From an uncultured Rubrivirga sp. (GTDB lineage Bacteria; Actinomycetota; Actinomycetes; S36-B12), in contig CAZJYN010000001.1 of the NCBI GenBank assembly GCA_964550285.1, positions 50,620 through 114,619 of the forward strand: DNA of 64,000 bases. The letters run 5' to 3'. Numbering within the stretch: the first letter of the stretch is position 1; each line of letters starts with the position of its first letter. The notes under the pieces were generated by a model. The model made no database searches. It was not told the DNA's origin and saw only the letters and a list, made by a program, of their open reading frames with translations. Both the position numbers and the translations under genes were made by a program. Below are positions 1-64,000 of the stretch, piece after piece.

Positions 1-95
1 CGACCGCGGCGTTCGCCGTCATCCACATTGCCGGTGATGACTGGGAATACTCGATCGATGATGCACGCCTCGAGGCGTTCATGACGTGTCGCTGA
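1..95 (+). CDS. 3' end of unidentified CDS running in from upstream of the window (...IHIAGDDWEYSIDDARLEAFMTCR*)
   Basis: Frame +3 is open from base 3 to TGA 93-95 with GC-rich third codon positions. Absent from the ORF track because there is no start codon in the window. Product not recognisable. 17-nt convergent overlap with serB. Confidence 0.3.
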   Translation, partial: TAAFAVIHIAGDDWEYSIDDARLEAFMTCR

Positions 96-1341
96 TCCCG
101 TCGCGGGCGTCGGCGAGTTCGACTTCGTCGCGGGTGATACCCATCAAGAACAACACCGAGTCCAGGAACGGCACGGATACGGAGGTATCCGCGGCTTGCC
201 GCGCAACGGGTTTGGCATTGAAGGCGATGCCCAATCCGGCTGCCTCCAACATGTCGATGTCGTTCGCGCCATCGCCGATAGCGATGGTGCGACGGCGGGG
301 AATACCGAAACGCACTGCGAGATCCTCGAGCGCCTTGCGCTTGCCTGGTCGATCCATGATCTCGCCGACGACCTTCCCGGTGAGTCGGCCATCAACGATC
401 TCCAAGGTGTTGGCGCGAACCTCGGCCACACCGAGGCCGGCTGCAACCGGTGCGATCACTTGGGTGAAGCCGCCGGAGACCAGCGCGATTCGATAACCCA
501 ACCGATTGAGGGTGCGACACAGGGTGCGCGCACCGGGTGTCAATTGGATGCGGTTGCGGGTGCGGGCAATGCAGTCCTCCGGTAGCCCAGCCAATAGCGC
601 CACCCGGGCATGCAAGGACTCGCTGAAGTCCAACTCACCGGCCATCGCTCGCTGCGTGACTTCCGCCACCGCATCGGCTTGGCCGGCCTCGGCGGCGAGC
701 AAATCGATCACCTCGTCTTGGATGACCGTGGAATCGACGTCCATCACCACTAGGTACTGCCCACGAGTTTCCAACCCGGTGTCCTGAACGGCGATATCCA
801 CACCGCGCTCGGCGGAGATCGCTGCCAGTGGTCGTCGCAGTTCGTCCGGATCGACCCCGCGTCCTTCGAAGGCGATAGCGGTGACGGGGTAGTGCGCGAT
901 CCTGCGGATGCGTTCGATGTTGCCCCCGCCGTGTGCGATCTGGGTTGCTACGTCGGCGATCGAAGCGGGGGAGAGGTCATCGGCCATCACCGTGATGCGA
1001 AATCCGCCAGCCAACTGTGCAGACGCGATCGGGGCGGTCGAGTCGTGAACGCCGATGGAGGCATCCATCTGAAGGTTCGTGGCGAGCGACTCGATCGCGG
1101 CGGTGAGTTGCCGGCTGTGGCCGACCGGCACTTCAAGCGAGGCCGCCAAGATCAATCGTCCGCGCATGACGATTTGGTCGATGTCACGCACGCAGGCACC
1201 GATGCCGCTGCACGTGGTGAACAGATCCCGGGTAACACCGGGACGATCCACCCCGCTCAAGGTAACGAGCATCGTGTGCTGCCCGCCGTGGTCGCCCTCG
1301 TCGACTGCGGCTTCGTCTGCAACACCGGCCTCACCGTCCAT
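79..1341 (-). CDS. serB: phosphoserine phosphatase SerB (ACT-domain N-terminus + HAD domain)
   Basis: 420-aa ORF with HAD motifs VVMDVDSTVIQDE and GDGANDIDMLEAAGLGIAFNAKP, typical of SerB2-type enzymes. The start could also be Met24 (1272). Confidence 0.85.
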   Translation of the reverse strand: MDGEAGVADEAAVDEGDHGGQHTMLVTLSGVDRPGVTRDLFTTCSGIGACVRDIDQIVMRGRLILAASLEVPVGHSRQLTAAIESLATNLQMDASIGVHDSTAPIASAQLAGGFRITVMADDLSPASIADVATQIAHGGGNIERIRRIAHYPVTAIAFEGRGVDPDELRRPLAAISAERGVDIAVQDTGLETRGQYLVVMDVDSTVIQDEVIDLLAAEAGQADAVAEVTQRAMAGELDFSESLHARVALLAGLPEDCIARTRNRIQLTPGARTLCRTLNRLGYRIALVSGGFTQVIAPVAAGLGVAEVRANTLEIVDGRLTGKVVGEIMDRPGKRKALEDLAVRFGIPRRRTIAIGDGANDIDMLEAAGLGIAFNAKPVARQAADTSVSVPFLDSVLFLMGITRDEVELADARDGISDTS

Positions 1342-1393
1342 GATGGGTCAACGGTACTCAGCGTCGCGCGCGGAACCCGGCCCCGCGTGCACC

Positions 1394-1399
1394 TAGGGT
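1394..1399 (+). promoter_or_regulatory. -10 hexamer TAGGGT, predicted leaderless promoter of ABC ATPase
   Basis: TANNNT match; 6-nt spacer to GTG 1406; no room for a Shine-Dalgarno. Confidence 0.45.
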
Positions 1400-1405
1400 G
1401 GTCGG

Positions 1406-2209
1406 GTGCAGGTCTTGAAGATGACGGGCGTTGGAGTCCGACGAGGCGAATCCCACCTGCTAAGCGACCTCGATTGGTCGGTTCGTGCAGACGAGCGCTG
1501 GGCGATGATCGGCCCGAACGGCGCCGGCAAGACCACCGCGTTGACGATCGCATCGACCAGGATGTTTCCCACGGTCGGTTCCGTGGAAGTCCTCGGCGAG
1601 GTCATGGGCAAGGTGGACATCGCCGATCTTCGCCCGCGGGTCGGTTTCGCCTCCAGCATGCTGCTCCGCGAGATCCCCATGCACGAGCGCGCCATTGATG
1701 TGGTGGTGACCGGGGCCTATGCCGTGACCGGACGATGGAACGAGCAGTATGCGAACGAGGACACGGATCGGGCCATGGAGTTGTTGACCGCGTGGGGCGC
1801 CTGGTCCTACCGGGAGCGCCCGTTCGCCTCGTTATCCGAGGGCGAACGTAAGCGCGTCCTGATCGCCCGTGCGTTGATGAGCGATCCGGAGTTGCTTCTC
1901 CTGGACGAACCAGGTGCCGGGTTGGATCTGGCCGGCCGCGAGGAACTCATCGGGCTGCTCGATGATTTCGCCGCCGATCCGGTGGCGCCGAGCCTGGTGT
2001 TGGTCACCCACCACGTCGAGGAGATTCCCACCCGCATCACGCATGCGCTCGTACTGGCCCACGGCCGAATGGTTGCCAGCGGACCGATCGAGCAGGTCAT
2101 GACCGGCGAGACGCTTTCTGGGGCATACGGAATCGATGTTCGCGTGGAGTCCGTCTCGGGTCGGTGGATGGCTGTCGCGGCGCGAAGCGCGAGGACTTCC
2201 CATGCCTGA
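1406..2209 (+). CDS. ABC transporter ATP-binding protein (single NBD, no adjacent permease)
   Basis: Walker A GPNGAGKTT, signature LSEGERKRV, Walker B LLLLDEPGAGLD. Confidence 0.85.
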   Translation: MQVLKMTGVGVRRGESHLLSDLDWSVRADERWAMIGPNGAGKTTALTIASTRMFPTVGSVEVLGEVMGKVDIADLRPRVGFASSMLLREIPMHERAIDVVVTGAYAVTGRWNEQYANEDTDRAMELLTAWGAWSYRERPFASLSEGERKRVLIARALMSDPELLLLDEPGAGLDLAGREELIGLLDDFAADPVAPSLVLVTHHVEEIPTRITHALVLAHGRMVASGPIEQVMTGETLSGAYGIDVRVESVSGRWMAVAARSARTSHA

Positions 2210-3680
2210 GCGAACCCGCTTCCTGTTCGCCGATCAACTCGGCCCGCATTTCGATCATGGGGGTCGACTCATGTTCGTGGAGTCGAAGGCGATCTTTCGC
2301 CGACATCGCTACCACCGGCAAAAGGCACACCTGATCTTGAGTGCCCTGTGGCACCGCGCCGAAGCAGAGCCCGATCGGGTGCAATTGGTGCGTTCGGATA
2401 CCTATCGTGCGGGCTTGGCGGACGTCGATCCAGCCGCGATGGAGACGGTCGCCGCCACGTCCCGACCTGCACGGGGCCTGCAGCGGGCACTGGGATTCGC
2501 GCAGATCCTCCCGGAGTCGGGCTGGTTCACCTCGGCTGATGAGTTCGCTGCCTGGGTGCAATCGCGCGGATCCAAGCGGCTGTTGATGGAGGACTGGTAC
2601 CGCGGCGTGCGTCGCGGGCACGACGTCCTCATGGAGGATGATGCTCCGGCCGGTGGGCAATGGAATTTCGATGCCCAGAACCGGTTGCCGCCACCACGCG
2701 GCGAAACGCACCTGCCGGTCCCTGAACCCTGGCAGCCGACCGAGGACGACATCGACGCTCGAGTGCGCGCCGAACTCGATTCGTGGGAGGCCGAGGGCAT
2801 CGAGTTCCTCGGAAAGGACGGCCCCCGCCGCTTCGCGGTCACCCGTGCGGAGGCCCTCTTTGCCCTCGATGATTTCCTGGAGAACCGACTGGCCATGTTC
2901 GGGCCTTACGAGGACGCTGTGTTGTGGCGAGATCCCTTCATGGCCCACTCGTTGTTGTCCGTACCGCTGAACCTGGGCCTGCTGCACCCTGCTGAGGTCG
3001 TCGATCGTGCGGTGGCCGCCTGGCATGCGGATGCGGCGACTTTGGCCAGCGTCGAGGGTCTGGTTCGCCAGATCATCGGCTGGCGGGAATATGTGTGGCA
3101 CCTGTACTGGCACCTCGGTGCGGAGTACGAGCAGCGCAATGCGCTGCAAGCCCACACCACGCCGCCTGACTGGTTCTTGGATGCGCAGTGGGAGGAAGTC
3201 GACGCGCACTGCCTGAAGCGCTCGTTGCAGAATGTGGACGAACTCGGCTACGCCCACCACATCATCCGCTTGATGGTGCTGAGCAATTGGGCAACGCAGC
3301 GCGGCTACTCACCGCAGGCGGTCAATGATTGGTTCCGCCGGGCGTTCGTCGATGGCTACCCCTGGGTCATGACCGCCAACGTCATCGGCATGGGTCTGTA
3401 CGCAGATGGCGGGCTGATGGCTACCAAGCCGTACATCTCCGGTGGGGCGTACGTGAAGAAGATGACGGACTTTTGCGGCGAATGCCCGTACGACCCCAAG
3501 GTGCGGGTGGGGGAGAAAGCGTGTCCTTTCACTGCGGGCTACTGGGCCTTCCTCGACGATCACCGCGACGACTTCGCCGGCAACCACCGAATGGGTACAG
3601 CACTTCGGACGATGGACAAGCTCACCGATCTACCAGGCCTGGTGGAACAGGAGCGGGCGCGCGGCACCGGGGCGCCGTGA
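2202..3680 (+). CDS. cryptochrome/photolyase family protein, FeS-BCP / (6-4) photolyase-like (PhrB/CryB class)
   Basis: Part of the 514-aa ORF. ATG 2202 (MPERTRFLFADQLGPHF) overlaps the upstream stop by 8 nt. Cys spacing C-x88-C-x2-C-x12-C (AHC...DFCGECPYDPKVRVGEKAC) matches the 4Fe-4S ligands of this class as I recall them. Confidence 0.85.
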   Translation: MPERTRFLFADQLGPHFDHGGRLMFVESKAIFRRHRYHRQKAHLILSALWHRAEAEPDRVQLVRSDTYRAGLADVDPAAMETVAATSRPARGLQRALGFAQILPESGWFTSADEFAAWVQSRGSKRLLMEDWYRGVRRGHDVLMEDDAPAGGQWNFDAQNRLPPPRGETHLPVPEPWQPTEDDIDARVRAELDSWEAEGIEFLGKDGPRRFAVTRAEALFALDDFLENRLAMFGPYEDAVLWRDPFMAHSLLSVPLNLGLLHPAEVVDRAVAAWHADAATLASVEGLVRQIIGWREYVWHLYWHLGAEYEQRNALQAHTTPPDWFLDAQWEEVDAHCLKRSLQNVDELGYAHHIIRLMVLSNWATQRGYSPQAVNDWFRRAFVDGYPWVMTANVIGMGLYADGGLMATKPYISGGAYVKKMTDFCGECPYDPKVRVGEKACPFTAGYWAFLDDHRDDFAGNHRMGTALRTMDKLTDLPGLVEQERARGTGAP

Positions 3681-3681
3681 G

Positions 3682-4410
3682 GTGACGATGGTTGACGATG
3701 CAGCAGGCAAGAACGTCGGACGTTCCATCCTGCGCTGGGTGATCGCGATCCTAGGCGTGTTCGCGATCCTCCTCGGCTCCGCGGTGACTGCCGCCGGTGT
3801 GTGGTTGAACGACACAGTGGACGCAAACGACGAACTAACCACCGCGAGCCAGGTGATCTCCGCGCCCTCCTGCCAAACTCTGCTGATCGAGGTGTCCGGT
3901 GCGCAGGTCAGCGCAGAGGATTGGAGTCGCTACGCGGTCGTGGCCGACCGCAGTGCGGAGGCGATCGCGATCGACGTGCCGGGCAGACAGTCCTCTTATC
4001 TCGTCGGTGTCGCCGACAGCGACGACGTCGAGGAGCGCTTGCTCGGCGCGCAGTACTGCCTGGCTCAAAGCACCGAGCAAGGTTGGTCCGTCGAGCGCAT
4101 CGCCGTCGTGGAGGACCTACCCGACGTAGGTCTCTCCGGACTGCAGGGAGTGTGGGGACGGTCCAGTGGGGCCGAGGCCGTGGTGCTTTCGCTGCCCGAG
4201 CCAGGGCGCACGATCGTGGTCAGCACCGACGATGGCACCGATCTCGATGAGGTGCGGCTCGTGGGTCGCTACCGGATCGTCGGCGCCGGAGAGGCGGCGA
4301 CCATCGCGCTCATCGCGGGTCCATCTGTGATCGGTGTTGGTGTTGTGCTGGTGCTGGTTGCCATCTTCGCTTTGCGGCGTCGTGGTCGCCACGAAGGCTC
4401 GGTCGGTTGA
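3682..4410 (+). CDS. hypothetical bitopic membrane protein
   Basis: 242-aa ORF with hydrophobic helices near both termini (ILRWVIAILGVFAILLGSAV; IALIAGPSVIGVGVVLVLVAIFAL). No recognisable domain. Confidence 0.5.
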   Translation: MTMVDDAAGKNVGRSILRWVIAILGVFAILLGSAVTAAGVWLNDTVDANDELTTASQVISAPSCQTLLIEVSGAQVSAEDWSRYAVVADRSAEAIAIDVPGRQSSYLVGVADSDDVEERLLGAQYCLAQSTEQGWSVERIAVVEDLPDVGLSGLQGVWGRSSGAEAVVLSLPEPGRTIVVSTDDGTDLDEVRLVGRYRIVGAGEAATIALIAGPSVIGVGVVLVLVAIFALRRRGRHEGSVG

Positions 4411-5051
4411 TGTCCGCTACGGATCGGTCTGGAGATGCAGCGGGGGATCGCATCTGGACGATCCCGAACATCTTGTCCCTGGCTCGCCTTGCCGGCATCC
4501 CACTGTTCTTATGGCTGGTCCTGGTACGCGAAGCCGATGTCTGGGCTTTCGTAGTGTTGGTCGTCGCAGGCGCCAGCGACTGGTTCGACGGATACCTCGC
4601 CCGACGCCTGAATCAGCAAAGCCGCCTGGGCGAACTGCTCGATCCGCTCGTCGACCGGCTCTACATCCTGGCCACGCTCATCGGGCTGGCCCTGCGGGAC
4701 GTCATCGGTTGGTGGCTAGTGGCGGTGCTCGTCGGTCGGGACGTGCTGCTGTTGGTCTTGCTGCCGTGGCTGCGACGCAGCGGTCGCATCGCCGTCCCCG
4801 TCACTTTCGTGGGCAAAGCGGGGACCTTCGCGTTGCTATGGGGATTCCCGTTGCTGTTGCTGGGCACGGTGCCTGGCCTGTGGGGAACGGTGTTCACAGC
4901 CTTCGGTTGGGCCTTCGCGTTGTGGGGGACCTATCTGTACTGGTGGGCCGGGCTGCGCTACGCCCGGGAGATGGTGCGACCGGCTAGGGTCGTCAGCAAC
5001 GAGGTAGGCCGGCGAAGCAAACGAGAAGAGGGTGTCGATGATTCCCGGTGA
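4410..5051 (+). CDS. CDP-alcohol phosphatidyltransferase family protein (PgsA2-like, probable cardiolipin/phospholipid synthase)
   Basis: Motif DWFDGYLARRLNQQSRLGELLDPLVDRL (D-G-x2-A-R...G-x3-D-x3-D). ATG 4410 overlaps the upstream TGA; TTG 4407 is also possible. Position before gcvH as for Rv1822. Confidence 0.8.
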   Translation: MSATDRSGDAAGDRIWTIPNILSLARLAGIPLFLWLVLVREADVWAFVVLVVAGASDWFDGYLARRLNQQSRLGELLDPLVDRLYILATLIGLALRDVIGWWLVAVLVGRDVLLLVLLPWLRRSGRIAVPVTFVGKAGTFALLWGFPLLLLGTVPGLWGTVFTAFGWAFALWGTYLYWWAGLRYAREMVRPARVVSNEVGRRSKREEGVDDSR

Positions 5052-5421
5052 GTTGGCGTATACGAGCGAACATGAGTGGGTGCGCAGCGAACCGGACGAC
5101 ATCGTGACCGTTGGCATCACGCACTACGCGCAGGATTCCCTCGGCGATATCGTCTTCGTATCCCTGCCAAGCATCGGTGATGAGGTCCAGGCCGGGCAGT
5201 CCTGCGGCGAGGTCGAATCGACCAAGAGTGTCAGTGAGTTGTACGCGCCTGTGGCCGGCACGGTCGTGGAAGTCAACGATGATCTCGAGGCAAACCCGGA
5301 GGTCATCAACAGCGCGCCCTACGCCGCTGGCTGGTTGATGAAACTGCGAATCTTGGAACCGGCCCAGTTGGCTGGCTTGCTTTCGGCGAGTGAGTACGAG
5401 GCGATGACCCAAGGGGCCTAG
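5032..5421 (+). CDS. gcvH: glycine cleavage system protein H
   Basis: 129 aa; lipoyl-lysine motif GEVESTKSVSELYAP; SEHEWVR...VGITHYAQDSLGDIVFV. Confidence 0.92.
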   Translation: MSMIPGELAYTSEHEWVRSEPDDIVTVGITHYAQDSLGDIVFVSLPSIGDEVQAGQSCGEVESTKSVSELYAPVAGTVVEVNDDLEANPEVINSAPYAAGWLMKLRILEPAQLAGLLSASEYEAMTQGA

Positions 5422-5465
5422 GCTGGCCGCGTCAGGTTTCGATGTCGAGGAGGGGAACCGGACCG

Positions 5466-5978
5466 ATGACTTGTCCCGCGTGCCAAAAGCCCGTGCACCC
5501 CGAGGATCGATTCTGCGCGGCCTGCGGCGCACCGCTTGGTGGTGCTCAGGACGCCCAGGAACTAGACCAGACGGGAGCCATCACCGCGATCCCTGGTTCC
5601 GGTCCGCCGACCGGTACCGGTCCGGCGGCTGCACTCGGCAGCGGCATCCACCGGGAACTACCCACCGGTTCGGCGCTGCTGGTCGTGCATCGTGGCCCGG
5701 CGGAGGGCAGCGAGTTCCTACTGCCGGCCGAAGCCGACGTCGTCGGCGTTGGTCGCTCCCCGGAATCGGAGGTTTTCCTCGACGATGTCACGGTGAGTCG
5801 ACGGCACGCAGAGTTCCGTCGCGGCGCCGATGGCTGGAGCGTGCGTGATGTCGGTTCGCTCAACGGCACCTACGTCAACCGTGTACGAGTCGATGACCAG
5901 CGGCTCGACGGTGGTGACGAGGTTCAAATCGGCAAGTTCCGCTTCGTATTCCTGGTGGGCGTCGAGCCGGAAGCATGA
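5466..5978 (+). CDS. garA: FHA-domain regulator, GarA/OdhI-like, with N-terminal zinc ribbon
   Basis: C-terminal FHA domain (LPTGSALLVVHRGPAEGSEFLL...VSRRHAEF...GSLNGTYVN...VQIGKFRFVF) closely resembles GarA. N-terminus CPACQ...CAACG. ATG 5466 follows GAGGAGG; the ORF track start at 5442 is also possible. Confidence 0.8.
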   Translation: MTCPACQKPVHPEDRFCAACGAPLGGAQDAQELDQTGAITAIPGSGPPTGTGPAAALGSGIHRELPTGSALLVVHRGPAEGSEFLLPAEADVVGVGRSPESEVFLDDVTVSRRHAEFRRGADGWSVRDVGSLNGTYVNRVRVDDQRLDGGDEVQIGKFRFVFLVGVEPEA

Positions 5979-6682
5979 GTGCACGGCAGTCGCCTGAGCC
6001 GGCGTCCCGCGGAACGGTGAGCATCGGTGAGGTGCTCTCCGTACTCAAACGGGAGTTCCCTGATGTCACCATCAGCAAGATTCGGTTCCTGGAATCCGAG
6101 GGGCTAGTCACCCCGGCTCGAACCTCCAGTGGTTACCGGCGGTTTGCCGATGAGGACATTCGTCGGCTCCGCGAGATCATGACGATGCAACGCGATCAGT
6201 ACCTGCCCTTGAAGGTGATTCGCGAACAGTTGGACAAGCCCGCGGAGAACGCCGCACCTTCGGGCTCCGGGCTGCGCGCGGAAGACTTCCGACCTGGCGC
6301 CGGGCGCATGCGGCTGACCCGTGCCGAATTGGCCGAGCAGACCGAACTCGACGAGGCCTACGTAGCCACCTTGGAGGAACTCGGTCTGGTGTGGGTGTCG
6401 CCGGCGGGTCACTACGACGAAGACGCCGTTGCTATTTGCACCGTGGCAGCGCGGCTCTCGGAATTCGGCATCGAGGGTAGGCACCTGCGCAGCTTCCGGG
6501 TCGTAGCCGATCGTGAGACCGGCCTGATCGAGCAAATGGTCACGCCCTATGCCAAGACCACCGGGCGTGAAGGGCAATCGCGGGCCAGGACCCAGGAGGC
6601 GGTTCGCGAGATCGGGTCGTTGTTCGTCCAACTGCACGGCGCGTTATTGCGCGCCGAACTCATCCGATCGGGAAAGGCCTGA
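5975..6682 (+). CDS. MerR family transcriptional regulator (Rv1828/FtsR-like)
   Basis: HTH VSIGEVLSVLKREFPDVTISKIRFLESEGLVTPARTSSGYRRF; ATGA overlap with the upstream FHA gene. Confidence 0.8.
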   Translation: MSARQSPEPASRGTVSIGEVLSVLKREFPDVTISKIRFLESEGLVTPARTSSGYRRFADEDIRRLREIMTMQRDQYLPLKVIREQLDKPAENAAPSGSGLRAEDFRPGAGRMRLTRAELAEQTELDEAYVATLEELGLVWVSPAGHYDEDAVAICTVAARLSEFGIEGRHLRSFRVVADRETGLIEQMVTPYAKTTGREGQSRARTQEAVREIGSLFVQLHGALLRAELIRSGKA

Positions 6683-6732
6683 TTTCGCTGTACGCGTGAT
6701 CATCAGGCTGGGCAGCGGCCCATTGGGGGCGA

Positions 6733-6738
6733 TAGCCT
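6733..6738 (+). promoter_or_regulatory. -10 hexamer TAGCCT, predicted leaderless promoter
   Basis: TANNNT; 6-nt spacer to ATG 6745. Confidence 0.45.
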
Positions 6739-6744
6739 GAAGCA

Positions 6745-7233
6745 ATGGTGCCGATGGATGTCGTAGGCGTGCGAATGGAGATGCCCTCCAACACCCCGAT
6801 CGTCTTATTGCGCGAAAGTGACGGGGAGCGCTACCTGCCGATCTGGGTGGGGGCCGTCGAAGCCACCGCCATCGCCTACGCCCAACAGGGAGTGGTGCCA
6901 CCCCGCCCTCTCACGCACGATCTGATGCGCGATCTCTTGGCAGCACTCGACGCCACGGTGAGCCAGGTGCGCATCACGGCCCTGGAGGACGGGGTCTTCT
7001 ACGCGGTGATCGTCTTCGAGAGCGGTTTGGAGGTCCAGGCCCGTCCGTCGGACGCCATCGCCTTGGCGCTTCGCGGTGACATCCCAATCGTGGGGGCCGA
7101 GGCAGTCCTCGACGAGGCCGGCATAGAGATCCCCGACGAGGCCGAGCCGGTGGAAGAGGATCAGGTGGAGAAATTCCGCGAGTTCCTCGACCAGGTGACG
7201 CCCGAGGACTTCGGCGCCCCTGGCTCCTCCTGA
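6745..7233 (+). CDS. bifunctional nuclease family protein (DUF151, Rv1829-like)
   Basis: 162 aa; PIVLLRESDGERYLPIWVGAVEATAIAYAQQGVVPPRPLTHDLM is typical of the family. Confidence 0.8.
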   Translation: MVPMDVVGVRMEMPSNTPIVLLRESDGERYLPIWVGAVEATAIAYAQQGVVPPRPLTHDLMRDLLAALDATVSQVRITALEDGVFYAVIVFESGLEVQARPSDAIALALRGDIPIVGAEAVLDEAGIEIPDEAEPVEEDQVEKFREFLDQVTPEDFGAPGSS

Positions 7234-7412
7234 GCCTTCAGTAGACGTTGAGACTTCGGTCGTCGTCGTCGTGGCGTGTCGCATTGAGCCGTATGTCTCG
7301 CGTGCCTAGATTTCCAACCGCACGCCTTCCCCGACGGATCACAGCGGTCCGGCGAACCTCGTCCACCCACGAGGCCCGCGCAGTAGGGTGAGGTGGCTAG
7401 GAGGAGGAGCGC

Positions 7413-8042
7413 GTGACCGGTAGGCCTGGATCCACGGTGGAGACCGCTGGTGTGCAAGACCCTGTCCACGGCGCACTCGATCACCCACTGATCGGATCGA
7501 ATCCGCAAGGAGCCCTCTTCGACGACGCGGATCTGCGCCCGCTGCCAGCGCACGCCGGCTATCGCGGCCCGATCGCTTGTTCGGCAGCCGGCATCACCTA
7601 CCGCCAACTCGACTACTGGGCCCGCACCGGGTTGGTGGTGCCCTCGGTGCGCGGGGCCAGTGGCTCGGGCTCCCAACGGCTCTACAGTTTCCGAGACATC
7701 CTCGTGCTGCGCATCATCAAGCGGCTTATCGACACCGGGGTCTCCCTGCAGAACATTCGTGCGGCGGTCGAGCATCTAGCTACCCGAGAACAAGACGATC
7801 TCGCCCGCATCACTTTGATGAGTGATGGTGCCAGCATCTATGAATGCCGCAGCGCCGACGAAGTGGTCGATCTCGTGCGTGGCGGACAGGGTGTGTTCGG
7901 CATTGCGGTCGGCAGCGTCTGGCGGGAAGTCGAGGGCACCTTGGCGACCCTGCCGGCGGAGGACCCCACCGGGGACCAGGTAGCTCCCGAGGGTGTCACC
8001 GACGAACTGGCCAGGCGTCGGGCCAGGCGCGCCGTTAGCTGA
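7413..8042 (+). CDS. MerR family transcriptional regulator (Rv1830-like)
   Basis: GITYRQLDYWARTGLVVPS...RLYSFRDILVLRIIKRLIDTGVSLQNIR; GTG start preceded by AGGAGGAGGA. Confidence 0.8.
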   Translation: MTGRPGSTVETAGVQDPVHGALDHPLIGSNPQGALFDDADLRPLPAHAGYRGPIACSAAGITYRQLDYWARTGLVVPSVRGASGSGSQRLYSFRDILVLRIIKRLIDTGVSLQNIRAAVEHLATREQDDLARITLMSDGASIYECRSADEVVDLVRGGQGVFGIAVGSVWREVEGTLATLPAEDPTGDQVAPEGVTDELARRRARRAVS

Positions 8043-8096
8043 ATTGGCAGCCCGACCCGCCACCGCGGGCTAGGCTGGGGCTAGCCGAACACCCCG

Positions 8097-8292
8097 AGCG
8101 GGAGAGTGCGGTGGCCCACGCCAGGGTCACAGCCGCCGAAGGAGCAATAACCCCGACAAACTCTCAGGCGCCGGTACCGCCTGGGGTGGGCGACTCTGGA
8201 AAAGGAACGTTCGTTCCTACCGACGGTGCAAGGTGCGCTTGGTCGCACCGAAGCTCTCAGGTCGCGTTCGTCGCGGGTAACAGAGGGGGAGC
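8097..8292 (+). promoter_or_regulatory. tandem glycine riboswitch (two aptamers)
   Basis: Aptamer 1: cgggagag...cgccgaaggagcaa...ctctcaggc. Aptamer 2: ctctggaaaagg...ccgacggtgcaa...caccgaagctctcaggt...acagagg. Lies directly upstream of gcvP; SD aggaga at 8316. Confidence 0.85.
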
Positions 8293-8325
8293 AGGAGCCG
8301 CTGTTCCCTACCCGCAGGAGAAGCA

Positions 8326-11172
8326 ATGTCCTTCGTCGAACGCCATATCGCTCCCACCAGCGCTGACCTCGCCGAGATGCTGACGGTCCTGGGCTATCCG
8401 GACCTGGACTCCTTCATCGATGCCGTGGTGCCTGCCGGAATCGCGGACCGCGCACCCATGGGTATCCCACCGGCTGCCGGTGAGAGGGAGGCGTTAGCCG
8501 AACTCGACGAACGCAGCCGGAGCATCCGTCGTCCCATCTCGATGATCGGCCTGGGCTATCACGGCACCGTCATCCCCGAAGCGATCAAGCGCGGGATCTT
8601 GCTCAACGCAGGTTGGTACACCGCCTACACGCCCTATCAGCCGGAGATCTCCCAAGGCCGCCTCGAGGCATTGCTGAACTTCCAGACACTCGTGGAGGAC
8701 CTCACCGGCCTGACCGTGGCCGGAGCCTCGCTGCTGGACGAGCCGACCGCCGTCGCTGAGGCGATGGCGATGGCCGTGAAGCACGGGCCGAAAGGCGTGC
8801 GACGGCTCGCAATCGATATCGGGGTGCACCCGCAGACCAGAGCGGTGGTCGCCACGCGCGCTGAACCGCAGGGCATCGAGGTCGTGGACTTCGATCCGAC
8901 AGGCGGCTTGCCGCAGGGGGAGTGGTCGGGCGTGGTGATCGCCTACCCGGCATCCACCGGCGCCGTCCGCGATCCACGTGCGTTAATCACCGACGCCAAA
9001 CAGCGCGGAGCGCTCGTGATCATGGACGCCGATCCGCTGGCGCTGACCTTGCTGGAATCACCGGGCGAGCTCGGTGCCGATATCGCTGTGGGTTCGATGC
9101 AACGCTTCGGTGTGCCTATGGCCTTCGGTGGTCCGCACGCCGGCTACATCGCGGTCCGCAGCGGACTGGAGCGATCGCTGCCTGGCCGACTGGTCGGGGT
9201 GAGCGTCGATGCCGACGGTCGAACCGCCTACCGCCTGGCCCTGCAAACCCGAGAGCAGCACATTCGCCGCGAGAAGGCGACGAGCAATATTTGCACTGCG
9301 CAGGTGCTGTTGGCGGTGCTGGCGGGGATGTACGCGGTGCACCACGGACCCGAGGGTCTGCGCGCCATCGCCGATCGGGTGGCCACTTTGGCCGCGCGAT
9401 TGGTCACCGGTGCCCAGCGAGCCGGGCTCAAGGTGGCCGACGATCACCTGTTCGACACCGTCTGCGTGCGAGCCGAAGGCAAAGCGGAGGCCATCGTCGA
9501 CAACGCCCGTGACGCCGGTATCAATATTCGGTTGATCGATGCCGACACCTTCTCCTTCACCGTCGACGAGACGACGACCGAGCAGCAAGCTGCCCGCATG
9601 GCCGGTGTCCTCGGCTTCGACATCGCCGCACACACCGACCCGATGATCCCGGCGGCACTGCATCGCTCCGGCGTGATCCTCGACTACCCGGTCTTCCACC
9701 AGCACCGCAACGAGACATCGCTGATGCGCTACATGCGCTCGCTAGCCGATAAGGACCTCGCACTCGACCGCACGATGATCCCGCTGGGTTCGTGCACCAT
9801 GAAACTCAACGCCGCCGCGGAGATGGCGCCCATCACCTGGCCGCAGTTCGCCGAGATCCACCCGTTCGCACCGGCCGACCAGGTCGAGCCGTATGTGCAG
9901 ATCATCGACGAACTCGAATCCTGGCTCGCGACGATCACCGGCTACGACGCCGTGAGCGTGCAACCCAATGCCGGATCGCAAGGCGAATTCGCCGGGCTGC
10001 TCGCCATCCGTGCCTACCACCGCGCGAACGATGATGACCAGCGAACGATCTGCTTGATCCCCAGCAGCGCGCACGGCACCAACGCCGCGAGCGCGGTGAT
10101 GGCCGGCATGAAGGTCGTGGTGGTGGCCTGTGATGAGATCGGCGATGTCGATATCGCGGACCTGAAGACCAAGATCATCGAACACGGGGACAACCTCGCC
10201 GCCTTGATGATCACGTATCCCTCTACCCATGGGGTATTCGAGGAAGCCGTGCAGGAGATTTGCGGTCTCGTCCACGATGCCGGCGGTCAGGTGTACGTCG
10301 ACGGCGCAAACCTCAATGCGCTCGTCGGCTTGGCTAAGCCCGGCAAATTCGGCGCCGATGTCTCGCACCTGAATTTGCACAAGACCTTCGCGATCCCGCA
10401 CGGCGGCGGGGGGCCGGGTGTGGGCCCGATCGGCGTGCGCGCGCACCTCGGGCCGTACCTGCCCGGCCATCCGCTGCGCCCCGAAGCAGGTCCGACCGGC
10501 CGCGGATATGCCGACGGGGGAGTGGGCCCGGTCAGCGGGGCTCCATGGGGTAGCGCCGGCATCCTGCCGATCCCGTGGATGTACATCCGGATGATGGGCG
10601 ATGAGGGTCTACGGGCCGCAACCAGCGCCGCGATCGTCTCCGCGAACTACATCGCGCATCGGCTGCACGATCACTTCCCGATCCTGTACACCGCGCCGAA
10701 TGGAACCGTTGCGCACGAATGCATCCTCGATGTGCGTGCCATCACCCAGGAGACGGGTATCGGCGTCGAGGACATCGCCAAGCGGTTGATCGACTACGGC
10801 TTCCACGCGCCGACGATGTCCTTCCCGGTCGTCGGCACGTTGATGGTCGAACCGACCGAGAGCGAGTCCCTGGCCGAACTCGATCGCTTCTGCGACGCCA
10901 TGATCGCCATCAAGGCCGAGATCGATGCGGTTGCGGCAGGTCAGTGGCCCGCAGATGACAACCCGCTGGTCAATGCGCCACACACCGCCGATTGTCTGAT
11001 CGGGGAGTGGAACCATCCGTATCCGGCGCGACTTGCCGCGTTCCCGGCACCGGGGATGGAGAACGGCAAATACTGGCCACCGGTGCGGCGCATCGACGGC
11101 GCCTACGGCGATCGCAACCTGGTCTGCTCGTGCCCGCGGCCCGAGGAACTCGAGCAGATCCTTTCCCCCTAA
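8326..11172 (+). CDS. gcvP: glycine dehydrogenase (decarboxylating), P protein
   Basis: 948-aa single-chain GcvP with conserved PLP-region sequence ([25 protein letters not shown]). Confidence 0.95.
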
Positions 11173-11173
11173 C

Positions 11174-11325
11174 CCACGCGTTTCCCCCGGATTCCGGGGG
11201 ATTCGCTTCGCTTTCCCCGGAATCGCCCTCAATCCACGCGTTTCCCCCGGAATCCGGGGGAAACGCGTGGATTTCGCTGGAATCGGCGTCAGTTTGTGCG
11301 TTTCCGCCACTGCGGTAGAAGTCGA
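11174..11325. repeat. 60-bp tandem repeat, 2 good units plus a degenerate third, each with an internal palindrome
   Basis: ccacgcgtttcccccgga(t/a)tccggggga recurs at 11174 and 11234 (exact 60-nt period). The aligned units are about three-quarters identical. A degenerate third copy (tgtgcgtttccgcc) sits at 11294. The array starts 2 nt after the gcvP stop. Confidence 0.8.
11232..11272 (+). terminator. 41-nt near-perfect palindrome/hairpin, candidate gcvP terminator
   Basis: atccacgcgtttcccccgga a tccgggggaaacgcgtggat gives about 19 bp of GC-rich stem followed by TTT. There is no long U tract, so the function is inferred. Confidence 0.4.
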
Positions 11326-11339
11326 TGGCGCGAGTGTTG

Positions 11340-11481
11340 GTCGCCCGCCCACCTCGCAGATCCACACTTCCTGCCACGGCACATCGATCTCCCGTGGCCA
11401 GTCCCACGGTTCGTCATGGCCGCTGACCGAGAGGACGTGCTCGGTCTGATCCCAGCGCTCCAGAGTGGACACGTCGGCCAT
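11340..11481 (-). pseudogene. possible 5' remnant of a truncated gene (MADVSTLERWDQTEHVLSVSGHDEPWDWPREIDVPWQEVWICEVGG...)
   Basis: ATG at 11481, 23 nt after the methyltransferase stop. About 47 codons have strong GC3 bias; the bias then collapses as the frame enters the repeat array. There is no stop until 10609, deep inside antisense gcvP. Confidence 0.3.
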
Positions 11482-11503
11482 TGCAGCCAAGCGCAGGTCA
11501 ACG

Positions 11504-12109
11504 TCAGACACGCACAGCCCGCACCCACAGATAGTCCTGGGTATCTCCATCGGGGCGCACGTGGGCTTCCTCGCAGGTTTGTTCGATTGTGAAATCCCCA
11601 CCGAAGAGGACTTCGAAGTCGGCCACACTTTGCCGGCGCACAGGCAACCCGGCGCACATCTCGGGTCCGGTGGGGCCGAAAGAACCGATAACGACGACGG
11701 ATCCACGCCGCGTAGCGGCACGTAGGACCGACCCGTAACGGAGTCGATCGTCGTCCTCGCGCAGGAAATGCAGGACGGCACGGTCGTGCCATAGATCGAA
11801 GGTGCGCGGGGGAGTCCACGACAGCAGGTCCGCTTGGATCCACTCCACGGACTGGGACTGCGTCCCAACGCGCGCCCGCGCGATGTCGAGCGCCACCGAC
11901 GACCAATCCAGCACCGACAGATCACTCCAGCCGCGGGTCAGCGCCTCGTCGACCCACACCGACGCACCCGCACCGATGTCGATTGCCGCACTCGATGGCA
12001 AGAGGTCACCGATCAGGCGCCAACTCGCGTCCGCGGCCGCCTGGAACCAGCCGCGGGCGGTGTAGTCGCCGGAGTAGGAGGAATCCCAGTGGGCCGGTGA
12101 GGACGTCAC
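11504..12109 (-). CDS. class I SAM-dependent methyltransferase
   Basis: 201 aa with motif I AIDIGAGASVW; downstream LDWSSVAL and FDLWHDRAVLHFL are typical of small-molecule methyltransferases. Confidence 0.8.
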   Translation of the reverse strand: MTSSPAHWDSSYSGDYTARGWFQAAADASWRLIGDLLPSSAAIDIGAGASVWVDEALTRGWSDLSVLDWSSVALDIARARVGTQSQSVEWIQADLLSWTPPRTFDLWHDRAVLHFLREDDDRLRYGSVLRAATRRGSVVVIGSFGPTGPEMCAGLPVRRQSVADFEVLFGGDFTIEQTCEEAHVRPDGDTQDYLWVRAVRV

Positions 12110-12115
12110 CCGGTG

Positions 12116-12121
12116 AGCCTA
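12116..12121 (-). promoter_or_regulatory. -10 hexamer TAGGCT, predicted leaderless promoter of methyltransferase
   Basis: Reverse complement of agccta; 6-nt spacer to GTG at 12109. Confidence 0.4.
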
Positions 12122-12136
12122 TGGGTACGAACGGAC

Positions 12137-12150
12137 ATAATGTGCATTAT
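12137..12150. promoter_or_regulatory. AT-rich palindrome ATAATG-TG-CATTAT in divergent intergenic region
   Basis: Perfect 6-2-6 inverted repeat. It is conspicuously AT-rich against the GC-rich background and overlaps the -35 zone of the methyltransferase promoter. Candidate operator. Confidence 0.3.
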
Positions 12151-12202
12151 CGGTTGCCACGGCTACTTACCGGGCTCGCCACTCAAGCCGGCGGGCACCT
12201 AC

Positions 12203-12229
12203 ACATACACGGCTACTATGTGTGTATGT
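12203..12229 (+). promoter_or_regulatory. inverted repeat ACATACAC-N11-GTGTATGT, candidate VapB operator
   Basis: The 8-bp arms bracket the TACTAT -10 element and overlap the vapB ATG, a classic autorepression layout for type II TA operons. Confidence 0.4.
12214..12219 (+). promoter_or_regulatory. -10 hexamer TACTAT, predicted leaderless promoter of vapBC
   Basis: TANNNT; 6-nt spacer to ATG 12226. Confidence 0.45.
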
Positions 12230-12482
12230 CCCTTACCCATCGTCTCCAAGTGCTGCTAGACGAGGATCAGTACCAGCGCCTAGCCAAGAGAGCGCATGCC
12301 GAGCAGCGCAGCGTCGGGTCGATGATCCGTGAGGCTGTCGACCTGGTGTGGACAGGCCCGAGCGCGCAGAAGGTGTCCTTGCTGGAAGCGTTGCTCGCCG
12401 AAGAGCCGATGTCGGTGCCTGATGCCGAGGAACTCTCACGCGAGCTTCAGGACTATCGATCCGAGCGCTTCTCGGGCGTGTG

Positions 12483-12483
<1 letters not shown>
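12226..12483 (+). CDS. vapB: ribbon-helix-helix antitoxin (VapB-like)
   Basis: 85 aa from the in-frame ATG within ORF 11983..12483. N-terminal RHH-like MSLTHRLQVLLDEDQYQRLAKRAHAEQRSVGSMIREAV. Stop overlaps the PIN gene start. Confidence 0.75.
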
Positions 12484-14395
<1,912 letters not shown>

Positions 14396-14413
14396 TCGTG
14401 CGATAGTAGAAAT

Positions 14414-14704
14414 ATGACGGCTTCACCTCCCGAACCGAATGGGGACGACGAGCTCCCCGAGATCCCGGATTTCATCCCCGAGGACGACTTCCTCGCCGCC
14501 GGTCCGAAGGAGGCCTCGGCCGAGGAACGTGCAGCCCAGGCCGCCCGGATCGCGCAAGGCAACGACCGCCTGCGGGCCGCCGGCCAAATTGCCGACGGCA
14601 CCGGCAAACCTGCTTATCGACGGGCCTCCAAGGTGGCGCCGTGGATCGGGATCGGTGCCGCGGTTGCGGTACTGATCGTGGTCGTGGCCCTCCTGGCCGG
14701 CTAG
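14414..14704 (+). CDS. hypothetical small C-tail-anchored membrane protein
   Basis: 96 aa: acidic N-terminus and a single C-terminal TM (WIGIGAAVAVLIVVVALLAG). Codon bias is consistent with coding. No family recognised. Confidence 0.45.
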   Translation: MTASPPEPNGDDELPEIPDFIPEDDFLAAGPKEASAEERAAQAARIAQGNDRLRAAGQIADGTGKPAYRRASKVAPWIGIGAAVAVLIVVVALLAG

Positions 14705-14839
14705 CTAGCAGCCCTCGGACTGCTGACCGCCCGACGACCGACCGGTGACCGACCGCTGACCGCCATTTGACGACAGGCGGGGAACCGCCCGTGTCGCAGG
14801 CGCGTCATAGTCGTAACCGCGAACGCGAGGGAGGCAGCA

Positions 14840-15190
14840 ATGGCCGAGACATCGATGCGCGGCACCCGCCTAGGTGCCCTGAGTTACGAGCGCGATGAGC
14901 ATGTCGCCCCAGCCGAGCGGCGAATCGTCCGATATGTGTGCCCTGAGGGCCATCTATCGGATGTGCCCTACTTCATCGATGCCGATGAGATTCCCCGTGA
15001 GTGGACCTGCCGGTGCGGTGAGACGGCTATCGCCGAGGAAATCGAGCCCGAGGAGCGCAAGGCCCAACGTCCCACCAGGACGCACTGGGACATGCTGCTC
15101 GAGCGACGCTCGATCGCCGACCTCGAGGAACTCCTCGAAGAGCGTCTAGCCCTGCTCGACGCTCCCGCGGACCTACCCAAGTCCGCGTAG
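14840..15190 (+). CDS. rbpA: RNA polymerase-binding protein RbpA
   Basis: RGTRLGALSYERDE...VRYVCPEGH...WTCRCG...RTHWDMLLERRSIADLEELL; SD gagggagg upstream. Confidence 0.9.
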   Translation: MAETSMRGTRLGALSYERDEHVAPAERRIVRYVCPEGHLSDVPYFIDADEIPREWTCRCGETAIAEEIEPEERKAQRPTRTHWDMLLERRSIADLEELLEERLALLDAPADLPKSA

Positions 15191-15222
15191 TCGGCCGACC
15201 AGCCGGTTAACCCCGCACACCA

Positions 15223-15708
15223 CTAGCCCCGCCCGAGTTCGGGCGGTGGATGACCGTCGTCGTCCTCGGTCCCATCCGCGGCGTCATCGGGGCGCATGTC
15301 CTCGATGATGACCGTGCCGCGGATGACGTCCCCGGATCCGGGAAACCGGGAGTACCAGGCTTGCTGATTGAAGCGCCGCGCCATCCACCGTCCGACACCC
15401 GCGCGCACCCCGGGCAATAGCAAAGCCGCACCCAGTAGGTCGGTCAAGTAGCCGGGAACGAAGAACAGCACACCGGCTGCGAACTGACCCGCCATCGAGG
15501 ACGCTAACTGGCCGGCGCGTTCTGGTTCTGCCTGCATCGAGGCCGCAGCGCTCGCGCCTGCGTTGCGCATGAGGGCTAGTCCGATGGGGAATCCCGCGAG
15601 CAGTCCGAGTAGGGCCCAGCCCCACCCGATCAGCGAGGCGATTGCCCACAGCACCAGGATCTCGGCGAGCGGATAGCCGAAGACGAGCAAGCGTCCACGA
15701 AAGCCCAT
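15223..15708 (-). CDS. fxsA: FxsA family membrane protein
   Basis: Start at the internal Met (MGFRGRLLVFGYPLAEILVLWAI...) of ORF 15223..15897. Two or three TM segments followed by LLLPGVRAGVGRW, typical of FxsA. Confidence 0.75.
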   Translation of the reverse strand: MGFRGRLLVFGYPLAEILVLWAIASLIGWGWALLGLLAGFPIGLALMRNAGASAAASMQAEPERAGQLASSMAGQFAAGVLFFVPGYLTDLLGAALLLPGVRAGVGRWMARRFNQQAWYSRFPGSGDVIRGTVIIEDMRPDDAADGTEDDDGHPPPELGRG

Positions 15709-15713
15709 GACGG

Positions 15714-16490
15714 CTACCTTTCCCGTTTCGAGACCGCGCGCTTGAGGGATCCCAGCCGTTGTTGCGCACCCCATTGCGTGACACGCAGGAGTGCTTCGGC
15801 GACGATGGACCGAGACATCTTGCTGTCTCCGATGCTGCGTTCGACGAAGGTGATGGGTACCTCCTTGACGACCATGCCGCGTTGCACGGTCCGCCACGCA
15901 AGGTCGACTTGGAAGCAGTATCCCTGCGAGGCGACCGTATGCAGGTCCAAGCGGCGCAAGGTATCGGCGCGGAATGCACGGAAGCCGCCAGTGGCATCGT
16001 GGATCGGCACCCCGAGCATGACGCGCGTGTAGGCGTTCCCCCCGCGCGAGAGCACTTCGCGGCCCTTCGACCAGTTCTGTGTGCCACCTCCGGTGATCCA
16101 GCGGGATCCGAGGACTAGATCGGCACCACGCAGCGCCTCGAGCAGTCGCGGGAGTTGTTCGGGTTGGTGGGATCCGTCCGCGTCCATCTCCACCAGGACG
16201 TCGTACTCGTGTTGTAGCCCCCAGGTGAATCCGGCGATGTAGGCAGCTCCCAGGCCTTCCTTACCGGCCCGATGCATGACTTGCACGTGCTGGTGGCTCG
16301 CCGCGAGTGAGTCGGCGATCTGCCCCGTGCCATCGGGTGAGTTGTCGTCCACCACGAGGATGTCGGCCTCTGGGACGGCAGCACGGATGCGCTCGATGAT
16401 CAGCGGCAGCGAGTCTCGTTCGTTGTACGTGGGAACGATGACCACGATTTTGCCGAGATCGGCAAAAGGGGTCTCGTTCGCCGAATCCAC
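15714..16490 (-). CDS. ppm1: polyprenol monophosphomannose synthase (GT2)
   Basis: VVIVPTYNE...LVVDDNSPDGT...EMDADGSH GT2 motifs; directly downstream of lnt, as in actinobacterial lnt-ppm1 pairs. Confidence 0.85.
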   Translation of the reverse strand: MDSANETPFADLGKIVVIVPTYNERDSLPLIIERIRAAVPEADILVVDDNSPDGTGQIADSLAASHQHVQVMHRAGKEGLGAAYIAGFTWGLQHEYDVLVEMDADGSHQPEQLPRLLEALRGADLVLGSRWITGGGTQNWSKGREVLSRGGNAYTRVMLGVPIHDATGGFRAFRADTLRRLDLHTVASQGYCFQVDLAWRTVQRGMVVKEVPITFVERSIGDSKMSRSIVAEALLRVTQWGAQQRLGSLKRAVSKRER

Positions 16491-16499
16491 TCCCTCACC

Positions 16500-18026
16500 C
16501 TAGCCCGGGACGTCGCTGGTCTTCGCTAAGCGCCGACGCCACCGCAGGTAACCCAGGATCACCAAACCGAAGGCCAGCGCCACGGCAGCAGAGACTTCCG
16601 GGAGCGGCCCGATCAACGTGCTGGGAGTCCGTCCGGTGCGCAACTCGACCTCCGCCACGAAGTAGCCGCGCTCCCCCTCATCGAGGCGCTCGAGGACCGT
16701 TCCATTCGCCGCAATCACGCCGCTGATCCCCGTGGTCGAAGCCACGACGACGGTGCGTCCGGTCTGCAGTGCGCGCATCCGCTCGATGTCCCACTGCTGG
16801 GCCGGTTGGCCGGTTCCTTGGTACGTGGCGTTATTCGTTTGCACCGTGATCAGTTCCGCACCACCGTCGATCACCGCCGTGAAGACGTCGTCGTAGGCGA
16901 CCTCGAAGCAAATCGCATCCCCGATGACCACTCCCCCGATCTCCAACACGCCGGCTTCATCTCCACCGACGAAGTCCCGGGGCACACGATCGAAGCGACC
17001 GATCAAGGGTGCGAGTTGCTCTCGGAAGGGTACGAATTCCCCGAACGGCACCGGGTAGTTCTTGATGTAGCGATCACCAGGCCCGGTTTCTGGATCCCAG
17101 ACGATGCCGCTGTTCTCCACTTTCGTGGGGTCATCGGTTTGCACGACGGCACCGACCAGGATCGGAGCGCCGACGGCCGCCGCAGTGGCACTGATGTCGG
17201 CCGCGACAGTCTCATCGCGGTAGGGGTCGATATCCGAGGAGTTCTCCGGCCAGAGCACGAAATCCGGCCGCGGCACTTCGCCAGCATCGACTGCCTGCGC
17301 CAACGCCAGCGTTTGGTCCACGTGGTTTTGCAGTACCGCCCGGCGAACGTCGAGGGCTTCCATGCCGGTGCCCGGAGTGCCTCCTTGGATCGCCGCGACG
17401 GTTGCAGTGCTGCTCGTTCCGCCGAATTCCAATGGCCGCGGGATCAACAGCGCAACGAGTCCGACAACGACGACGACGCTCACCGACAGGACCCAACCGC
17501 GGGTGCGTACGGATTCGATGATGAGTCCGGCTATGAGCACGATGATGAACGTGATGCCAACCATGCCCGCGAGCGAGCCGAGTGCAGCCATCGGTGAGTT
17601 GCCCTGCGAGAAGGCGAGTTCACCCCAGGGGAACCCGCCCAGGGGAACGCGTCCGCGGAGCGCTTCCATGACGACCCAAGCACTAGCAATCCACCAGGGG
17701 CCACCGCGGATCCGGCTCAGCGGCCCTACGGCTGCGCCGAACACGCCGTTCCACAAGGCGCAGTAGGCACTGAGCACCAACCAGGCATCGGTCCCGATCA
17801 CGGTCATCCACGGCAGCAGGACAAGGAAGAACGTGAATCCGAAGACGAAGCCGAGCAACATGGACATCCGAGCCGAGGTGCGCCACTGCACGGCCAACAC
17901 GCCGAGGACACCCAAGAACGCCATCGGCCACAGCCCGAAGGGGGCGAAGGCAACGGCTGTAATCACGCCCGAGACAGCGGCTATCGCCAGCGAGGCCGTG
18001 GTCCGAGCGAGTCGGCTATCTGGCAT
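16500..18026 (-). CDS. lnt: apolipoprotein N-acyltransferase
   Basis: Multi-TM N-terminus plus a CN-hydrolase domain (VLWPENSSD ... ICFEVAYDD). Start taken at ATG 18026; the ORF track extends to 18068. Confidence 0.85.
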   Translation of the reverse strand: MPDSRLARTTASLAIAAVSGVITAVAFAPFGLWPMAFLGVLGVLAVQWRTSARMSMLLGFVFGFTFFLVLLPWMTVIGTDAWLVLSAYCALWNGVFGAAVGPLSRIRGGPWWIASAWVVMEALRGRVPLGGFPWGELAFSQGNSPMAALGSLAGMVGITFIIVLIAGLIIESVRTRGWVLSVSVVVVVGLVALLIPRPLEFGGTSSTATVAAIQGGTPGTGMEALDVRRAVLQNHVDQTLALAQAVDAGEVPRPDFVLWPENSSDIDPYRDETVAADISATAAAVGAPILVGAVVQTDDPTKVENSGIVWDPETGPGDRYIKNYPVPFGEFVPFREQLAPLIGRFDRVPRDFVGGDEAGVLEIGGVVIGDAICFEVAYDDVFTAVIDGGAELITVQTNNATYQGTGQPAQQWDIERMRALQTGRTVVVASTTGISGVIAANGTVLERLDEGERGYFVAEVELRTGRTPSTLIGPLPEVSAAVALAFGLVILGYLRWRRRLAKTSDVPG

Positions 18027-19641
18027 GCGCTGCCTCGAAGTAGTCCTGGCCGTGGATGACCGAACCATGGACGAGGGTGGCTAGGCACGGTGGATCGGCT
18101 TCGCTGAGGTCTGGTAGGCCGGGAGTGGCGGCTCGCGGGTCGGTGGACCAGTTGCGCACCGTGTCCTGCGGAACGCGCACCTCTAGTGCGGGTGCGTCCC
18201 AGATGGCCAAATGCGCTGGTGCCCCGACATCGATGACGCCGACGCCTTCGATGCCTGCAGCCCGCCATCCGCCACGGGTGTGCGCGTTGAAGGCGGCGCG
18301 CGCCGAAAGCCGTTCATCGACTTGGTGATGCTCGGTAGCCGCTCGCACGATCGACCACGGATGCATCGGCGTCACGGGTGAATCGGAGTTGATGGCCAAA
18401 CGCCCACCGGCGGACACGATGCTGGCCAGCCGGTTCATAGTCCCGGCTCGCTGGCTTTCGAGGCGTTGCTCGTACATGCCTGCGCTTCCACCCCAAAGCG
18501 CGTCGAAGGTCGGTTGCATGCTGAAAGTGACGCCATGATCCACCAACGTGGAGATGTCCTCCTCGCGCAACATCTCCGCATGTTCGATGCGATGACCCAT
18601 GGCGCGCACCGCCGGCTGGCCGAGCTCATCGGCGACGGCGGCTACGCCAGCGGCTACCGCGGCACAGGCGCGATCGCCGATGGCATGGAAGCCACCGGGA
18701 ATGCCGGCCACGGTGGTTGCCCGCAGGTGATCGGCTATCTCCTCGACCGAGAGGTACAGCGAACCCGACTCCGAGGCATCATCGGAATACGGAGCCGTCA
18801 GCGCGGCGGTGTGCGACCCGAGTGACCCATCGACGAACAGATCTCCGCCGACCCCGATAGCGCCGATATCCCTCGCCATCTCGATACCCCCCTCGGCAGC
18901 GGTCTGTCCCCAATAGCCGAAGACGAGTGGGCCACCCGTTTCGTGGGCGGTATCGAGCAGGGCTCGCAGATCATCGGCGCCTCCGATCGAGGGACCCGAC
19001 ATCTCATGCAGGCACACCACACCGTAGGCCGCGGCCTCGCGCAGGGTTAGTAACTGCGCATTCGTGCGATCTACAGGACGAATACGGACCAGGGCTTCCT
19101 CCCGCAAGGCAGCGTGCGCAGCACGGGTCAGCACACTGTGGGCGTCGAAGCCCTGCACGCCCCGTGCCTGCGGCGCCCGAGCCACTAGGGCACTGGAAAC
19201 CAGAGCGGAATGCACGTCGATGCGAGATAGATAGACCTCGCTGCCCCAAGAAGCCCGATCGATCTCGGCGCGGGTGGGTAGGCGTCGATCGGTCCAGGTC
19301 GTCTCATCCCAGCCGTGCCCGTAGACCAGGCCGCCTCGAACGGCCTTGGCCGCTGCCTCGACCGCCTGCAAGATGTCCTCTGCATTGCGTGCACCCGACA
19401 GATCCAGCCCGCCGAGTTGCAGACCGGTCGCAGTGGCATGGACATGCGAGTCCACGAAACCGGGTGTGACGAAAGCGCCGGCGAGGTCGACGATGGAGTC
19501 GGCGATGTCGTGGTGCACCCGGGCACCGGCATCGTCGCCGACCCACACGATGACGCCATCGTCGATGAGCAATGCCGTTGCGAATGGATCATTACGCGAG
19601 TGGACCACCGCGTTCACGATCAAGGTGCGCGCACCGTTCAC
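18016..19641 (-). CDS. amidohydrolase family protein (YtcJ-like metal-dependent hydrolase)
   Basis: 541 aa with PGFVDSHVHA metal motif and HAIGDRA / IEHAEM downstream motifs. Confidence 0.8.
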   Translation of the reverse strand: MNGARTLIVNAVVHSRNDPFATALLIDDGVIVWVGDDAGARVHHDIADSIVDLAGAFVTPGFVDSHVHATATGLQLGGLDLSGARNAEDILQAVEAAAKAVRGGLVYGHGWDETTWTDRRLPTRAEIDRASWGSEVYLSRIDVHSALVSSALVARAPQARGVQGFDAHSVLTRAAHAALREEALVRIRPVDRTNAQLLTLREAAAYGVVCLHEMSGPSIGGADDLRALLDTAHETGGPLVFGYWGQTAAEGGIEMARDIGAIGVGGDLFVDGSLGSHTAALTAPYSDDASESGSLYLSVEEIADHLRATTVAGIPGGFHAIGDRACAAVAAGVAAVADELGQPAVRAMGHRIEHAEMLREEDISTLVDHGVTFSMQPTFDALWGGSAGMYEQRLESQRAGTMNRLASIVSAGGRLAINSDSPVTPMHPWSIVRAATEHHQVDERLSARAAFNAHTRGGWRAAGIEGVGVIDVGAPAHLAIWDAPALEVRVPQDTVRNWSTDPRAATPGLPDLSEADPPCLATLVHGSVIHGQDYFEAAHAR

Positions 19642-20750
19642 GCAGGGATCCTGATCAACTCACGGGGTCGGTTGTTCAGCGAGCGGACACCCTCCGAGGT
19701 GCAGACCACGATGTCTTCGATGCGGGCACCGAAGCTCCCGGCAACGTAGAAACCTGGTTCCACGCTGAATGCCATGCCCGGCTGGAGGGCAAGATCATTG
19801 CCCTCGACGAGGTACGGCTCCTCGTGACTGTCAAGCCCGATGCCGTGGCCGATCCGGTGGATGAAGTAGTCAACCAACGGCGCCTCCTGCAGCGACGCCG
19901 ATGCCATCACATCGCGAGCCTTGCCATCGATCGACTCGCAGGTACGCCCCGGAGCAACGAATGAGCTGGCCTGTTGCTGCGCATCCAGTAGGACGTCGTA
20001 TGCAGCTTGGTACTCATCCGATGGCTCACCTAGGACGTAGGTGCGCGTGCAATCGCTGCAATAGCCAGAAGGCATCGTCCCGCCGATATCCACGACTATC
20101 GGATCCCCGACCTGCATCACCCGATCGGAGACCATGTGGTGCGGACTGGCGCCGTTAGGTCCGCTGGCCACGATCACGAAATCCACGCTCACGTGTCCGG
20201 CCTTGACGATTGCATCGGCGATCTGTGCACCCGCCTCGGCCTCCGTCATGCCCGGGCGCAGGATATCCGGCACCTGGGCGTGCACCGAGTCGATCGCTGC
20301 GGCAGCTTCCTGCAACCAGGCGACCTCTTCATCGGTTTTCACCAGGCGCATCGATTGCAGCAGGGTGCCAGCGGCCACCTGCTCGCGATCGGGCATCGCG
20401 TCGCGCAGTCGCAGTACCCGCTCGGCCCACATGTGGTCATCCACCGCCACCGCACCGGCTGGCAACGATGCAATCCGCGAGGCAACGATGGCGAACGGAT
20501 CCTCGGTCTCGGTCCAGGTGATCACCTCTCCCCCGCCGGTCGCGAACGCGCTGGCGCGGGCCTCTTGACCCTCGAGCTGCGGGGCCACCAGGAACGGCTC
20601 CCCGACGACCGGTAGCACCAAAGCAGTGAGGCGCTCGAGTGGTTTGGCGTCGTAGCCGGCCACATACCGAAGGTCGGCACCGGGTGTAATGACCATGGCG
20701 GAAACCCCGTGCTCGGGCATCGCCGCCTGCAACCTACGAATGATCTCCAT
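19638..20750 (-). CDS. M24 family metallopeptidase (Xaa-Pro dipeptidase/aminopeptidase P-like)
   Basis: DCTRT...HRIGHGIGLDSHEEPY...SVEPG metal-ligand motifs; 4-nt overlap with the downstream gene. Confidence 0.85.
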   Translation of the reverse strand: MEIIRRLQAAMPEHGVSAMVITPGADLRYVAGYDAKPLERLTALVLPVVGEPFLVAPQLEGQEARASAFATGGGEVITWTETEDPFAIVASRIASLPAGAVAVDDHMWAERVLRLRDAMPDREQVAAGTLLQSMRLVKTDEEVAWLQEAAAAIDSVHAQVPDILRPGMTEAEAGAQIADAIVKAGHVSVDFVIVASGPNGASPHHMVSDRVMQVGDPIVVDIGGTMPSGYCSDCTRTYVLGEPSDEYQAAYDVLLDAQQQASSFVAPGRTCESIDGKARDVMASASLQEAPLVDYFIHRIGHGIGLDSHEEPYLVEGNDLALQPGMAFSVEPGFYVAGSFGARIEDIVVCTSEGVRSLNNRPRELIRIPA

Positions 20751-20756
20751 CCCCTA

Positions 20757-20762
20757 ACGGTA
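20757..20762 (-). promoter_or_regulatory. -10 hexamer TACCGT, predicted leaderless promoter of the peptidase-amidohydrolase-lnt-ppm1-fxsA operon
   Basis: Reverse complement of acggta; 6-nt spacer to ATG at 20750. Confidence 0.45.
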
Positions 20763-20779
20763 GGCCGTGCCAGGATTCG

Positions 20780-21724
20780 GTGGTGACCCATGCTCCGGAC
20801 GCGATGATCCTCGATACCGCGTCCTTGTACTACCGCTCCTTCTATGCGCTTCCATCGTCCATGACCGCGCCCGACGGCCACCCCCACAACGCCATCCGCG
20901 GGCTGTTGCAGACCATCGAGCGGCTGCGTCAGCGCTTCGAGCCGACTGCGCTCATCGCCGCTTGGGACAACGATTGGCGACCGAACTGGCGGGTGGAGTT
21001 ACTCCCCAGTTACAAGATGCACCGGCTAGCAGAGGACAGCGACGAAGCCGAGGACGAGCCCGATGAGCTCAGCCCGCAGATTGCAGCGATCCACCAGATC
21101 CTGACCGCCTGGGGCATTCCGGTGGTGGGCGTTGACGGTTTCGAGGCCGACGACGTAGCGGGCACTCTCACGCACATGGCAGGCGAGAGTGGACTGGAAA
21201 CGATCGTGGTCACCGGTGACCGGGACTTCGTGCAACTGGTCGACGACACCACACGAGTGTTGATGACCGTGAAGGGTGGCATGGACGCCTGGCCACTTCT
21301 GGACGCGACAGCAACACAAGAACGCTTCGGGGTCTCCCCCGCTCAGTACCTCGACGTCGCTGCCCTACGGGGTGATCCATCGGATGGACTGCCTGGTGTG
21401 CACGGGGTCGGCGAGAAGACCGCCGTACGACTCATCTGCCAGTTCGGTGACCTCGCCGGGGTGCAACTCGCATGCGAATCAGAGCCGCTGGTTAAACCTA
21501 TGACGCCACGTCTCGCCGGACTGATCAGCGACCACGCCGATTACCTGCGTTCCGCTATGCAGGTCAGTGCCATCCGCCGAGACGTTCCCATCCCGAGTGC
21601 GAAGTCCATCCTTACAACCGCCATCCCGTCTTCCCCTCAGCATCCGCACGAGTGGGAGCACTCGGTCGATGTATGGGGCGTGCGGCGCTTCGCCGAGGGC
21701 GCGATGCAATCCGCGGTGAACTAA
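20780..21724 (+). CDS. 5'-3' exonuclease (FEN/Pol I N-terminal domain-like)
   Basis: VVTGDRDFVQL, LRGDPSDGLPGVHGVGEKTA (H3TH). The start may be ATG 20804 (MILDTASLYYRSFYA). Confidence 0.85.
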   Translation: MVTHAPDAMILDTASLYYRSFYALPSSMTAPDGHPHNAIRGLLQTIERLRQRFEPTALIAAWDNDWRPNWRVELLPSYKMHRLAEDSDEAEDEPDELSPQIAAIHQILTAWGIPVVGVDGFEADDVAGTLTHMAGESGLETIVVTGDRDFVQLVDDTTRVLMTVKGGMDAWPLLDATATQERFGVSPAQYLDVAALRGDPSDGLPGVHGVGEKTAVRLICQFGDLAGVQLACESEPLVKPMTPRLAGLISDHADYLRSAMQVSAIRRDVPIPSAKSILTTAIPSSPQHPHEWEHSVDVWGVRRFAEGAMQSAVN

Positions 21725-21815
21725 ACCTGCGCCATCTTGCGTGATTGCCTCGGGGCACGGGAAGTCTGCGATTCGGTCTGTGGCAATAGGGAACGCTCGA
21801 CGTGAAGGCCCGTGC

Positions 21816-24527
21816 CTACTCCAGCACAGGCGCGTAGCCCACCACTCCCCGGTCCAGAGCCGATGCGGCGTTCGCAGCCACCTCGGTGAGCCGCGGATCG
21901 CGGGCAGCCTGCTGGATCTGGCCGAGGACGTCGATCACCTGTCGGGTCCACCGAACGAAGTCGCCTGCGCTTACGTCGTTGCTGGTCAGGATGGTCAGCA
22001 ACGATGCACCCTTAGCCCAGCGGTAGATGGCCCAGGCCAGGCCGGCATCGGGTTCGGGGCCAGCGGAGAGTTTGTGGGCGCGCTCGACATCGCTGAGCTT
22101 GGCCCAGGTGCGAAAGAGCCCATCGATTGTCGACTCCACGGCACCCCCGGGAACGGCCGGACGCATCTCGCCTTCGCTACGCCGCGATTGGTAGACCACG
22201 CACGACACGACCGACGCCAGTTCGTGCGGCTGCAGGTCACTCCATTGACCGGACTTCAAGCACTGCGCGATGAGCAGATCGGACTCTGAATACAAGCCCC
22301 CGAGCATGCGACCGGACTCGGTGATGCGTAGATCGTCGCCCTGGCCGTCCAGGTAACCGAGATCGACGAGGGTCTCGCATACGCGGTCGAACTGGCGGGC
22401 GATGCTGTGGGTTCGGTTGCCGATGCGCTTTTCGAGGTCGGTGATCTGTCGCTCGGTGCGAAAGTAGCGCTCCGCCCACCTGGCGTGGGCCTCGCGATCT
22501 TGACAACCGTGGCAGGGGTGGGCGCGAAGCCGCGAACGCAAAGCTCCGATCTCGTCGTCGGCCCCAGCACCGGTGGTGGGCTCTTGGAAATCGGCGTTTT
22601 CGGCGACGTTCACCGCCTTCCTGGCGAGTTCGCGACGCATGGTCGAGTCCTTCGCCGAGAAGTTCTTCGGCACTTTGACCCGGCCCAGAGTGGGAACGGC
22701 CGAAGGGACATCGACGGTCGAAACTCGCCGGACCTGACGCTCGTGGGTGAGGACCTGCGGGCGTGGATCGTGCGGACGGTCGGCGGATGAGATCACCACA
22801 GCAGGTCCCGATCGCTTGCCACGCGGGATGACGAAGACATCGCCGGGACGCATCTTCGCCAGGCACTCCTCGGCGTTGGACTTGCGTCGAGCGGACGCAA
22901 CCCGCACCGCGGTCTTCTCTTGCTGGGTGATCTCCTCGCGAAGGCCCGCGTACTCGGTGAAGTCACCGAGATGGCAATGCATCGATTCCGCGTAGCCAGA
23001 TTGGGCCTCCTTGAGTTTGCGTACTTCCGAACTGAGACCGACAACGGACTGGTCGGCCTGGAACTGCGCGAAACTCGTCTCGAGAACCTCGCGGGCGCGT
23101 GCCCGTCCGAGTCGCCCGAGCAGGTTGACTGCCATGTTGTAGGAAGCGCGAAAGGACGAGCGGAGCGGATAGGTGCGGGTCGATGCCAACCCGGCGAGAA
23201 CTTCCGGGTCGAGATCATCGGCCCACAACACGACCGCATGGCCTTCGATGTCGATCCCGCGCCTGCCGGCGCGACCGGTGAGCTGGGTGTACTCCCCCGC
23301 CGTGAGATCCACGTGCGCTTCGCCGTTCCACTTCACCAAGCGCTCCAAGACCACCGAGCGCGCTGGCATGTTGATGCCCAAGGCCAGGGTTTCGGTGGCG
23401 AACACGACCTTGATCAAACCTCGTTGGAACAGGTCCTCGACCACTTCCTTGAAGGCCGGCAGCATGCCTGCGTGGTGCGCCGCGATTCCACGCTCGAGGG
23501 CTTCCGCCCAGTCGACGTAGCCCAAGGCGGCGAGGTCGTCGTCCGCGATCCCCATCGTGCCAGCGGCCACGGTCGATCGGATCGATTCGCGCTCCGGCCC
23601 GGACGTCAGCCGGATCCCGGCTCGCAGGCATTGCTCGACGGCGTCGTCGCAACCGGCCCGCGAGAACAGGAAGTAGATGCCCGGCAGCAGCCCTTCGGCG
23701 TCCAGCCGTTCGACCACTTCGCTGCGCCAGGGAGTCAGGGACTCGCTGCGCCTTCCGCGTCCAGTCTTGGCGTTTCGACCGCGTCGACGCATGGAGGCAG
23801 CCTGCGAGCGGCGCCGTGCAAGCGCCAGGAGTTCGGGATTGACCTCACCGTCGTCGAGGAAGAGGTCGTATAGGTGCCGGCCGGCCATGACGTGCTGCCA
23901 CAACGGCACCGGTCGGTGCTCTTCCACGATGATCTCGGTGCTGCCCCGGACCGTCGAAAGCCACGCGCCGAATTCCTCCGCATTGGACACGGTCGCACTC
24001 AATGCCGCAACGGTGACCTGCTGCGACAGGTGGATGATGACTTCCTCCCAGACCGCTCCTCGGAAGCGATCGGCGAGATAGTGCACCTCGTCCATCACGA
24101 CGAATCCGAGTGAATCCAACGTACGAGAACCCGCGTAGAGCATGTTCCGCAGTACTTCGGTGGTCATGACCACGATCGGGGCTTCTCCGTTGATGGAGTT
24201 ATCGCCGGTGAGGAGGCCGACTCGATCCGAACCGTGGCGTTCGCTGAGTTCGGCGAACTTCTGGTTTGACAGCGCCTTGATGGGGGTCGTGTAGAAGCAT
24301 TTGACGCCGCGTTCGAGGGCCAGGTGGATCGCGAACTCCCCCACGACGGTCTTGCCCGAACCGGTTGGTGCTGCCACGAGAACCCCAGAACCCTGCTCGA
24401 GTGCAGCACACGCCTGGATCTGAAAGTGGTCGAGCTCGAAGGGGTACTCCCGGGTGAAGGCGGTCAGCGACGGTTGACCAGCCCGCTCTCGAGAGCGGGC
24501 GTAACGCTCCGCCGGCGATGGGGACAC
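21816..24527 (-). CDS. helY: Ski2-like DEAD/DEAH-box RNA helicase HelY
   Basis: 903 aa with motif I AAPTGSGKT and motif II MDEVHY, plus a C-terminal DSHCT-like region. Lies beside tatC as in mycobacteria. Confidence 0.9.
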   Translation of the reverse strand: MSPSPAERYARSRERAGQPSLTAFTREYPFELDHFQIQACAALEQGSGVLVAAPTGSGKTVVGEFAIHLALERGVKCFYTTPIKALSNQKFAELSERHGSDRVGLLTGDNSINGEAPIVVMTTEVLRNMLYAGSRTLDSLGFVVMDEVHYLADRFRGAVWEEVIIHLSQQVTVAALSATVSNAEEFGAWLSTVRGSTEIIVEEHRPVPLWQHVMAGRHLYDLFLDDGEVNPELLALARRRSQAASMRRRGRNAKTGRGRRSESLTPWRSEVVERLDAEGLLPGIYFLFSRAGCDDAVEQCLRAGIRLTSGPERESIRSTVAAGTMGIADDDLAALGYVDWAEALERGIAAHHAGMLPAFKEVVEDLFQRGLIKVVFATETLALGINMPARSVVLERLVKWNGEAHVDLTAGEYTQLTGRAGRRGIDIEGHAVVLWADDLDPEVLAGLASTRTYPLRSSFRASYNMAVNLLGRLGRARAREVLETSFAQFQADQSVVGLSSEVRKLKEAQSGYAESMHCHLGDFTEYAGLREEITQQEKTAVRVASARRKSNAEECLAKMRPGDVFVIPRGKRSGPAVVISSADRPHDPRPQVLTHERQVRRVSTVDVPSAVPTLGRVKVPKNFSAKDSTMRRELARKAVNVAENADFQEPTTGAGADDEIGALRSRLRAHPCHGCQDREAHARWAERYFRTERQITDLEKRIGNRTHSIARQFDRVCETLVDLGYLDGQGDDLRITESGRMLGGLYSESDLLIAQCLKSGQWSDLQPHELASVVSCVVYQSRRSEGEMRPAVPGGAVESTIDGLFRTWAKLSDVERAHKLSAGPEPDAGLAWAIYRWAKGASLLTILTSNDVSAGDFVRWTRQVIDVLGQIQQAARDPRLTEVAANAASALDRGVVGYAPVLE

Positions 24528-24549
24528 GGAGCCAACACTAGGTGGCTGC

Positions 24550-25464
24550 TCACACCAACACCCGCAGCGCTTCGGGCACGACCAGGATCGTGGCAGGTAA
24601 TGGCCCTATTCGTTCCCCGTCGGCGAAGACCAGGGAGTCGGGGGCGTCTATTCGGAGTCGGGAACTGCGCCAGGTGGCAACGGAGGGATGTTCGATGTGT
24701 CGCCCGGAATACACCTGCGGTAACACTGACACGAAGGTGTGCTTAGGCGTATTCATCACGACTGTGACGTCGAATTGGCCATCGCTCATGTCCGCGTCCG
24801 GGCAGACATACATTCCCGAACCGTAGGCCGGGCCGTTCCCGACAGCCACGATCATCGCCGCCATGCTTCGGTCGGTGCCGTCGCTGTCGATCGCGTACCA
24901 GCGTGGTCGCAGGACCGGGAACTCCCGCGCCACGCTCAGTAGGTATCGGGCACGGCCGACCTTGGCCGGCATCGAGTTCGCTCGGACATTTACGTCGGAG
25001 TCGAAACCGCAGGACAGGACGCCCAGGAAGTAGTGCGGGCCGCAAGACTGGGCATCTTCGCCTTCGAGATGCACCGAACCTACGTCCACTGTGCGGGCCT
25101 GACCGCGCTGGATCACTTCGGCGAACTCGGTTTCGGTTTCGGCCGGCGTGCCACCGATTCCGCGAATGATGTCGTTCCCGGTGCCGACCGGCCAGATCCC
25201 GAGGGTGGGAGGAGAAGCGGTGGGCTGTGTGTGCTCCGACGCCATCAACCCCTGAAGGCAGTCATGGACGGTGCCGTCACCACCGCATGCGATCACCGGC
25301 CCGCTATGCGCCACTTGCGCTGCGATCTTTCGCGTCGCTTGCCGGTCAGCTGGAACGTGGACGTGGCATTCGATGCCATGGTCGGTGAGGACCCTCGCCA
25401 AGGAGCCGGCTACCGGCACCGCCCGACCACCCCCGGCTGCGGGGTTGGCGAGAATGTGGATCAC
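24550..25464 (-). CDS. diacylglycerol kinase family lipid kinase
   Basis: ACGGDGTVHDCL catalytic-domain motif; 304 aa. Confidence 0.8.
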   Translation of the reverse strand: MIHILANPAAGGGRAVPVAGSLARVLTDHGIECHVHVPADRQATRKIAAQVAHSGPVIACGGDGTVHDCLQGLMASEHTQPTASPPTLGIWPVGTGNDIIRGIGGTPAETETEFAEVIQRGQARTVDVGSVHLEGEDAQSCGPHYFLGVLSCGFDSDVNVRANSMPAKVGRARYLLSVAREFPVLRPRWYAIDSDGTDRSMAAMIVAVGNGPAYGSGMYVCPDADMSDGQFDVTVVMNTPKHTFVSVLPQVYSGRHIEHPSVATWRSSRLRIDAPDSLVFADGERIGPLPATILVVPEALRVLV

Positions 25465-26297
25465 GAGCCATCGTCCAGCGGGGACACCTCGTCGTCATCC
25501 CATTCGCTGTAGTTCGGGCCCAGTAGCCCGCGCTTGGCGCGTCGTCGATCGTTGAGCAACGCGATCCCGACGGCTGCTGCCACGAGCAGCAGGATCGGAC
25601 CGGCTAGGAGCGCCAAGTTGATGGGATCGCCGGTGGGTGTGGCAACCGCCGCGAAGATGAAGACGATGAAGATGATCCAACGCCACCAGGACACCAAACG
25701 CTTACCACTCAAGATCCCCGCGAAGTTGAGCGCCACGATGAAAAGTGGGGTCAAGAAGCCGACACCGAAGACGATGACCGTTCGCAAGAAGAAGGACAGG
25801 TAGCGGTCAACGGACACGATGTTCTCGACGTTCTCAGGGGTGAAGCCGAGCAGGATCTGCAAGCCGACGGGCAACACCAGATAGGCGAGCACGGTGCCGC
25901 CGAGGAATAGGGGGGTAGCAACCGCCACGAAAGCGATACCCCAACGCTTCTCATGGGTGTGCAGGCCGGGCGTGACGAAGCGCCAGAGTTGATAGAGCCA
26001 GATGGGTGAGGCGATCACGATGCCGGTGATGGCAGCCACCTGTAGCTGCAGGACGAACGGGTCGGTGACGCCGGTCAGTGCCAAGGTGACGTCGCGACCT
26101 TCATCTTGCGCTTGCGCGACGGCGCCTTCGAAGGGGCGCTCGAGGAGGGCGAAGATGTCGGGGTAGAGGATCCAGCCGACGACCATCCCAAGCACGATCG
26201 CGATGCCCGACTTCACCAACCGCGAACGCAGTTCGCGAAGGTGGTCGGTCAGCGGCATCGCCGCTTTCCGATCATGGCCCTGTTCTCGAATAGCCAC
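25461..26297 (-). CDS. tatC: twin-arginine translocase subunit TatC
   Basis: MPLTDHLRELRSRL..., six TM segments, 278 aa. Confidence 0.9.
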   Translation of the reverse strand: MAIREQGHDRKAAMPLTDHLRELRSRLVKSGIAIVLGMVVGWILYPDIFALLERPFEGAVAQAQDEGRDVTLALTGVTDPFVLQLQVAAITGIVIASPIWLYQLWRFVTPGLHTHEKRWGIAFVAVATPLFLGGTVLAYLVLPVGLQILLGFTPENVENIVSVDRYLSFFLRTVIVFGVGFLTPLFIVALNFAGILSGKRLVSWWRWIIFIVFIFAAVATPTGDPINLALLAGPILLLVAAAVGIALLNDRRRAKRGLLGPNYSEWDDDEVSPLDDGS

Positions 26298-26305
26298 CGA
26301 GGTGG

Positions 26306-26584
26306 TTAGCCGTCAGTGCGGCTTCGGTCCGGCGTCTCCGTTGTTTCGGGGACGTCGGATGCGCTGGAGGTCTCGCTACCGATCTCCTGCTTCGACTCGT
26401 GCGCGGAGTCGATGGCGTCGGACGATTGGTGGTCGCCGTCCTCCACTAGCCCCTTGGTCTCGGACTTGAAGATGCGCAGGGAGCGACCGAGTCCGCGCGC
26501 AGCGTCGGGAAGCCGCTTCGCGCCGAACAAGAGCACGACGAGAGCGACGATGATGAGCAGCTCTTGCCAGCGTAGGTTCGGCAT
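26306..26584 (-). CDS. tatA: twin-arginine translocase subunit TatA
   Basis: [35 protein letters not shown]; SD gagggaga upstream. Confidence 0.9.
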
Positions 26585-26644
26585 GGGTTCTCCCTCGCGA
26601 TGCTGTGGACGCCCCGTGCTTGGGACGCGCAGACCATTAACAGT

Positions 26645-27646
26645 CTAACCCCGGGTAGCGCCGGGTGTACGGAGCCGGGCCAGCTTCTCGCTGGCTATCT
26701 GGACCAATCGCTCGCGAAGCGGCTCTGGCTCTAGGAGCGCCACATCGGGGCCCCTGCCTAGGCAAAAGCGCAGCAGGTAACCATCCGAGGCATAGGAGAT
26801 GCGCCCGGTAGGCCATTCGCGGCCGTCGTCCGGGTTGAGCCAGGTGGCACCGTCGGGCTCGACCGGGTCGCTATCCCAGACCCACGCCGCGTTTGGATCC
26901 ACGGCGATTCGAGCCCGGGGCGCGTCCGGCGGCAGACCGGTCGTCTCGACGAGGCGGCCATCTGCGAGGTCGGCACCCAAGGCACCTTCGGCGCCTCGCG
27001 GAGCGGGCACCACGTTCGCCGCCAAGATGCGATCCACGCGGAAGGTGCGGATGTCCTGCGCTTGCTCGCACCAAGCCTCGACGTAGGCGAAGCCCTCCAC
27101 GGTGTAACTGGCTCGCGGAGCTATGACCCGGCGGGTGATCGAATCCCGGCTCGCGGATGCGTACTCCACTTCTAGGCCCTGTGCACCGGCGATCGCCTCG
27201 GATACGGCATCGAGGATCGCGGGATCCCCCTCGATCTCGACATCGACGTCGGGGGTGGACGAAGCCGCTTGTTCGAGCTTGCCCATGGCCGAGCGCAGCG
27301 CCTCGCGATCGTGTTCGCCGGGAACCTGGGCAAGTACGCGCAGGGCAACCACCAATGCTGCTGCCTCCTCCCCCGTCAACCGCAGCGGTCGATCCAAGGT
27401 CATGGGGTCGAGCACGTGGATGCGGTCGTCGTCCCAGAACTGGATGTCGACGAGTTGATCGGGGCCGTATCCCGGTATGCCGCAGACGATCAATTGCCAC
27501 AGATCCGTGGTGAGTTGGTCGACGGAAACCTGGAAGTGTTCGGCGGCTTGCTGGATCGTGACGCCGTCATGCGCCCGTAGCCACGGAACCATCGCCAGCA
27601 AGCGAGCCAAGCGTGTTGCAGCCGGTTCACTCATTGTTCGTGCCAA
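26645..27646 (-). CDS. pafC: WYL-domain transcriptional regulator PafC
   Basis: HTH (RLARLLAMVPWLRAHDGVTIQQAAEHFQVS) plus a WYL-type middle domain; second of the paired regulators after pafA. Confidence 0.8.
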   Translation of the reverse strand: MARTMSEPAATRLARLLAMVPWLRAHDGVTIQQAAEHFQVSVDQLTTDLWQLIVCGIPGYGPDQLVDIQFWDDDRIHVLDPMTLDRPLRLTGEEAAALVVALRVLAQVPGEHDREALRSAMGKLEQAASSTPDVDVEIEGDPAILDAVSEAIAGAQGLEVEYASASRDSITRRVIAPRASYTVEGFAYVEAWCEQAQDIRTFRVDRILAANVVPAPRGAEGALGADLADGRLVETTGLPPDAPRARIAVDPNAAWVWDSDPVEPDGATWLNPDDGREWPTGRISYASDGYLLRFCLGRGPDVALLEPEPLRERLVQIASEKLARLRTPGATRG

Positions 27647-27655
27647 TGTCCGTTG

Positions 27656-28594
27656 TCATCGGTGCGCCGCCACTGTGTCCTGCAAACTGCGAGCGAGTTC
27701 TCCGACCAGATCAGCCGGTTCCTGCAACACGACGGCCTCATCGGCTCTGCGCAGTAACGACAACAGATCCGATCGGGCAGCGGTGATCAGCCAGGTCTCG
27801 TCGGCTAACTGCGCACTGCCCGGCAGGCGTCGCAATTCAGCGCCGGCACCCTCGGGGATCGTGATGGTGGCACGAACTTCGTCCTCGGAATCCGGTGTGA
27901 GCGTGATGCGGGTGGTCCTTGATCGTTCGGGTGCCGCAGTGGCAGTGACCGTGACCGAGCCGTGGATCCGCGAGAGCCGGAATACCCGTTCTTCCTGGCG
28001 GTCGCGATCCCAACCGATCAGGTACCAGCGGCCTTCGAGTGAGCGAACGGTCCAAGGTTCGACGGTACGCACCTGTCCATCGGTAGCGCCCGCCTTGCGG
28101 TACTCGAAGCGCACGAGGCGATGATCGCGGATGGCTCGCATGAGCGGTAACAGGGCCGCATCACTCGCAGATACCGACCCGAACGTCGACGGCAATCCAA
28201 CCGAGTTGACGTTGGATTGAGGCGATACGGCTTCGAGTTTGCGTAAGGCGGTAACGGCCGCGGGCGCGAGCACCGCTTCGTCCCAAACCCGCGCGGCGAC
28301 CGAGAGGACCGCCAATTCCTCCACCGTCAGCTCGATGTCGCTTTGCTGGTAGTCCTGCACGTCGATGCGATAACCCTGAACCTCGCCATGGACGTCGGCA
28401 ACAGTGGCCACCGGGATTCCCATCGCGCGAAGCTCGTCCTTATCTCGTTCGAACATGCGCTCGAAAGCGGCCACCGTCGCATTCGGGTCGTAGCCGATCA
28501 CCGATCCTTGGATCACCGATCGTGGCACCGGATGTGGCGCAGCCAACAGGGCGATGACCACGTTCAACAGCCGCTCGGTGCGCGAGACCTCCAT
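27656..28594 (-). CDS. pafB: WYL-domain transcriptional regulator PafB
   Basis: HTH (RTERLLNVVIALLAAPHPVPRSVI), WYL-like core RWYLIGWDRDR; first of the pair. Confidence 0.8.
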   Translation of the reverse strand: MEVSRTERLLNVVIALLAAPHPVPRSVIQGSVIGYDPNATVAAFERMFERDKDELRAMGIPVATVADVHGEVQGYRIDVQDYQQSDIELTVEELAVLSVAARVWDEAVLAPAAVTALRKLEAVSPQSNVNSVGLPSTFGSVSASDAALLPLMRAIRDHRLVRFEYRKAGATDGQVRTVEPWTVRSLEGRWYLIGWDRDRQEERVFRLSRIHGSVTVTATAAPERSRTTRITLTPDSEDEVRATITIPEGAGAELRRLPGSAQLADETWLITAARSDLLSLLRRADEAVVLQEPADLVGELARSLQDTVAAHR

Positions 28595-28598
28595 GGTC

Positions 28599-28967
28599 TT
28601 AGCGAACGTCCACCAAGTCGATCATGAAGACCAGCGTGCAGCCTGATAGCCGATGCCCGCCACCGGCAGGTCCGTAGGCCAATTCCGGTGGGATGACAAG
28701 TTGTCGACGGCCACCGACCCGCATCCCCGGGATCCCCTCCTGCCAGCCGGCGATCAGCCCGGACAGCGGGAAGACGATCGTCTCGCCTCGATCCCACGAC
28801 GCATCGAATTGCTCCCCCGTCGCGAAGTCGACGCCCACGTAGTGCACTTCGACGGTGTCACCCGCCGAGGCTTCCGTACCGTCGCCGACGACGATGTCGG
28901 TAACCTCCAAGACCTCCGGTGGCGGGCCTTCGATGAAGTCGATCTCGGGCTTCTCGCTCATGTGCAT
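28599..28967 (-). CDS. FKBP-type peptidyl-prolyl cis-trans isomerase (cytoplasmic)
   Basis: GDTVEVHYVGVDFATGEQFDASWDRGETIVFPLSGLIAGWQEGIPGMRVGGRRQLVIPPELAYG; SD aggaga upstream. Confidence 0.9.
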   Translation of the reverse strand: MHMSEKPEIDFIEGPPPEVLEVTDIVVGDGTEASAGDTVEVHYVGVDFATGEQFDASWDRGETIVFPLSGLIAGWQEGIPGMRVGGRRQLVIPPELAYGPAGGGHRLSGCTLVFMIDLVDVR

Positions 28968-29035
28968 CCCATCTCCTAGCGAACTAACGACGAACTATCG
29001 ACTCGCCGATCACTTCTCAATAGTGCGCGCCGGTG

Positions 29036-29626
29036 CTATTGCGCCGTTCCCAGCAATTCGACGACGAAAACCAACGTCTCACCTGGTTCGATCCCCGGCG
29101 GTGGGTTATCGCCGTAGGCGAGATCGCTGGGGATGACCAGGACGCGGCGTTCGCCGACCTGCATCCCCGGAATCCCGTCAACCCAGCCTTGGATGAGTTG
29201 TCCTTGGGAGAGAGGGAAGGTCGCCGGGGTGCCGCGAGCCCACGATGAGTCGAACAGCGCACCGGTGGCCAGTCCCACACCGCAGTACTCCACCGTGATG
29301 ATGTCGTCCAGGGCCGCCTGCTCACCGCTGCCGGCCCGAATCTCGGTGGAAACCAGTTCCGCCGCCGGCGCGGCGCCTTCGCGGACGTAGACCGTCGGTA
29401 CGTCCTCGTCCAAGACGGACACGTCCGGGATGACCGCGGTACCTGAAGCAGAGTCGGCTTCGGTGGGTTCGCCTGACGACGCGCAGTCGGTGACCAGGAA
29501 ACTGCCCTCATTGGCAACCGGGGTAGCCCCTGAGCCAGCGGGTGAGGAATCGCCGCAGGCGCTGAGCGCGGCGACGAGGAGGACGGAGGACACGGCGGCG
29601 ATGCTGCCGCGGCGGGTGAACGACAT
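29036..29626 (-). CDS. FKBP-type peptidyl-prolyl isomerase, predicted lipoprotein
   Basis: Lipobox LVAALSAC after a signal peptide, then an FKBP domain (ITVEYCGVGLATGALFDSSWARGTPATFPLSQGQLIQGWVDGIPGMQVGERRVLVIPSDLAYG). Confidence 0.85.
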   Translation of the reverse strand: MSFTRRGSIAAVSSVLLVAALSACGDSSPAGSGATPVANEGSFLVTDCASSGEPTEADSASGTAVIPDVSVLDEDVPTVYVREGAAPAAELVSTEIRAGSGEQAALDDIITVEYCGVGLATGALFDSSWARGTPATFPLSQGQLIQGWVDGIPGMQVGERRVLVIPSDLAYGDNPPPGIEPGETLVFVVELLGTAQ

Positions 29627-29632
29627 CCCGGC

Positions 29633-29638
29633 AGGCTA
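29633..29638 (-). promoter_or_regulatory. -10 hexamer TAGCCT, predicted leaderless promoter of FKBP lipoprotein gene
   Basis: Reverse complement of aggcta; 6-nt spacer to ATG at 29626. Confidence 0.4.
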
Positions 29639-29650
29639 CGCCACCGACGG

Positions 29651-31015
29651 CTACATACTCGCTAGGAGGCGATCGACACGATCGTCGACGCTAGCGAAGG
29701 GGTCCTTACACAGCACGGTGCGCTGGGCTTGGTCGTTTAATTTCAGGTGCACCCAATCGACGGTGAAGTCGCGGCGGCGCTCTTGAGCCCGCCGGACGAA
29801 ATCGCCACGCAACTTCGCCCGGGTGGTCTGCGGTGGAACGTTCTTCGCCTCGAATACCTCCGGATCGTGGGTTACCCGGCTGGCCAAACCACGCCGCTCC
29901 AGCAGGTAGAAGAGCCCGCGATCGCGGCGGATGTCGTGGTAGGCCAGATCCAACTGCGCGATGCGGGTATCGGACAGTGATAGGTCGTGCTTGTCCATGT
30001 ACCGCTGCAGCAGATTGCGCTTGATCACCCAATCGATCTCAGTGTCGACTGCGCCGAAGTCTTGGGCCTCCACAGCCTTCAGCGAGCGCTCCCACAGGTC
30101 CAGGACTCGGGCGGTGGTCGGATCCGAACGCAAACCCCGACGGTCCACGTACTGGGTCACCTTGTCCAGGTATTCCCACTGCATCTGCAGCGCCGACAGT
30201 TCCCGGCCGGTGGACAACGGCACCTGACGGGTTCCGGTCGTGTCGTGGCTGATCTCCCGGATAGCGCGGATCGGGTTTTCGAAGGACATGTCCCGCATGA
30301 CCATGCCCGATTCGAGCATTCGCAGCACCAGATCGGCTGCACCGACTTTCAGCAACGCGGTGGTCTCACTCATGTTGCTATCCCCCACGATGACGTGGAG
30401 TCGGCGGTATAGGTCGGCGTCGGCGTGCGGCTCATCGCGGGTGTTGATGATCGGACGCGAGCGGGTCGTCGCGCTCGAGACGCCCTCCCAGATGTGGTCC
30501 GCCCGCTGGCTGACGCAATACACGGCGCCGCGGGGAGTCTGCAGGACCTTCCCCGCCCCGGTGACTATCTGTCGGGAGATCAGGAACGGGATGAAGCCCT
30601 CGGCCAAGGACAGGAAGTCGGTGGACCGCTCGACTAGGTAGTTCTCGTGGCAGCCGTAGGAGTTACCGGCCGAATCGGTGTTGTTCTTGAACAAGTAGAT
30701 GTCGCCGGTTATGCCTTCCTCGCGCAAGCGCCCCTCGGCGTCCATGCACAAACCCTCGAGGATGCGCTCACCGGCCCGATCGTGGGTGATGAGCTGTTCG
30801 ATGCTGTCGCACTCGGCGGTGGCGTACTCCGGATGCGACCCGACGTCGAGGTACAGGCGCGATCCGTTGCGCAAGAAGACGTTGCTGCTGCGTCCCCAGG
30901 CCACCACTCGACGGAACAAGTAGCGGGCGACCTCATCGGGACTCAGCCGCCGCTGACCACGAAAAGTGCACGTGACGCCGTATTCGGTCTCGATACCGAA
31001 TATCCGTCGATCCAT
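29651..31015 (-). CDS. pafA: Pup--protein ligase PafA
   Basis: [14 protein letters not shown]..., 454 aa, conserved throughout the PafA/Dop family, lacking the Dop-specific insert. Confidence 0.95.
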
Positions 31016-31021
31016 CGCTCC

Positions 31022-31027
31022 ACTGTA
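31022..31027 (-). promoter_or_regulatory. -10 hexamer TACAGT, predicted leaderless promoter of pafA
   Basis: Reverse complement of actgta; 6-nt spacer to ATG at 31015. Confidence 0.45.
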
Positions 31028-31066
31028 GGGCCGTGCTGGCTCGGAGGCGACTAGGCAGCCGGGCGA

Positions 31067-31756
31067 CTAGGCAAGCAGCGCCTCGAGCTCAGCCCCCTCG
31101 ATCCGACGGAATGCCCGACGCGGCCGGGTTCGATCCAAGATCGCAACCTCCAGGTCCGAGGCTGGCAGTTCGCGGGCCTCCTCGGTGCCGTGCTCACCGA
31201 GGGCGTGAACGGCCTGGCGCAGGGAGGTAGCCAGGTCCTGACCGGGCGCCCAGGCCGCGGAAAGCGCTCCGGCGATCGCTTCGGCGGACCCACCCATGGC
31301 CACGAAGCCGTGCTCGTCGGCGACCGAGCCATCGAAGGTCAGTCGGTACAACTGATCGCCGGCCTCGTCCGCACCCACCTCGGCCACCACGATCTCGACC
31401 TCGAAGGGCTTGGCGGTCTCGGTGAAAATCGATCCCAGGGTCTGGGCGTAGGCGTTCGCCAGGCTCCTGACGGTGACGTCGGTGCGGTCGTAGGAGTATC
31501 CCCGCATGTCCGCTAGCCGGATCCCGGCTACTCGCAGGTTCTCGAATTCGTTGTATTTGCCAACCGCGGCGAAACCGATTCGATCGTAGATCTCACTGAT
31601 CTTGTGCAGCGCCTTGGAGGGGTTCTCCGCTACGAACACCACACCATCTGCGTATTGCGCAACGACGACGCTTCGTCCTCGCGCGATGCCCTTGCGCGCG
31701 AAGTCCGCCTTGTCCTTCATGATCTGTTCGGGCGAGACGTAGAACGGAACGCTCAT
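31067..31756 (-). CDS. prcA: 20S proteasome alpha subunit
   Basis: [29 protein letters not shown]...; ATGA overlap with prcB. Confidence 0.95.
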
Positions 31757-32574
31757 GCAAGATCACCTCCCACTTGAGCCCATGGACCGCCCGGTCGACG
31801 CATGCGTTCGGCGAGCATGTCCTCGGCAGCTTGGGCCAGTGCGTCCTCCTCGATCATCTGCACACCTTCGGGACGCACGACAGCCACCACCGGGAAGATT
31901 CTCCGAGTGAGGTCGGGTCCGCTGGTGGCGCTGTCATCGTCGGCGGCGTCGTACAAGGCCTCGAGGGCAACACGTACCGACTGTTCGGCCGTTGCATCGA
32001 AGTGGAACAACTTCTTCAACGACCCCCGAGCGAAACTCGATCCGGAACCGACGGCGTAGTAATCGTGCTCCTCGTAGCGTCCACCGGTGACGTCGTAGGA
32101 GAAGATGCGTCCGCGGTCGGCGTCGTCGTCGTAGCCAGCGAACAGGGGAACCACGGCGAGTCCCTGCATCGCCATTCCCAGATTGCCCCGCAGCAGTGTC
32201 GAGAGCCTGTTGGCCTTACCGTCCAGTGATAACGAGGTGCCTTCGATTTTCTCGTAGTGCTCCAACTCGACTTGGAACAGTCGGACCAGTTCGACAGCGA
32301 TACCCGCGGTGCCGGCGATGCCCACCACCGAATGGCTGTCTGCCTCGAAAACCTTTTGGACATCGCGCTGGGCGATGACGTTTCCCATGGTCGCCCGGCG
32401 ATCCCCGGCCATGACGACACCACCGTCGAAGCACAACGCGACGATGGTCGTGCCGTGTGGGGCCTCGACCGAGCCGACGGTATTCACGGGCGTGGGTCCT
32501 CCGATCGATGCCAGGAAGTCGGCGAAGGAAGGCGATCCCAGGGCGCGATAACTCGGCGGGAACTGGGCTGTCAC
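31753..32574 (-). CDS. prcB: 20S proteasome beta subunit (with propeptide)
   Basis: Propeptide then the catalytic Thr in HG/TTIVAL; GTG start overlaps the pup stop. Confidence 0.95.
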
Positions 32575-32783
32575 TGCCCACCCTTTTGCACGAACGACTT
32601 CACGAAGTCCTCGGCGTTTTCCTCGAGGACGCCGTCGATCTCGTCGAGGATGGAATCGACGTCATCGTCGAGTGCTTCCTTCTCCTCGGTCGAGGTCGCC
32701 GATGCGCTCGGTTCCTCGAGGACTTCGTCGGTCTCCTCGCGCTTGGAAACCTTCTTTTGCTCAGCGTTCTCCCTGGCGGCCAT
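32571..32783 (-). CDS. pup: prokaryotic ubiquitin-like protein Pup
   Basis: 70 aa, acidic, ends ...FVQKGGQ (the C-terminal Gln requires Dop deamidation). Confidence 0.95.
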
Positions 32784-32800
32784 CTACCCAGGGTATCTGG

Positions 32801-34321
32801 CTACCCCTCGGTCAGCGCGTCGATCAGGGCGCTGGCGTCGGCGCTGGCGTCGAGTAGCTCGCCGACGTGATCCTTCGTGCCGCGGGTCGGCTCGAGGGTG
32901 GGCACCCGCAGCAGCGTGTCGCGTTCGGGTAGGTCGAACACCACCGAATCCCACGAGGCTGCCGCGACGCTTTCGGGGTACTGGCTCATACATCTCCCGC
33001 GGAAATACGCGCGGGTATCGGTAGGTGGATCGTCGCACGCTTGCTGCACGGTGGGCTCATCGAACATCCGCTGCAAGCGGCCCCGCTGTTCGAGCCGAGC
33101 CGCCAATCCCTTGTCCGGCCGGATATCGGCGTATTGCAGATCGACGAGGGCCAATCGGGCGTCGTCCCATGGCAGGTCGTCGCGGCGGACGTAACCCTCG
33201 AGCAGACCCAACTTGGCCACCCAGTCGACGGTGTCGGAGACGCTGGATGGATCCGTGGCAAGCGCATCGAGGTGGGCGCCCCACTTGGTGAGGACGTCCT
33301 TGGTCTGTTCGTCGTATTGCGAACCCCATCGCGAATCGCAGTACTCCCAGGCGCGCTCTAGGAACTCGCGCTGCATCTGCACCGCTGTCCATCGGCGACC
33401 ACCACTGAGGGCGATCTCGTGCTGTAGGTCGAGGTCATGGGAAACCCGATGCATCTCGGCCACCGGTTCGAGGGGCATGGCATCCAAGGGCCCGAGGAAT
33501 CCATCCTCGATCATCGAGAGCACGATCGCGGTCGTGCCCATCTTCAAGTAGGTGGCGGTGTCGCTTAAGTTGGCGTCGCCCACGATCACGTGCAAGCGGC
33601 GGTACTTCTCCGGATCGGCGTGCGGTTCGTCCCGCGTGTTGATGATCGGCCGCTTCAAGGTGGTTTCCAGCCCCACCTCGACCTCGAAGAAGTCAGCGCG
33701 CTGGCTGAGTTGGTACTGGGGGGTGCGCCCGTCTTGCCCGATGCCCAGGCGACCGGCTCCGGTGAATACCTGTCGCGAAATGAAGAAGGGCGTGAGGTGC
33801 CGGACCACTTCGGAGAAGGCGGTGGCGCGCCGCATCAGGTAGTTCTCGTGGCATCCGTATGAGGCGCCCTTGTTGTCGGTGTTGTTCTTGTACAACACGA
33901 TGTTCGCGCCACCGGGAACCGCGGCTGCGGCGCCCGATGCGGCGTTCATGATGTTCACACCTGCCCGATCCCACAAGACCGCATCACGTGGGTTGGTGAC
34001 TTCTGGGGTGGAGTATTCGGGGTGTGCGTGATCGACGTACAGCCGTGCTCCGTTCGGCAAGATGACGTTCGCCAGTCCTAGGTCCTCGTCGGTCAGCTGG
34101 GACGGATCGGCCTCGGCCCGGGTCATGTCGTATCCCCGCGCATCGCGAAGCGGCGATTCTTCGTCGTAGTCCCAACGCGGTTTCGTGGCGCCAGGCGCGG
34201 AGAGCAGATGGGCGTAGGCGTTGACGATCTGCGAGGAGGTCACCATCGCATTCATCGTGGGATGCCCGGGCACGGTGATCCCGTACTCGGTTTCGAGCCC
34301 CATGATGCGATGAACGCTCAT
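32801..34321 (-). CDS. dop: Pup deamidase/depupylase Dop
   Basis: MSVHRIMGLETEYGI..., 506 aa, PafA paralogue with an internal insertion. Confidence 0.95.
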   Translation of the reverse strand: MSVHRIMGLETEYGITVPGHPTMNAMVTSSQIVNAYAHLLSAPGATKPRWDYDEESPLRDARGYDMTRAEADPSQLTDEDLGLANVILPNGARLYVDHAHPEYSTPEVTNPRDAVLWDRAGVNIMNAASGAAAAVPGGANIVLYKNNTDNKGASYGCHENYLMRRATAFSEVVRHLTPFFISRQVFTGAGRLGIGQDGRTPQYQLSQRADFFEVEVGLETTLKRPIINTRDEPHADPEKYRRLHVIVGDANLSDTATYLKMGTTAIVLSMIEDGFLGPLDAMPLEPVAEMHRVSHDLDLQHEIALSGGRRWTAVQMQREFLERAWEYCDSRWGSQYDEQTKDVLTKWGAHLDALATDPSSVSDTVDWVAKLGLLEGYVRRDDLPWDDARLALVDLQYADIRPDKGLAARLEQRGRLQRMFDEPTVQQACDDPPTDTRAYFRGRCMSQYPESVAAASWDSVVFDLPERDTLLRVPTLEPTRGTKDHVGELLDASADASALIDALTEG

Positions 34322-34353
34322 CTGCTTGCCGTTGTCTTAGTCGACCGCAGTGG

Positions 34354-36009
34354 CTACAGGTACTGGCCGGTGTTGGCCACGTTGTCGATGCTGCGACCGG
34401 GACCGCCTCCGGTCTTGCCCTGGATCAGCGTGCGGATGAAAACGATCCGCTCGCCCTTCTTACCCGAGATGCGCGCCCAGTCATCCGGATTCGTGGTGTT
34501 GGGCAGGTCCTCGTTCTCGCGGAACTCATCCACGCAGGCATCCAGCAGGTGCTGCACGCGGATGCCCTTCTCGCCGGTGTTCAAGAAGTCCTTGATCGCT
34601 GACTTCTTGGCGCGGGAGACGATGTTCTCGAGCATGGCGCCGGAGTTGAAGTCTTTGAAGTACAAGATCTCCTTGTCGCCGCCTTCGTAGGTGACCTCCA
34701 AGAACCGGTTCTCCTCCGACTCGGCGTACATGCGCTCGATCGCCCGCTGGATCATCGCAGAACACGCGAGGTCGGGGTCTCCCCCGTGCTCAGCTAGGTC
34801 CTCCCGATGGATCGGTAGTCCCGGGACCAGGTACTTGCTCATGATGTCCTGCGCGGACTCCGCATCGGGACGTTCGATCTTGATCTTCACGTCCAACCGA
34901 CCCGGACGCAGGATCGCTGGGTCGATCATGTCCTCGCGGTTCGAGGCGCCGATGACGATGACGTTCTCCAGGCTCTCCACGCCGTCGATCTCACTGAGCA
35001 ATTGCGGCACGATGGTGTTCTCGACATCGCTGCTGACGCCGCTTCCGCGGGTGCGGAACAGCGAATCCATCTCATCGAAGAACACGATCACGGGCATGCC
35101 CTCGGACGCCTTCTCGCGGGCCCGCTGGAAGACGAGTCGGATGTGCCGCTCGGTTTCGCCGACGTACTTGTTGAGCAGTTCGGGACCCTTGATGTTCAAA
35201 AAGTAGCTCTTGGCCTCGAGCTTGCCGGTCTTCTCGGCCACCTTCTTTGCTAGCGAGTTGGCCACGGCCTTGGCGATCAGCGTCTTGCCGCATCCGGGCG
35301 GGCCGTAAAGCAAGATGCCCTTGGGGGCGCGCAGATCGTGCTCGGCGAACAGATCGGCGTGCACGTACGGCAGTTCGACGGCGTCGCGGATGGAGTCGAT
35401 TTGTGTTCCTAGGCCACCGATTTGCCCGTACCCGATATCGGGCACCTCCTCGAGGACGAGTTCCTCCACCTCGGCGCGGGGCACCCGCTCGATCACGTAG
35501 CCGCTGCGCAGGTCGCACAGCAGTGCCTCTCCAGCGCGGAGCACCTCACCGTGAAGTGGGGTCCCGACGCGCACCACCCGCTCTTCGTCGGCGCCGGCGA
35601 CGACCACGCACCGATCGGGACCGAGCATCTCCTTGAAGGTCACGATGTCGCCGACGACCTCGAACTCGCGCTTGGCCACCACGTTCATCGACTCGTTCAA
35701 GACGACCTCTTGACCGGCGAGGAGTTGATCGGCACCGACCGCCGGGCTGACCGCCACCCGCATCTTGCGCCCGGAAGCGATGACGTCGACCGAGCCATCC
35801 TCGTGCGCCTCGACGAAGGTCCCGTATCCACTAGGTGGCTCCCCCAGTCGATCGACCTCGGCCTTCAGTGCAACGATTTGCTCGCGCGCGTCTCGCAGCG
35901 TGGTGATCAGCCGCTGATTGTGGTCCTTTTGGGCCGCTAGTTCACCTCGCACCTCGCTCAGTGCGGTCTCTAGGGCCAGCAGCCTGCTCTCCGGGCTCGG
36001 ATTGCTCAC
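34354..36009 (-). CDS. arc: proteasome-associated AAA ATPase ARC/Mpa
   Basis: N-terminal coiled coil, Walker [10 protein letters not shown]-terminal ...NTGQYL proteasome-docking motif; SD gaggagg before the GTG start. Confidence 0.95.
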
Positions 36010-36043
36010 CGGAACCTCCTCGCTCGGTGGACGACAACCGACC

Positions 36044-37048
36044 CTAACCCGCTTCGGGCTCGGCCACCTGCTCAGCCGCCTGCTCAGCCGCCTGCTCGCG
36101 CACCCGACGCCCGCCCGGTCCGTCGTAGTCGGGGCCGTAGGCGCCAGGAGCCGGGCGCCGCTTGCGCTCGGGAGCCCGTTGACCAGGTGCCATGGCCCGG
36201 CTGGCTACCAAGAACCCGGTATGCCCGGACATCCGGTGATCTGGACGCACCGCCAGCCCGTCCAGGTGCCAGGTGCGAACGATGGACTCCTCGGCTCGGG
36301 GCTCGATCCAGCGTCCGCTCTCCCGCATGGTCTCCACCAGACGGGACATTTGGGTGGTGGTCGCCACGTAAGCCACCAGCGAGCCGCCCGGGCGCAAGGC
36401 GGACGACACGACATCCAGGCATTCCCACGGCGCCAGCATGTCCAAGACGACGGCGTCCCAGGAGGCCGGCTCGAATGATCCGAGCGATCCGAGCGATACG
36501 TCTTGCAGGTCGTCTTCAAGCAGTTGCCACGAAGTGGGCCATCCGCCGAACCAGCGACAGATGTTCTCCGCGGCTACCTCGGCGAAGTCCGAGCGCCGCT
36601 CGACGCTGAGCACCGTGCCGCTGGGGCCCACAGCCCGCAGCAGATAGCAAGAAAGGGCACCGGATCCGGCACCGGCCTCCAGGACGCAGGCGCCGGGCCC
36701 GAGGTCGGCGAGGGACACGATGCGCGCCGCGTCCTTGGGGTAGATGACCGCCGCCGCGCGGGGCATCCCAAGGACGTAGTCGTCCAGGCCCGGCCGCTGC
36801 ACGAGGAACTCGATGCCGCGCGAGGAGGTAACTACGCTGCCTTCGGCTGCGCCGATGAGGTGGTCATGGGCCACTTGGCCGCGATGGGTATGCAAGATCT
36901 CCCCGGGCTTGGCGGTGATCGTCTTCTTGGTGCCACGCGGATCGGTGAGTTGCACGAGATCACCCGACGCGATCGTCCCGGACGCCCGGGGTGCGATCTG
37001 CACGTGTTCGCGCGGCGCCGGTGGGTGCGTCGGACGCTTGCGAGCCAT
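36044..37048 (-). CDS. trmI: tRNA (adenine58-N1)-methyltransferase TrmI
   Basis: Start at ATG 37048 ([10 protein letters not shown]...) within ORF 36044..37432. SAM motif [12 protein letters not shown]. Rv2118c-like position next to arc. Low-complexity C-terminal tail. Confidence 0.85.
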
Positions 37049-37101
37049 TCGGGCGAGGATAGTGGGCGTGGCATCAACCACCTCGTGGGTGGAACCGCCC
37101 C

Positions 37102-37107
37102 TACAGT
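37102..37107 (+). promoter_or_regulatory. -10 hexamer TACAGT, predicted leaderless promoter
   Basis: TANNNT; 6-nt spacer to GTG 37114. Confidence 0.45.
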
Positions 37108-37113
37108 GCGGGG

Positions 37114-37929
37114 GTGTTCCCGAAAACCCTCTCGCCCTCGCGTGCCGGGGACTTCTTGACTTGTCCGCTGCTTTATCGGTTGCGGGTGGTGGACAAGCTT
37201 CCCGAGCCGCCATCGGCGGTTGCGATCCGTGGAACCTTGGTGCACGCAGCGCTGGAGGACCTGTTCGCATTGCCGGCCGATGAACGCACGATCGAGCGCG
37301 CGGGCGAGCTATTCGCAGATCGATTCGGCGAACTGGCCCTAAGCGATCCCCCTGCGGCCGAGGCGCTACTCGAAGGACTCGATGAGGCCACAACGGCAAC
37401 ACCCGAAGCCGCTGCAGCAGCGGTGCTGGCACCGGCCCGGACGCTGCTGGAGACGTACTTCACCCTGGAGGACCCCACCCGCCTGGACCCCCACGCCCGA
37501 GAACTCGCGGTCAGTGCCGAACTGGAATCCGGGCTCACCGTTCGAGGCTTCATCGATCGGGTGGATCGGGCCCCCGATGGGCGCATTCGACTCGTCGACT
37601 ACAAGACCGGTCGCAGCCCCGGCTCCGGCTTCGAGTCCAAGGCGATGTTCCAGATGCGCTTCTACGCGCTGGTGTGGTGGCGCATGACCGGAGACATCCC
37701 TACTCGGTTGCAGTTGCTTTATCTCAAGGATGGCCAGGTGATCCATTACGACCCGAATGCCGAGGACCTCGCGGCGACCGAGCGCAAGATCCTGGCGATC
37801 CGCGAAGCCATCGCCAAGGCCATGGGCGCCGGATTCCAACCCTCACCTTCCGGGCTGTGCGCCTACTGCGCCTTCCATGAGTTCTGTCCCGCCCAAGGGG
37901 GGACGACCCCGCCGATGCCGATTGCCTAA
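37114..37929 (+). CDS. PD-(D/E)XK (RecB-family) nuclease with C-terminal Cys cluster (Rv2119-like)
   Basis: GFIDRVDRAPDGRIRLVDYKTGRSP nuclease motif; C-terminal CAYCAFHEFC suggests a Fe-S/Zn site together with the N-terminal C (DFLTCPLLY). Confidence 0.8.
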   Translation: MFPKTLSPSRAGDFLTCPLLYRLRVVDKLPEPPSAVAIRGTLVHAALEDLFALPADERTIERAGELFADRFGELALSDPPAAEALLEGLDEATTATPEAAAAAVLAPARTLLETYFTLEDPTRLDPHARELAVSAELESGLTVRGFIDRVDRAPDGRIRLVDYKTGRSPGSGFESKAMFQMRFYALVWWRMTGDIPTRLQLLYLKDGQVIHYDPNAEDLAATERKILAIREAIAKAMGAGFQPSPSGLCAYCAFHEFCPAQGGTTPPMPIA

Positions 37930-37954
37930 CGCCGGTGCCTAGGAGCCAGCCCCG

Positions 37955-38698
37955 CTAGCCGACGGCCAGGCTCCACAGCGCGCGCGGGCTACACCCCTCC
38001 AACGACGACACCACGACGGCCCGGTCGGCACCGGAGACGATGTCGTCGACGGCAGCGATGTGCGGCACGGCGACCACGGTGCACCCGGCCGCTATCGCCG
38101 AACACACGCCGGTGGGTGAGTCCTCGATGGCTAAGCAGTCGACCGGCTGCACGCCGAGCGCCGCGGCCGCGGCCAGGTAGGGCTCCGGGTGGGGCTTGCT
38201 GTTCACCACGTGATCCCCGGCGATGACGACATCGAAAGGATCGAGCCCGAACTCGAGCTCGATTCGATCGCTTAGCGCCGCTACGAGCCTGGCCCATGAG
38301 GCTGTCACGAGTGCGGTGGGTAGCTGCCCGGCCAGACACGAACGCAGGAACTGCGCGGCCCCCGGGCGCCAGACCAGTGGTTCGCTGCGCATGTAGGCCT
38401 CGATGGACTCCAGCAGCATCGATCCGACCTCATCTGGGGAGTGGATGGTGTCGTCGTGGGCCGTCTTCGCCTTGCCGGCCATGTACGCGGCCACCCGTTC
38501 GAGGGGGCCACCGAGGCAGTGGGCTTGGTCCTCGGGCGTCCAACTCGAGCCCAGTTGATCCATTACATCTTCCTCGGCCCGCAACCACAGGTGCTCGCTA
38601 TCGACCAACGTGCCGTCCATGTCCAACAAGACGGCGCTCGGGCCACCCGGGCCACCCGGGCCATTCGAGACATTCGGGCCACTCGCCGACGCGCGCAT
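37955..38698 (-). CDS. HAD family hydrolase (beta-phosphoglucomutase-like phosphatase)
   Basis: VLLDMDGTLVDSE motif I, VTAS motif II, AIEDSPTG motif IV. The N-terminal 20 aa are encoded by a 9-bp periodic repeat. Confidence 0.8.
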   Translation of the reverse strand: MRASASGPNVSNGPGGPGGPSAVLLDMDGTLVDSEHLWLRAEEDVMDQLGSSWTPEDQAHCLGGPLERVAAYMAGKAKTAHDDTIHSPDEVGSMLLESIEAYMRSEPLVWRPGAAQFLRSCLAGQLPTALVTASWARLVAALSDRIELEFGLDPFDVVIAGDHVVNSKPHPEPYLAAAAALGVQPVDCLAIEDSPTGVCSAIAAGCTVVAVPHIAAVDDIVSGADRAVVVSSLEGCSPRALWSLAVG

Positions 38699-38730
38699 GA
38701 TGCGGGCAGTCTAGGAAGTCGTTCGACCAC

Positions 38731-38736
38731 TACCGT
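38731..38736 (+). promoter_or_regulatory. -10 hexamer TACCGT, predicted leaderless promoter
   Basis: TANNNT; 6-nt spacer to GTG 38743. Confidence 0.45.
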
Positions 38737-38742
38737 TCCCAC

Positions 38743-39687
38743 GTGCTCATTCACGCATCCGATCAAGTCCCCCTCGTTGCCGAGATGCTGGGAAGGCCGC
38801 CGGCTGGCGATCACCACGCCGACGACGACATCCCCTTGGTACTGCTGCACGGACTGTCGCAACAGCGCCACTACTGGGGTCCGGTCCTGCAGCGCCTGCG
38901 GGGCCGCCGCGTCATCACGGTCGATCAGCGTGGGCACGGCGATGCCGCTACCGATGCCGTAGGTCCGGAATCGGACTTCACGATGGATCGTCTCGCCGAC
39001 GACGTCGCGGCGGTTCTCGATGCCTTCGAGGTGCCTGAGGCCATCGTGGTCGGACACTCCTGGGGTGCCTCGGTCGCGCTGCATACAGCCGCTCGCTATC
39101 GCGATCGCGTGCGGTCCGCCGTCCTCATCGACGGAGGACTGTTCGGTCCGCGGCACCTGGTGGACGACACCCGATCGCTTGCCGACGTTCGCGAACAACT
39201 GCGCCCGCCGCCGCTGGGGATGCTCGAGCCCGTCTTGTGGCAGGCGATCTCCGGTGGGGATCTGTCTCCTTATTGGAATCGGGAGGTTCGAGCGGCACTC
39301 GAGCCCACCTTCAGTGCCGACGATGCCGGGCGAGTCACCACACGGCTGGGTATGGATCGACATATGGCCGTGCTCGACGGGCTCATCGACTACGACCCAG
39401 CGCCGGACGTCCGAGAGGTCTCTTGCCCGACCTGGGTGGTCTCCTGCGAACCGCGTGGCGTGGAGTCAGGGACCGAAGCGGCCGAAGAGGTCGACGACGA
39501 TCTGTCCGTCGCGTGGCTCCAGGCACGCCAGCGCACCCTGGTGGATCTGCCCCGTCCGTTCTTCCTCCAACGCTGGTTCGGGGCCCTGCACGACGTACCC
39601 TTGCAGTGGCCGGCGATGGTCGCCGGGCTGCTCGAGACGGTCGCTGAGCGAATCGAGCCGCCGCGCGAGGATCCGAAGGGGGCCTAG
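38743..39687 (+). CDS. alpha/beta hydrolase
   Basis: LVLLHGLSQQRHYW oxyanion region and nucleophile elbow VGHSWG. Confidence 0.8.
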   Translation: MLIHASDQVPLVAEMLGRPPAGDHHADDDIPLVLLHGLSQQRHYWGPVLQRLRGRRVITVDQRGHGDAATDAVGPESDFTMDRLADDVAAVLDAFEVPEAIVVGHSWGASVALHTAARYRDRVRSAVLIDGGLFGPRHLVDDTRSLADVREQLRPPPLGMLEPVLWQAISGGDLSPYWNREVRAALEPTFSADDAGRVTTRLGMDRHMAVLDGLIDYDPAPDVREVSCPTWVVSCEPRGVESGTEAAEEVDDDLSVAWLQARQRTLVDLPRPFFLQRWFGALHDVPLQWPAMVAGLLETVAERIEPPREDPKGA

Positions 39688-39695
39688 GTTCCACT

Positions 39696-40541
39696 GTGAT
39701 CGAGTACGACGGCCTGCCCACGTTGAACGATCCGATCCTGATCGCGGCGTTCGAGGGCTGGAACGACGCCGGTGAATCCGCCAGCGCGACCATCACGCAC
39801 CTGCGGGAGGCCTGGAACGCGGAGTTCATGACCGAACTCGATTCCGAGGACTACTACGACTATCAAGTGAACCGGCCGCACATCAGCGTCGACGAGTCCG
39901 GTGTGCGCCAACTCGATTGGCCCAGCACCCGCATCTTCCTGGCGCGGATACCCGGTCACACCCGAGACGTCGTCCTCGTGCAGGGCATCGAGCCCAATAT
40001 GCGCTGGCAACAGTTCACGCGGGAGATCTTGGGCTTGGCGGCCGAACTCGACGTCAATTTGGTCGTGACCGTTGCTGCATTGCTGTCCGATAGTCCGCAC
40101 ACTCGGCCGGTGCCGGTGACCGGGTCCACCGCTGACGCCCGGCTCGCCGCGGACTTCGATCTCGAGCCCACCACCTACGAGGGTCCCACCGGGATCGTCG
40201 GTGTGCTGCAGGAAGCCTGCCATCGGTTCGGCGTACCCGCGGTCTCGCTGTGGGCCGCGATCCCCCACTACGTCGGCCAGCCGCCGTGTCCGAAGGGCAC
40301 GTTGGCGCTAGTGCGCAAGATCGAGGACATCGTCGATGTTCCGGTGCCGCTCGGTGATCTCGTCGAGGAGGCTCGGGCCTGGGAGATCGGTGTCGATGAG
40401 TTAGCCGAGGACGACGACGAAGTCGCCGAGTACGTCCGCCAACTCGAGCAGGCTCGCGACACCACGGAACTGCCCGAAGCGACCGGGGAGGCCATCGCCA
40501 AGGAGTTCGAGCGCTACCTGCGTCGCCGCGACCCCCAGTAG
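39696..40541 (+). CDS. PAC2 (proteasome assembly chaperone 2-like) family protein (Rv2125-like)
   Basis: PILIAAFEGWNDAGESAS..., 281 aa with an acidic C-terminus, typical of the actinobacterial PAC2 family. Confidence 0.8.
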   Translation: MIEYDGLPTLNDPILIAAFEGWNDAGESASATITHLREAWNAEFMTELDSEDYYDYQVNRPHISVDESGVRQLDWPSTRIFLARIPGHTRDVVLVQGIEPNMRWQQFTREILGLAAELDVNLVVTVAALLSDSPHTRPVPVTGSTADARLAADFDLEPTTYEGPTGIVGVLQEACHRFGVPAVSLWAAIPHYVGQPPCPKGTLALVRKIEDIVDVPVPLGDLVEEARAWEIGVDELAEDDDEVAEYVRQLEQARDTTELPEATGEAIAKEFERYLRRRDPQ

Positions 40542-40542
40542 G

Positions 40543-40824
40543 TCAGTCGAGCAATTCGAAGATCGCGTCGACTCCCCCGGCGCTGTAGTGCACCCAGGAC
40601 TCACCGGATTGTTTTTCGACGTGGCGCTCGTATTCCAGGCGCCACTTGTTGAAGATGTCCCTCGTGTCTGCGCCGCGGGGTCTTTCGCGTTGCACTTCCC
40701 GCAGTGCGGCCCACCGACCCTCGAAGTACTTCACGCTCTGCCCGCTCGTCCCGGTCATCGATACCTTGCACAAGGGGGCACCTTTGGTGGCCGTATGCAG
40801 ATCCGCCTCGGCCTGCTCCAGCAT
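40543..40824 (-). CDS. hypothetical protein
   Basis: Start taken at the internal Met (MLEQAEADLH...) to avoid a 70-nt overlap with pgi. Good GC3 bias. No domain recognised. Confidence 0.45.
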   Translation of the reverse strand: MLEQAEADLHTATKGAPLCKVSMTGTSGQSVKYFEGRWAALREVQRERPRGADTRDIFNKWRLEYERHVEKQSGESWVHYSAGGVDAIFELLD

Positions 40825-40864
40825 CCGAGCCAATCGCAACCCGATATCGACGCCCACCTTCGAC

Positions 40865-42514
40865 CTAGCCTCCGCGCTGAGCGAGGTAGTCCGAAACCGA
40901 CGCACGCGTGGCCGGATCCAAGCTCGCATCCTCACTGCGACCGGCTTCGATGTCCGCCAAGATCCCCAATGCCACGTTCTTACCGAGTTCGACTCCCCAC
41001 TGGTCGAAGGAGTTGATCTGCCACACGGCTCCTTGCACGAACACGCTGTGCTCGTAGGCCGCGATCAGCGCGCCCAAAGTGAAGGGCGAGACCTCCGGAA
41101 GCATCAGTAGCGACACCGGGCGGTTGCCCGGCATCACCTTGTGTTCGATGAGTTCCTCGGGCACACCGCTTTCGCGTACTTCCTGCGCCGTCCGGCCCAC
41201 GGAGAGCACCGAAGCCTGGGCCAGTGCGTTGGCTACGAGCATGTCGTGCTGATCGTCCACCGCGGGTGTTCGCTCGATGGTTGGCAGTGCGCTGACGATG
41301 ATGTCGCAGGCGACGTCATCGGTGCCCTGGTGCAGAAGTTGGTAGAACGAGTGCTGGCCACCGGTTCCCGGCTCCCCCCAATACACCCCACCCGTGGGGT
41401 AATCCACGGGCGTCCCGTCACGACGTACTCGTTTTCCGTTGCTTTCCATGGTGAGTTGTTGCAGGTACGCCGGGAAGCGTGCGAGATCCTGCGAGTAAGG
41501 CAGGACTGCGGTGGTGGGGATACCGAGGAAGTCCCGGTTCCATACGGCAAGTAGTCCCATCATCACCGGTGCATTCGCTTCCAATGGCGCGGTTCGAAAA
41601 TGCTCATCCATGGCATGGAAGCCGTCCAGGAGTGCGCGAAAGCCCACCGGGCCGATAGCGATCATGGTGGACAACCCGATGGCGCTGTCCATCGAATACC
41701 GTCCACCGACCCAATCCCAGAACCCGAACATGTTCGCCGGATCGATGCCGAAGTCCTGCACTGCTTCGGCATTCGTCGATACGGCCACGAAATGCCGGGG
41801 GACGCCTTGTTCACCTAGCCGGGCGACGAGCCATTCGCGCGCCACGTGCGCGTTGGTCATCGTCTCCGCGGTGGTGAAGGTTTTGGAGGCGACGATCACC
41901 AAGGTGCGCTCCGGATCGAGATCCTGCAGGACCCGCAGCACATCGGCGGGGTCGACATTGGACACGAAGTGGCAGCGCAACCCCGGCTGCACGTGCTGGG
42001 CCAATGCGCGATAGGCCATCGCGGGACCGAGGTCCGAGCCGCCGATCCCGATATTCACGATCTCGGTGATGCGCTCGCCGGTCGCACCCCGCCACTCACC
42101 GGTGCGCACTTCCTGCGCGAAATCCGCCATGCGCTGCAACACCTCGTGCACGTCTGCCACCACGTCCTGGCCATCCACGTCCAGCGACGCCGACAACGGC
42201 AGCCGAAGCGCGGTGTGCAGCACGGCGCGGTCTTCGGTCACGTTGATGTGTTCTCCGTCGAACATGGCCTCCCGAAGCGCCTCGACTCCGGTCTCGCGGG
42301 CAAGTTGGACCAGCAGCCCTAACGCTTGGTCATCGACGCGTTGGCGCGAGTAGTCGAAGCCGATGCCGGCAGCTTGCAATCGGAGGTGATCCCTGGGTTG
42401 GCCAAGCAACTCGCGAACCGTCACGGCTGCGAACCGTTGCGTGTGTTGGGTGAGTGCGAGCCACGCTGGCGTCGACGTGGGATCGATGGCCGGCGGTAAC
42501 CCGGTGGCGTCCAT
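40865..42514 (-). CDS. pgi: glucose-6-phosphate isomerase
   Basis: 549 aa from ATG 42514 (MDATGLPP...); conserved PGI blocks ([21 protein letters not shown]). Confidence 0.95.
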
Positions 42515-42550
42515 GCCCGTAGCCTTCCACCGTCGGAAATTGGAGGCGAC

Positions 42551-43579
42551 ATGGACACTCGACGCACGCTCGGCATGGTCGGATTCGGGCGCATGGGAGC
42601 AGGCTTGACCACCCGTGCGATCGCTGCCGGCACGGACGTGGTGGTCGTCGACCCCGATCCGCAAACCCCAGAGCGCGCCCGATCGCTCGGGGCCGGCACG
42701 GCCGAATCATTAGCAGCCCTCGTCGATGCGCTGCCGAGTCCTCGAACGGTCTGGATCATGGTTCCAGCCGGATCGATCACCGATGCTGTCATCGATGAAC
42801 TCGGCGGCCTGCTATCCCCCGGTGATGTCCTCATCGATGGCGGCAACTCCAACTACCGGGACGACATCCACCACGCGCAAGCGCTCGCCGACAAAGGCGT
42901 CGAGTTCATCGACGTCGGGACTTCGGGTGGTGTCTGGGGCGCCGAACGTGGCTTTTGCCTGATGATCGGTGGACCGACGGAGCCCGTCCAAGCGCTATCG
43001 GACCTTTGGGACGCCCTCGCGCCGGGCGAGCAAGCGGCCTCGCGGACACCCGGTCGAACCGGCGATGCCTCTCCGGCCGAGCGGGGCTGGCTGCATTGCG
43101 GGCCCAGCGGTGCGGGGCACTTCGTGAAGATGGTGCACAACGGCATCGAATATGCCCTCATGGCCGCCTACGCCGAGGGCTTGTCGATCCTCGAGCACGC
43201 AAACGCAGGAGCCGCGACGGGGGCAACGGACTCCGAGACCGCTCCCCTGTCCCATCCCGAGTACTACCGCTACGACCTCCCGATCGCCGATGTCGCCGAG
43301 GTCTGGCGGCGCGGCTCGGTCATCGGCTCGTGGCTGCTGGATCTAACTGCCGCGGCGTTGGTCGAGGATCCACAGCTCGAGGCGTTCAGCGGACGGGTAT
43401 CGGACTCCGGTGAGGGCCGGTGGACGGCGATCGCCGCCATCGAGGAAGGGGTCCCGGCTCCGGTGATCACCGCGGCGTTGCTGGAGCGGTTCGCAACGCA
43501 AGGCACGGACGTGTTCGCCGGTCAGCTCCTCAGCGCGATGCGGGCGCAGTTCGGCGGGCACGCCGAGAAGCCCGGCTAG
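42551..43579 (+). CDS. gnd: 6-phosphogluconate dehydrogenase, decarboxylating (short Gnd-like form)
   Basis: [12 protein letters not shown] Rossmann motif, [14 protein letters not shown]; SD ggagg upstream. Confidence 0.85.
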
Positions 43580-44838
43580 TTACCTTCCGGCTCCAACCGC
43601 ACACCGAGCAGCGCGTCGCTCGCGGCGGCGATGAGGGCACCGGTTTCGCTAGCGGCACGCCCCTCCGCGTTCGAGGCCGACGATGATCGCAGGGCGCGGT
43701 GCGCCCAATCGTCCAACGCGTCCAGCGCAGCCGGGGAGCGTAGGTCGTCGGCCAAGGCTTCGCGCATCCGCTCGAGGGTTGACTCAGCCGGTGGCGGGTC
43801 GGACACGGCTATCGCCGCACGCAAACGGGCTAGCCGCTCGGCGGCCCCTTCGAGACCATGCGGCGTCCAGGCCCAGTCGGTTCGGTAGTGGTGGGCCAGC
43901 AACGCCAAGCGGATCGCCATGGGATCCACACCCTCGTGTCTGAGCGCCGATACGAAGACCAGGTTCCCGCGCGACTTGCTCATCTTCTGGCCCTGCCAAG
44001 CGACCATGCCCGAGTGGACGTAGTGGCGCGCGAAAGGCCACTGTTCGGTGATCATCTGGGCTTCCGAAGCGCCCATCTCGTGATGCGGGAAGGCAAGATC
44101 CGAGCCGCCGCCTTGCACGTCGATCGTCATGCCCAGGAAGTCCAACGCGATGGCCGCACACTCGATGTGCCACCCGGGACGGCCATGACCAAGGGGCGTA
44201 TCCCACGCCGGTTCATCGGCACGTGCCGATTGCCAGACCAGGCAGTCGAGTGGGTGTTCCTTGCCGGGTCGGTCGGGGTCTCCACCGCGTTCGGCGAACA
44301 AGGCGATCATCGTCTCCTCGTCCAAGTGCGTGACCGAGCCGAAGTTCGGATCACTGCGCACGCGGAAGTAGAGGTCGTCGTCTACGGCATAGACCTGGCC
44401 CTTTTCTTGCAGTCCGGCGACGTAACCGGCCACGGATGGAATGGACTCAACCGCCCCGATGTAATCGTTCGGCGGCAGGACCCGTAGCGCCTGCATATCC
44501 TCGCGAAAGAGCGCGGTCTCGCGGTCTGCGATCGATCGCCAATCCTGTCCGGTGGCGACGGCTCGCTCCAGCAGTGGATCGTCGATGTCGGTGACGTTTT
44601 GCACGTAGCGGACGTCGTGCCCGCTATCGCGCCAGATGCGATGCAGCAGGTCGAAGGCGACGTAGGTGTTGGCGTGGCCGATGTGGGTTGCGTCGTACGG
44701 AGTGATGCCACAGACGTACATCGTTGCGACGGGACCGGGGGCACTCGCTCGCACCTGACCGGTGGCGGTATCGAACAGTCGAAGAGGTGGGGCGTTTCCC
44801 GGCAGTTCCGGCAACTGCACGCTAGGCCAGGCTCGCAC
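43576..44838 (-). CDS. mshC: cysteine--1-D-myo-inosityl 2-amino-2-deoxy-alpha-D-glucopyranoside ligase (mycothiol ligase)
   Basis: CysRS paralogue of 420 aa: [19 protein letters not shown] (HIGH), KMSKSRGN. Lacks the anticodon-binding extension. Confidence 0.9.
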
Positions 44839-44844
44839 GGGGTG

Positions 44845-44850
44845 ACCCTA
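44845..44850 (-). promoter_or_regulatory. -10 hexamer TAGGGT, predicted leaderless promoter of mshC
   Basis: Reverse complement of acccta; 6-nt spacer to GTG at 44838. Confidence 0.45.
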
Positions 44851-44904
44851 CCGACGCACCGATCGCTGATGGGCCGCACCGGCATCTGCTGGTCGCGTGC
44901 CGGG

Positions 44905-45684
44905 CTAGAACACCGGCCACGGAATCGCCGGCCAGTCCTGGCTCGGCGCCGGGAATCGTCCGGTGCGCAGCAGTTCGGCGACCCGACCCCGCAACGCCCG
45001 CACCTCGCCGCGGTCCAGCCACCGCTCGAGTTCGGGAAGACCCTCTGCCAAGCACTGATCCAAGCCCGTGAGTGCACCTAGGGCGGCGTCGTCGATGGTG
45101 CGCTCGGCCCAACCCCACAGCACCGTGCGCAGTTTCGGCTCGACCGACAACGTGACGCCGTGATCTACGCCCCACAGTCGCCCGGAGGTGTCGGTGATGA
45201 CGTGGCCGCCCTTGCGATCACCGTTGTTGATGACGGCGTCGAGCACGGCCATCTGCTGCAGGCGGGGATCATCGGCGTGCACGAGGACCAGCGGATTTCC
45301 CAACCCGTCGCTGGCCCGAAGTACCGTCAGCCAACCTTCGGGCACCTGGTCGGGGGCGACCACATCCACCAGCCTGGCCTCATCGTCCTCCGGCACCCAC
45401 ACTTGGAGCATCCCGGCACCGGCTGGACCGTCCTCGCGCCAAACCGTCGGGGGGATCAAGCCGAATCCCAAGATCCGATCGACCTCGTAGCAAGCGATCT
45501 CACGACCGGTAAGCGTCCCCTCGGGGAAATCCCACAATGGGCGTTCACCACGCCTGGGCTTGTAGACGATCGGGACGCCGGTTTCCAACGTGCATCGCAG
45601 GGTCGCGTTGCTGGCCCCGAATACACGACCTTCGATGTCGAAGGCGCATGAGCGCAACGCTTCAAGCGCGCTATCTGGGTTCAT
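44905..45684 (-). CDS. SCO1664 family protein (PI3/PI4-kinase-like fold, Rv2133c-like)
   Basis: Start at ATG 45684 (ATGA overlap with the upstream stop). Motifs VYKP, NNGDRKGGH and GVDHG resemble lipid-kinase catalytic/activation loops. Confidence 0.75.
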   Translation of the reverse strand: MNPDSALEALRSCAFDIEGRVFGASNATLRCTLETGVPIVYKPRRGERPLWDFPEGTLTGREIACYEVDRILGFGLIPPTVWREDGPAGAGMLQVWVPEDDEARLVDVVAPDQVPEGWLTVLRASDGLGNPLVLVHADDPRLQQMAVLDAVINNGDRKGGHVITDTSGRLWGVDHGVTLSVEPKLRTVLWGWAERTIDDAALGALTGLDQCLAEGLPELERWLDRGEVRALRGRVAELLRTGRFPAPSQDWPAIPWPVF

Positions 45685-46250
45685 CCCCGGCGCTTGTAAC
45701 CGTTGGCCCGCGCACATATGTGCCCTTGAGGATCCAGCGGCTGCTGGCAAAACGGGCAGGTCGGTCGCCCGCTGGAGATGACCGAGCGGGTCCGTTCGGC
45801 GAACGCACGCGCATAGGGCGCGGAAAGCCACACCCGCAGGGTGTCTGGGCCGTCTGCGTCGTCGTCGGCGAGTTCGGGAGGTTCGAAATCATCTTCCTCG
45901 GAGACGGCATGTGCCTCGATGACGACCAGGTTGTTGGCCTCGTCCCAGCCCAATGCCATCGCTCCGACGCGGAACTCCTCTTCGAGGGGAACATCGAGGG
46001 GCGATTCATCGCTCAATTCCACCGGCGCTTTCGCGGGTATAGCTTCCTCGGGGGCACGACTGCCGCGTACCTCGTCGAGCAATTGATCGATGCGCTCGGC
46101 CAGGACGCTGGCCTGTTGCTTCTCGCACGAGGCGGTCGTGACCTCCGATCCTGAACGTGCCTGCAGGAAGAAGGTGCGCTCCCCCGGCATACCCACGGTG
46201 CCCACGACGAAGCGCTCCGGTAGGCGGTATTCGAAGATCCGACGATTCAT
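45681..46250 (-). CDS. DUF3090 domain-containing protein (Rv2134c-like)
   Basis: MNRRIFEYRLPERFVVGTVGMPGERTFFLQARSG...; C-terminal CPFCQQPLDPQGHIC zinc-knuckle-like motif. Confidence 0.75.
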   Translation of the reverse strand: MNRRIFEYRLPERFVVGTVGMPGERTFFLQARSGSEVTTASCEKQQASVLAERIDQLLDEVRGSRAPEEAIPAKAPVELSDESPLDVPLEEEFRVGAMALGWDEANNLVVIEAHAVSEEDDFEPPELADDDADGPDTLRVWLSAPYARAFAERTRSVISSGRPTCPFCQQPLDPQGHICARANGYKRRG

Positions 46251-46951
46251 CGCCCGGCTCCCCCGCCGACTGCAGCATCCGAGCCGGCTGCCTTCTTGCC
46301 GGTCTTGCCCTTCCTACGCGGATGCAAGAAGGACAGGTCCGATCCGGTGTCGTTGGTGCGGATGACGAACGGACGAAGGGTGGTGTACTCGATAATGCAC
46401 ATCGAGCCCGGATCGACCGATATCCGCTGGAACTGGTCGAGGTGGATGCCCAGTGCATCTGCGACGATCGCCTTGATGACGTCGCCGTGGCTGACCATCG
46501 CATACGTGGCCTTCTCGCCCAATTCGGTGTTGTAGGAGCGCACCGCGTCGACCGCCCGCTGTTGCATCGCCCGCATCGATTCACCACCGGGGAATGTAAC
46601 GGCGCTGGGGTGGCCTTGAACCTGCTTCCACAACGGTTCCTTAGTGAGCTTCTTGAGTTCGCGTCCCGTCCACTCCCCGTAGTGGCACTCGACGATCCGA
46701 TCGTCGATGCGCAGATCCAGCGGATTGCCGTTATCGCTTTGGATCCGGGCGATGGCTTCCGCGGTCTGCTGCGTGCGCTCGAGCGGCGAGGAGATCAAAC
46801 CCGTCAGGCGGACGCCGGCGAGGCGTCCGGCTACCCGATCGGCCTGCTCGAGCCCGGTGTCGTCGAGATCGACACCCGGGCTCGTGCCCGCCAGCACTCC
46901 CTGGGCGTTCGCCGCTGTGCGGCCATGACGGATCAGCAGGCACGTTGGCAC
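46247..46951 (-). CDS. histidine phosphatase family protein (MSMEG_4193/Rv2135c-type putative phosphomutase)
   Basis: LIRHGRTAAN (RHG) and VSHGDVI catalytic His motifs; 4-nt overlap with the DUF3090 gene. Confidence 0.85.
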   Translation of the reverse strand: MPTCLLIRHGRTAANAQGVLAGTSPGVDLDDTGLEQADRVAGRLAGVRLTGLISSPLERTQQTAEAIARIQSDNGNPLDLRIDDRIVECHYGEWTGRELKKLTKEPLWKQVQGHPSAVTFPGGESMRAMQQRAVDAVRSYNTELGEKATYAMVSHGDVIKAIVADALGIHLDQFQRISVDPGSMCIIEYTTLRPFVIRTNDTGSDLSFLHPRRKGKTGKKAAGSDAAVGGGAGR

Positions 46952-46957
46952 GACGCC

Positions 46958-46963
46958 ACCTTA
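46958..46963 (-). promoter_or_regulatory. -10 hexamer TAAGGT, predicted leaderless promoter of the phosphomutase-DUF3090-SCO1664 operon
   Basis: Reverse complement of acctta; 6-nt spacer to GTG at 46951. Confidence 0.45.
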
Positions 46964-47074
46964 AGAGGTGGACTGCACTGCGGCAGGTTGACGCAGCGCA
47001 GGTCACAGTGTGCACGAGGCGACGTTCGCGGTCAGCGCAAATCCGCTCGGGCGAAGTGCCCGCACAGTGGCAAG

Positions 47075-48121
47075 ATGGCACCCGTGATCCGGGGCGTGGG
47101 TGTCTACCACCCGGATGGATCGGTCGATGGAATCGACGATTCAGCACACCACGTGCCCGCCGACCATGACTTCACCGGTGAGCAAACCCGAGAACTACTC
47201 GTGCGCATGCGCGATCAAGCCCTGGATCTGCCCGGCGGCTTCGCCTGGATCGGACTGTTGGAGCCCACCAAGGCGGAGTTGGCGATGGTCGCGGAGATCT
47301 TCGCGCTGGAGCCCCTCCAGGTTGAGGACGCTGCGAACCCACGGCAACGGGCCAAGGTGGATATCTCCGAGGAGGGTGAACTCTTCACGGTGCTGAAGAC
47401 CCTCGGATACGACGGTGAATCCAGCGAGGTCAAGACCGGGCAGGTGGCCATCTTCACCGGGCCCGGGTACGCGATCACCGTTCGACACGGTGAGCACGGA
47501 GATCTCACGGCTGTCCGTAGTCGGATCCGCGCAAGCAAGGTGCTACGTACCCACGGACCGCTATCGGTCCTGTACTCGATCATGGACACGACGGTCGACG
47601 GATACCTCGCGGTAGTGGACGAGGTGACCGAGGACGTAGGTGAAGTCGAGACGTCGGTTTTCGGCATGACCCCCTCACCGAGCGTTACGCAGCTGATCTA
47701 CGAGCTCAAGCGCGAGAACATGGTCGTCCGCCGGGCCGTGCACCCACTATTTCGAGTGGCACACGATTTCGCCGACGAAGTGTTCGTGGCCATCCCTGAG
47801 GATCTGCGGCCGTATTTCCGTGACGTCGGAGAGCACATCCTGCGCGTCAACGATGCCGTCGAATCGATGGACTCGCTCCTGATGACGATGCTTATGGCAA
47901 GCACGGCGATGCGTGACCTGCAACAAAACGCCGATGCGCGCAAGATCTCCGCCTGGGTTGCGATAGCCGCTGTTCCTACCGTTGCGGGCGGAATTTACGG
48001 AATGAATTTCGAGTACATGCCCGAGTTGTCCTGGCAGTGGAGTTACCCGGTGGTGCTGGCGGTGATCATCGGCGTCTGCCTGCTGCTGTTTCGGGGATTC
48101 AAGCGCAACGGCTGGCTCTAG
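47075..48121 (+). CDS. corA: magnesium/cobalt transporter CorA
   Basis: Start at ATG 47075 inside the artefactually long ORF 46157..48121. YGMNFEYMPEL (GMN motif) between two C-terminal TM helices. Confidence 0.9.
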   Translation: MAPVIRGVGVYHPDGSVDGIDDSAHHVPADHDFTGEQTRELLVRMRDQALDLPGGFAWIGLLEPTKAELAMVAEIFALEPLQVEDAANPRQRAKVDISEEGELFTVLKTLGYDGESSEVKTGQVAIFTGPGYAITVRHGEHGDLTAVRSRIRASKVLRTHGPLSVLYSIMDTTVDGYLAVVDEVTEDVGEVETSVFGMTPSPSVTQLIYELKRENMVVRRAVHPLFRVAHDFADEVFVAIPEDLRPYFRDVGEHILRVNDAVESMDSLLMTMLMASTAMRDLQQNADARKISAWVAIAAVPTVAGGIYGMNFEYMPELSWQWSYPVVLAVIIGVCLLLFRGFKRNGWL

Positions 48122-48954
48122 GTGGCGGCCAGCACTCCGGTGGCCAGCAAGACCAGCAGCGCGCTTCCCAGGACAACCCGGTAGATGACGAACGGCAGGT
48201 AGGAGCGCGTGGTGACCCAACGGATCAACCACGCGATGACCAGGTAACCGATCACCAGCGCGATCGCCGTCGCTAGCAGGGTTTGCCCCCATTGGACGCT
48301 CGGATCATCACCGATCTTGGTGGCTTCGTACAGGCCCGAAGCCAGCACCGCGGGTATTGCCAATAAGAACGCGTACCGAGTAGCTGCGTACCGGGAATAG
48401 CCCAGCGCCAACCCGGTGGAGATGGTTGCCCCTGAACGCGAGACGCCGGGAATGAGAGCGAGAGCTTGGCCGAGACCGAATAGCAGGCCATCGCGTACCC
48501 CGAGCGAGTCGATCTCCTTGCGCTTGGGCCCCCAGCGATCGGCGATTCCCAGCACCACGCCGAAGACGATCAAGACGGTGGCGACCAGCCACAGGTTCCG
48601 CGCCGCGGTTTCGATCCAATTCGCGAAGGTCAAGCCGATGATGGCGATCGGCAGCGTGCCGATGATGATGTACCAGCCCATGCGAGCATCGAGTTCCCCG
48701 CGTAGTTCCGATCGCCATAACGATCGCGTCCAGGTGCTCAGGATGCGGGCGATGTCCTTGCGGAAGTAGATCAACACCGCTGCTTCGGTGCCGATCTGGG
48801 ACACCGCTGTGAAGGCTGCCCCTGGATCACCCCAGCCGAATAGTCGAGAGACGATCAGGATGTGCGCCGACGAGGAAATCGGCAGAAACTCGGTCAACCC
48901 CTGGACGACGCCAAGTACGACCGCCTCGAACCAGGAGACGCCCGTATCCATCAA
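48118..48954 (-). CDS. uppP: undecaprenyl-diphosphate phosphatase
   Basis: VVQGLTEFLPISSSAHL-like motif (GLTEFLPISSSAHILIV) and PGVSRSGATI; 8 TM. Confidence 0.9.
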   Translation of the reverse strand: MMDTGVSWFEAVVLGVVQGLTEFLPISSSAHILIVSRLFGWGDPGAAFTAVSQIGTEAAVLIYFRKDIARILSTWTRSLWRSELRGELDARMGWYIIIGTLPIAIIGLTFANWIETAARNLWLVATVLIVFGVVLGIADRWGPKRKEIDSLGVRDGLLFGLGQALALIPGVSRSGATISTGLALGYSRYAATRYAFLLAIPAVLASGLYEATKIGDDPSVQWGQTLLATAIALVIGYLVIAWLIRWVTTRSYLPFVIYRVVLGSALLVLLATGVLAAT

Positions 48955-50000
48955 TCGGCTAGCCCGGACTTCTCGAGGACCTCGGACATCATGCGAAGCA
49001 CACCCACCCGCTGCTCGATGGTTCCAGCGAAGGATCCGATCGTGAGAGTGGTGACCCCGGCATCGGCGTAGGCGTGCAGACGTTCGCCGATGCGCTCGGG
49101 TGGGCCGATGAGGGCGGTTTTGTCGATGAACTCCAATGGCACCGCCGCGGCAGCACCGCCGTAGTCCTTGGACATGTACTTGTCTTGGATCTCGGCCGCT
49201 TGGCTTTCATAGCCCATACGCGCCATTAGTTGGTTGTAGAAGTTCTTGTCCCGTGAACCCATCCCACCGACGTACAGCGCCGCGTAGGCCCGGATCGGCT
49301 CTGCACACTCCTCGACGCTGGCGCCGGGCACGACGGGAACCGTGGGCACCACATCGAAGCCCTCCATGGTTTTGCCCGCCTGCTGCCTACCGCGTACCAG
49401 CGGCTCCATTAGTTCCCCGGCATCTTCGGGGCTGAAGAAGATGGCGAGCCAACCGTCGGCGATCTCCCCGCACAACTCCAGGTTCTTCGGCCCGATCGCG
49501 GCCAGATAGATCGGCAGTTGCTCCCGGACCGGATGCACGGTCAACGTCAGCGCCTTGCCCGGGCCGTCGGGCAGCGGTAACTGCCAGAACTGCCCTTCGT
49601 AGGTCACCCGTTCGCGGCGCAGTGCCATCCGAACGATGTCGACGTACTCCCGCGTGCGGGCCAGCGGCTTGTCGAAACGCACCCCGTGCCATCCCTCGGA
49701 CACCTGGGGGCCGGAGACACCGAGTCCGAGCCGGAACCGACCGCCGGACAGGGTGTCCAAGGTCGCGGCGGTCATGGCGCAGTTGGCTGGCGTCCGTCCG
49801 GGGATCTGGAAGATCGCCGAACCGATGTCGATCGAGGTGGTCTGCGCTGCGATCCAGGACAGCACCGTTGCGGCATCGGACCCGTACGCCTCCGCGGCCC
49901 ACGCGACGCTGTAGCCCAAACGGTCGGCCTCACGAGCCACCTCGAGGTTGTCCGCGTCGTTGCCCGCACCCCAGTAACCGAGATTCACACCCAATTTCAT
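48951..50000 (-). CDS. LLM-class (luciferase-like) oxidoreductase, probably F420-dependent
   Basis: MKLGVNLGYWGAG...AEAYGSDA...; TIM-barrel LLM family. The F420 dependence is inferred from typical actinobacterial members. Confidence 0.8.
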   Translation of the reverse strand: MKLGVNLGYWGAGNDADNLEVAREADRLGYSVAWAAEAYGSDAATVLSWIAAQTTSIDIGSAIFQIPGRTPANCAMTAATLDTLSGGRFRLGLGVSGPQVSEGWHGVRFDKPLARTREYVDIVRMALRRERVTYEGQFWQLPLPDGPGKALTLTVHPVREQLPIYLAAIGPKNLELCGEIADGWLAIFFSPEDAGELMEPLVRGRQQAGKTMEGFDVVPTVPVVPGASVEECAEPIRAYAALYVGGMGSRDKNFYNQLMARMGYESQAAEIQDKYMSKDYGGAAAAVPLEFIDKTALIGPPERIGERLHAYADAGVTTLTIGSFAGTIEQRVGVLRMMSEVLEKSGLAD

Positions 50001-50006
50001 TCCGCC

Positions 50007-50012
50007 ACCCTA
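50007..50012 (-). promoter_or_regulatory. -10 hexamer TAGGGT, predicted leaderless promoter
   Basis: Reverse complement of acccta; 6-nt spacer to ATG at 50000. Confidence 0.45.
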
Positions 50013-50045
50013 GGGCCAAAGCCCGGAATGCACCGGTAGCGCCAA

Positions 50046-50051
50046 TAACGT
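50046..50051 (+). promoter_or_regulatory. -10 hexamer TAACGT, predicted leaderless promoter
   Basis: TANNNT; 6-nt spacer to ATG 50058. Confidence 0.45.
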
Positions 50052-50057
50052 TCACGC

Positions 50058-51038
50058 ATGCAGCAACGACCTCTCGGCAGATCCGGAGTATGGGTGGGCC
50101 GCCTCGCCCTGGGCACCATGACCTGGGCGAAGCAGACGGATGAATACGAAGCTCGCGATCAACTTGCCGCGTTCTTGGACGCTGGCGGCTCACTGATCGA
50201 TACCGCGGATAGCTACGCCCAAGGCGGTAGCGAGGACCTACTAGGCACCTTGCTGCAGGAGTTCGACTGCCGAGACGATGTCGTGCTGGCCACCAAGGCC
50301 GTGCAGCGCCCGGGCACCGAACGTCGCCTCGATGCCAGCCGCCGTCATCTGCTCAAGGCCCTGGACGCATCCCTCGCCCGGCTCGATGTGGATCACATCG
50401 ACCTGTGGCAGGTGCATCGCTGGGACTCCTGGACGCCGCTGGAGGAGACACTCGCGGCGCTCGACTACGCCGTTGCAAGCGGCAAGGTGCGCTACGTCGG
50501 CATCTCGAACTACTCCGGTTGGCAAACCGCGCGCGCCTGCACGATCCAGCAATCGAAGGGCTCGGCGCCGATCATCACCACCCAAATGGAGTACTCGCTC
50601 CTCGAGCGAGGCATCGAACGCGAGATCGTCCCGGCGGCCCAGACACTGGGCCTGGGGATCTTGCCCTGGTCCCCGCTCGGTCGGGGTGTGCTGACCGGCA
50701 AATACCGCCATTCGATCCCGATCGACTCCCGTGGGGGGAACCCGGAAACCAGCGGGTTCGTCGGCGCGTACAACAACGAGCGCTCGCACCGCATCGTCGA
50801 TGCCGTCTGCACCGCGGCCGAGGGGCTAGATGCCGCACCCGGGGAGGTCGCCTTGGCGTGGCTGCGTGATCGACCGGGGGTCGTGGCTCCCATCCTCGGT
50901 GCCCGCAACACGAACCAACTCATCTCGGCGCTCGCCAGCGAGGAACTCGAACTGCCCGAGGAGATCATCACGGCACTGGAGGATGTGTCCGAACCGCCGA
51001 TGGGGTATCCCGAAGCCGGCTGGGCGCAAAGCCGCTAA
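50058..51038 (+). CDS. aldo/keto reductase
   Basis: LGTMTW...DTADSYAQGGSE...ATK...GISNYSGWQ; AKR catalytic tetrad context. Confidence 0.9.
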   Translation: MQQRPLGRSGVWVGRLALGTMTWAKQTDEYEARDQLAAFLDAGGSLIDTADSYAQGGSEDLLGTLLQEFDCRDDVVLATKAVQRPGTERRLDASRRHLLKALDASLARLDVDHIDLWQVHRWDSWTPLEETLAALDYAVASGKVRYVGISNYSGWQTARACTIQQSKGSAPIITTQMEYSLLERGIEREIVPAAQTLGLGILPWSPLGRGVLTGKYRHSIPIDSRGGNPETSGFVGAYNNERSHRIVDAVCTAAEGLDAAPGEVALAWLRDRPGVVAPILGARNTNQLISALASEELELPEEIITALEDVSEPPMGYPEAGWAQSR

Positions 51039-51044
51039 CCCCCT

Positions 51045-51113
51045 CCCCGTTGCGGCGTCCGGCGTCGGGCCGATTCGAGGAATTTCGGCCCGACGACTGA
51101 CGCGGCAACGGGG
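51045..51113 (+). terminator. 69-nt two-tier GC-rich hairpin, candidate terminator of the aldo/keto reductase gene
   Basis: Outer stem ccccgttgcggcgtc / gacgcggcaacgggg (15 bp, 1 mismatch). Inner stem gtcgggccga / tcggcccgac (10 bp), 11-nt loop. Lies between the stop at 51038 and the next -10 at 51145. No U tract. Confidence 0.45.
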
Positions 51114-51144
51114 GTGAACGGGCGCGCCGGGTCGGTCGCGGTCA

Positions 51145-51150
51145 TAGGGT
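51145..51150 (+). promoter_or_regulatory. -10 hexamer TAGGGT, predicted leaderless promoter
   Basis: TANNNT; 6-nt spacer to GTG 51157. Confidence 0.45.
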
Positions 51151-51156
51151 CAACGC

Positions 51157-51354
51157 GTGGGCAACGGGCGCAGCACCTGGGAATTCCGCGAGGTGAGCAT
51201 CTCCCGGGACACTCCACGTGAGGAGGCGCGGGCGTTGCTCACCGCATCCGCGGAAACCGAACACTGGGAACTCGATCGCACCCGCATCTTCCGTGATGGC
51301 CGCCGCCAATACCGGCTACGACGACGCGTCTATCGGGTCGTGCGCACTTCCTAG
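51157..51354 (+). CDS. DUF5703 family small protein
   Basis: 65 aa; WEFREVSISRDTPREEARALLTASAETEHWELDRTRIFRDGRRQYRLRRRVYRV resembles the actinobacterial family usually found beside an M20 peptidase. Confidence 0.65.
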   Translation: MGNGRSTWEFREVSISRDTPREEARALLTASAETEHWELDRTRIFRDGRRQYRLRRRVYRVVRTS

Positions 51355-51376
51355 TGAGGTTGGGTGTGGCGTGTAC

Positions 51377-52699
51377 TCAGCACGCCATCAAGAATCGGTG
51401 CAGCGTTCGGACCCCGAATTCCAGCCCGGCGACCGGTACCCGCTCGTCGACCCCGTGGAACAGGCGCCAATAGTCCAAGTCCGGTGGCATCTGAAGCGGT
51501 GAGAAGCCGTAGCAGTCGATACCCAGACGCGTGAGTGCCTTGGCGTCCGTGCCACCGCTGATCATGTAGGGAACTGCCCGTGCTCCGGGGTCCTCCTCAC
51601 GCAGCACTTGGGCCATGAGATCGAAGGTGGTCGTCTCGAAGGGCGCTTCGATGGCGATATCCCCGTTCACCGCTTCGATCTCGATGTTCTGTGAGACAAG
51701 TGAGCGGATGGTTTGGTCGAACTCCTCCTCGTAGCCGGGTAGGAACCGCCCATCGATGTGGGCCGTGGCATCGGTGGGGATCACGTTGACCTTGTATCCG
51801 GCTTCGAGCATGGACGGGTTGGCGGTGTTTTGCAGCGTTGCACCCACCAACATGCCCAGTGTGCCCAAACGTCGTAGAACCTCGTCGGTGTCCGAGACGT
51901 CGAGATCGATTCCGTAGGCCTGCGCGAGTTCGTCCAAGAAGCGCTCGACGGTCTTGGTGCGGCGTATCGGCCACTCATGACGACCGATACGGGTGACCGC
52001 CTCGGTGAGTTCGGTGACGGCGTTGTCCTCGTGGATCATCGAGCCGTGCCCTGCGCGCATGCTCGCGCGCAGCCGCAACCACTTGATGCCCTTTTCCGCC
52101 GTTTGGATCGGATATAGCCGCAAGTCGTCGTGGATCGACAACGAGAATCCGCCGACCTCACCCACTGCTTCGCTGGCGCCTGTGAACAGGTCAGGGCGGT
52201 TGTGGACCATCCACTGCGAACCGTGCACCATGCCGGCTTCCTCGTCGGGGAAGAACGTGACGATGATGTCCCGCCGCGGGCGTTCGCCGCTGCGGCCCCA
52301 ATGGCGAGCGACGGCCAGGATCATCGCGTCCATGTTCTTCATGTCGACCGCGCCGCGTCCCCAGATGAAGCCGTCGTCCACCTCGGCCGCGAACGGTGGA
52401 TGCGACCAGTCCGCGGCGATCGCGGGGACGACGTCGAGGTGACCGTGCAGCACCAGCGCAGACGCATCGGGATCTGTTCCGGGGATACGGGCGACCATGC
52501 CGCGCCGGGTGTCGCTCGTGGTGGTGATGACCTCAGGCTCGAAACCAACCTCGCGTAGTTTCTCCGCGCAGAACAGCGCCGCCTCCGCCTCGCCGACGGT
52601 CTCATCCGAGGGGCCGTAGTTCGTTGTGTCGATCCGGATCAGATCCTGGGTCAAGGCGATTGCTTCGCGCTGCAGGAGTTCGCGCTCGGTGTCTTGCAT
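51377..52699 (-). CDS. M20/M25/M40 family metallo-hydrolase (Rv2141c-like)
   Basis: Start at ATG 52699 (MQDTEREL...). LHGHLDVVP, GRGAVDMK, FFPDEEAG metal-binding motifs. Confidence 0.85.
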   Translation of the reverse strand: MQDTERELLQREAIALTQDLIRIDTTNYGPSDETVGEAEAALFCAEKLREVGFEPEVITTTSDTRRGMVARIPGTDPDASALVLHGHLDVVPAIAADWSHPPFAAEVDDGFIWGRGAVDMKNMDAMILAVARHWGRSGERPRRDIIVTFFPDEEAGMVHGSQWMVHNRPDLFTGASEAVGEVGGFSLSIHDDLRLYPIQTAEKGIKWLRLRASMRAGHGSMIHEDNAVTELTEAVTRIGRHEWPIRRTKTVERFLDELAQAYGIDLDVSDTDEVLRRLGTLGMLVGATLQNTANPSMLEAGYKVNVIPTDATAHIDGRFLPGYEEEFDQTIRSLVSQNIEIEAVNGDIAIEAPFETTTFDLMAQVLREEDPGARAVPYMISGGTDAKALTRLGIDCYGFSPLQMPPDLDYWRLFHGVDERVPVAGLEFGVRTLHRFLMAC

Positions 52700-52801
52700 G
52701 GGCCCATCCTGCCGTGCAGTCCGCAGATGCCGCAGTCGTATCCACGGCCCCACCACCCCGACGTTATGCTGTGCGCCGCACGCATCCCACGTGCAGCACT
52801 C

Positions 52802-52887
52802 GTCCGGGTGGCGGAATTGGCAGACGCGCTAGCTTGAGGTGCTAGTGCCCTTTACGGGGCATGGGGGTTCAAGTCCCCCCTCGGACA
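52802..52887 (+). tRNA. tRNA-Leu (anticodon GAG)
   Basis: Manual cloverleaf: acceptor GTCCGGG/CTCGGAC (one G-U), anticodon arm CTAGC-TTGAGGT-GCTAG, long variable arm (class II), T arm GGGGG-TTCAAGT-CCCCC, discriminator A. CCA not encoded. Confidence 0.9.
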
Positions 52888-52910
52888 CTCGTCGTAGTGG
52901 GTTTTCATCG

Positions 52911-52943
52911 GCGTCGGTCAGCGGGTCGCGTCGGTCAGCGGGT
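52911..52943. repeat. 17-bp tandem direct duplication (gcgtcggtcagcgggt x2)
   Basis: Identical 16-mers at 52911-52926 and 52928-52943, 24 nt 3' of the tRNA. The second copy contains the last codons and the stop of the minus-strand phosphatase gene. Confidence 0.9.
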
Positions 52944-53528
52944 AGATGGGGCGGGGACCCGTCCTAGAACCTCGAGGTCACCTGTCGCCTGGTTGGCGCG
53001 AACCACCACCCCCTCACCGGATGTCGGCGCGATACCGGTCAAGTCGATGATGTTGGCCTGGTGCCCCACGATCACCAAGACACCGTCGCGGTCGCCATGG
53101 CGGCGAATGAGTCGTTCGGTAGCCCGCTGTCGGCGGTTAGCGGTGCGTTCGGATGACTGGAACACCGAACCCAGCCGCATAAGTTCGCGTACCGGCCCCT
53201 GGCGCATCAGCCGAGCGGTATCGCGGGATCGACACCACGGACTGGAGAGCACCCGAGCTACGGGGACGTCGTTCTTGCGCAGCTGTCGACCCATGCGAAC
53301 GGCTTGCCGGCGGCCGGCAGCGGACAAATTGCGTTGGCTCGCGCAGTCCTGGACATCGAAGTCGGGTGGGTCACCACCGCCCGGAGCCAGCGCGTGACGG
53401 TAGAGCACCACGGCCCCATCTGCTTGCGATAAGTCGTCCCAGATGTCGGCCGCCTGCACGGCACCCGAGGCCCCTACGGTCGACAACACCAGCGCCAGGG
53501 CTACCGCGAGAGCCGTTTTCACCCCCAA
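52935..53528 (-). CDS. secreted histidine phosphatase family protein
   Basis: Signal peptide MGVKTALAVALALVLSTVGASGAVQA, then LYRHALAPG (RH motif) and VGHQANI. Start uncertain (TTG 53528 or GTG 53522). Confidence 0.75.
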   Translation of the reverse strand: MGVKTALAVALALVLSTVGASGAVQAADIWDDLSQADGAVVLYRHALAPGGGDPPDFDVQDCASQRNLSAAGRRQAVRMGRQLRKNDVPVARVLSSPWCRSRDTARLMRQGPVRELMRLGSVFQSSERTANRRQRATERLIRRHGDRDGVLVIVGHQANIIDLTGIAPTSGEGVVVRANQATGDLEVLGRVPAPSTR

Positions 53529-53582
53529 TGACTACCCGTCGGGGCGGGGTTCGGCAATTCGAGCGCGAAGTCCACCGTGTCC

Positions 53583-53588
53583 TAGCCT
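53583..53588 (+). promoter_or_regulatory. -10 hexamer TAGCCT, predicted leaderless promoter
   Basis: TANNNT; 6-nt spacer to ATG 53595. Confidence 0.45.
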
Positions 53589-53594
53589 GCGAAG

Positions 53595-54362
53595 ATGATC
53601 ACCCGGTATGCGCCGACTCCCAGCGGCTTCTTGCACCTCGGCAACCTGGTGAACCTGTCCTTGACCGCACGGCTAGCGGAGCGAAACGACGCTGCCATCG
53701 TCCTACGCATCGACGACGCCGACACCGCGCGGGTGCGCCAGGCGTATCTGGACGACATCTTCGCCGCCCTCGACTGGCTGGGTGTCCCCTGGCACACCGG
53801 TCCTCGGGATGTCGCCGACCTTGCGAATTGGTCACAACACTGCCGTCATGAGATGTACCGAAGTGCCGCCCGCGAGCTGCACGACACCGAAGCGGCGTAT
53901 GTGTGCGAGTGCTCGCGTGCGGAATGGTCCGAGTGGTCCGAATCCTCCGACTCCACAGGTGCCGGCTGTCCTCGGCGGTGCGCGGAACGAAGTTTGCGTC
54001 TGACCCCTGGGAAGAACGCACTGCGCTTGGCACAGGTGGGCCTGCGTGACGTGGTGTTGTGGCGTCGAGAGGATGGTCCCTCCTACCACCTCGCCAGCAT
54101 CGTCGATGACGACTACTTCGGCGTGGATTTCGTAGTCCGCGGTGCTGACCTAGAGGAATCGACGCACATCCAGCGATCGATCTCCCGAGCGCTACCCGGT
54201 GCTCGGTTCCACGATGCCCACGTGGTGCACCACCGGTTGCTTACCGATGAATCCGGCCGCAAGCTGTCCAAGAGCGCTGGGCACAGCGCCCGCGCACCGG
54301 AACGGACCGAGGACCTGCGCCGGGAGGTCGACTCGTGGGTTGAGCAACTCCTAGTCGGATGA
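53595..54362 (+). CDS. gluQ: glutamyl-Q tRNA(Asp) synthetase-like protein (truncated GluRS paralogue)
   Basis: YAPTPSGFLHLGN (HIGH-like), KLSKS, Cys cluster CECS...CPRRC. 255 aa, shorter than the roughly 300-aa GluQRS I remember. Confidence 0.75.
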   Translation: MITRYAPTPSGFLHLGNLVNLSLTARLAERNDAAIVLRIDDADTARVRQAYLDDIFAALDWLGVPWHTGPRDVADLANWSQHCRHEMYRSAARELHDTEAAYVCECSRAEWSEWSESSDSTGAGCPRRCAERSLRLTPGKNALRLAQVGLRDVVLWRREDGPSYHLASIVDDDYFGVDFVVRGADLEESTHIQRSISRALPGARFHDAHVVHHRLLTDESGRKLSKSAGHSARAPERTEDLRREVDSWVEQLLVG

Positions 54363-54617
54363 CGAGGGCTCTTGCTCTGCCTCGAAATCGCGGAAGTTGA
54401 AATACCAGATGTAGAAGCCGGCCACGAGCGGACCGGCGATGATCAAGAAGAACGGGATCGCGCCCCCCACCCCTTGCCCGATGTATTGCAGGGCCTGCCA
54501 GACCAAGGCCACCGCGAGGGCGATGAAGACCAGGCTGATGAACAGGCTCTGCGGCCGGCGCGCACCCCAAGGTCGACCTGGGTTGTAGTCGTCTTGGATC
54601 GGTGCTTGGTCGCTCAC
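54351..54617 (-). CDS. hypothetical small membrane protein
   Basis: 88 aa with two TM segments (LFISLVFIALAVALVW; AIPFFLIIAGPLVAGFYIWYF). Confidence 0.5.
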   Translation of the reverse strand: MSDQAPIQDDYNPGRPWGARRPQSLFISLVFIALAVALVWQALQYIGQGVGGAIPFFLIIAGPLVAGFYIWYFNFRDFEAEQEPSSSD

Positions 54618-54662
54618 GTCGTCATGCTCCCACGGGGTTGGTCGAATCGCCGGCGGAATGTC

Positions 54663-55634
54663 TCACGCTTCACTGGAGAACACCCGAGCCCGCAGTGCCT
54701 CACGTCGGTTCTCGAAACGGTCGACCTGTTGGTCCATCTCCGCGAGGTATGCCGCTAGTTCCTGACGCGCCTGTTCACCCGCGGGCCCGAGATCCGTGCG
54801 CTCGAAGACCCTCCACTTGCGCAGTACCGGCCACAGCACTTCGTCGCGGTGCTGCTTGAGGTCGTAGATGCCCGCGACCGCGATTTGGACGGCCTTGCGG
54901 GTGAATCCGTCGATGCCGTGCCCCGGCATGGCGAAGTCGCGGACGCTGTCCCAGACCGCCTGCATGGTGGCATCGGGTGCGATGTCGAAGGCGGCGGCGA
55001 GCACATTGCGGTAGAAGACCATGTGCAGGTTCTCATCGAGCGCGATCCGCTGTAGGAGCCGCTCGGCGGTCTCATCACCGGTCGCGGCGCCGGTGTTGCG
55101 GTGGCTGACACGTGTTGCGAGTTCCTGGAACGAGACATAGGCCAAGCCGGCGAGAATCCCCGGGTGGATCGGCTGGAAGCCCGCTGTCATGTGCACCATG
55201 CGGGCGCGCTCCAATTCGATCGGATCCACGGCGCGGGTTACCACCAGGTAGTCCCGGATCGCCGTTCCGTGTCGGTCCTCTTCAGCGGTCCACCGGCCGA
55301 CCCACTCACCCCACGGCCCGTCGAAACCGAAGATGTCGGCGATCGCATGGTGGTAGCTGGGCAGGTTGTCCTCGGTCAACAAGTTGATGATCAAGCTGGT
55401 TCGCGCTGCCTCGGAGAACTTCAGTTCCTCTTCGGTCCACTCGCGACCACCAAGCGGACCGGCGAAGTCCTCACCCTGGCTCCACGGCACGTACTCATGC
55501 GGGAACCATTCCTTGGCCTGACGCAGGTGCCGGTCGAGTTCCCCAGCCACCACCGGCTCGAGTTCCCACAGCAAACCCATGGTCTCGCCGCTGACGATCC
55601 CATCGGATGTGTGCCGTTCGTGAGTGCTGGTCAT
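54663..55634 (-). CDS. desA: acyl-ACP desaturase (DesA-like di-iron enzyme)
   Basis: Di-iron motifs LLTEDNLPSYHH, WTAEEDRHG, ALDENLHMVFY. Confidence 0.9.
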   Translation of the reverse strand: MTSTHERHTSDGIVSGETMGLLWELEPVVAGELDRHLRQAKEWFPHEYVPWSQGEDFAGPLGGREWTEEELKFSEAARTSLIINLLTEDNLPSYHHAIADIFGFDGPWGEWVGRWTAEEDRHGTAIRDYLVVTRAVDPIELERARMVHMTAGFQPIHPGILAGLAYVSFQELATRVSHRNTGAATGDETAERLLQRIALDENLHMVFYRNVLAAAFDIAPDATMQAVWDSVRDFAMPGHGIDGFTRKAVQIAVAGIYDLKQHRDEVLWPVLRKWRVFERTDLGPAGEQARQELAAYLAEMDQQVDRFENRREALRARVFSSEA

Positions 55635-55756
55635 AGGTCAACTCTCGCACATCCACGTAGGACTTTGGCCCCTGCTCACTGTGGTCCGGAGGGTCTAGCC
55701 TGGTCGGGGCGCCGGTGGTGCCCGGGTGGAACCGACAGGAAGGCCGGTGAGCAGCG

Positions 55757-56209
55757 ATGACCGTTCATGGTGACTCTCCGAAAGAGGTATCGAAGGCGAC
55801 CGCATACGAAGGCGGCCCGGCTGGTGATGGCGCCGACCAGGCCGAGCATCTGAGCATGGTGATGGAAGCTGAGGCGATCCACAACGCCTTGAACGGTGGC
55901 GGCGGCGAGGGCTCACTCGACGGACTGGACTATCCGCTCGAAGACACCGAGTCGACACTGGCCATGGAGGACGCCGAGGATTCCAGCGACGATCCGATGC
56001 ACGCCGGCGGCCTTACGCCGCGCCCGTGGGTAGGCGCGGAGGAGGCGGCGATGCACGTCGAGGACGACTTCGACCCATCCGCGGACACCTACATCGATTC
56101 CGAGACCGACGCCGAGCGAGCGGATCCGAACTTCGACCAATTCGACGAGCCCGAGGAGCACTTGACCCCCGAGGACGAGACGCTACGGGGTGTAGATCCC
56201 TACGAATAG
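55757..56209 (+). CDS. hypothetical highly acidic protein
   Basis: 150 aa, Asp/Glu-rich low complexity. Coding-like codon bias. No confident family. Confidence 0.5.
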   Translation: MTVHGDSPKEVSKATAYEGGPAGDGADQAEHLSMVMEAEAIHNALNGGGGEGSLDGLDYPLEDTESTLAMEDAEDSSDDPMHAGGLTPRPWVGAEEAAMHVEDDFDPSADTYIDSETDAERADPNFDQFDEPEEHLTPEDETLRGVDPYE

Positions 56210-56216
56210 GCCCGCA

Positions 56217-56239
56217 CCCAGCCCAGCCCAGCCCAGCCC
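56217..56239. repeat. pentanucleotide repeat (CCCAG)x4 + CCC
   Basis: cccag cccag cccag cccag ccc fills the 29-nt convergent intergenic gap. It is partly complementary to cttgggcttgggctg at 56244-56258. Confidence 0.9.
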
Positions 56240-56514
56240 TACGCCTTGGGCTTGGGCTGCGGCTTGCGCAGTTTGCGCGCCCCGGACTTCACGACGCCAC
56301 CGAGCACCATGCCCAGGGCGAAGGAACCGACCACCAGGGCCCACACCCAAACTTGTACCTCCGCGCCGAGGAACTTCACATCGGCGAGTTGGAGGTTCTG
56401 CACGGCGAAGACGAGCAGCACCACGGCGATGACGATCAGCACGATGCCCCGCCAGGTGATCGTGATGCCCTTCTTGGCGGGCGGCCCGGCGAGTTGTCCG
56501 GAATCCTCGGCCAT
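56239..56514 (-). CDS. LapA-domain (DUF1049) small membrane protein
   Basis: 91 aa, two TM segments, FAVQNLQLADVKFLG motif; basic KPQPKPKA tail. Confidence 0.65.
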   Translation of the reverse strand: MAEDSGQLAGPPAKKGITITWRGIVLIVIAVVLLVFAVQNLQLADVKFLGAEVQVWVWALVVGSFALGMVLGGVVKSGARKLRKPQPKPKA

Positions 56515-56525
56515 GCGTACTCCCG

Positions 56526-57377
56526 GTGTGCTTGGGTGACGGTGTGACCCCCCAGCCTAATGATTCGAGTGCGACCCCTGCGCAGACTTTGCTCGTCGAG
56601 ATTCGCGACTCCATCGCCGAGGTGCGGCTGAATCGACCGGAGACCTTGAACGCCCTGACCCCGGAGATGGGTCCGGCCTACGCCACGCTGCTTAGCGAAC
56701 TCGATTCCGACCCTGCCGTGCGCGGGATCTTGGTGACCGGTTCCGGTCGCGGCTTTTGCTCAGGGGCCGACCTATCGACGCTTAGCGGCTCGGTCGAGGA
56801 ACTGCGAAGCTACGTGTCCGGGCAATCGCTTGGGACCCTGCCGGCCGTGGCACTGAGCCTGGGAACTCCGGTGGCAACGGCGATCAATGGCCCGTGCGCC
56901 GGCATCGGCTTCGTGCTGGCGGTCAGCGCCGATGCGCGCTTCGTGCACCCGGAAGCGACACTCAGTACGACCTTCGCGCGGTTGGGCTTGGTAGCCGAAT
57001 ACGGGATCGCCTGGCTACTTCCCCGCTTGATCGGGCAGCCGGCGGCCACCGATCTACTACTCACCGGACGCACCATCACCGGTGTCCAGGCCGAGGAATT
57101 GCAGCTGGCCCAATGCGCTGTCGATCCGGTGGCTGCGGCGCGCGAATGGCTGGCCAGCATCGCCCAGAACGCTTCACCGGCATCGGTGGCCACCATGAAG
57201 CGTCAGCTGCTGCAAGCCGATTCACAGACACTCCAGCAATCCATCGACACTTCCCTCGATGAGATGGCCGCAGCGTTCGAATCCCCCGACCTCGTCGAGG
57301 CGCTGACAGCGCGCGCGCAAAAGCGACCCGCGAACTTCGCCGGATACCCGGCCGCGGGAGCGATCGACGAGGACTAG
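56526..57377 (+). CDS. enoyl-CoA hydratase/isomerase family protein
   Basis: IAEVRLNRPETLNAL...GSGRGFCSGADL...AINGPCAGIG crotonase motifs. Start uncertain: GTG 56526 lies only 11 nt from the divergent gene. Confidence 0.85.
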   Translation: MCLGDGVTPQPNDSSATPAQTLLVEIRDSIAEVRLNRPETLNALTPEMGPAYATLLSELDSDPAVRGILVTGSGRGFCSGADLSTLSGSVEELRSYVSGQSLGTLPAVALSLGTPVATAINGPCAGIGFVLAVSADARFVHPEATLSTTFARLGLVAEYGIAWLLPRLIGQPAATDLLLTGRTITGVQAEELQLAQCAVDPVAAAREWLASIAQNASPASVATMKRQLLQADSQTLQQSIDTSLDEMAAAFESPDLVEALTARAQKRPANFAGYPAAGAIDED

Positions 57378-57910
57378 GTCAGCAAGCCGCAGTGCGCGAG
57401 CGCCATCCGCACCAACCGGCCCTGTCCCCCACTCATCTGTTCCTGGAATTGCGGGCTCGCTGCTTCTGGCGGGCTGACCCACACCAAGTCGAGCGACTCC
57501 TGGCTGGGCTCGCAATCCCCTTCGATGACGACTACGAAGGCGAGTGAGACGGCGTGCTGCCGCGGGTCGTGGAACCCGGTCACGAACTCATCGGGAAAGT
57601 ACTCCACGACCGTGAACGGCTGTGGTGATGCGGGGACCTGGGGTAGGGCCATCGAGCCGAGATCCTTCTCCAGATGACGCACGAGGGCGTCGCGCACGAG
57701 TTCGCCGTAAAGGACCCGTCCGGAGACGATGGCGCGCGAGATGGAACCGTCGGGCATGCCGCGCAGCAGCAGGCCGATGCTGGTGACCTCACCGCGGCCA
57801 TCGGTCCGTACCGGCACAGCATCTACGTAGACCATCGGTACTCGCTCACGAGCGGAGTCGAGTTCGTCCTGGCTCAGCCACGAGCCGCGCACGTCCAGCA
57901 TGTCGCTCAT
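57374..57910 (-). CDS. NUDIX-fold-like hypothetical protein (DUF4916-like)
   Basis: 178 aa; VPMVYVDAVPVRTDGRGEVTSIGLLLR resembles the N-terminal strand pattern of NUDIX-like DUF4916 proteins. The assignment is from memory only. Confidence 0.5.
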   Translation of the reverse strand: MSDMLDVRGSWLSQDELDSARERVPMVYVDAVPVRTDGRGEVTSIGLLLRGMPDGSISRAIVSGRVLYGELVRDALVRHLEKDLGSMALPQVPASPQPFTVVEYFPDEFVTGFHDPRQHAVSLAFVVVIEGDCEPSQESLDLVWVSPPEAASPQFQEQMSGGQGRLVRMALAHCGLLT

Positions 57911-57975
57911 GTGGCCGATTGTGGCAGGTGATCGTTTCGTCGTGGTGTTGTGTCTTACGGCCGGTGCTCACCACT

Positions 57976-57981
57976 TAGCAT
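57976..57981 (+). promoter_or_regulatory. -10 hexamer TAGCAT, predicted leaderless promoter of msrB
   Basis: TANNNT; 6-nt spacer to ATG 57988. Confidence 0.45.
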
Positions 57982-57987
57982 CGCGGT

Positions 57988-58446
57988 ATGTCCGCATCGA
58001 CACCGGCAAGCGACGGCAATACCCGCCCAGACGGCTCCACTTACCCCGAGGCCCGAAGTGAGGACGAGTGGCGTGAGCGCCTCTCCGCCCAGGAGTACTA
58101 CGTCCTGCGTGAGGCGGGAACCGAGCCACCGTGGGTCGGTGAGTACACCGATGCCAAGGCCACCGGGGTGTACACCTGCCGAGCCTGCGGCTACGAGCTG
58201 TTCCGAAGCGACACCAAGTTCGATTCGCATTGCGGTTGGCCTAGCTTCTTCGCTCCACTAGCCGGTGATCGGGTGATCTATCTCCAGGATCGCTCCTTGG
58301 GCCAGATCCGTACCGAAGTGCGGTGTGCGGCGTGCGGCGGGCACCTCGGCCATGTCTTCGAGGGCGAAGGCTTTCCCACCCCGACCGACCAGCGCTACTG
58401 CATCAATTCGCTATCGGTGCGCCTTGTCGAAGACGCAGGCTCCTAG
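57988..58446 (+). CDS. msrB: peptide-methionine (R)-S-oxide reductase
   Basis: CRACGYELF...HCGWPSFF...RCAACGGHLGHVFEGEGF, with both CxxC zinc pairs. Confidence 0.95.
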   Translation: MSASTPASDGNTRPDGSTYPEARSEDEWRERLSAQEYYVLREAGTEPPWVGEYTDAKATGVYTCRACGYELFRSDTKFDSHCGWPSFFAPLAGDRVIYLQDRSLGQIRTEVRCAACGGHLGHVFEGEGFPTPTDQRYCINSLSVRLVEDAGS

Positions 58447-58483
58447 TGCGGCGTGGCCCGCTTCGCTGGGCTGCTGATCGCCG

Positions 58484-58489
58484 TAGCCT
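58484..58489 (+). promoter_or_regulatory. -10 hexamer TAGCCT, predicted leaderless promoter
   Basis: TANNNT; 6-nt spacer to GTG 58496. Confidence 0.45.
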
Positions 58490-58495
58490 GCTCGG

Positions 58496-59185
58496 GTGCA
58501 CACGGTCTCCGGTCCCGATACTCGCTTCGCGGAAGTAGCCGACCGGGCTGCTACCACCGAGATCCGGCCTGAGTTCGAGATCTCGCCGGCACCCTCACCG
58601 TCTCGCTTGGCTCCGCACGCGTGCACCTTGACGGCCGTTGCCGTCGCCGAAGGCGACCAACCCGGATGGGAATCCGCGTCCGGTCGTTTCGTGCTCTTGC
58701 ACGACCCCGACGGAGTCGACGAATGGCAGGGCAGCTACCGCGCGGTTATCTTCGCCCGCTGCGAAGTGGAGGCTGAGATGCTCGCCGACCCCCTCGTGCA
58801 CGAAGTCGCTTGGAGTTGGACCCTGGAGGCCCTAGCCCCGTTGCGGGCCAGCCAGGCCGGTGGCACCGTCACGGTCTCCACCGGTAATTCGTTCGGGATG
58901 ATGGCCGATCGGCGTCCGGACGGACTGATCGAGGTACGAGCCTCCTGGACTCCCGGCCTGCTAGATGACCCGGTGATAGCTGCGACGCAAACCGGCACTA
59001 CCAGCGGCGCTACTAGCGGCACTGCCACCGACACTGCACCCGAAACTGCCACCGACGCCAACCTCGGCGATGACATCGATGATCATGTGCGAGCCTGGAT
59101 CGACGTTCTGGCCAGGCTCGCCGGACTGCCACCGCTGCCACCGGGCGTGCCGACGGTGACCGCCCGACGCGCCCGCGGCTCGTGA
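58496..59185 (+). CDS. DUF3000 domain-containing protein (Rv2680-like)
   Basis: 229 aa. Lies immediately upstream of, and overlaps by 4 nt, the RNase D-like gene, as in mycobacteria. Thr/Ala/Gly-rich insert near the C-terminus. Confidence 0.7.
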   Translation: MHTVSGPDTRFAEVADRAATTEIRPEFEISPAPSPSRLAPHACTLTAVAVAEGDQPGWESASGRFVLLHDPDGVDEWQGSYRAVIFARCEVEAEMLADPLVHEVAWSWTLEALAPLRASQAGGTVTVSTGNSFGMMADRRPDGLIEVRASWTPGLLDDPVIAATQTGTTSGATSGTATDTAPETATDANLGDDIDDHVRAWIDVLARLAGLPPLPPGVPTVTARRARGS

Positions 59186-60474
59186 GCCAGGCGCCGGCAC
59201 AGCCGGCCGAGCCCACCGGGCCCACCGGGCCCACCGGGCCCACCGAGCAACTCCCACCGCTGGAACTAGCCGATGGCCCACCGGGAGTCATCAGCGAGCC
59301 CGAGGAATTGCAGCGATACGCCCAAGCACTGGCTGCGGGAAGCGGTTCGGTCGGCTTGGACGCCGAGCGCGCATCGGGTTACCGCTACTCCCAACGCGCC
59401 TACCTGGTCCAGATTCGTCGCCAAGGGGCCGGAACCGCGCTCATCGATCCGATCGCGTTACCCGACCTTTCGATCATCAGCGCTGCCATCGGCGACGCCG
59501 AATGGATCCTGCATGCCGCTACGCAGGATCTGCCCTGCCTGGCCGAAGTGGGCATGCTGCCCACGAACCTGTTCGACACCGAATTGGCCGGACGCCTACT
59601 CGGCCGCGATCGGGTGAGCCTCGCGGCGCTGGTAGGCAGCGAACTTGGCCGGCACCTAGCCAAGGGACACGGCGCCACCGATTGGTCGGTGCGGCCGCTG
59701 TCATCGGAGCAACTGCGTTACGCGGCGCTCGACGTAGAACCACTGGTCGAACTGCGAGACGTCCTCGCTGCGGAACTGCAGGCCGCGGGGCGCTGGGATT
59801 CAGCGCAGCAGGAATTCGCCCACCTGCGCAATTTCCGCCCGCGGGACAAAGGACCCGACGAGTGGCGTCGCTTGTCGGGCATGCACAAGTTGCGCAGCGC
59901 CCGCCAATGGGGGATCGCCCGGGAGATGTGGCGGGAAAGGGATGACATCGCCCGGGAGAAGGACATCGCCCCGGGCCGGATACTTCCGGATTCGGCCATC
60001 ATCGCCGCGGTACGTGCAACTCCGGATTCCAAGGACGCCCTGTTGGCCACCGAAGGCTTCCATGGCCGAGGTGCGGGCCGCTACGCCCGTTCGTGGTGGT
60101 CTGCGTTGCAGCGTGGGCGCGAGTTGCCCGAGGCTGAGTTGCCGGAGCGAAGTCCGCGCGGGGACGGGCCTCCCCCACCTCGATCTTGGGCCGAACGCAA
60201 TCCGCCCGCGCACGCGCGGTTGACCATCGCGCGCGAAGGCATCGCGCAGGTGGCCGAGCGCTGGCAGGTGGCACCGGAGATCGTGCTGTCTCCCGAACTG
60301 GTGCGTCGGCTGTGCTGGGATCCGCCGGACGGGTCGGCGAGCGGGTCGGCGAGCGGTACGGCAGGCACTTCCATACGCGAGTTCCTCGCTGGCTCCGGGG
60401 CCCGCCCCTGGCAGATCGACGCATGCCTGCCGGTGTTGATCGAAGCCCTGGCTAACGAAGTTACTAGCGAGTAA
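59182..60474 (+). CDS. rnd: ribonuclease D-like 3'-5' exonuclease with HRDC domain
   Basis: DEDD motifs GLDAERASGY, ILHAATQDLPCL, YAALDVEPL; HRDC region ARQWGIAREMWRERDDIAREKDIAPGRILPD. Confidence 0.85.
   Translation: MSQAPAQPAEPTGPTGPTGPTEQLPPLELADGPPGVISEPEELQRYAQALAAGSGSVGLDAERASGYRYSQRAYLVQIRRQGAGTALIDPIALPDLSIISAAIGDAEWILHAATQDLPCLAEVGMLPTNLFDTELAGRLLGRDRVSLAALVGSELGRHLAKGHGATDWSVRPLSSEQLRYAALDVEPLVELRDVLAAELQAAGRWDSAQQEFAHLRNFRPRDKGPDEWRRLSGMHKLRSARQWGIAREMWRERDDIAREKDIAPGRILPDSAIIAAVRATPDSKDALLATEGFHGRGAGRYARSWWSALQRGRELPEAELPERSPRGDGPPPPRSWAERNPPAHARLTIAREGIAQVAERWQVAPEIVLSPELVRRLCWDPPDGSASGSASGTAGTSIREFLAGSGARPWQIDACLPVLIEALANEVTSE
59211..59246 (+). repeat. in-frame 9-bp tandem repeat (gcccaccgg x3 + gcccaccga), encodes PTGPTGPTGPTE
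   Basis: Four contiguous 9-mers, the last with one mismatch, in the N-terminal tail of the RNase D-like protein. Confidence 0.9.
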
Positions 60475-60503
60475 CATAATCGGGGCCAAGGTTAGGAGCC
60501 CTC

Positions 60504-61700
60504 ATGCGCACCATCGAACCGGTCGTCTTCGTCGACGGCGCCCGTACCCCTTTCGCACGCGCCGGAAGCCTGTATTCCGATACGCGTGCCGACGACCTCA
60601 TGGTGAAGGTCATCCGCGAACTGCTGCGCCGGAACCCGAACGTGCCCGCCGAGCGCATCGATGACGTCGCGATCGCCGCAGCCACCCAAACCGGTGATCA
60701 GGGCATGAACATCGGACGCTCGGTTGCGCTACTAGCCGGCTTGCCCTCCACCGTGCCCGGCTACTCCATCGACCGCTGGTGTGCCGGCGCGATGACAGCT
60801 GTCACGACACTTTCCGGCGCCATCATGTCCGGGGCCTACGACCTCGCCATCGCCGGCGGAGTCGAGCACATGACCCATCACCCGATGGGCGAGGGCATCG
60901 ACCCGAATCCGCGGTACCTAGCAGAAAAGATCGTCGACCCCGAAGCCCTGCTGATGGGCAAGACCGCTGAGAACTTGCACGACCGCTTCGCACACTTGAC
61001 CAAGGAACGCGCCGACGCCTTCGCCGTCGGCAGCCAGGAGAAGACAGCCAAGGCCTACGCCAACGGTTTGTTACAACCCGACCTCGTTCCGGTCGCAGTG
61101 CGCGACACCGCGAATGGTTGGGGCTACGTGACCGTCGATGAGGGTCCACGCCCGGGCACGTCGATGGAGGGGCTAGCCGGATTGAAGACCCCATTTCGCC
61201 CACACGGACGGGTCACAGCCGGAAACGCCTCCGCGCTTACCGATGGCGCAACAGGGGCGATATTGGCTTCGGAGTCGATAGCCCGCGAACTCGAACTCAC
61301 GCCCAAGATGCGCATGGTGGGATTCGCTTTCGCAGGGGTCGAGCCCGAGGTGATGGGCGTCGGCCCGGTTCCGGCTACCGAGAAGGCCTTGGGTAAAGCG
61401 GGCCTGACCATCGAGGACATCGACCTGTTCGAGATCAACGAGGCATTCGCCGTCCAGGTCTTGGCGTTCTTGGATCACTTCGGTATCGACGACGCCGATC
61501 CTCGCGTGAACCCGATGGGAGGTGCGATCGCAGTCGGCCATCCGCTGGCCTCCAGCGGTATCCGGCTCATGACGAACCTGGCGCGGGACTTCCAAGCCAA
61601 CCCCGATGCCCGCTACGGCATCACGACCATGTGTATCGGTCTGGGCATGGGCGGAACCGTGATCTGGGAGCGCGTGGACAGCGAGGAGGACAACCGATGA
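60504..61700 (+). CDS. fadA: acetyl-CoA C-acyltransferase (thiolase)
   Basis: Active-site Cys DRWCAGAMTA; C-terminal NPMGGAIAVGHPLASSG and MCIGLGMG; SD aggag upstream. Confidence 0.9.
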   Translation: MRTIEPVVFVDGARTPFARAGSLYSDTRADDLMVKVIRELLRRNPNVPAERIDDVAIAAATQTGDQGMNIGRSVALLAGLPSTVPGYSIDRWCAGAMTAVTTLSGAIMSGAYDLAIAGGVEHMTHHPMGEGIDPNPRYLAEKIVDPEALLMGKTAENLHDRFAHLTKERADAFAVGSQEKTAKAYANGLLQPDLVPVAVRDTANGWGYVTVDEGPRPGTSMEGLAGLKTPFRPHGRVTAGNASALTDGATGAILASESIARELELTPKMRMVGFAFAGVEPEVMGVGPVPATEKALGKAGLTIEDIDLFEINEAFAVQVLAFLDHFGIDDADPRVNPMGGAIAVGHPLASSGIRLMTNLARDFQANPDARYGITTMCIGLGMGGTVIWERVDSEEDNR

Positions 61701-63787
61701 CCGAAGCCACGACCACCTTCCCCGACGAAGTCGTAACCGAAGCCCGATTGCGCTTGGTGGAGATCCCCTCGGGCACCTTCGGTTTGATCACGGTGGACAA
61801 CGGTCGTGATCACACCCGTCCCTCGACCTTCGGCCCTCAGGGCCTGGAGTCTTTGGGACAGGCGATCGATGAGGCCATCGCTACCCCTGGCATCGTCGGC
61901 ATCGGGGTTACCGGGAAGCCGTTCATCTTCGCGGTCGGAGCAGATCTTTCCGCCATCGGCGTGGTCAGCGATCCGGCCATCATCGACTCTTTCGCGCGAC
62001 TGGGCCACGACGTCTTCCGCAAGCTCGGCGAATGCGCGGTGCCCACCTTCGCGTTCGTGGGCGGTGCCGCGATGGGCGGCGGGTTGGAGTTGGCGCTGCA
62101 TTGCCGCTACCGCACCTTGGACTCCACCGCGGCCGGCCTTTCGCTCCCGGAGGTCTTCCTCGGTCTGGTTCCCGGGTGGGGTGGGGCATGGTTGCTGCCG
62201 AATCTGATCGGCCCACAGCGCGCCCTGGACGTCATCATCAACAACTCGATGAACCAAAACAAGCAGTTGCGACCAGCGCAGGCGCTCGACCTGGGCATCG
62301 TCGATGTGCTCTTCGAAGCGCAGGACTTCCTCGAGCGATCGCTGGCCTGGGCCGACGATGTCATCGCCGGACGAGTGGAGGTGCCTCGGGCCGAAGTCGA
62401 TCGTGCGAGCTGGGATCAGGTGGTCGACGGTTATCGAGCCGGAGTCGAGGCCCGGATCCACGGCGCCACTCCGGCGCCCTACCGCGCCTTGGATCTGGTC
62501 CAAGCAGCCAAGACCCGCACCCGCGACGAAGGCTTCGCCGCCGAGGATGCCGCCTTGAGCGAACTCGTCATGGGCGATGACCTTCGAGCTTCGCTGTACG
62601 CCTTCGATTTGGTGCAAAAGCGCGCGAAGCGGCCGTTTGGTGCGCCGGATAAACAACTCGCCCGCCCGGTCACCAAGGTGGGGATCGTGGGCGCGGGCCT
62701 CATGGCCAGCCAACTGGCCATGCTGTTCATCCGCAGACTGCAGGTGCCGGTCGTGATGAGCGACCTGGACCAAGAACGGGTGGATGCCGGTATCGCACGG
62801 GTGCACGCCGACATCGACGCGCTCGCGGCCAAGGGTCGCATCAACGCCGACAAGGCGGGGCGATTCAAAGGCCTTATCCGTGGCTGCGTGGGAACCGCCG
62901 ACTTCGCCGATGCGGACTTCGTCCTCGAGGCGGTCTTCGAGGATCTGGACATCAAGAAGAAGGTGTTCGCGCAACTCGAGGAGGTCGTGCGGCCCGATTG
63001 CGTCCTTGCGACCAATACGTCGTCGTTGTCCGTCAGCGCCATGGCCGATGACCTTGCCCATCCCGAACGGGTTGTGGGCTTCCACTTCTTCAATCCTGTT
63101 GCGGTCATGCCGCTGCTGGAGATAGCGCGCGCCGACAAGACCGACGATGCATCCCTGGCGACCGCCTTCGCGGTGGCCAAGGAGTTGAAGAAGTCCGCGG
63201 TACTCGTCGCGGATGCACCGGCATTCGTCGTGAATCGGCTGCTGATCCGGTATCTGGCGGAGATCACCAAGGCCGTCGATGAGGGCGCGGACTTCGAGGT
63301 AGCCGACCGTGCCATGGATCCGCTTGGTTTGCCGATGAGCCCGTTCGCCCTGTTGCAACTCGTGGGGATGGGCGTCGCCGCACACGTGTCGCAGTCCATG
63401 CACCGCGCCTTCCCGGACCGCTACTACCTATCTGCGAACCTGCAGCGCATGCTCGATGCCGGGATCGACGGGGTTTGGATCTGGAACGAAGATGGTTCGC
63501 GGAATCTCGATCCCCGGCTCGCAGACGTCTACCAGCGCGGCGACACGGCACTCGATGAACACCAGATCCGGTCGCGGGCCTTGTCCGCGCTCGCAGACGA
63601 GGCCCGCCGAATGCTCGACGATGGGGTGGTTGGCGAGGCCCAAGACATCGACTTGTGCATGATCCTCGGCGCGGGCTGGCCCTTCTGGCTGGGCGGACTA
63701 ACGCCCTATTTGGATCGGACCGGGGTGTCCGAGGAAGTCACGAATCGACGCTTCCTGGAACCGGGGGTTGCTTCACTGCCTGGGTAA
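61697..63787 (+). CDS. fadB: multifunctional fatty-acid oxidation protein (enoyl-CoA hydratase / 3-hydroxyacyl-CoA dehydrogenase)
   Basis: Start at ATG 61697 (ATGA overlap with the fadA stop). Crotonase N-half, then the NAD motif VGIVGAGLMASQ and the HFFNP motif. Confidence 0.9.
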   Translation: MTEATTTFPDEVVTEARLRLVEIPSGTFGLITVDNGRDHTRPSTFGPQGLESLGQAIDEAIATPGIVGIGVTGKPFIFAVGADLSAIGVVSDPAIIDSFARLGHDVFRKLGECAVPTFAFVGGAAMGGGLELALHCRYRTLDSTAAGLSLPEVFLGLVPGWGGAWLLPNLIGPQRALDVIINNSMNQNKQLRPAQALDLGIVDVLFEAQDFLERSLAWADDVIAGRVEVPRAEVDRASWDQVVDGYRAGVEARIHGATPAPYRALDLVQAAKTRTRDEGFAAEDAALSELVMGDDLRASLYAFDLVQKRAKRPFGAPDKQLARPVTKVGIVGAGLMASQLAMLFIRRLQVPVVMSDLDQERVDAGIARVHADIDALAAKGRINADKAGRFKGLIRGCVGTADFADADFVLEAVFEDLDIKKKVFAQLEEVVRPDCVLATNTSSLSVSAMADDLAHPERVVGFHFFNPVAVMPLLEIARADKTDDASLATAFAVAKELKKSAVLVADAPAFVVNRLLIRYLAEITKAVDEGADFEVADRAMDPLGLPMSPFALLQLVGMGVAAHVSQSMHRAFPDRYYLSANLQRMLDAGIDGVWIWNEDGSRNLDPRLADVYQRGDTALDEHQIRSRALSALADEARRMLDDGVVGEAQDIDLCMILGAGWPFWLGGLTPYLDRTGVSEEVTNRRFLEPGVASLPG

Positions 63788-64000
63788 TCGGCGACGTGTC
63801 GCGGCCGTTGCGTTGGGCTGCGACCCATTCGACGATGTCGCGGGAGATGTGCTGTCCGGTGAGTCCGGCCTCTTGAAGGACGTCGGCGCGCTTGGCGTGG
63901 TCGAGGAAGCGGCGTGGAATCCCGAAGGTGCGTACCGGGATATCTAGACCTGCGTCCTGCAAGGCCAATTGCACCGAAGACCCAATGCCGCCCGAGCGCA
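63738..64000 (-). CDS. dxs: 1-deoxy-D-xylulose-5-phosphate synthase, C-terminal fragment (continues beyond window)
   Basis: The frame is open to the window edge (...RSGGIGSSVQLALQDAGLDIPVRTFGIPRRFLDHAKRADVLQEAGLTGQHISRDIVEWV), matching the Dxs C-terminus. The Met in the ORF track is an internal GTG Val. Confidence 0.8.
   Translation of the reverse strand, partial: RSGGIGSSVQLALQDAGLDIPVRTFGIPRRFLDHAKRADVLQEAGLTGQHISRDIVEWVAAQRNGRDTSPITQAVKQPPVPGSVDS

Follow-up and report, generated by a model that had tools for sequence, protein, structure and literature searches.

A conserved histidine phosphatase, DUF3090 and atypical kinase gene trio beside mshC, a candidate for phosphate-handling steps of mycothiol and inositol metabolism

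The gene for the MshA2 step of the mycothiol pathway was 'not yet identified' as of 2011 (PMC3241215); a 2026 paper names the MshA2 enzyme and gives no gene, and none was assigned in the papers that we found. Likewise, there is no candidate gene for an inositol kinase in the mycobacteria (PMC4587543). A useful precedent is Rv2419c, from the same superfamily as the phosphatase described below, which specifically dephosphorylates the product of a glycosyltransferase using a phosphorylated acceptor (PMC3240985).

The three families examined here were known beforehand. All are represented in NCBIfam, and a family of the trio has been described as a signature of the actinomycetes, the group with the mycothiol pathway. 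A note of 2013 states that SCO1664 is 'invariably closely linked to mshC' (PMC4255298), and the tie to mshC pointed out in an earlier, sequence-only reading of this DNA was thus already in print. The same reading described the trio as functionally undescribed. In the literature searched this holds for SCO1664 and DUF3090, for which no assigned biochemistry was found, but not for the phosphatase. Rv2135c, which is taken to be its M. tuberculosis orthologue from the family name and the neighbouring uppP, showed weak acid phosphatase activity, no phosphoglycerate mutase activity and a Km of approximately 10 mM on generic substrates, i.e. poor handling, and was detected in membrane fractions (PMC3866925). 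This was the only biochemistry for the trio found in that literature.

In the window (the whole 64 kb stretch of DNA analysed) three translationally coupled minus-strand ORFs lie upstream of mshC and specify His_Phos_1/TIGR03848, DUF3090/TIGR03847 and SCO1664/TIGR03843 proteins. Their positions, the two 4-nt overlaps and the 66-nt gap between SCO1664 and mshC (44904-44839) are as first read, and the family assignments were borne out, all four proteins scoring above the curated NCBIfam cut-offs: the phosphatase with 288.1 bits against TIGR03848 (cut-off 203.85), DUF3090 with 235.9 against TIGR03847 (117), SCO1664 with 317.7 against TIGR03843 (172) and MshC with 618.1 against TIGR03447 (485.1). 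The phosphatase also matches PF00300 (E=4e-47), and DUF3090 matches PF11290 (216.8 bits). The genes and their control sites are:

46958..46963, minus strand: TAAGGT, -10-like hexamer 6 nt ahead of the GTG at 46951, marking the leaderless-type trio promoter
46247..46951, minus strand: His_Phos_1 phosphatase gene, first of the trio (MSMEG_4193/TIGR03848 family; 234 aa, GTG start)
46247..46250, minus strand: ATGA start/stop overlap of phosphatase and DUF3090, read from the sequence
45681..46250, minus strand: DUF3090 gene (189 aa)
45681..45684, minus strand: ATGA start/stop overlap of DUF3090 and SCO1664, read from the sequence
44905..45684, minus strand: SCO1664-family atypical kinase gene (259 aa from the ATG at 45684)
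44845..44850, minus strand: TAGGGT, -10-like hexamer of mshC, 6 nt before the GTG at 44838
43576..44838, minus strand: mshC (Cys:GlcN-Ins ligase, 420 aa), downstream neighbour with its own promoter

The first overlap recurs in relatives with about 55% identity, and in Dermacoccus 9 nt separate the phosphatase and DUF3090 genes, with no overlap. The second is kept in loci L082-L089, Cutibacterium included. Since TANNNT is rare in the window (51 and 53 copies per strand), the placement of the hexamers before the trio and mshC is not due to chance. Counting TANNNT ending 4-9 nt before the start codon (6-7 nt in the printed rows), the hexamer is kept before the phosphatase in 55/62 related loci and before mshC in 62/64, which upholds the proposal of separate leaderless-type promoters. 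A search for a sigma-70 -35/-10 site found none.

Comparison of related loci revealed that DUF3090 and SCO1664 are neighbours in all 72 examined, and this pair is the constant core. The phosphatase gene is adjacent in 60/69 loci, and mshC adjoins SCO1664 on the same strand in 52/65. The complete trio plus mshC occurs in Dermacoccus (Micrococcales), whereas in Cutibacterium (C. acnes) and Saccharopolyspora the pair is still coupled with neither phosphatase nor mshC nearby. Six loci show mshC and SCO1664 inverted as one unit, and in two loci a mycothiol-type DinB/MDMPI_N gene lies between them. Gene order is conserved in most loci over a ten-gene block around DUF3090 that begins with an M20 peptidase, includes uppP and ends with pgi, even among relatives with only ~50% protein identity. 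Because this order is conserved and mshC has a conserved promoter of its own, adjacency to mshC is weaker evidence for a shared function, and part of the linkage may be inherited gene order. Inherited vertically within a stable neighbourhood and close to universal among actinomycetes, the trio behaves like a set of housekeeping genes.

The SCO1664 protein was modelled with AlphaFold2 (pLDDT 87.9). Foldseek gave PI4KIIalpha (4hne) as the best match (E=2.9e-7), followed by Fam20C, PI4KIIbeta, CtkA, Vps34 and Rio2. The relevant motifs are:

45559..45561, minus strand: codon of K42 (VYKP), predicted ATP-binding lysine, invariant, aligning with the Fam20 KP motif
45202..45228, minus strand: catalytic-loop motif NNGDRKGGH (N153-H161), invariant save G/A at 155
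45157..45165, minus strand: DHG (D174-H175-G176), predicted metal-binding loop and DFG equivalent, invariant
44908..44934, minus strand: C-terminal tail WPAIPWPVF, with W251, P252, P255, W256, P257 and F259 invariant (33 sequences)

Across 33 sequences, with identities as low as 53%, residues K42, E62, N153, N154, D156, R157, K158, H161 and D174-H175-G176 do not vary, so the kinase-like motifs recognized in VYKP, NNGDRKGGH and GVDHG hold up. NNGDRKGGH aligns with 'GNMDRH' of Fam20 and with the Pfam PI3_PI4_kinase model (positions 135-177); the family profile reaches the Fam20A/C/B sequences with E=0.013 and common KP, NxDR and DHG motifs, the C. elegans Fam20 carrying DHG just as SCO1664 does. 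The suggested likeness to PI3/PI4-type kinases survives in the fold match to PI4K type II, but the Pfam PI3_PI4_kinase match is sub-threshold (16.9 versus 27.1 bits). By model and alignment, SCO1664 has the fold of the PI4K-type-II/Fam20 kinases and all the catalytic elements that an active, ATP-dependent enzyme of this kind needs. Some members of this clade phosphorylate ring hydroxyls of inositol (PI4K) or xylose (Fam20B). Tail residues 252-259 have pLDDT below 50, and the tail may serve in docking.

DUF3090 (model pLDDT 83.9) consists of two beta-sheet-plus-helix units and ends in a CCHC knuckle followed by a basic tail, and its fold found no confident match in PDB or BFVD.

45714..45758, minus strand: CPFCxQPLDxxGHxC, putative zinc knuckle of DUF3090 (C165, C168, H177, C179)

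All four of these residues are invariant in 29 sequences, in agreement with the Cys/His motif first noticed there. In the model, which contains no metal, pLDDT is low here; zinc is the probable ligand of the knuckle. DUF3090 is the most conserved of the trio (72% identity versus 46-52% for the two enzymes at locus L012), and its conservation equals or exceeds that of MshC.

The phosphatase carries two motifs of interest:

46922..46930, minus strand: RHG catalytic motif (R8 H9 G10), read directly from the sequence
46253..46279, minus strand: C-terminal tail motif DAAVGGGAG, downstream of both a Lys/Arg-rich linker and the stretch covered by the TIGR03848 model

The catalytic histidines noted earlier in RHG and SHGD are present. 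Among 66 sequences RHG is kept in at least 90% and R59, E88 and H155 (in SHGD) are invariant; judged by alignment, the full set of histidine-phosphatase catalytic residues is present. Among solved structures its best relatives are PspA phosphoserine phosphatase (4ij5) and CobC, and the nearest characterised ones (PspA, CobC, alpha-ribazole phosphatase) are small-molecule enzymes. [VI]GGG[AST]G occurs in the last 25 residues of 50/66 homologues and GGG in 57/66. The Rv2135c protein that was assayed bore a C-terminal His tag (PMC3866925), which adjoins this conserved C-terminal motif. 'Phosphomutase' is merely a provisional family name: the function was part of the sequence-only reading and is unsupported, since Rv2135c is a weak acid phosphatase with no phosphoglycerate mutase activity (PMC3866925).

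We tentatively favour, at a probability of roughly 30%, a kinase of two subunits that works with a phosphatase on inositol 3-phosphate in the mycothiol pathway, i.e. an inositol kinase and the MshA2 phosphatase. The three genes would form one phosphate-handling module, acting at the inositol 3-phosphate position, in which DUF3090 would bind zinc and serve the kinase as subunit or adaptor. The DUF3090-kinase pair would convert free or recycled myo-inositol to 1L-Ins-1-P (= 1D-Ins-3-P), the acceptor required by MshA, and, following glycosylation, the phosphatase would strip that phosphate off again, turning GlcNAc-Ins-3-P into GlcNAc-Ins (the MshA2 step), the product passing to MshB and then to MshC, encoded next door. 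The kinase motifs and fold, the complete phosphatase set and the small-molecule relatives argue for this, as do the mshC linkage with its joint inversion, the MDMPI_N insertion and the 2013 note. Further points in its favour are the Rv2419c precedent together with the poor activity of Rv2135c on generic substrates, the lack of an assigned gene for MshA2 and of an inositol-kinase candidate in mycobacteria, and the depletion of Rv2134c transposon mutants under sub-MIC rifampicin; mycothiol-deficient mutants are rifampicin-sensitive too. By association, the trio is a candidate to supply the phosphate-handling steps that still lack a gene in mycothiol and inositol metabolism. More broadly, the phospho-transfer suggested earlier, on a small molecule containing inositol or a sugar, is plausible, but the kinase has protein kinases (Fam20C, CtkA) among its nearest relatives alongside kinases of sugars and lipids.

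Several observations weigh against the inositol-phosphate reading: the conserved promoter of mshC, the perhaps inherited ten-gene order, and the pair in C. acnes and Saccharopolyspora with neither phosphatase nor mshC nearby. Small-molecule kinases seldom require a partner protein, and such a need is left unexplained along with the high conservation of DUF3090. Screens for mycothiol-deficient or ethionamide-resistant mutants reportedly found mshA-D and not the trio genes, which are presumably non-essential in M. tuberculosis; a phosphatase acting as MshA2 would therefore require redundancy. All three proteins have conserved terminal tails, which suggest a protein complex and fit a regulatory switch equally.

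Slightly less likely, the module would serve a metabolite outside the mycothiol pathway, such as a sugar or cyclitol, through a kinase and a phosphomutase or phosphatase, mshC being adjacent as part of an ancient stable block near the Pup-proteasome genes. The ten-gene order at ~50% identity, the separate conserved promoters and the pair standing apart from mshC in Cutibacterium and Saccharopolyspora would all follow, but the joint inversions in six loci, the MDMPI_N gene in two and the description of the family as a signature of actinomycetes, the group with the mycothiol pathway, speak against it. Cofactor-dependent mutases need a lid tail for mutase rather than phosphatase activity; the conserved phosphatase tail recalls such a lid, and the sole assay was on C-terminally His-tagged protein.

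Somewhat unlikely is a protein phospho-switch, in which the kinase would phosphorylate DUF3090 itself or MshC and the histidine phosphatase would reverse the mark; the CCHC knuckle could be a thiol-redox sensor tuning mycothiol synthesis. A coupled kinase, phosphatase and small, highly conserved protein (DUF3090, 72% versus 46-52%) is a partner-switching-like layout; besides the three conserved tails, of which those of the kinase and DUF3090 are predicted to be disordered, the phosphatase tail, which is basic, complements the charge of an acidic loop in DUF3090 (residues 116-136, net charge -11), and Fam20C and CtkA are protein kinases. The alignment of DUF3090 nevertheless identified no exposed invariant Ser/Thr, an SxE-like site in the acidic loop is not conserved, and the nearest characterised phosphatase relatives work on small molecules. 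In one variant the target would be the KMSKS loop of MshC, as with HipA-family kinases on class-I aminoacyl-tRNA synthetases; the KMSKS serine is reportedly the site that HipA and HipT phosphorylate on GltX and TrpS, and the motif is kept in MshC. Yet HipA Pfam matches are non-significant (HipA_2 in 2/33 members, best E=0.046), HipA is absent from the top 50 fold matches of the kinase, and we found no report of MshC phosphorylation.

Turnover of PI3P, with the kinase as a bacterial PI 3-kinase and the phosphatase as the PIP phosphatase still missing from the bacterial PI pathway, is improbable. Morita et al. (2010) reportedly saw actinomycetes form PI3P transiently and a vanadate-sensitive phosphatase clear it; histidine phosphatases are vanadate-sensitive. 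The best fold match of the kinase is a phosphatidylinositol kinase, bacterial PI synthesis via PIP requires dephosphorylation (PMC4587543), and Rv2135c was found in membrane fractions (PMC3866925). Against this, the three proteins are all soluble, the kinase has an acidic pI (4.7) and showed no obvious membrane-binding segment, and neither the mshC tie nor the role of DUF3090 is explained.

Nucleic-acid end processing of the polynucleotide kinase-phosphatase type, with DUF3090 as a PUR-like single-strand binder, is very improbable. It could draw on the weak match to Pur-alpha that Foldseek reports for DUF3090 (E=0.017, probability 0.90), on the putative zinc knuckle followed by an Arg-rich tail, and on the adjacent ranks of Rv2134c and rnhC (RNase H/acid-phosphatase) in the rifampicin transposon screen, but that match is poor (TM 0.36-0.45, rmsd 12.9 A), a pI of 4.6 and a net charge of about -13 make DUF3090 a strongly acidic protein, and we know of no polynucleotide-acting kinase with the SCO1664-type fold.

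Finally, although the kinase fold is distantly akin to HipA and CtkA, PADLOC matched none of the three proteins, the trio includes no DNA-binding antitoxin, and a HipA-like toxin-antitoxin or anti-phage defence module is effectively excluded by the near-universal, vertically inherited, housekeeping-like distribution of the trio among actinomycetes.

The gene for the Cys:GlcN-Ins ligase, mshC, lies downstream of three minus-strand genes in the window, arranged as follows:

46951..46247, minus strand, histidine-phosphatase-fold gene, GTG start
46250..45681, minus strand, DUF3090 gene
45684..44905, minus strand, SCO1664-family gene (kinase-like protein of 259 aa), ATG at 45684
44838..43576, minus strand, mshC

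Two ATGA overlaps couple the first three genes (the trio), and a gap of 66 nt separates the SCO1664-family gene from mshC. Comparison with the NCBIfam HMMs placed all four products above curated cut-offs: the phosphatase with TIGR03848 (288.1 bits; cut-off 203.85), the full-length DUF3090 protein with TIGR03847 (235.9 bits; cut-off 117.25) and also with PF11290 (216.8 bits; cut-off 27), the SCO1664-family protein with TIGR03843 (317.7 bits; cut-off 172.4; model positions 3-253 of 253 covered), and MshC with the equivalog TIGR03447 (618.1 bits; cut-off 485.1). The Pfam matches in the four proteins were His_Phos_1, DUF3090 and tRNA-synt_1e, with a sub-threshold PI3_PI4_kinase match for the kinase-like protein. 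A sequence-only reading had proposed this layout, with its overlaps, gap and upstream hexamers, as well as the family assignments, and each element was recovered where it had been placed. No Rfam RNA elements were found in or around the trio.

All three trio families are already held by NCBIfam. Gene order, 4-nt overlaps and proximity to mshC and uppP are those of the catalogued TIGR03848/TIGR03847/TIGR03843 set (Rv2135c-Rv2133c, MSMEG_4193-4191, SCO1664 and its neighbours), from which the window shows no substantive difference; it holds a further copy, belonging to an uncultured actinobacterium. The finding correctly recovers a module that was already known, though functionally uncharacterised, and whose association has been visible for more than a decade. 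We take the NCBIfam/TIGRFAMs description of TIGR03848 to be that of a 'three-gene system' with a phosphatidylinositol-kinase-like protein. SCO1664 is among the actinomycete signature proteins of Gao and Gupta, and was described by Chandra and Chater in 2013 as 'invariably closely linked' to mshC (PMC4255298). Searching the literature by locus tag and family name turned up a functional study of Rv2135c alone, and none of SCO1664 or DUF3090. Sub-MIC rifampicin depleted transposon mutants of Rv2134c (log2 fold change -1.42), and MSMEG_4192 was weakly over-represented after dibucaine treatment and is listed in a ClpC1 interactome.

A standard sigma-70 promoter scan revealed no site and no meaningful terminators. 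TAAGGT precedes the phosphatase GTG, and TAGGGT the mshC GTG, by 6 nt in each case; a hexamer just before the start codon is the geometry expected of actinobacterial leaderless transcripts. With a G+C content of 64.8%, the window contains few TANNNT hexamers, 51 on one strand and 53 on the other. In the related loci, TANNNT ends 4-9 nt ahead of the phosphatase start codon in 55 of 62 cases and ahead of that of mshC in 62 of 64, the offset being 6-7 nt among the loci listed, and this placement exceeds chance. Since each has a conserved leaderless-type promoter, the trio and mshC constitute two tandem transcription units and not one obligatory operon; the separate promoters expected from the sequence are borne out by the conserved offset. 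At the other end of mshC, its stop codon overlaps by 4 nt (43576-43579) that of a convergent 6-phosphogluconate-dehydrogenase-like gene (42551-43579, plus strand), which leaves no space for a terminator between the two. Upstream of the trio, the mechanical ORF for CorA (46157-48121, plus strand, 654 aa) is too long: the CorA domain begins near 47.2 kb and the proteins of relatives have 336-345 aa, which puts the true start near 47.1 kb, divergent from the trio promoter.

Searched with the DUF3090 profile, species-representative genomes gave at least 596 confirmed relatives among at least 600 matched stretches. The best 80 of these at least 596 relatives were all on Actinomycetota contigs, and the nearest among them (locus L001) showed 91-97% identity to the window. 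Nine MAG loci (L002, L004-L006, L008, L033, L039, L042 and L054) stand in records named Rubrivirga, Rubricoccaceae or Bifidobacterium breve; they carry the actinomycete mshC neighbourhood with 53-94% protein identity to the window, and the names look like taxonomic mislabels. Within the best 80, SCO1664 adjoins DUF3090 in all 72 loci with sufficient flank; the phosphatase adjoins DUF3090 in 60/69 loci, and SCO1664 is followed by mshC on the same strand in 52/65. In six loci mshC and SCO1664 are inverted as a unit, facing the phosphatase and DUF3090 genes. The genes inserted between SCO1664 and mshC were MDMPI_N, AMP-binding, YHYH and metallo-beta-lactamase-fold genes; IMPase or cysQ genes were not found there in the loci with insertions. 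In two of these loci the gene immediately after SCO1664 is of the mycothiol-type DinB/MDMPI_N kind (mycothiol maleylpyruvate isomerase N-terminal domain; 9279-9878 in L051 and 9314-9898 in L062); next come an oppositely oriented gene for an AMP-binding enzyme and then mshC.

The translational coupling proposed for the window extends to its relatives. The 4-nt overlap between DUF3090 and SCO1664 is kept in every relative examined (relatives of about 55% identity, Dermacoccus and Cutibacterium), and that between phosphatase and DUF3090 is kept in the 55% relatives and absent in Dermacoccus, which has the full trio plus mshC. In nine loci from Saccharopolyspora, Actinopolyspora and Halosaccharopolyspora, the DUF3090-kinase pair has no phosphatase gene within 8 kb; in one of the related loci, L066, the pair is flanked by LD-carboxypeptidase and beta-lactamase-family genes. 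The pair of Cutibacterium acnes (L088, 6423-7801), with its 4-nt overlap, has an aldo-keto reductase gene on one side and an NMN-transporter/hisE/hisG region on the other, and neither a phosphatase (His_Phos_1) nor mshC within 7 kb. As the pair persists in these groups with neither the phosphatase nor mshC nearby, DUF3090 and the kinase form the invariant core. The kinase family comprises 578 clusters at 50% identity (E below 1e-30), with the named members sampled belonging to the Micrococcales and Propionibacteriales; kinase and phosphatase are both retained in M. leprae. Two apparent fusions among the homologous proteins, P0289 (DUF3090-SCO1664) and P0282 (SCO1664-MshC), were rejected as frameshifted gene calls with out-of-frame Arg/Ala stretches.

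The phosphatase possesses the full branch-1 histidine phosphatase catalytic set (R8-H9-G10, R59, E88 and H155), conserved in 66 sequences. Its closest characterised relatives are small-molecule phosphatases, namely PspA (4ij5), CobC and alpha-ribazole phosphatase. It has the RHG...R...E...H core in common with PspA, CobC and GpgP Rv2419c, but lies below all of their equivalog cut-offs and is set apart from them by a basic linker and a DAAVGGGAG tail peculiar to its own family. This conserved C-terminus (46247-46279 region), which follows the Lys/Arg-rich linker and is outside the TIGR03848 model, is a new detail; [VI]GGG[AST]G occurs in 50 of the 66 homologues from loci L001-L080. In cofactor-dependent mutases the C-terminal tail is a required active-site lid. 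The label 'phosphomutase', used in the sequence-only reading, is unsupported: all dPGM models gave 21-87 bits against cut-offs of 82-378, and Rv2135c, judged by family name and uppP neighbour to be the M. tuberculosis member, had no phosphoglycerate mutase activity when assayed with a C-terminal His tag (PMC3866925). In that study, the sole published assay of a family member found, Rv2135c acted only weakly as an acid phosphatase, with a Km of 10.6 mM for pNPP, and was inactive on G6P, ADP and 3-PGA (PMC3866925). Because the tag sits beside the conserved tail motif, this poor activity may be an artefact.

Alignment of 33 sequences of the kinase-like family (to 53% identity) showed K42, E62, D149, N153, N154, D156, R157, K158, G159, G160, H161, D174, H175 and G176 to be invariant, together with a C-terminal WPxIPWPxF tail. 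The kinase-like motifs picked out by eye are thus a property of the family. They comprise the ATP lysine (K42), a catalytic loop DRKGGH as against the DRxxxN type, and a metal loop DHG as against the DFG type. The AlphaFold2 model (pLDDT 87.9, pTM 0.89) is confident save for the C-terminal tail. Foldseek matched it best to PI4KIIalpha (4hne; E=2.9e-7, TMq 0.58), then to Fam20C (E about 1e-6), followed in order by PI4KII beta, CtkA, Vps34, PI3K alpha and Rio2. The likeness to PI3/PI4-type kinases claimed from the motifs shows in the significant fold match and the invariant K42, with loops that are similar without being canonical; the window protein scores 16.9 bits against a PF00454 gathering value of 27.1, and PF00454 is matched weakly by 32/33 family members (best E=2.9e-5). 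Pfam Fam20C (PF06702) gave no match to the window protein, and HipA_2 matched just 2/33 members (best E=0.046), short of HipA membership. By Pfam match, the protein lies outside the definitions of PF00454, Fam20C and HipA alike.

PI4KIIalpha has a comparable catalytic loop of the form xNxDRxxxx, where the window protein has NNGDRKGGH. The window protein differs in its length of just 259 aa, its 16% identity to 4hne, H161 in place of the expected N and DHG rather than DxG, and is soluble and acidic with an obligate partner gene. The Fam20 kinases (Fam20C, protein; Fam20B, xylose; Fam20A, pseudokinase) have the same fold and provide the sole sequence-level link to solved structures, since Fam20A/C/B were the only PDB sequences matched by the family profile, at a borderline E=0.013 (Fam20A); the common motifs are KP...E...PPTV.R, NxDR and DHG. 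The Fam20 proteins are, however, eukaryotic, secreted and about 400 aa long with extra domains, and as their substrates vary from proteins to sugars this borderline match does not fix the substrate. Judged from the conserved residues and the model, the SCO1664-family protein is a minimal atypical kinase akin to PI4KII and Fam20, and almost certainly an active one. In the 3184-aa metagenomic protein P0348, which is not from the window, the SCO1664 profile matches some eight stretches; with further Pfam matches to PI3_PI4_kinase (four stretches), Fam20C, HipA_2, ABC1 and DUF4347, this is a giant protein with multiple kinase domains.

DUF3090 is the most conserved of the trio (mean column identity 68%); at locus L012 it shows 72% identity as against 46-52% for phosphatase and kinase. 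Its model (pLDDT 83.9) consists of two beta-sheet-plus-helix units and a low-confidence C-terminus, which holds invariant C165, C168, H177 and C179, the CxxC-x8-HxC ligand set of a putative zinc knuckle, plus a basic tail. No match to PDB sequences was obtained with the single sequence or the profile, and a fold search among viral models (BFVD) found nothing. Some sources label it a repeat protein, but hhalign detected no internal sequence repeat.

We tentatively propose, with a probability of roughly 0.3, that the trio specifies a two-subunit inositol kinase (DUF3090 plus SCO1664) and the phosphatase MshA2. The pair would turn free or recycled inositol into 1L-Ins-1-P, and the phosphatase would strip the same phosphate from GlcNAc-Ins-3-P, yielding GlcNAc-Ins in the MshA2 step of the mycothiol pathway. 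The proposal starts from two gaps in the pathway to which mshC belongs, a single phosphatase gene and a single kinase gene, whose products would act at the same phosphate position. A 2011 paper called the gene for MshA2 'not yet identified' (PMC3241215), and one of 2026 lists the enzyme without naming a gene; inositol kinase has been seen as an activity only, with no candidate in mycobacteria (PMC4587543). The precedent for the phosphatase is GpgP Rv2419c, a mycobacterial histidine phosphatase which dephosphorylates a glycosylated phospho-acceptor and barely touches pNPP (PMC3240985). Corynebacteria and many Micrococcales are without ino1, and Dermacoccus, a member of the Micrococcales, has both trio and mshC. 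Moreover, the kinase's best structural relative phosphorylates the inositol ring. Plants and archaea have known myo-inositol 3-kinases, but these are members of the ribokinase family, whose fold is not that of SCO1664.

The linkage is conserved and both enzymes carry competent catalytic sets; the substrates and the role of DUF3090 are inferred. The link to the MshA2 and inositol kinase activities is purely inferential, with the MshA2 identity resting on context and chemical precedent. The interpretation given in the sequence-only reading is partly supported, and the phospho-transfer step on a small molecule which it suggested is plausible. Counting against an inositol kinase with MshA2 are the separate promoters of trio and mshC, the possible inheritance of part of the synteny, the unlinked pairs of Cutibacterium and Saccharopolyspora, and its failure to explain why so conserved a partner protein would be needed. 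We also know of no screen for mycothiol deficiency in which the trio genes appeared, which counts against it too. Actinomycetes rely on mycothiol as their main protective thiol, and in mycobacteria it influences drug susceptibility; the trio offers a direct route to the phosphatase and kinase steps of its synthesis and could give DUF3090 its first function, and addresses the further question of the inositol source in lineages without ino1.

The order of a ten-gene block around DUF3090 (M20 peptidase ... uppP ... pgi) is kept in most loci. Given this block and the unlinked pairs of Cutibacterium and the Saccharopolyspora group, the mshC linkage should not be over-read, and it is possible, if on balance improbable, that the trio acts on an unrelated substrate and lies near mshC through inherited synteny.

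We consider it fairly unlikely that the trio is a phospho-switch acting on protein. Its kinase/phosphatase/small-protein layout, the conserved tail that each of the three proteins carries and the complementary charge of the phosphatase tail and the DUF3090 loop would suit such a switch, but neither HipA membership nor an acceptor site could be demonstrated; a Fam20C-type SxE site in the acidic loop of DUF3090 was rejected as not conserved. HipA/HipT kinases, which phosphorylate class-I aminoacyl-tRNA synthetases, have a distantly related fold and a small encoded partner, and the trio adjoins MshC, a class-I synthetase paralogue. The trio departs from them in having no significant family match, and its partner is DUF3090 in place of a HipB/HipS-type or other antitoxin-like DNA binder; nor would it be expected to behave as a toxin-antitoxin system. 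The resemblance is functional speculation only. Perhaps, although this is quite improbable, the switch is redox-responsive and governs mycothiol synthesis, the kinase, steered by its CCHC zinc-knuckle partner, reversibly phosphorylating MshC or DUF3090 itself. That the histidine phosphatase would erase the mark, as a housekeeping counterpart of HipA-type synthetase control, is an equally long shot. Were the substrate a protein, the trio would represent a bacterial signalling unit of a new, Fam20/PI4KII-like type.

The structural clade of the kinase holds lipid, sugar and protein kinases, so the fold alone gives no substrate; turnover of PI3P is a distinctly doubtful role. Nucleic-acid end processing is very improbable: DUF3090 has a pI of 4.6 and a loop (116-136) of net charge -11, an acidity which argues against a general nucleic-acid-binding role. 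Its sole Foldseek match in the PDB, to Pur-alpha, was weak (E=0.017, rmsd 12.9 A), and PUR repeat membership was rejected on this poor fold match, the hhalign result and the pI. A toxin-antitoxin or defence module is scarcely credible, being excluded by the trio's distribution, and PADLOC matched none of the three proteins.

About 6 kb from mshC, on the low-coordinate side, lies a complete Pup-proteasome cluster (29651-37432, minus strand):

29651-31015, minus strand, PafA Pup ligase
31067-32574, minus strand, two proteasome subunits
32801-34321, minus strand, second Pup-ligase-family protein, likely Dop
34354-36009, minus strand, proteasomal AAA ATPase
36044-37432, minus strand, TrmI-like methyltransferase

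Elsewhere in the window a glycine riboswitch aptamer (RF00504, 54.8 bits) was located at 8089-8189 on the plus strand. At 55213-55280 (plus strand) Rfam matches ASdes, an antisense sRNA of mycobacteria (RF01781, 52.5 bits), antisense within a fatty-acid desaturase gene (54663-55634, minus strand), a placement as in M. tuberculosis although the host is not a Mycobacterium.
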